In this document: in pieces, positions 1-22,735 of the stretch
Numbering within the stretch: the stretch's first letter is position 1
Layout of the letters: each line of letters opens with the position of its first letter
From: Candidatus Eiseniibacteriota bacterium
GTDB lineage: Bacteria; Arandabacterota; Arandabacteria; Arandabacterales; Arandabacteraceae
NCBI GenBank assembly: GCA_043810925.1
Contig: JBDRNT010000165.1
Coordinates: 1-22,735, forward strand
Length of the DNA: 22,735 nucleotides
Direction: 5' to 3'
The notes under the pieces: model-generated
What the model saw: only the letters and a program-made list of their open reading frames with translations
The model's database searches: none
Told to the model about the DNA's origin: nothing
Program-made: the position numbers and the translations under genes

Positions 1-1094
1 ACCCATTCAGTATCGAGCGGTTGATGGAATGCATCAACAAGAGCCGCAAGCGCGTCTGGAAGAAGCGGGGCAAGGAGTTGCTGAAAGATGCCTTGATCGA
101 CATCGATGGCACCTTGGCCGGGACCCACGGCGAGTGCAAGAAAGGCATGGACATCTCCTACAAAGGAGTCTGGGGCTACCACCCCCTGATCCTCAGCCTG
201 GCGAACACCAAGGAAGTGCTCTACATGGTCAATCGTCCGGGCAACGTGCCGAGCCACACCGGAGCAGCCCAATGGATCGACAAGTCGATTGATCTGGTGT
301 GGTCTCACGCCCGGACCATCACCCTGCGCGGGGATACTGACTTCTCTCTGAGTGTGAACTTTGACCGTTGGGCTGAGATTGTTGATTTCGTTTTCGGTAT
401 GGATGCAAACTCGGCACTGATCAAACGCGCCGAAGCCCTGGATGAGGCCGATTACAAGCCGTTGAAACGCAAGGCGAAGTATACGGTCAAGACGCAGGAA
501 CGTGAGCGTCCGGAGAACGTCAAGGCGAAGATTATCGTTCAGAGGCAGTTCGAGACACTCCGCCTTGAGAGTGAGCATGTGGCCGAGTTCCAATATCGGC
601 CGGGAAAATGCAAGTGCGACTACCGTGTCGTTGTGCTGCGCAAGAACATCAGCCACGAGAAAGGCGAGATGGCGCTCTTCGATGAGATCCGCTACTTCTT
701 TTACATCACCACCCGTGAGGATCTTACCGCCGCCGGAGTCGTTGAGTTGGCCAACGGGCGTTGTGATCAGGAGACCGTGATCGAGCAGTTGAAGAACGGC
801 GTTAATGCCATGCGCATGCCGGTCGACAATCTCGTCAGCAACTGGGCTTACATGGTGATGGCGGCACTGGCGTGGAACCTGAAAGCCTGGTTCGCGATGA
901 TGGTTCGTTTCAAAGACCGGCGCACGGAGTTGTTGCGAATGGAGTTTCGACGTTTCCAGCACGCGATGATCCTGTTGCCGGTGCAGATCGTGCGAGGAGG
1001 ACGCAAGGTCATTTATCGCTTGCTCGGCTACAATGCCTGGCTGAAGGACTTTTTATCGGCTTGGGAATTCATCAGGCGAACAACGTTCGCCTGA
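1..1094 (+). CDS. IS1380-family DDE transposase, 5'-truncated by the window edge
   Basis: The frame is open from position 3 (PFSIERLMECIN...). Motifs IDIDGT, YKGVWGYHPL, NRPGN, LRGDTDF and RCDQETVIEQLKNG...NWAYM..AALAWNL match the IS1380 DDE pattern. Confidence 0.92.
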   Translation, partial: PFSIERLMECINKSRKRVWKKRGKELLKDALIDIDGTLAGTHGECKKGMDISYKGVWGYHPLILSLANTKEVLYMVNRPGNVPSHTGAAQWIDKSIDLVWSHARTITLRGDTDFSLSVNFDRWAEIVDFVFGMDANSALIKRAEALDEADYKPLKRKAKYTVKTQERERPENVKAKIIVQRQFETLRLESEHVAEFQYRPGKCKCDYRVVVLRKNISHEKGEMALFDEIRYFFYITTREDLTAAGVVELANGRCDQETVIEQLKNGVNAMRMPVDNLVSNWAYMVMAALAWNLKAWFAMMVRFKDRRTELLRMEFRRFQHAMILLPVQIVRGGRKVIYRLLGYNAWLKDFLSAWEFIRRTTFA

Positions 1095-1330
1095 TGGGCT
1101 GAAGCCCGAGCCGGAAAAAAGATGGAAAACCCAACGAAGACAGGAGATGTCTGTGCAAAATCGGGCGCTTTTCACTGAGCGTCGGCTGCGTCAGGGCACA
1201 ATGCAGTCGCTGGCGGCGGCTGGACACAGAAAACGGGCGCCCTCGCCCCCGTGCATGCTGCTTCAAGCCTCGCCCGGTGCCTCACGGCCTCCGGAAGTCA
1301 ACTATCATTACCGGGTTCGCTTATTTCAGG
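1..1330 (+). mobile_element. IS1380-family insertion sequence, 3' part; left end lies outside the window
   Basis: Contains an IS1380-type transposase, then ~236 bp of non-coding tail ending ...GGTTCGCTTATTTCAGG at 1330. The reverse complement (CCTGAAATAAGCGAACC) starts with CCT like IS1380-family ends. The right boundary is inferred; the left IR is not visible. Confidence 0.75.
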
Positions 1331-1384
1331 ACTAGAACTCCCGCGGACTCTGGTCGACGTGGCTTCCGGTACCTCGCGCAGCCG

Positions 1385-1413
1385 TTGCCAAAGCGCGGGA
1401 ATTGTGGTAAACT
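1385..1413 (+). promoter_or_regulatory. Sigma70-type promoter with extended -10, upstream of the aminopeptidase gene
   Basis: TTGCCA (1385-1390), 17-bp spacer ending TGTGG, then TAAACT (1408-1413). Confidence 0.6.
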
Positions 1414-1474
1414 GTAATGGGCGCGTACGTGAAGGTTTGTCCCGGTCTATGGGTTTTTCGGAAAGGGGTGGAGT

Positions 1475-4213
1475 ATGTGTCGGTTCATTAGAACGAACAA
1501 CTGTGGCCTCTCCTCGTGGCGGCTCGTGGCGGTATTTGTGGTCGGCGTTTGTTGTGTTGGGTTCGCCAGCCCGCTTCTTGCGCAGTCCAAGGGGCCGGGA
1601 GATATCTCCCACGAACTGGCTGCAGCCAAAGCGGCGTTCTTTGAGCGAGTAACCCAGCTTGAGAGTGAGCCAACCACGAACCAGGACTTCTATGATGCCA
1701 AGTACTACTGGCTCAACCTCGACATGGACCCGACGACCAGTACGGTCTCCGGTACGGTCACGATGACGGCGGAGGTGGTCACAGGCCCTCTGGGTCTGGT
1801 CGATATCGATCTCTATTCCGATTTGACTGTGGATAGCGTCATTATGACGGGCGGAGGGTCGCTTGCCTACACGCACATTAACGACATCCTTTCGGTCACC
1901 TTGGACCGATCCTACGCTGCCAGCGAGATCTTCTCGATAGAAGTCACATACCACGGTACGCCATCGCTTTCTGCCGGGGCCTTCGAGTTTGACACCTATG
2001 GTGGTGAGCCGATGATCTGGAGTCTGAGTGAGCCGTTCGGGGCCCGCACATGGTGGCCGTGTAAGGACTACTCTCATGACAAGGCCGACTCGGTGGACAT
2101 ATGGATCACGGTCCCTGAAGCCCTGAGCGTTGCATCAAACGGACTTTTACTGGGCACGGTGGATAACGGCGCGACCATGACCTACAAGTGGCATGAGAAG
2201 TACCCGATTGCCACCTATCTTGTTTCGGTGGCTGCCCATCCATATACGGTCTTTTCGGATTATTACCATTACTCGCCCACGGACTCGATGGAGCTCCGCT
2301 ACTACGTTTTCCCGGATCACTACAGTGCGGTGCAGGAAAACTATGGTAAGGTTCCTGCGATGATCACAGTCTTTGCCGGTCTCTATGGTGAGTACCCGTT
2401 TCTTGATGAGAAGTACGGGCACGCGGAATTCACCTGGGGTGGTGGGATGGAGCACCAGACGATCACGAGCCTGGGTGGCTACGGTGAATACCTGATCTGC
2501 CACGAGCTGGCTCACATGTGGTGGGGTGATATGATTACATGCGCAGACTTCCATCACATCTGGCTCAATGAGGGATTCGCGGTTTACAGTGAAGCCCTCT
2601 GGGCGGAGCACGCTTACGGCTGGGCCGTGTACAAGCAGCAGATGGAGTATGCCAAGTACCTGGGCGCCGGAACGATCTATGTGCCCGATCTTTCCGACTG
2701 GAATAGGATTTTCGACGGCGATCTCACCTATAACAAGGCCTCGTGGATACCCCACATGATTAGGGGCATAGTCGGGGACTCTCTTTTCTATGACATCATC
2801 GAGGCGTACTACGGCAGTCAGTACCAGTACAGATCGTGTACCACCGAGCAGTTCCGGGATATCTGCGAAACGGTCACCGGCCGTGACTTCGACCAGTTCT
2901 TCCACCAGTGGGTTTATGAGGAAGGCTTCCCATTCTATCACTACACCTGGAGTTATGAGGCGATTCCAAGTAGTTACGAAATCTCACTCACTATCGAGCA
3001 GCTTCAGGAGAACGAGATCTTCCATATGCCGATCCAGGTGACCGTGACGACGGCGGCCGGCGAGACCACCCTTGTCGTAGAGGACAGTCTCGCAATGCAG
3101 GAGTTCTCGCTTATTGTGGAGGATGAGCCGCTTGCAATCGAGCTCGACAAAGAAGAGTGGATTCTGCGTATGATCTCTGAGGAGATCACCGGCACATGTT
3201 TTGACCGCGGCATCCTCGTTGTAAACGGGGTTCACTGGGGCACCTATGGCACCGAGATCACGTCGGCCTACGAAGACAGCATCTTCTGGGGCTCGCATGA
3301 CATAAGCTTCTGGGACTTATTCGCTGAACCGGCTGGCGGTTATCCCTCGACCCTTCCCGCACCGCTCAACCATGGCGGCATACCGGAAGATACGCTCAAG
3401 CAATTCTCCTCGGTTGTGTGGATTGGAAACAACTATTCGGGGGATCTGCCGCATTGGTACAATGCATCCATCCTGAGCTATCTCAGGGCCGGTGGGAACC
3501 TGCTTCTGATGACGCGAATGGGGCAGGACTTTGTATATGAGGCCTTGAGATCCTATCTCGATATCCAGTGGGCGGAAGCGAGGGAGAACACGACACAGAA
3601 GGCGACCAGCGTCTATACCGGTCTTGCGGATATGGCGAGGTCCGGCGGGACGCAGTCCTACAACGCGGTTTTCGACACATCGCTGGTCGGTGACGACAGC
3701 GAGGTCCTCTTTGTCCAGCTCAACCTCTTCGATCCCCCCCGCGGTCTTGGTGTATGGGCGAATCCTCCTGAAGGTGGAACGATTCGCCGTAGCGGCGGCC
3801 AGTTCGTGTTCATCTCGGGTCGTCCCTACCGGTATGACCATGATGCCTTGCGGAGCAATACGGAGTACATTCTCACCAACTTCTTCGGTGAGCCCTACGA
3901 TCCGGCAGGTATCCCTGATAACGGGGTCTCGGCAGGTCGTATCCACCTGGCCCAGAACTCTCCCAACCCATTTAACCCAACGACCAGGATAGCATTCAGC
4001 CTGCCGTATGGTGCCGAGGTCCGGATGGCGGTTTACGACGTTCAGGGCCGCGAGGTTGTGCGGCTGGTGGATAAGGATCTCGATCCGGGCAAGCACACAG
4101 TGACCTGGAGCGGGAGGGATGCTGCGGGCCGGAAGGTAGCATCGGGTGTTTACTGGTACCTGCTTCAGGCTGACAACCAGGTCAGCAGACGCAAGATGGT
4201 CTTACTGAAATAG
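1475..4213 (+). CDS. Secreted M1-family zinc aminopeptidase with an additional alpha/beta domain and a C-terminal FlgD-Ig/T9SS-A-like domain
   Basis: Hydrophobic N-terminal signal region; ARTWWPC, GGMEH (GAMEN-like), HELAH-x18-E (WLNEGFA) and YNKAS. The C-terminus QNSPNPFNPTTRIAFSL...VYDVQGREV...WSGRD..G..VASGVYWY is a typical sorting-type Ig domain. Confidence 0.93.
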   Translation: MCRFIRTNNCGLSSWRLVAVFVVGVCCVGFASPLLAQSKGPGDISHELAAAKAAFFERVTQLESEPTTNQDFYDAKYYWLNLDMDPTTSTVSGTVTMTAEVVTGPLGLVDIDLYSDLTVDSVIMTGGGSLAYTHINDILSVTLDRSYAASEIFSIEVTYHGTPSLSAGAFEFDTYGGEPMIWSLSEPFGARTWWPCKDYSHDKADSVDIWITVPEALSVASNGLLLGTVDNGATMTYKWHEKYPIATYLVSVAAHPYTVFSDYYHYSPTDSMELRYYVFPDHYSAVQENYGKVPAMITVFAGLYGEYPFLDEKYGHAEFTWGGGMEHQTITSLGGYGEYLICHELAHMWWGDMITCADFHHIWLNEGFAVYSEALWAEHAYGWAVYKQQMEYAKYLGAGTIYVPDLSDWNRIFDGDLTYNKASWIPHMIRGIVGDSLFYDIIEAYYGSQYQYRSCTTEQFRDICETVTGRDFDQFFHQWVYEEGFPFYHYTWSYEAIPSSYEISLTIEQLQENEIFHMPIQVTVTTAAGETTLVVEDSLAMQEFSLIVEDEPLAIELDKEEWILRMISEEITGTCFDRGILVVNGVHWGTYGTEITSAYEDSIFWGSHDISFWDLFAEPAGGYPSTLPAPLNHGGIPEDTLKQFSSVVWIGNNYSGDLPHWYNASILSYLRAGGNLLLMTRMGQDFVYEALRSYLDIQWAEARENTTQKATSVYTGLADMARSGGTQSYNAVFDTSLVGDDSEVLFVQLNLFDPPRGLGVWANPPEGGTIRRSGGQFVFISGRPYRYDHDALRSNTEYILTNFFGEPYDPAGIPDNGVSAGRIHLAQNSPNPFNPTTRIAFSLPYGAEVRMAVYDVQGREVVRLVDKDLDPGKHTVTWSGRDAAGRKVASGVYWYLLQADNQVSRRKMVLLK

Positions 4214-4245
4214 ACCTGGGAGTAGATTGCCGATTACCTGGTGTT

Positions 4246-4270
4246 CGGGGGTGTGCGCTGCACACCCCCG
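4246..4270. terminator. Stem-loop between convergent genes, probable terminator
   Basis: Perfect 11-bp stem CGGGGGTGTGC-gct-GCACACCCCCG between the stops at 4213 (+) and 4316 (-). U-tract is weak. Confidence 0.65.
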
Positions 4271-4315
4271 TTCCCGTAAAAGGTAGCCACCGCCCGTGAC
4301 CGGAGGCCGGCCGGG

Positions 4316-5542
4316 CTACTCTACTATCACGCCTCCGGTTCCGGTTACGCAATAATCCACGCCCGCAACCGGGGGGTCGTTCGTCCAGGTGTTGAACTTA
4401 GCGAAAATGGGATGATCGAGCTCGATCGAGAGCCCGCACTGCGTATTGTCCCTGATGATGTTGCCGCCCGCCGAGCCGCGCGCGCCCCCGCCAAAGTCGG
4501 GATTCAAACTGTTGGGAGCTGCCTCGTGCCTCACCAGGACTCCCTCTTCATTGCCCTCGATAAGACAGTTCTCCACGAGAACATCGCAGGTTTCGATAAT
4601 CTGAAGCCCGATGTTAAAGCCGGTAAATGTGCAGTTCCGGATAGCGGCACCGTCACTGCCGTCAAGAAGGGTTATCCCGTTGTCCAGTGTCTGACCGTCG
4701 TCAATGACGAAGTAACAGTTCTCGATTACGAGGTCTGTTCCTCCCGCGTTCTCACCGCGGACGATCTCGTACCTGGCACGTTCAATTACCCTGAGACTAT
4801 CCAGACGCACGCCCGGTCCCCAGACATATACGGTTATCTGGGTCTCGTCGGCGGGCAGGCCCTGCTCAAGGGTGAACTTACGGATAGCGCTACCCTGCGC
4901 AGCGGCATTGACGACCGATTGATATCCAAGACCGTGTCCACGGATTATGCATTGCTCCCAGTCCATCCCGGTGATGGTGACACCCTCGGTTCTGCATTCA
5001 ATAGGGAAGTCTTCACCGTTGGCCTCGTCGTACACTCCGGGTTGGGCGACAATGGTCCCGCCCGAGTCGACTACCGAAATTGCATGTGTCAGCGTCTTAA
5101 ACGGGAGACTGATACAGCCGTTATTGGCGTCAGTCCCATTGACGGCATCGACGAAGAGCTTATCGAAGGTCACCGTGACCATGCATGAATCGTAGATGGT
5201 TGTGTCTTCAACCGAAACGGCTTTGACCATAACTGTAGCAGGGTCCGGGAGCCAGTTGGGCGCGGTGTATGTCACCGGGCTATTCTCGGAGATCTCACCC
5301 ACAACCTCATTGCCGTCTGTGATGCCATTCACATACCAGGTCAGGTTCTTGTTATCACCGTTTACGGTGGGAGTGATCTCCCTGGAGTGCCCGACCTCGA
5401 TTTCCATCTGATCCGGATTGAGTGACACACCGGTCACCGGCTTGGGGTTCGTGCCGGTGCCCCCGCTGTCGCTCCCGCAACCTGAAAGGACTATCGCGCC
5501 CGCGAGCGCGGCCATCGCCGTTACCACGACCATTGCTCTCAT
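4316..5542 (-). CDS. Lipoprotein with an Ig-like domain and a right-handed beta-helix (DUF1565/pectin-lyase-like) domain, paralog 2
   Basis: Start moved to the ATG at 5542, which follows GAGAGGAG. Lipobox VLSG-C; VTGVSLNP..WYVNG Ig segment; PFKTLTHA...AQPGVYD...FPI; repeated IENC/IRNC beta-helix turns; PDFGGG..GS.GGN. Confidence 0.82.
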   Translation of the reverse strand: MRAMVVVTAMAALAGAIVLSGCGSDSGGTGTNPKPVTGVSLNPDQMEIEVGHSREITPTVNGDNKNLTWYVNGITDGNEVVGEISENSPVTYTAPNWLPDPATVMVKAVSVEDTTIYDSCMVTVTFDKLFVDAVNGTDANNGCISLPFKTLTHAISVVDSGGTIVAQPGVYDEANGEDFPIECRTEGVTITGMDWEQCIIRGHGLGYQSVVNAAAQGSAIRKFTLEQGLPADETQITVYVWGPGVRLDSLRVIERARYEIVRGENAGGTDLVIENCYFVIDDGQTLDNGITLLDGSDGAAIRNCTFTGFNIGLQIIETCDVLVENCLIEGNEEGVLVRHEAAPNSLNPDFGGGARGSAGGNIIRDNTQCGLSIELDHPIFAKFNTWTNDPPVAGVDYCVTGTGGVIVE

Positions 5543-5581
5543 GACTGACTCCTCTCTCACCGTGTTCATCTATGGGCCGGT

Positions 5582-6823
5582 CTATTCCACTATCACTCCG
5601 CCCGTGCTTGTGTTGGTGTAGTCTTCGCCGGCGACAGGCGGGTCGTTGGCCCAGGTGTTGAATTTGGCGAAAATCACGTTGTAGGTTTCATTCTGTAAGC
5701 CGCACTCCACGTTGTACCTTATCGTGTTGCCGCCTGTGCTGCCGCGTGCACCGCCGCCCAGGTCGGGCATGGGGTTGCTGCTCGAGCTCCCGTAACAACA
5801 CAGGTTAACTCCGTAATCGTTCCCCTCTATGGTGCAATTCTCGATAAGCGCGCTGGCATCCTGACTGATGAGGAAACCCTCCCGAAATCCGGAGACCGTG
5901 CAGCCCCTGATTATCGTTCCCACGTTGCCATCGATTATCTCAAATCCCCTGTTTTGCCCGATGCCGGATTGGGGCGGCGCAAGGTATGGTACCTCGAAAA
6001 CACAGTTCTCGACGATGGCATTGGTCGCGCGTCTTATCCGGATGGGTGCGTAGTATGAGCGATGGGACGTCCGTATGCTGTCCGCGCGGACATTGTCACC
6101 ACGCACGTAGATATAATGCTCCCACCTCTCCTCACCGAGATCGACATCTGATTCGAAAGTGAATTTCCTGATCGCGGATGCCGGGGTGTCCAGGCCTACG
6201 GCATAATCCCACTTCGTGCTTCCACGGATTACGCAGTTCACCCAGTCCTTGCCCACCACCGCCACACCGGCCTTGGGGTAGATCGGGAAGGTCTCGTCAT
6301 TGCCCGTGTCGTAGACGCCCGGCGCAACCAGTACGGTCCCACCCGAGCTCGCAAGCTCGTTGCCCCGGTGTATGGTCTTCACCGGGTCGTGGACATACCC
6401 GGTTCCCGTTGTGTCGTTCCCGGTTTGGATATCCACATGAATTATCTTGAAAGTGACTGTGACCAGGCACGAGTCGTACTTGGTTGTGTCCGCAACCGAC
6501 ACGGCCTTGACCTCGACCGGCAGGGGGCCGGGCCAGGTGTCCGGAGCCGCATACGTGACGGGGCTGTTCTGGCTGATGGTTCCGAATACGTCATTGCCGT
6601 CTTCGATGCCGTTGACGTACCACGCGAGGGTCTTGTTATCCCCGCCGGTCACGGTAGGAGTGATCTCCGCCGTGTACCCGGCCTCAACATCCATCGCGTG
6701 GGTGTCCAGCGATACCGACTGCACCGGATTCGGGCCCGAACCCGAGCCGCCGCTGTCACTCGAGCAGCCCTGGCAAAGAGCCAGGACAGCACATACGCAG
6801 GGAATTAGTAGAACCTTGTACAT
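5582..6823 (-). CDS. Lipoprotein with an Ig-like domain and a right-handed beta-helix (DUF1565/pectin-lyase-like) domain, paralog 1
   Basis: RBS AGGAGG before the ATG; lipobox LCQG-C. Same architecture as the neighbouring gene, with shared ISQNSPVTYAAP, YDSCLVTVTF, IFAKFNTW.NDPPVAG and GGVIVE. Confidence 0.85.
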   Translation of the reverse strand: MYKVLLIPCVCAVLALCQGCSSDSGGSGSGPNPVQSVSLDTHAMDVEAGYTAEITPTVTGGDNKTLAWYVNGIEDGNDVFGTISQNSPVTYAAPDTWPGPLPVEVKAVSVADTTKYDSCLVTVTFKIIHVDIQTGNDTTGTGYVHDPVKTIHRGNELASSGGTVLVAPGVYDTGNDETFPIYPKAGVAVVGKDWVNCVIRGSTKWDYAVGLDTPASAIRKFTFESDVDLGEERWEHYIYVRGDNVRADSIRTSHRSYYAPIRIRRATNAIVENCVFEVPYLAPPQSGIGQNRGFEIIDGNVGTIIRGCTVSGFREGFLISQDASALIENCTIEGNDYGVNLCCYGSSSSNPMPDLGGGARGSTGGNTIRYNVECGLQNETYNVIFAKFNTWANDPPVAGEDYTNTSTGGVIVE

Positions 6824-6928
6824 GACAACCTCCTGTCTGATTCGCAGGCAGCCCCCTCATTACCACTTCGTGTATCTCTTGAGAAATACCACGCGGTAAT
6901 GCACACGTCAAGAGACAGCTAAGATGGA

Positions 6929-8836
6929 CTAGAGAATCTTGAGGGTGAGCAACGTGATGTCGTCTTCGAGGTGTTCGCTGCCGGTGAAGCCCTGCGTCAC
7001 CCTGACAATTTCCTGATTGAACGCCTCCGGTGCCAGGCCGTGGTTCACCTTGAGGAACTCAACAATTCTATCCTTGCCGAACTGCTCTCCGGTCTTTTCG
7101 ATGGCCGCTTCCCAGAGACCGTCTGTATAAAGGAAGAGCGTATCCCCGCTCCTGAGCTCGATCTGTGAACCTTCCCAGGCGAAGGAAGGGATGACGCCCA
7201 GCGGCGGGCCGCCCCTTGAGAGCTCGACTATCGACCCGTCCGTCCGGCGTACAAGCGGGGGCAGGTGCCCGGCATTGCAGCACGAGAACTTCTTGCTCTT
7301 GAGATCAAGAATCCCGTAGCAGAAGGTCACGAACCGTCCCTCGGTGAAAATGTCCGATGCGATCGTGTTGAGTTTGACTACCAGCTCGGCAGGCGAATGG
7401 TGCTCCGGCGCAAGCCTCCGGACACTGGACTGGAGATTGGACATGAGGAGTGCTCCCGATATACCCTTACCTGATACGTCTCCGATCAGGAGTGCCAGTT
7501 TCTCCTCCCCCAAGGCCAGCACGTCGTAGTAATCCCCGCCGATTGCCTTACACGGTATCTGAAAACCGGCAATCTCGACTCCCGGCACACTGGGCATTTC
7601 CTCAGGCTGGAGATTCTGCTGGATCTGGTGGGCGGTCCTGAGGTCGGAGGATATCTCCATAAGCTCCTCTTCCTGCTCGGCGGACTTAAGCCGCGTAGCC
7701 CAGTAACTGAGCAACATTCCCGCAGCTGATGCCACCAGCACCGCAGTGAGGAGTTTTGCGGTCGGCAGTATGGTGAGTCCCGTGGCAATGATGACAATCC
7801 CGCACACAAAAACCCCGGCCAGGATTGCGAGAATGAGCCCCACACTCAGTGCCAGACGGCTACCGGAGGCTACAAACGACCCGATGAGGACGGCCAGCGA
7901 TCCAAGCAGGAGGGAGGGGCCGAAACCCATGGTTGTAATGAGATTCCCGCTGATCAGGGTCTGGGCCGCATAGGCCAGGATGAATACCCCGGGCAACATC
8001 TTGCTTTGACTCCCACCCTGGAGTCCTGCAACGGGCACTGTGTATATGTCGCTCAAGCTGTTTTCGATGACACCGACCAGAGCCACGCGGTCGCGTACAA
8101 GATCTCTCCAGCTCTCTGCCTCGAGCAAGTCTGCGTACGTGATGACCTCAAAGCCTTCTGCCGGTGAGGAATAGTCGATGTAAAACGGCTCCCGCGATCT
8201 CCGGCCCGGAACATCCGTTCCCATGGAAGCCGCTGCAATAGCGGCCGGCATGGAGGGGAGCCACCTGCCCTGAAATTCCCTGCCATAGTAGGCTCGTCTG
8301 ACGGTCTGATCGGGATCAAGCGGCATGTTCACGATACCTACGCCGTAGAGCGACGACGGTATGCTTTCGAATGGAAGTGCTAGCCGCTCTTCCCGGATGG
8401 TCGCACTAGTCTGCTTGACTGAGAGAGACCGTTTCTCAATCACTGCAGCCAGCATCACGGCATCGGCTGAGTCTATGGCGGAGACAAAGGGGCTTACATC
8501 GAGCTCGGGACTAAGCTGGTCAAAGAGGATGTCGAAAGCTATGAGTTTTGCCCCCGCGTCCGCGAGCCGGCCGACTGCCTGTCCGTGCTCGGATATATGA
8601 GCAGATATCGGGAACTCGGGTGGTGGAAAGATATGGTCCCTTGAGTACTTGTCAATGGCGATAACCACTATGTCCGCCTCCGGCCCGGTTGCGGATCTCG
8701 CATTGAGCCCGAGATCATATACAGCGCGGTCAAGCGAGGCAAACCAGTCGTACTGAAGAGCGAGAATGACAAAGAGGATTCCAACAGCCATGACTGTTGC
8801 TGTACGCACTACTCTGTTTATGATCAGATTACGCAT
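6929..8836 (-). CDS. Membrane CHASE2-domain sensor fused to a PP2C/SpoIIE (RsbU-type) Ser/Thr phosphatase
   Basis: N-terminal TM, then CHASE2 motifs DIVVIAID, GAKLIAFDILFD, D.DQTVRR and PGVFILA, then three TM helices. PP2C motifs: AHQIQQNL.P, IGGDYYD, IGDVSGKG, NAGH.PP, LYTDGLWE, DDITLL. Confidence 0.93.
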   Translation of the reverse strand: MRNLIINRVVRTATVMAVGILFVILALQYDWFASLDRAVYDLGLNARSATGPEADIVVIAIDKYSRDHIFPPPEFPISAHISEHGQAVGRLADAGAKLIAFDILFDQLSPELDVSPFVSAIDSADAVMLAAVIEKRSLSVKQTSATIREERLALPFESIPSSLYGVGIVNMPLDPDQTVRRAYYGREFQGRWLPSMPAAIAAASMGTDVPGRRSREPFYIDYSSPAEGFEVITYADLLEAESWRDLVRDRVALVGVIENSLSDIYTVPVAGLQGGSQSKMLPGVFILAYAAQTLISGNLITTMGFGPSLLLGSLAVLIGSFVASGSRLALSVGLILAILAGVFVCGIVIIATGLTILPTAKLLTAVLVASAAGMLLSYWATRLKSAEQEEELMEISSDLRTAHQIQQNLQPEEMPSVPGVEIAGFQIPCKAIGGDYYDVLALGEEKLALLIGDVSGKGISGALLMSNLQSSVRRLAPEHHSPAELVVKLNTIASDIFTEGRFVTFCYGILDLKSKKFSCCNAGHLPPLVRRTDGSIVELSRGGPPLGVIPSFAWEGSQIELRSGDTLFLYTDGLWEAAIEKTGEQFGKDRIVEFLKVNHGLAPEAFNQEIVRVTQGFTGSEHLEDDITLLTLKIL

Positions 8837-8851
8837 ATGGTCTGTACAAGC

Positions 8852-9829
8852 CTATTCCGGGCCGGGCACCGTCAGTGCATTCCTGTAATCCCGGAACGCA
8901 TCCTCAGCAAGTCCCATGGCCTCGTACACCTGCGCCCGGAGATTATACCCCTGGCGGTCAGGCTCCTGACCGGCATAGCGTGACTTGATAAGATCCAGAG
9001 CCTGACTGTAGAGTCTCGATCCCAGACAGATCCTAACCTTGATAGAAGTGGCGAGCGCCGGATCTGAAACCGCCGAGTCGGTCTGTCTCACGGCATCGAG
9101 AAAACCGGATTGCGAGGCCCGATCGAGAATCCGAAACTCAGCTGCCCTCGAACGTAAGGAGGAGTTGCCGACCAGAGCCTCGACCATCCAGTAATAAACC
9201 CCACCGGGTTCGAAATCGCAATACTCTCCCGGGCACCGGATGTCGGAGTCGGAAGTCGTCCCCTGCCAGAGCAGCTGTTCCGAGTCATACACGGATACCC
9301 TGTAAAGCCGAACGCCCTCGACCTTGCGCCACTTGAATTCCTTTGGAATCTCAAGAAGACCTGAGTAGGGGGCGGGATCGATGAGAACTGGGAGTGTCGT
9401 CTTTATCTCGTCTCGAGCCGTGGCCACCCGTGTGGCCATCACGGCCTCGGTCTGGCCTTCCTCTGCTCCGAACAGGAGATCAATTACACCCGAACTCAGA
9501 TTGGCCAGGACACTCCCGCCCTGATCCCCGGCCTCTTGTTTGATCTCAATAGTAGTCGGGCCGGTGAACTTCCTCACGGCGTTGTCACTCATCGCCAAGA
9601 CCAGGATGCTGCCACGCTGGACGTTGATCTTCTCACCGATGCCGATCAGATCACCCGGTTTCAGGACTTTGGCCGCGCCGCCGGACATCGTCGATTCGAC
9701 GGTTCCTTCCACCTCCATCACCTTGGCCCCGATCGAAGTACCGGATGACTTCTCCTCGGCATGACAGGCCGCCAGACCGCCAAGCACCACTGCAATCAGA
9801 CCCATGGCCACAATTGTCGACGATCTCAT
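8852..9829 (-). CDS. Exported protein, possible lipoprotein: FecR-like N-terminal beta domain, Ig/FN3-like (DUF928-like) middle domain, C-terminal TPR
   Basis: RBS GGAGG; signal peptide with LAA-C. AKVMEVEGTV..LKPGD.I..GEKI resembles FecR. P..FKW......YRVSVYD....LW...PGGVYYWMV resembles FN3/DUF928. LRAQVYEAMGL.EDA..DY..AL is TPR-like. Lies 15 bp upstream of the CHASE2 gene. Confidence 0.7.
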   Translation of the reverse strand: MRSSTIVAMGLIAVVLGGLAACHAEEKSSGTSIGAKVMEVEGTVESTMSGGAAKVLKPGDLIGIGEKINVQRGSILVLAMSDNAVRKFTGPTTIEIKQEAGDQGGSVLANLSSGVIDLLFGAEEGQTEAVMATRVATARDEIKTTLPVLIDPAPYSGLLEIPKEFKWRKVEGVRLYRVSVYDSEQLLWQGTTSDSDIRCPGEYCDFEPGGVYYWMVEALVGNSSLRSRAAEFRILDRASQSGFLDAVRQTDSAVSDPALATSIKVRICLGSRLYSQALDLIKSRYAGQEPDRQGYNLRAQVYEAMGLAEDAFRDYRNALTVPGPE

Positions 9830-10133
9830 GGTTCCCTACCTCCAGTCTCCAAAGGCGATGAAATCCCCCCGGGTGAAAGGATGATGATTCCCGCAATCCT
9901 TGCGTTGCTCAACGGATTTTGTTGATTGTATCCTGTGTGTGGTTTCAGGTAAAGTCTCATCTTAACTCTCATGTCTCCTCTCCTATATCAAGTACAGAAT
10001 GGAGGCTGGCCAAGTTGGTGGGTACCTCCGGAAGGATGCGTCCGGCGCCGGGACATACCGGCAGAAACCGGTGGTTTGACCAAAGGGACTGCCCTATCAC
10101 CTGGTGTCTCGCAGAATCCAGATACGGCTACTC

Positions 10134-10198
10134 AGTATGGTGTCACCGAAATTCGCGATAATTAAGTTTGGTGTCACCGAAATTCGCACCGAAATTCG
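10134..10198. repeat. Short direct-repeat cluster, REP-like
   Basis: AGT(A/T)TGGTGTCACCGAAATTCGC at 10134-10156 and 10165-10187 (period 31), plus a third partial copy CACCGAAATTCG at 10187-10198. Each full unit contains the mini-palindrome GGTG-T-CACC. Confidence 0.85.
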
Positions 10199-10199
10199 G

Positions 10200-10227
10200 G
10201 GAACCTGGTGCTGGTGGTGGGGTTAAA
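10200..10227 (+). promoter_or_regulatory. Candidate ECF sigma-factor promoter for the PDZ gene
   Basis: GGAAC (10200-10204), 17 nt, then GTTAAA (10222-10227), about 60 bp before the start codon. Matches the GGAAY-N17-GTT ECF pattern. Confidence 0.4.
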
Positions 10228-10287
10228 TCGAGTGTGAGACAGGAGTGGCATATATATAGTGGACCCCGGGGAAAGGAGATCGGTGAG

Positions 10288-11361
10288 ATGGAGATGATCC
10301 ACAGCAGACTGAAGATCCTGCCCCTGCTTCTCGCGGTATTCGTGCTCTGCACGGCTGCCGCAGCGTATGCAGGAGAGCAGGCCTATCTGGGTGTGATGCT
10401 TCAACCGCTTACGGTGGACCTCAAAGAGGCTATGGACGTCAAGCGTGATTTGCGGGGAGTGCTCATAAGCGAAGTGATCGATGAGAGCCCCGCCGCTGCG
10501 TATGGTCTCAGGGACGGTGACATCATAATCGATATCGGCGGAGAAGAGATTGATACAGTGAAGGGTGCCGTGGCGGCGATCAATGCCTACGCCCCGGGCG
10601 AAGAAGTCAAAATCGTGGTCCTCCGGGACGGGGATATGAAAGAGGTTGTCGCAGTCACGCTGGGCGAGCGAGGGGACGAAGAAAAGATGGTCGAGAAGTT
10701 CCATCTCGAATCGCTCCCGGACATAACTCGTCACTTCGAGGGCTTCCAGAAAGGTTTCCAGAGAGGGCCGCAGGGCTTTCTCGGTGTGAGGATTGAAAAC
10801 ATCTCCACATCCGACCTCGGTGCCTACTTCGGTGTGGACCGGCGTGAGGGCGTGCTTGTGATCGAGGTGGTCGAAGACAGCCCGGCGGAGGAAGCAGGCA
10901 TCCTCGCCGGTGACGTGATCCTCAAGGTTGAAGGGAAAGATGTCACGAGCACCGACAATCTGGTCAAGTACATCAGGAAGTACGATCCCGGTGATGAGGT
11001 GGACCTGACCGTCAAGAGGAAGCGCCGCACCAGGACTGTCGAAGTCGAGCTGGGAAAGACCGCCGCTCAGGCAAAGGTCATGATGAAAGGTGATAGGGCT
11101 CCCGGCAAGTGCCGCATAGAGAAAATCAAACTGCCGGACATCGAGAAGATCGGAAAGAAGATCAAGGTCCACCATGATAAGAATGACGGCAAAGTCAGAA
11201 TTTACACTTACGGCGACGACGACATGGAGGACATGGAGATTTTCGATTTTGAATCCGATGAGTTTGAAAACGACATGGAGAAGATCGAAAAGGAAATGGA
11301 AGAACTCAAGCAGGAATTGAAAGAACTCAAGAAGGAGCTTGGAAAAGTCAGCGGACGGTAG
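10288..11361 (+). CDS. Exported tandem-PDZ protein (HtrA-like PDZ1-PDZ2, no protease domain) with an acidic and coiled-coil tail
   Basis: Start moved to the ATG at 10288, which follows AAAGGAG. Signal peptide ends AYA. Two PDZ repeats: AYLGV..GVLISEVIDESPA...GLRDGDII and GFLGV..GVLVIEVVEDSPAEEAGILAGDVI. Heptad tail MEKIEKEMEELKQELKELKKEL. Confidence 0.88.
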   Translation: MEMIHSRLKILPLLLAVFVLCTAAAAYAGEQAYLGVMLQPLTVDLKEAMDVKRDLRGVLISEVIDESPAAAYGLRDGDIIIDIGGEEIDTVKGAVAAINAYAPGEEVKIVVLRDGDMKEVVAVTLGERGDEEKMVEKFHLESLPDITRHFEGFQKGFQRGPQGFLGVRIENISTSDLGAYFGVDRREGVLVIEVVEDSPAEEAGILAGDVILKVEGKDVTSTDNLVKYIRKYDPGDEVDLTVKRKRRTRTVEVELGKTAAQAKVMMKGDRAPGKCRIEKIKLPDIEKIGKKIKVHHDKNDGKVRIYTYGDDDMEDMEIFDFESDEFENDMEKIEKEMEELKQELKELKKELGKVSGR

Positions 11362-11863
11362 CTCTCCTACCGGATTTAAGTGTGTGGGTGGCGGTTAAGA
11401 GCCCTGCCTTGTAGGCGAAACCCTTGAAGGTGGGGCTCTTGTCATTGTGACACGTTGTGCAGGTGGTCGAGTCGACGGCGACGAGCCCAAGCTCCCGGCT
11501 GATGTCGGGCTGTCTCATAACCGACGATCTTGAGTAAAGCGATCCGGCCCCGTGACATGCCTCACACTGGACGCCGGCGAGATCGATGATATTGACCTTT
11601 GCGCCGTAGCCCCCGTCACCAAAACCGGTTGTGTGGCATCTGAGACAGGTGGAGTCCTGCGCATCTTCCGCCTTGAGCGTGGAAAGAGATCTGGCATGGA
11701 TGGTGGTTTTCCAGGAGTTGTAGGTATCAAGGTGGCAGACCTTGCACCTACCGGCCCCGACATAGGATGGCTTCGGATGCTCTACTTCTTTTTCTTTGCT
11801 GGGCCAGGCAACCAGCATGATGCTGACCACCACGAACGCCGTTATGATGGATGCCCGTTTCAT
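11348..11863 (-). CDS. Tetraheme c-type cytochrome (cytochrome c554-like)
   Basis: N-terminal signal/anchor and four CxxCH motifs (CKVCH, CLRCH, CEACH, CTTCH) in the context YVG...C..CH...Y.SW..T.HA and GVQCEACHG.GS. Its 3' end overlaps the PDZ gene by 14 bp. Confidence 0.92.
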   Translation of the reverse strand: MKRASIITAFVVVSIMLVAWPSKEKEVEHPKPSYVGAGRCKVCHLDTYNSWKTTIHARSLSTLKAEDAQDSTCLRCHTTGFGDGGYGAKVNIIDLAGVQCEACHGAGSLYSRSSVMRQPDISRELGLVAVDSTTCTTCHNDKSPTFKGFAYKAGLLTATHTLKSGRRATVR

Positions 11864-11996
11864 TTAGACCTCACCGATGCCATATACATTAAGGCTTGCG
11901 GTGATTTCCATTGTCAAGACATAATTGGGACAGGAGGTAGTCGGTGACCCAATTAGGTCGGGTTTCCCCACTTGCCTGCCGATAGAGATACTAACT

Positions 11997-12821
11997 ATGA
12001 AACTTAAGGTCGTCATCACGCTGATGCTTTTTCTCACCTGTTGTCTTATCGATGTCCGGGCAGGCGATCTTCCGGGTCGGGAGATCTGGCTGCCTGAATC
12101 CGAGGTCAAGGACAGGTTCTACAGCTATCTGATCGGGCTGATTCAAGCCGATACCTGCGGAGTGCTCCTTGCCAGTGATCTGGAGCGAGTACTTGACGAC
12201 TACCGTGGTAAGACCTCAATACCTTTTGAAACGATCAAGGACATCCGACGGGAATGTGACCGTGGAGGGGACGGCAGGGAGATTTCTATCACCTTCAGGA
12301 AAGAGCTGACGACACCCGTGCCCTACAGCATACTCGGCTACCATCCCGGCTCGGTGACGGCCAGTTCCACTGTCCGGTTCATTGAATACGATATCCCGGT
12401 GAAAACACTGAGACTGAGCAAACGCAAGTCGATCGAGCTCAGCGACATCTATGTCTTTGCGATATGCGAGGGGTGGGCCGTCGTTGATATCCACTCCTGG
12501 CTGGATAAGCTGCTGGGTGGCATGCTCGATGACACGCGGCTCGTTGTGATGGCGCTCTTTAAATACAACGGGGATTGGCACGGGCTTGCTGCAGGTTATG
12601 ATCCGTCGGGTGAAGGCCGGTCCGGCATATTCAATTTAAGCCGGAACGAGATACTGTTTCCCACACCACGCGAACTACGGATGTTGGGGCCGTACTTCAG
12701 GAACTTCGTCACGCGTGTAAAGCGCGTACCGGTCCCCATGCCCCCTGAAGACAAGTGGATTACTGTAGGCTCGGCAGACTGTCGTGGCAACCTTGCCACG
12801 AAGGCCTACCCTCAGCCATAG
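11997..12821 (+). CDS. Hypothetical exported protein
   Basis: Long ORF divergent from the cytochrome gene. The likely start, ATG 11997, gives a signal peptide MKLKVVITLMLFLTCCLIDVRA. No recognised motif. Confidence 0.7.
   Translation: MKLKVVITLMLFLTCCLIDVRAGDLPGREIWLPESEVKDRFYSYLIGLIQADTCGVLLASDLERVLDDYRGKTSIPFETIKDIRRECDRGGDGREISITFRKELTTPVPYSILGYHPGSVTASSTVRFIEYDIPVKTLRLSKRKSIELSDIYVFAICEGWAVVDIHSWLDKLLGGMLDDTRLVVMALFKYNGDWHGLAAGYDPSGEGRSGIFNLSRNEILFPTPRELRMLGPYFRNFVTRVKRVPVPMPPEDKWITVGSADCRGNLATKAYPQP
12765..12811 (-). promoter_or_regulatory. Candidate bacterial SECIS element
   Basis: Minus strand after the TGA: GG GTAGGC CT TCGTGGCA-AGGT-TGCCACGA CAGTCTGCCGA GCCTAC. This gives an 8-bp upper stem, a G-containing 4-nt loop 18 nt after the UGA, and a possible lower stem GTAGGC/GCCTAC. 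Confidence 0.6.
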
Positions 12822-12997
12822 CGCCTAGTAGTATCACACGCGGCGCCGGTAGACTTGGAGCTCAAAAAAACCGAGAACTTCCTAATGATGTCCTTCGTTC
12901 CACAGTATGGACAAATAACGTTCCCATCCTTGACGTCGATCTCGAGGTTTTCGAACACTTTGCCACAGCGACTGCATCGGTATTCTCTTATAGGCAA
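12806..12997 (-). CDS. FmdB-family zinc-ribbon protein, candidate selenoprotein (ends at 12812 if TGA is a stop, 12806 if TGA is Sec)
   Basis: TTG start at 12997 with RBS GAGGAGG 8 nt upstream. MPIREYRCSRCGKVFE...CPYCG..DIIRKFSVF followed by a Ser-rich tail is the FmdB CxxC-CxxC pattern. 3' end reads TGT GAT ACT ACT AGG CGC TAT GGC TGA GGG TAG. Confidence 0.88.
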
Positions 12998-13054
12998 CTT
13001 CAAAACCTCCTCATGCGAGTCTTGTGACGCCGATATAGGCCAAAAGGTTTCATG

Positions 13055-13083
13055 TTGACCGCGAAAACTTGAGGTTCTAAAGT
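13055..13083 (+). promoter_or_regulatory. Sigma70-type promoter candidate for the GlmU-like and kinase genes
   Basis: TTGACC (13055-13060), 17 bp, TAAAGT (13078-13083). Confidence 0.45.
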
Positions 13084-13115
13084 ATGTTGAGATAAACCCT
13101 ATAGTGGAGGTAATG

Positions 13116-14354
13116 ATGGCACGACCTCTCGTCGTATTCGAGGATGCCGGACTCTCGAACCTTTTTCCCCTTACACTGACGAGACCCGTATTCGATCTCG
13201 TATGCGGTATGTCATCGCTGGCCGAGAAGGTGAAACACGGCCGTCCTTCGATCAAGTTCCACCTGAGAGACTATCTTGCAGCCGGTTGCGACGGTGCCGT
13301 CACGTCCTACAGGGAACTGTGTCAAGGACACGACATGCTCACCCTGATAAACGGGAGGGCGATCTTCAACAACGACCTGCTCGAACAGATTGAACCTTCC
13401 TGGCCGGGCAGGTATGTCTGCTGCGGGAGCACCGTTGTAGCGAACTTGTCCACGGGCCGTATAGAGGAGCTCGACCGCCTCATCGGACAGCCGCTCACTG
13501 AGGAGGTCTTTGCAGACCTGCCCGCGCGCAATCTCGATGTGGGTCTGATTTCGTTTCCCTGGGACCTGGTGGAGCTCAACGGTGAGGAGATAGGAAGGGA
13601 TTTTGCATCGTTGGGGGGGGGTGAGATCGAAACCGAACCTTCCCCGATGGTACATATGGTCGCAAAGGAGAACGTCAGGATCGGGAAGGATGTAAGAATA
13701 AGTCCCGGAGTCGTGATTGACGGCGGCAGCGGTCCGGTGAGTATAGCCGACGGCGTGGTGGTGATGGCGAATGCTTCGCTTCAAGGCCCTCTCCATGTCG
13801 GCCGGGGAAGCATCATAAAGATGGGTGCCAAGATATATGGCGGCACAACGATCGGACCGGTCTCAAAGATCGGTGGTGAGGTGGGCGAGACCATAATCCA
13901 GGGTTACATGAACAAGCAGCACGAGGGATTCCTCGGGCACTCATACATCGGCGAATGGGTTAATCTCGGTGCAGGCACGGATACAAGTGATATGAAGAAT
14001 AACTACTCCTCCGTGAGAGTTGCTGTTGCCGGAAGGCCTGTCGATTCGGGGGAGCTCTTTGTGGGTCTTTTCATGGGCGACCACTCCAAGACCGGAATCG
14101 GGACCGTGTTCAACACCGGCACCGTGGTCGGTGCTTGCTGCAATATCTTCGGGCCCGGCTATCCTCCCAAGTATGTGCCGTCATTCACCTGGGGAGGCGC
14201 CTCAGGCTTTGAGGAGCATGATCTTAAGAAGGCGATCGAGACGGCCGGGAGGGTGATGGGTAGAAGAGGTCACTCCCTGGACCCGGATGGCGAAGCGGTT
14301 CTTACGAAGGTTTTCGAACTCACGGCCGGCGAGCGGCATGCGTTTTTGGATTGA
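13116..14354 (+). CDS. GlmU-related sugar-phosphate nucleotidyltransferase/acyltransferase (NTP_transf_4-type N-terminus plus hexapeptide left-handed beta-helix)
   Basis: VVFED...NLFPLTLTRPVFDL.CG, PWDLV, hexapeptide repeats, KIGGEV, NKQHEGFLGHSYIGEWVNLGAGT.TSDMKNNY, GLFMGDHSKTGIGT.FNTGTVVG and PPKYVPSF.WG. RBS GGAGG at 13106-13110. Confidence 0.9.
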   Translation: MARPLVVFEDAGLSNLFPLTLTRPVFDLVCGMSSLAEKVKHGRPSIKFHLRDYLAAGCDGAVTSYRELCQGHDMLTLINGRAIFNNDLLEQIEPSWPGRYVCCGSTVVANLSTGRIEELDRLIGQPLTEEVFADLPARNLDVGLISFPWDLVELNGEEIGRDFASLGGGEIETEPSPMVHMVAKENVRIGKDVRISPGVVIDGGSGPVSIADGVVVMANASLQGPLHVGRGSIIKMGAKIYGGTTIGPVSKIGGEVGETIIQGYMNKQHEGFLGHSYIGEWVNLGAGTDTSDMKNNYSSVRVAVAGRPVDSGELFVGLFMGDHSKTGIGTVFNTGTVVGACCNIFGPGYPPKYVPSFTWGGASGFEEHDLKKAIETAGRVMGRRGHSLDPDGEAVLTKVFELTAGERHAFLD

Positions 14355-14389
14355 CGGCAGGTCGGGAAAAAGTGATGTGAGGTGGATGA

Positions 14390-17300
14390 TTGGCTGACAA
14401 GCACTCTCATAAGGGGCCTGCGGGTAGCGAGTGCCCGGAATGCGGGAAGAAGATACCGCATGACAGCAACATCTGTCCCGAGTGCGGTCTGACCCTCCCT
14501 ATGACCGATGCCACACTGATATCCGGCCGGCCACCGGCCGGCGATTCTGCTTCGACCCTCGCTGGAGACTCGAGTTCAACGCTGGCCGGTGATTCGGGCT
14601 CGACCTTGCCCGGAGATTCACCCGGTGGTGCCGGTGAAAGGGCAATGACCGCCGGTGCTGTGCTGGGTGGGCGCTACGAGATTCTGGATGTGATCGGCAA
14701 GGGCGGAATGGGGTGGGTCTACAAGGCCAAGGACAGAGAGATCGATCGGGTTGTCGCCCTCAAGGTGATAAGACAGGAGCTGGCGGGTGATGAGACGATC
14801 ATCAAACGCTTCAAGGACGAAATCATCCTCGCGAGGAAGGTAACCCACAAGAACGTCTTGAGGATCTACGACATTGCCGAAGCCGAGGGAGTCAAGTTCA
14901 TGTCGATGCCCTTTATCGAGGGCAAGGATCTTAAGACGATCATCACCGAACAGGGCCCCCTTGATATCGACGAGACCGTTCGAATTGCATCCCAGGTGCT
15001 TGAGGCCCTGAAGAGCGCTCATGATGCAGGGGTGATTCACCGGGATCTCAAGCCTCAGAACATAATGATAGACCAGGAAGGCACCGTCTGCGTCGCGGAT
15101 TTCGGGATCGCCAAGAGTGCGGACGCGGGCGGCATGACTGTGACGGGCCAGATTATCGGCACCCCCGAATACATGTCGCCCGAGCAGGCCGAAGGCAAGG
15201 AGGTCGACTACAGAACCGACCTTTATTCTTTCGGTCTTGTGCTCTACGAGATGTTGACGGGAGACGTTCCGTTCAAGGCGGACAGTATTATCTCGACACT
15301 GATGCTGCGCCTGAGAGAACCTCCCAGGCCGCCTTCCACCGTCAGGGCGGAGGTCCCGCAGTGGCTTGACAGGATGACGATGAAGTCCATCGAGCGCAAT
15401 GTCGAGGACCGGTACGCGACGGCGGATGAGATCCTCGCCGATATTGAAACCCAGACCGTCAAGATCCGCCGTAAAGTCAGACCTCGAACGCTGGCCATTA
15501 TCGCCGTAGCGGTCGTTGCAGCAGCTGTTGTGGCGTTCTTTGCAATCCTCAAACCCAGGGTCGTACTTGAAGAGAAGCGGACCTACCTGGCGGTGCTACC
15601 GTTTGAAAACATGACCGGTGATGAGAACCTCGACTGGTTGGCGCTTGGCATCCCCGACAACCTCACCGCCGATCTCGGTCAGTCGAAGTTCTTCAGGGTG
15701 ATGAGTTTTGAGCGTCTGAGACATGCGGCCGCCGACATAGGTGCGGATTTCACCGAACTCGGCACGCCCGAAGCGATGGGGATGCTGGCCAAGGCCACCG
15801 ATCTTGATGCTGTCGCAACCGGCAGCTACTTCAAAGCCGGTGACGATATCCGGATAACGATGAAGGTACAGAATCCCAATGACCAGGAACTGATCGGCTC
15901 CAAGATAGTACAGGACACCGAGGATGGCATCCTCAACCTGATCGACCAGCTGACGAGGGAGACCAAGCTGATCTTCAACCTGAGTCAGGAGGAGATTGAT
16001 GAGGATCTCGACAGGGCGGTCGGACTCCAGAGGACACGATCGGTCACCGCTGCCTCATATTTCACCAAGGGCCAGGAGCTCACTTATGCAGGGTCCCCTC
16101 TTGAGGCGGCGCAGGCATTCGAGGCGGCCATAGCGGCGGATGAGAATTTCGCGATGGCCTACGCCAAGGCAAGCGAGGCTTACAAGACACTCGGTTATGA
16201 TGAGAAGGCGGAGAGCCTGTCATTGATCGCTGTTGACAAGGTCGTGAAGCTGATAGACAGGGTCCCGGCGGTCGACAGGACCTTTATCCTCGCCAATCAC
16301 GGTGCCGTCACATACAACGCCGAATATGCGATCGAATCCTATAAGGATTTTATCGAGACCTACCCGGACGATCCGGAGGGCTACTACAAGCTGGGTATGA
16401 CCTACGACACGATAAGCGAATGGGACCTTGCGATAGAGAATCTCCGGGAAGCGCTAAAACTCGATCCCAAGTTCGGATCGGCCAGGTTCGAGCTCGGGAA
16501 GGTCCTAATAAGGAAGAACGATCTCGAAGCAGCCCTCGTGGAGCTCGGGCGGGCGGCCGAGTTCTATGCTGCCATAGGGAACAGAGAGGGCGAAGCGGCG
16601 GTGCTTAACGCAATGGGCGTGGTGCATAAGCGCAGGAACGAGTTTGAGGAGGCAATATCCTATTATCAGTCGTCCATAGATCTCAAGGAAGAGCTCGGTG
16701 ACAGGCGTGGTGTCGCGGCAAGCCTGGGAAACCTCGGGCTGCTCTACAAACTGATGGGCAAGCGCGATGAGGCGCTGGATGTACTCGAAAGATCGCTCGA
16801 GATCCGCAAGGAGATCGGCGATAAGGTCGGCACCTCAACTGCACTTAACAAGATCGGTCAGATCTACCAGAACTACGGCAGGTATGATGAAGCGCTGTCC
16901 TACTTCGAGCGAAGCTACGAGACAAGAGAAGAGATCGGCGCAAAGGACCTTGTGGCCTCGTCGCTCTCCGACAGGGGTTATGTCTATTCCATCATGGGCA
17001 ACTATGACAAGGCATTCGAAATGGACTCGATGGCGCTTGCAATCCGGACCGAGATAGGGGATGTGCGGGGTGAGTCGGAGAGTCTGAGAAATATCGCAGA
17101 GACGCTGATGGCAAGAGGCCGGTTCGAGGACGCGGCCGCCAGGCTGAGACGCGCATTGTCCCTGGACAATTCGCTTTCGGACACGCGGCTCCTTGCGAAT
17201 GACGATCTGGCATTGGGCGCTCACTGCTTGGCACGCGGCAAGGCCGACAGTGCGATCGCCTACCTGTCCAGTGCAATTGAGGTGTTGGTGTCGCTTGATA

Positions 17301-18157
17301 ATGCCCCAACGACAGGTGTTGCAATGAGCATCCTCGGAGAAGCATATCTCCTTAAGGATGACTACACCCGGGCGCTGGCCAATCTAGATCAGGCGCTTGA
17401 GACAGCCGGCATTATCAATCAGGAGGATCTCGCCGTGGACGCGGCCCTCGGCAAGGGGCTGCTCTTTCATGAGATCGGATACCAACCGGGCTGTGATTCC
17501 ATCCTGGCGATTCTCGATCGATATGACGAAAGCACTATGCCATTCCAGGCCAGGTGCCGGCTCACGCTCAGCAGGGCATGCCGGACATGCGCCCGAGGGC
17601 AGGTGGCCGAGACCGAGGAGCTCGTCGGTCGACTGGTGGAAGTGACAGGCACTGACTATGTGAGATGCAGGGTACAGGGGTCACTGGTTGTAGCACGGGC
17701 CACGGCTGACACGGGGACTCCCGGTGAGGCCGAGCAGACCTTAAACGGCGTGATCGCCGAGGCCCGGCGGTACTCACTGCGTGATATCGAGTGTGAAGCC
17801 CTCTGGCTCCTGGCCGGGGTTCTTACCAGACAGGGGAGAGTCGACGATGCGATGGAGTCATGCGATAAGGCCCTTGAAATAGCGGCCGCGCTGGGACTTG
17901 CCGAGTACGAATCACTTGTTGCATGTGGGGACGTTCGTATGAAAGCCGGTGACGCCGCGGGTGCAGCGGGCTTCTTCACACGGGCTCTGGACGAGGCCGC
18001 GACGGTATACGAAGACAAGTGTCCTCCAAGGTTGCGGAGTTACTATGTAGAGCAAAAACGCATACCCCACTATCTGAGTCTTTTGGACAACCTTCCTTCT
18101 GAGACTGAAGGCACCCCCCCACCACGTAATTATGGCCGCATATTTGGGTTGAATTGA
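14390..18157 (+). CDS. Membrane Hanks-type Ser/Thr protein kinase: N-terminal zinc ribbon, kinase, TM helix, TolB-N/FlgO-like domain, long TPR array
   Basis: CPECG...CPECG; GKGGMG.VY, VALK, HRDLKPQN, DFG, GTPEYMSPE, DLYSFG. TM LAIIAVAVVAAAVVAFFAIL; LAVLPFEN.TGD..LDWL..GI. Many MalT/kinesin-light-chain-type TPRs (A.SLGNLG.LY...G...EAL...ERSLEI..EIGD). TTG start after GAGGTGG. Confidence 0.95.
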   Translation: MADKHSHKGPAGSECPECGKKIPHDSNICPECGLTLPMTDATLISGRPPAGDSASTLAGDSSSTLAGDSGSTLPGDSPGGAGERAMTAGAVLGGRYEILDVIGKGGMGWVYKAKDREIDRVVALKVIRQELAGDETIIKRFKDEIILARKVTHKNVLRIYDIAEAEGVKFMSMPFIEGKDLKTIITEQGPLDIDETVRIASQVLEALKSAHDAGVIHRDLKPQNIMIDQEGTVCVADFGIAKSADAGGMTVTGQIIGTPEYMSPEQAEGKEVDYRTDLYSFGLVLYEMLTGDVPFKADSIISTLMLRLREPPRPPSTVRAEVPQWLDRMTMKSIERNVEDRYATADEILADIETQTVKIRRKVRPRTLAIIAVAVVAAAVVAFFAILKPRVVLEEKRTYLAVLPFENMTGDENLDWLALGIPDNLTADLGQSKFFRVMSFERLRHAAADIGADFTELGTPEAMGMLAKATDLDAVATGSYFKAGDDIRITMKVQNPNDQELIGSKIVQDTEDGILNLIDQLTRETKLIFNLSQEEIDEDLDRAVGLQRTRSVTAASYFTKGQELTYAGSPLEAAQAFEAAIAADENFAMAYAKASEAYKTLGYDEKAESLSLIAVDKVVKLIDRVPAVDRTFILANHGAVTYNAEYAIESYKDFIETYPDDPEGYYKLGMTYDTISEWDLAIENLREALKLDPKFGSARFELGKVLIRKNDLEAALVELGRAAEFYAAIGNREGEAAVLNAMGVVHKRRNEFEEAISYYQSSIDLKEELGDRRGVAASLGNLGLLYKLMGKRDEALDVLERSLEIRKEIGDKVGTSTALNKIGQIYQNYGRYDEALSYFERSYETREEIGAKDLVASSLSDRGYVYSIMGNYDKAFEMDSMALAIRTEIGDVRGESESLRNIAETLMARGRFEDAAARLRRALSLDNSLSDTRLLANDDLALGAHCLARGKADSAIAYLSSAIEVLVSLDNAPTTGVAMSILGEAYLLKDDYTRALANLDQALETAGIINQEDLAVDAALGKGLLFHEIGYQPGCDSILAILDRYDESTMPFQARCRLTLSRACRTCARGQVAETEELVGRLVEVTGTDYVRCRVQGSLVVARATADTGTPGEAEQTLNGVIAEARRYSLRDIECEALWLLAGVLTRQGRVDDAMESCDKALEIAAALGLAEYESLVACGDVRMKAGDAAGAAGFFTRALDEAATVYEDKCPPRLRSYYVEQKRIPHYLSLLDNLPSETEGTPPPRNYGRIFGLN
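14537..14620 (+). repeat. In-frame 24-bp (8-aa) degenerate tandem repeat in the kinase N-terminal linker
   Basis: AGDSASTL-AGDSSSTL-AGDSGSTL-PGDS; codons differ synonymously between units. Confidence 0.85.
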
Positions 18158-18177
18158 CCGCTCCCGTGTGCTACACT
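18149..18177 (+). promoter_or_regulatory. Sigma70-type promoter with extended -10, overlapping the kinase stop codon
   Basis: TTGAAT (18149-18154), 17-bp spacer ending TGTGC, then TACACT (18172-18177). Confidence 0.55.
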
Positions 18178-18235
18178 TGAAATACAATCATAGCACTTAC
18201 CTTTTATTCTACACGCAGACTGCGCAAGGGGGCTT

Positions 18236-20614
18236 ATGATGAGACTGTCATTTGCTGTTGGAATTGTTTTGCTATTGGTGCTTGTGGTATCCGCTTATGC
18301 CGACTTCAGCCAGACCGGTGCGATACCATCACCGTGGCCGCCCGCAATCGGTGGTGCCAGAGTCAGTGGACTTTCAAGTGCGGGGGACGACCTCTTTGCT
18401 GTGGTCGCAACTCAATGGAAATCCTATCTCTATCACCTTGCACCCGACAGTGGAGATATGCTGCGGCAGGCGAAGTTCAACCACTGGCTACCCGGCTGTC
18501 CTGGCCAGCGTCCGCAGTTTACTTCGGGCACACCCTTGGATCTTGATCAGGATCTTTACCTGGTGGGAGATGCCTGCGGCGAGTTGCTCGAAATAGTCTT
18601 CGGTGTCGAGTGCAGCTACATCTCCGCCTACTATCACCTCGATGGTGTCGAGCTGCCGAGCGGTCTCGTCTTTGACGGTGATACGCTTTACGTGCTAGAC
18701 TGGGATGATAACACCCTTGTCAAGGTTGTCGGCACGGCCGTGATTGATGAGTACAGTCTCCCGGGTATCGATGGGCCGACGGGACTGGCTCTCTACCGCG
18801 GAAATCTCTTCGTGGTCAGCTCCGGCAATGACAGCACGGTTTTCGAGATCACGAAACAAGGGGCACTTGTGGAAGCCCATTCCGTTCAGGGCCTCGCCGG
18901 TGTGCATCCTTACAGTCTGACCTTTCACAACGACCTGCTTTACATAGGTTCTGAATACGACAGCATACTCATCTTCGAGGAAGAAGGGATCTGGGTTCCG
19001 GGAGGAGATGACGTTCCTGTGGAAGTTGTACCGGGTGAGCTGACCGTAAACTTTGACGGTGTGGCCCAACCGGGCTGGTTGTATGTGGACGTCTACTACA
19101 CCCAGACTTGCCCGGCGCCCGCTCAGGTCCAGCTCTTTCCTCCGTTCTACGATCTCACGACCACGGTGCAGTTCACCTATGTGGCCAGCACGGAACTCAC
19201 CTTCACAGATTCATTCCTGCCCCCGGAATTCGATGTTAGTACTTTGAGGATATTCAGGAGACCTTCGGGTCCATGCCTGGAATACGTGGATGTGACGGTG
19301 GAGGAAGTGGAGATCCTGGAGACTTTCAGAAGCCTGATGCGGACCCAGTCCGAAGACGATGAATTCTCTGTCTTTGCACTGGGAATCGACCTGAGACGAC
19401 CGCGAGCGGTCGTGGAGCTTAAGTTTACCGATGTGCGAAATGTCATAGTCTCCAATGTCGGTGTGATCCCGCCGGCTGTATTCGACGAGATAACGGCCAA
19501 ACTGGATGATGCTGAAACCGCATACTACAGGGGCTCCACCCTTGAGGCTGAGGCCCTTGTCCAGGAAATCGCAGACATCGTTCGGGATACTCCTGCCATC
19601 CCGCATACCTATGACGGCATGCCGGGAAGCAACGTCGCGGGCGGCATCATAGCGAGATCCCACACGCTTGCCTTCAGCCTGAGGTTCTCCGACGGGGAAC
19701 GTGTCGAGACCCTGGCTGAGATAAAGCCCTACAAGATAATTCTCGGTTTGGAAAGCCCCTGGTTAGCGGCTTACATAGAAGTGCCGGAGGGCTTCGATGC
19801 ATCCCAGGTTGACGCCTCCAACATTTATCTCGATGGCGAGGCTCGGGCGGTACCGGATTCCGTATTGGCCGTCGATTATGACTCCGATGGTGAGCTTGAG
19901 GTTAGAGCTCTTTTCGTCCGGCAGCAGGTTGAGAATCTCTTTGATGAATCCGGCCCGGTGACGGTGAGCCTCACAGGCTTCGTAGACGGGTTCGAGCTCG
20001 GTGCCGACCCGGAAGTCACCGTCTTTGCGCCGCTTGTGGAGATCATGGGAGAGGAGCCGCTTGAAGGTGGACGCGCTTACAGTGTTCGTTGGTCCGTGCT
20101 CTTCGAGGAACCGACCATCACCTACGCGGTTGATTATGCACTTGACGGCGGCCTGACCTGGGTGGAGATCGTCGAGGGCCTCACGAGTCCGTGCTATCTC
20201 TGGCAGGTACCGGATGTGGAGACCGACGCGGGAATGCTCAGGGTACACGTGCTGGACGCTGGAGTTGAATTCATGGCATTCCGGAGCGGCACGCTCACAA
20301 TTACATCCCTTGCCGGCCTCATAGACGGTGTGGGTGGGCACACAGACAGGCTGGCAATCAGCCCCAATCCGTCGAGTTCATCGTTCAGGATACATCTGGC
20401 ACCCGCAGGCGACCTGCCCATCTCCGTAAAGATATACTCGGTCACGGGGGAGCTGGTGAGAACGCTTGTCGAGAATGAGGTGGCCGATGGCAGTTACAGC
20501 CTTACCTGGGATGGCGCCAATGCCAACGGCATCCGGGTGGCGGCCGGGACGTATTTCATGGTGCTTACAGAAGGCGAGCATAAGACAGCAAGGAAACTGA
20601 TCCTGCAGAGGTAA
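18236..20614 (+). CDS. Secreted multidomain protein: beta-propeller, ZU5-like beta domain, helical domain, extra Ig-like domains, C-terminal FlgD-Ig/T9SS-A-like domain
   Basis: Signal peptide ending AYA. Propeller-like repeats PSGLVFDGDTLYVLD, PTGLALYRGNLFVV and PYSLTFHNDLLYIG. C-terminus ISPNPS...KIYSVTGELVRTL...WDG.NANG..VAAGTYF. Confidence 0.82.
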   Translation: MMRLSFAVGIVLLLVLVVSAYADFSQTGAIPSPWPPAIGGARVSGLSSAGDDLFAVVATQWKSYLYHLAPDSGDMLRQAKFNHWLPGCPGQRPQFTSGTPLDLDQDLYLVGDACGELLEIVFGVECSYISAYYHLDGVELPSGLVFDGDTLYVLDWDDNTLVKVVGTAVIDEYSLPGIDGPTGLALYRGNLFVVSSGNDSTVFEITKQGALVEAHSVQGLAGVHPYSLTFHNDLLYIGSEYDSILIFEEEGIWVPGGDDVPVEVVPGELTVNFDGVAQPGWLYVDVYYTQTCPAPAQVQLFPPFYDLTTTVQFTYVASTELTFTDSFLPPEFDVSTLRIFRRPSGPCLEYVDVTVEEVEILETFRSLMRTQSEDDEFSVFALGIDLRRPRAVVELKFTDVRNVIVSNVGVIPPAVFDEITAKLDDAETAYYRGSTLEAEALVQEIADIVRDTPAIPHTYDGMPGSNVAGGIIARSHTLAFSLRFSDGERVETLAEIKPYKIILGLESPWLAAYIEVPEGFDASQVDASNIYLDGEARAVPDSVLAVDYDSDGELEVRALFVRQQVENLFDESGPVTVSLTGFVDGFELGADPEVTVFAPLVEIMGEEPLEGGRAYSVRWSVLFEEPTITYAVDYALDGGLTWVEIVEGLTSPCYLWQVPDVETDAGMLRVHVLDAGVEFMAFRSGTLTITSLAGLIDGVGGHTDRLAISPNPSSSSFRIHLAPAGDLPISVKIYSVTGELVRTLVENEVADGSYSLTWDGANANGIRVAAGTYFMVLTEGEHKTARKLILQR

Positions 20615-20623
20615 CGATGTGAA

Positions 20624-20657
20624 TAGCGGCGTCGCGTCTCGTGGCGCGACGCCGCTA
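20624..20657 (+). terminator. Strong intergenic hairpin (terminator or mRNA-stabilising stem)
   Basis: 13-bp perfect stem TAGCGGCGTCGCG/CGCGACGCCGCTA, 9 nt after the stop at 20614. No clear U-tract. Confidence 0.6.
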
Positions 20658-20673
20658 CAACCCCCGAATTCTC

Positions 20674-20702
20674 TTGAAATTACGCACCCTCTATGGTAAA
20701 CT
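20674..20702 (+). promoter_or_regulatory. Sigma70-type promoter with extended -10
   Basis: TTGAAA (20674-20679), 17-bp spacer ending TGG, then TAAACT (20697-20702). Confidence 0.6.
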
Positions 20703-20764
20703 CGGCATGTTGTACAATTGTAACTGTGTGAGTTACTTTTCACCTTCTTAAAGGGGGACGTGCC

Positions 20765-22600
20765 GTGCGACTGTCTATTGCTGTAATCTTTGTCTTAGTT
20801 CTTGCAGTATTGACTTCCGCCTATGCCGAGGATCTATTCCTCGTGGGAAGCCTTCCTACTCCCAACCATACTGGACGGCTTACAGGGCTCGAGATGGCGG
20901 AGGGCAAGATCTTCGCCGTGGCCGATCTTCCGGGTGAGTTCTCCTGCCTGGCCATGATCAATCGTTGGACCGGTGCCTGGACCGACACATGTTTCTCAGA
21001 CTGGATCGGCGCCTGCGGTGATGACTCGCTGAATTTCAAGGCGAACGCTTACATCCCGTCCGAGTATGAAGGCCTTGGAGATCATGTGGTCGCGGATGAG
21101 TGCGGTGCGATAGTGCGATACCTATGGGATCCGTACTACGGCGTTGACACGCTGCAGTCCTTTGTACCGTCAACGCTGATTGAGGACCACGCAACGGGGC
21201 TTTACTACAGGGGCGACTACTACTATGCTCTTGAGCCCGATGCGCGTGAGGTCCATCAGATCAATCGTTACACGCTCGTGACCGACAGCATAATATCGCT
21301 ACCACCTCGTATTCAAGATGGATCCGGGATTACGAGGTATGGAGACAACTTCTTCATTGTATCGTCGACGACGGACAGCCTCTATGAGGTAAACATGGAT
21401 GGTGACGTGGTAGCGGCATACCACCTACCGGGCACCCTGGCATATCCTACCGGGGTCACCGTGATAGGGGATTCGGTTTACGTGTGTTCACAGGACACCA
21501 TCATCAAGATTTACGTGTTTTCGGAGGAGTACAGTGAAGACGTGCCCACCGGTACTGATGTAGAGGTGGAGGTGGTACCCGGCGAGGCGGTCGTCGTCTT
21601 TGATGAAGTGACCGGGTCGGGCACACTCGATGTTCAAGTCAGCCCAGCTCAGCCGTGCCCTCCGCCGGGGGGAGTCCGGTTCCTCTCGGACTTCTATGAC
21701 ATGAGCACGAATGCGACTTTTGAATACATAGCCTCGGTCGCGCTGACGACCGTGGAGCAACTGCCCGAGGGCGTCAAGGCGAGAGATGTACGCGTGTTTA
21801 AACGCCCGTCGGGTCTGCCCTGTGAGCCCTGGAGAGACGTCTCGGTCGCCCCAGCTGTGACCTTTGAGGAGCCTAAGGATGCTTCCCTGAGAGCGCTTAC
21901 ACGGATGCAGTCGGAAGACGATGAGTTTTCCGTGTTTGCGCTTGCTGAGGATAAGAGGAATCGGAGACACGTCATCGGTCTCAAGTTCACTTATCTTGAC
22001 AGCGCCGTCATAGGAAATCAGAGTTCCATCCCCGTTGAAGCCTATAACCAGATGACGATACGCATCACAGCTGCCAAGTATGCCACCGCCGCGTTCATGT
22101 TTGCCAGGGCGGCAAGGCTCATTGACCGGGTTGCAGTCATTGCCAGGGAGACCCCCGGGATACCGCATGCGTATGACCCTGATGGGATACTGGAGAACAT
22201 AGCCGGCCAGATAATCGGCCGCGCGCATACGCTCTCCTTCAGTCTGAGGGAGCTGCTCAAGGATGAGCAGGTAGGACCGGCGCCGTTCCAGGGGAAGGTT
22301 ACACCGGACGCGCCTGCCGAAGAGTTTGCTCCGGGACTCGGGTCGATCTCCAACCCGTCGATCTCAGGGTGCACAATAAGGCTAACGGGTCAGAGCAGCA
22401 AACCGGTGAATCTGAACGTCTACTCCGTAACGGGTGAGCTGGTAAGGACACTGCTTGAAGGGGAAATGCTGACCGGTAAGCGCAGCATCACATGGGACGG
22501 ACGAAACGGTCATGGCAAACCTGTCGCGGCCGGCACCTACTTCGTTGTGTTGAAGCATGGAGAGCAGCTCACGACGCAGAAGGTGATTCTGAATCGATAG
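20765..22600 (+). CDS. Secreted multidomain protein, paralog of 18236..20614 without the extra Ig-like domains
   Basis: GTG start after AAGGGGG; signal peptide ending AYA; propeller repeats. Shares VP.G.DV.VEVVPGE..V.FD.V, RPSG.PC, QSEDDEFSVFAL, P.IPH.YD, HTL.FSLR and YSVTGELVRTL...VAAGTYF with the upstream gene. Confidence 0.82.
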   Translation: MRLSIAVIFVLVLAVLTSAYAEDLFLVGSLPTPNHTGRLTGLEMAEGKIFAVADLPGEFSCLAMINRWTGAWTDTCFSDWIGACGDDSLNFKANAYIPSEYEGLGDHVVADECGAIVRYLWDPYYGVDTLQSFVPSTLIEDHATGLYYRGDYYYALEPDAREVHQINRYTLVTDSIISLPPRIQDGSGITRYGDNFFIVSSTTDSLYEVNMDGDVVAAYHLPGTLAYPTGVTVIGDSVYVCSQDTIIKIYVFSEEYSEDVPTGTDVEVEVVPGEAVVVFDEVTGSGTLDVQVSPAQPCPPPGGVRFLSDFYDMSTNATFEYIASVALTTVEQLPEGVKARDVRVFKRPSGLPCEPWRDVSVAPAVTFEEPKDASLRALTRMQSEDDEFSVFALAEDKRNRRHVIGLKFTYLDSAVIGNQSSIPVEAYNQMTIRITAAKYATAAFMFARAARLIDRVAVIARETPGIPHAYDPDGILENIAGQIIGRAHTLSFSLRELLKDEQVGPAPFQGKVTPDAPAEEFAPGLGSISNPSISGCTIRLTGQSSKPVNLNVYSVTGELVRTLLEGEMLTGKRSITWDGRNGHGKPVAAGTYFVVLKHGEQLTTQKVILNR

Positions 22601-22611
22601 TATCATATGAC

Positions 22612-22666
22612 CCCATGAGGCTTCTGATCCCCCTGGTGGGGATCGGGGGCCTTCTGGGATTTTATT
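22612..22666 (+). terminator. Rho-independent terminator
   Basis: GAGGCTTCTGATCCCC-ctggt-GGGGATCGGGGGCCTT stem with G-U pairs, flanked by CCCA/TGGG and followed by ATTTTATT, just after the stop at 22600. Confidence 0.7.
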
Positions 22667-22680
22667 CATACGCACTCCTT

Positions 22681-22697
22681 TTGGCAACGCAATTGCT
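22681..22697 (+). promoter_or_regulatory. Candidate sigma54 (-24/-12) promoter for a gene beyond the window
   Basis: TTGGCAACGCAATTGCT: GG (22683-84) and GC (22695-96) are exactly 10 nt apart, with TGGCA and TTGCT consensus flanks. Lies directly after a terminator. Confidence 0.5.
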
Positions 22698-22735
22698 CCT
22701 TTGGCATGAGGTCGAGGTACTGCTGGACGACCTTC

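Follow-up and report, generated by a model that had tools for sequence, protein, structure and literature searches.

The window analysed here, a stretch of 22,735 nucleotides, carries on its minus strand a short gene whose reading frame runs into a TGA codon that is followed by a single glycine codon and then by TAG. The question that this locus raises is whether the TGA ends translation or is read as selenocysteine (Sec, U); the original prediction had proposed the latter, i.e., a hidden selenoprotein of the FmdB zinc-ribbon family. The features that bear on the question are listed below.

12806..12997, minus strand: FmdB (TIGR02605) zinc-ribbon gene, 63 amino acids with UGA as Sec or 61 if ended at UGA (from translation and HMMs)
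13006..13012, minus strand: ribosome-binding site GAGGAGG, 8 nt 5' of the TTG start (12997-12995)
12902..12976, minus strand: two CxxC knuckles (Cys8, Cys11, Cys29, and Cys32) of the putative metal-binding ribbon, unchanged in all 20 aligned Sec-type proteins
12836..12838, minus strand: Cys54, the single Cys of the tail and proposed partner of Sec, 8 residues upstream of U62
12812..12814, minus strand: in-frame TGA, proposed Sec62, conserved in all 20 Sec-type proteins of the alignment
12806..12811, minus strand: Gly63 codon GGG (12811-12809) and the stop codon TAG (12808-12806), taken as the true stop (from translation)
12773..12810, minus strand: SECIS-like hairpin with an upper stem (12801-12794 with 12789-12782), a loop AGGU (12793-12790), and a lower stem (12810-12804 with 12779-12773), from folding and covariation
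11925..12821, plus strand: convergent conserved gene of 298 amino acids, whose frame crosses the hairpin's reverse complement and shares 16 nt with the 3' end of the FmdB gene
13104..14354, plus strand: divergent GlmU-like gene (TIGR03991), from an HMM

When TGA is translated as U, the product has 63 residues, with Cys at positions 8, 11, 29, 32, and 54 and U at position 62, and the tail of the gene reads Cys54-x7-TGA-Gly-TAG. The TGA, the single Gly codon, and the TAG that had been described are therefore present on the minus strand, and so is the predicted 63-residue product with a penultimate Sec and a Cys 8 residues upstream of it. The 61 residues before the TGA score 40.5 bits against TIGR02605 (cut-off, 31.3 bits) and 42 bits against PF09723 (cut-off, 34.4 bits); by these scores and the two N-terminal CxxC motifs, the gene product is an FmdB zinc ribbon with putative zinc binding. 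The structure model contains three strands, with pLDDT values of 65 to 78 for residues 1 to 40 and of about 50 for the tail. Searches of the PDB by sequence and by fold returned generic zinc-finger, zinc-ribbon, and rubredoxin matches, and the fold matches, which also included HypA, were weak, none having an E value below 0.001.

The TTG start at 12997 has a ribosome-binding site and fits the start of the family model, and purine-rich sites likewise lie upstream of the start in 12 relatives. A longer frame of 147 amino acids from 13255 was rejected, as it overlaps the GlmU-like gene and is without support. The minus-strand frames at 12596-12799, 12216-12581, and 11864-12109 belong to no family and were taken as shadows of the plus-strand gene. 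Database relatives with 84 to 85% identity are 61 amino acids long, a length that fits the right start together with a cut at the TGA. Database proteins thus end before the UGA, in line with the expected truncation by standard gene callers, but the accompanying expectation that the wrong start would be chosen found no support.

Insertion of Sec depends on the host, in which the original prediction had looked for selA, selB, selC, and selD. All of these are present: the genome (91.7% complete) contains selA, selB, and two selD genes above the cut-off and a tRNA-Sec that scores 74.2 bits, and one of the selD genes, which has an in-frame TGA itself, lies beside the tRNA-Sec gene. The tRNA-Sec is the sole tRNA with a UCA anticodon among 41, and TGA, the commonest stop codon of the long frames of the genome, ends 1245 of 2641 of them; the genetic code is therefore taken to be the standard one. 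On contigs C99 and C119 of this genome (G000), two thioredoxin-like frames were observed that contain a TGA in frame and, with it, a strong hairpin of the G-loop type; these are probably further selenoproteins, and the frame on C119 is without the usual second Cys after its TGA. A genome-wide scan for UGA codons with hairpins gave 574 candidates and was too noisy to define the selenoproteome.

The hairpin behind the UGA has an 8-bp upper stem and the loop AGGU, with 18 nt between UGA and loop, exactly as had been described. The lower stem that had been proposed is also present, but ViennaRNA extends it from 6 to 7 bp, and it includes the UAG. The folding energy is -25.6 kcal/mol (z = -3.31), and 2 of 200 shuffled sequences were equally stable. 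The bacterial SECIS rules given in PMC13188914 ask for a loop of 3 to 9 nt, an upper stem of 4 to 16 bp, G in one of the first two loop positions, and a distance of 16 to 37 nt from the UGA, at -7.5 kcal/mol or lower; the hairpin agrees with all four published rules, having a loop of 4 nt, a stem of 8 bp, G in the second position, and a distance of 18 nt at the energy stated above. As a chance control, the hairpin-plus-G rule was applied to the long TGA-ending frames of the same genome, of which 84 of 1243 (6.8%) comply, and 20 of 1243 when a second stop within 7 codons is also required. In an alignment of 20 sequences, the 8-bp stem is paired in 81.5% of the cells, compared with 38 to 61% in slid registers, and double-sided changes occur in 7 of its 8 pairs, in a test that used the structure from the window sequence and thus favours that structure. 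RNAalifold, applied to 15 members of the class, predicted the same helix unaided.

Of 17 genomes from this class, 14 keep an orthologue that ends in TGA, one codon, and a stop. With this query none was found in two others (G009, 73% complete, and G012, 57% complete), and in the selA-positive genome G008 (98% complete), the sole orthologue appears broken after about 25 codons and abuts the convergent gene (L340 1150-1600), which indicates that the gene is dispensable there. A comparison of homologous loci had been suggested as a check on the prediction, and it came out in its favour, since close homologues keep the TGA and a covarying hairpin and none has TAA or TAG at this site.

For a wider survey, a profile was built from 20 read-through proteins, and matches to it occurred in 325 of 401 genomes. 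The sample consisted of the best 150 of 697 matches and the earlier loci, giving 158 parsed FmdB genes in 136 genomes, with 5 loci that could not be parsed left out; tail classes were set from the protein sequence alone, by the number of Cys residues after the ribbon. Tails with one Cys occur in 54 of these 158 genes, all in selA-positive genomes, and 53 of the 54 end in TGA, in every case with a second stop within 7 codons (53/53); none of the 38 sampled genes from selA-negative genomes has such a tail. Tails with two Cys from the selA-positive genomes of the sample end in TGA in 19 of 20 genes. The stop codons of the Cys-rich paralogues are 14 TAG, 11 TGA, and 11 TAA in selA-positive genomes and 16 TAA, 7 TGA, and 5 TAG in selA-negative ones.

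A Sec-type set, which was defined after the data had been seen (at most two tail Cys, TGA, and a second stop within 9 codons), comprises 75 genes from 75 genomes with 46 family labels. Such a gene is found in 74 of 100 selA-positive genomes and in 1 of 35 selA-negative genomes, one genome with a partial selA being set aside; the exception, G100 (97% complete), has a Sec-type look-alike and a tRNA-Sec, and selA and selB were not found in it. Within 3 codons of the UGA, 56 of 75 genes have an in-frame stop, compared with 0 and 2 of 75 when the other two frames are read; the in-frame figure is circular in part. Hairpins with G in the loop, at +16 to +25, accompany 59 of the 75 Sec-type genes and 4 of 81 other FmdB genes, the remaining 16 of the 75 failing the hairpin rule on the minimum-energy fold, and the loop G is present in 59 of 60 hairpins. 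Because the survey genes had been picked by their score to a Sec-type profile, the first sample was revisited: its 27 selA-negative genomes were searched again, and none of the 30 genes examined (of 40 matches) has this kind of tail. Of the 16 selA-positive genomes that the first sample contains from outside the phylum, at least 8 have it. The genomes are related, so that these counts overstate independence and no p-value is claimed.

Close relatives were scarce in pattern scans: those of genome contigs gave 7 loci, none with a one-Cys tail, and those of metagenome contigs gave 13 loci, one of which has a one-Cys tail and ends in TGA-Gly-stop with a G-loop hairpin. In a tree built by quick search from 45 columns of 150 ribbon domains, the tail labels cluster, with 27 changes versus 50 for shuffled labels. 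A different arrangement was observed in one FmdB gene of a selA-positive genome (L334, G023:C442:1589-1753, minus strand), where C-G-G-TGA-x4-C-x2-C precedes the next stop and the hairpin rule fails. Its TGA takes the place of the second Cys in the pattern of the Cys-rich tails and is possibly a third Sec site, represented by a single example.

The Sec machinery, the conservation of the site, the covariation of the hairpin, and the phylogenetic profile all support the idea of a hidden FmdB selenoprotein. On this evidence, which is drawn from sequence comparison, the UGA is very probably read as Sec, which would be the penultimate residue of the FmdB protein, and we consider it highly likely that the whole reading holds, i.e., that the gene encodes a 63-residue selenoprotein with a Cys- and Sec-bearing tail on a metal ribbon. 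SelB bound to the G-containing loop of the hairpin would bring Sec-tRNA to the UGA; one Gly would be added after Sec62 before translation stops at the UAG, which would leave the hairpin mostly in the 3' untranslated region. The protein would thus comprise a four-Cys metal ribbon and an unstructured, Ser/Gly-rich tether that ends C-x7-U-G-COOH. When selenium is scarce, a 61-residue form with a lone Cys would be expected.

As to the function of the tail, a flexible redox arm made of Cys54 and Sec62 is suggested by analogy, and we would give this role about an even chance. A reversible selenenylsulfide could link Cys54 to Sec62 on an arm that swings; with the ribbon docked on a partner, the arm would pass two electrons to a disulfide, a persulfide, or an oxidised site, and a thioredoxin-type reductant would reset it. 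In 71 of 75 Sec-type genes, the tail has a Cys before the UGA, at a spacing of 3 to 18 residues, mostly 4 to 8. The other 4 of the 75, including that of G004 from the same family, have no tail Cys before the UGA, so that the Cys-Sec pair is not universal, and five genes have a Cys after the UGA; both observations fit a pair of variable order rather than a rigid site. C-x4-U tails occur in 15 of the 75 genes, and C-x2-U occurs once.

Whether Cys can take the place of Sec in this tail was considered from the homologues. In the database, 255 short homologues include 194 with a one-Cys tail and none with U, and Cys in the exact frame F/Y-G/S/T-C-x-stop occurs in 0 of the 255; the absence of an exact Cys form is a true shortfall by the standard usually applied to selenoproteins and probably explains why the family was missed. 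A C-x4-C tail is present at 5 genome loci and in a few database proteins. In the tree, G058 (Cys) pairs with G215 (Sec) with 99% support; the two loci are syntenic and 81% identical over 2.7 kb, and G058 keeps selA. G058 ends in C-x4-C-x3-stop, whereas G215 and three more members of its family end in C-x6-U-x2-3-stop. This comparison (L292/L106 versus L289-L291 and L293) is suggestive of a replacement of the Sec tail by a Cys tail, in one event and with a two-residue gap. Changes from Sec to Cys are called rare in bacteria in PMC13188914. The tail may be pictured as an exchangeable module of the family, which takes the form C-x4-C, C-x4-8-U, or Cys-rich. It is a tentative proposal, and one that we hold with less than even confidence, that this protein ranks with the most widespread selenoproteins of Sec-using bacteria still missing from the catalogues, that it works on its own as a redox arm swinging from a metal ribbon, and that the exchangeable tails mark the low-complexity ends of the large FmdB family as its active site.

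The convergent plus-strand gene, which the original prediction did not mention, has orthologues (12 to 13 aligned) at 48 to 86% identity and is syntenic in 12 relatives; it matched no Pfam family, its Atlas matches were all below 0.9, and its N-terminal stretch is hydrophobic. Of 12 relatives from its order, 11 have a divergent ORF upstream that is similar in size to the GlmU-like gene, and the FmdB gene is apparently unaccompanied by others on its strand. Its neighbours differ between lineages, and a scan of 59 and 71 flanking proteins pointed to no partner gene that is conserved. Genes of the thioredoxin family lie next to 7 of the loci. By motif, a thioredoxin is near 8 of 75 Sec-type and 3 of 51 Cys-type loci, with no clear enrichment, so that this is no more than a lead; the Cys-type flanks were checked by motif and not by Pfam. 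At three loci (L026, L202, and L203), a Cys-rich FmdB paralogue is followed directly by another gene, the start of which resembles that of an HU/IHF-type protein. Elsewhere in the window, the minus strand encodes a 171-residue multiheme protein at 11348-11863 that is similar to cytochrome c554 and resembles, far below the cut-off, the C-terminal part of the UshA-like (seleno)protein NF041198; an ORF of the same c554-like type lies at the same place in G007. Two tandem pairs of paralogues were also seen, one of DUF1565 beta-helix proteins (4316-6823, minus strand) and one of DUF6689 proteins with C-terminal FlgD-like domains (18236-22600, plus strand).

Sec may be inserted and yet serve another purpose, i.e., the tail could be a ligand for a soft metal or an Fe-S cluster (Cu, Hg, Zn, Ni, or cluster hand-over) in a small metallochaperone or metal sensor. 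The tails of the paralogues are Cys-rich and mostly of the CxxC type (38 of 68 non-Sec-type genes with at least two tail Cys), the weak fold matches (none with E below 0.001) include HypA and rubredoxins, and genes for ArsR, outer-membrane and cation efflux, NifU_N, and Nitro_FeMo-Co proteins are among the scattered neighbours. These neighbours are, however, few and derive in part from one family; the tail offers one Cys and one Sec only, at a spacing of 3 to 18 residues on an unstructured tether, and the sole orthologous swap yields C-x4-C near the C terminus. We regard a metal-ligand role as less likely than the redox arm.

The UGA and its SECIS might instead act as a gauge or sink for selenium, with the supply of Sec-tRNA reported by the ratio of the 61- and 63-residue products or by ribosome pausing and with the ribbon as a regulator. 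The family is annotated as 'putative regulatory protein', the form is common in Sec-using genomes, and both products should fold because Sec is the penultimate residue. On the other hand, this lineage has no same-strand gene downstream that could be attenuated, the upstream neighbour being the divergent GlmU-like gene. The neighbours are not sel genes, a partner Cys is present in 71 of 75 genes, and Cys can stand in for Sec in a selA-positive genome, so that a gauge seems improbable.

Since the FmdB gene is convergent with the plus-strand gene, the main rival to Sec insertion itself is a terminator: TGA would be an ordinary stop, and the hairpin would be a terminator or an RNA-stability element between convergent genes, in this genus maybe constrained by the plus-strand gene. 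The neighbour is indeed convergent and conserved in this lineage, TGA is the commonest stop of long frames here (1245/2641), and a U-rich tail is seen in 7 of the 70 hairpins of the family; the other 63 are without a U tract, and no Rho-independent terminator (GC-rich stem and U tract) was called between 11800 and 13400 on either strand. The plus-strand frame reaches the hairpin only in this genus, where it has grown by about 16 codons, and as it passes through the hairpin, the latter cannot end the plus-strand message; in 11 relatives the frame ends short of the hairpin, yet the position of the hairpin and its loop G are kept. A terminator would also leave unexplained the TGA in 53 of 54 one-Cys genes, the in-frame second stop (56/75 versus 0 and 2), the loop G in 59 of 60 hairpins, and the restriction to Sec-using genomes. 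It was rejected as very improbable on the U-tract counts, the lack of a terminator call, and the geometry of the plus-strand frame. That the UGA encodes Trp or Gly in a changed code or is leaky and read through without Sec has a negligible chance of being right: leaky stops also select for a close second stop, but the pattern tracks selA across 46 families, and the changed code was rejected on the stop usage and the tRNA set described above.

With Sec insertion at the UGA as the preferred reading, the place of this protein among known selenoproteins can be considered. FmdB-family selenoproteins were predicted by Zhang and Gladyshev (2008; PMC2398784) from two Global Ocean Sampling (GOS) reads, without accession numbers, and the supplement of that paper gives both sequences with U in the first knuckle (UxxU or CxxU, residues 8 to 11). 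The family is given as U/CxxU in a 2022 review (PMC9312934) and as UxxU, without an accession number, in Table 1 of a 2026 inventory of 119 families (PMC13188914), a table that contains no C-terminal form. The statement in the original prediction that FmdB is among the reported selenoprotein families was thus correct in that FmdB Sec forms are published, but those sequences have Sec in the first knuckle, not at the C terminus. The window protein shares with the GOS proteins the TIGR02605 domain and a UGA with a bacterial SECIS; it differs in that Cys8 and Cys11 are encoded by Cys codons and all four ribbon Cys are intact, in that U is penultimate and lies 8 residues after a lone tail Cys, and in that the GOS sequences of the supplement have another type of tail. 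A different position of Sec is treated in PMC13188914 as a separate subfamily, and the C-terminal site would, by this usage, be a different subfamily from the published one. The protein very probably represents a new subfamily, with a new Sec site, of a family with known Sec forms; it is widespread in Sec-using bacteria, and its function is inferred.

The main texts of BSepDB, deep-Sep, SelCysML, and the Haft and Gwadz preprint do not contain the term 'FmdB', and NCBIfam 20.0 has no dedicated model for the C-terminal Sec form. Full-text searches of openly readable papers gave no description of it; the 'FmdB' in PMC11227280 is subunit B of formylmethanofuran dehydrogenase, a clash of names. Within TIGR02605 and PF09723, the database entries of this subtype end just before the UGA. 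For example, WP_013638995.1 has 63 amino acids and ends in Phe-Gly, and the same 63 residues at locus L051 are followed by TGA-Gly-Ile-TAG and a hairpin. No entry with U and no selenoprotein name occurs among the 120 matches listed for the database relatives. The reactive residue is therefore probably absent from many database entries that are named 'zinc ribbon domain-containing protein' and have Phe-Gly, Phe-Ser, or Phe-Thr at the end. Cys/TGA searches may have overlooked the protein, as its tail cannot be aligned and hardly any sequence lies beyond the UGA; present searches depend on a Cys homologue or on sequence downstream of the UGA, a limit that is stated for deep-Sep.

UGA codons with a close second stop, which are easily taken for a stop, are also known from bacterial selenoproteins whose Sec lies at the C terminus or close to it, namely SaoC, the KCU-star and UXX-star families, and the selenobacteriocin TIGR04081 (PMC13188914, Table 1; bioRxiv 10.1101/2022.07.06.499078). 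These proteins are not homologous to the one described here, the motif of which is C-x4-8-U-G and not CU, and none of their models ranks in the top 25 of the 27 matches that the read-through protein has in NCBIfam at E values up to 1. With the present case, the bacterial inventory gains a common selenoprotein subfamily, and a blind spot of present searches is exposed. As Sec usually marks a catalytic or ligand site, the tail is a target for experiments on the uncharacterised FmdB family, and with a protein of 63 residues that is present in cultured species, the claim is cheap to test; the Sec-using Desulfurobacterium thermolithotrophum, which is non-pathogenic, is one such species with the one-Cys tail.

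Similar Gly-rich tails with a penultimate Sec are found in eukaryotic SELENOS and SELENOK. Redox arms at the C terminus are described for the alpha subunit of class Ia ribonucleotide reductase, whose CX4C tail exchanges disulfides with a redoxin (PMC11067019), and for mammalian thioredoxin reductase, which ends in Cys-Sec-Gly with Sec as the penultimate residue (PMC10779653). The relation of these arms to the FmdB tail is one of analogy only, as there is no homology and the FmdB protein has no catalytic domain in cis; what they share is a flexible C-terminal tail that carries a Cys-Cys or Cys-Sec pair 1 to 3 residues from its end.
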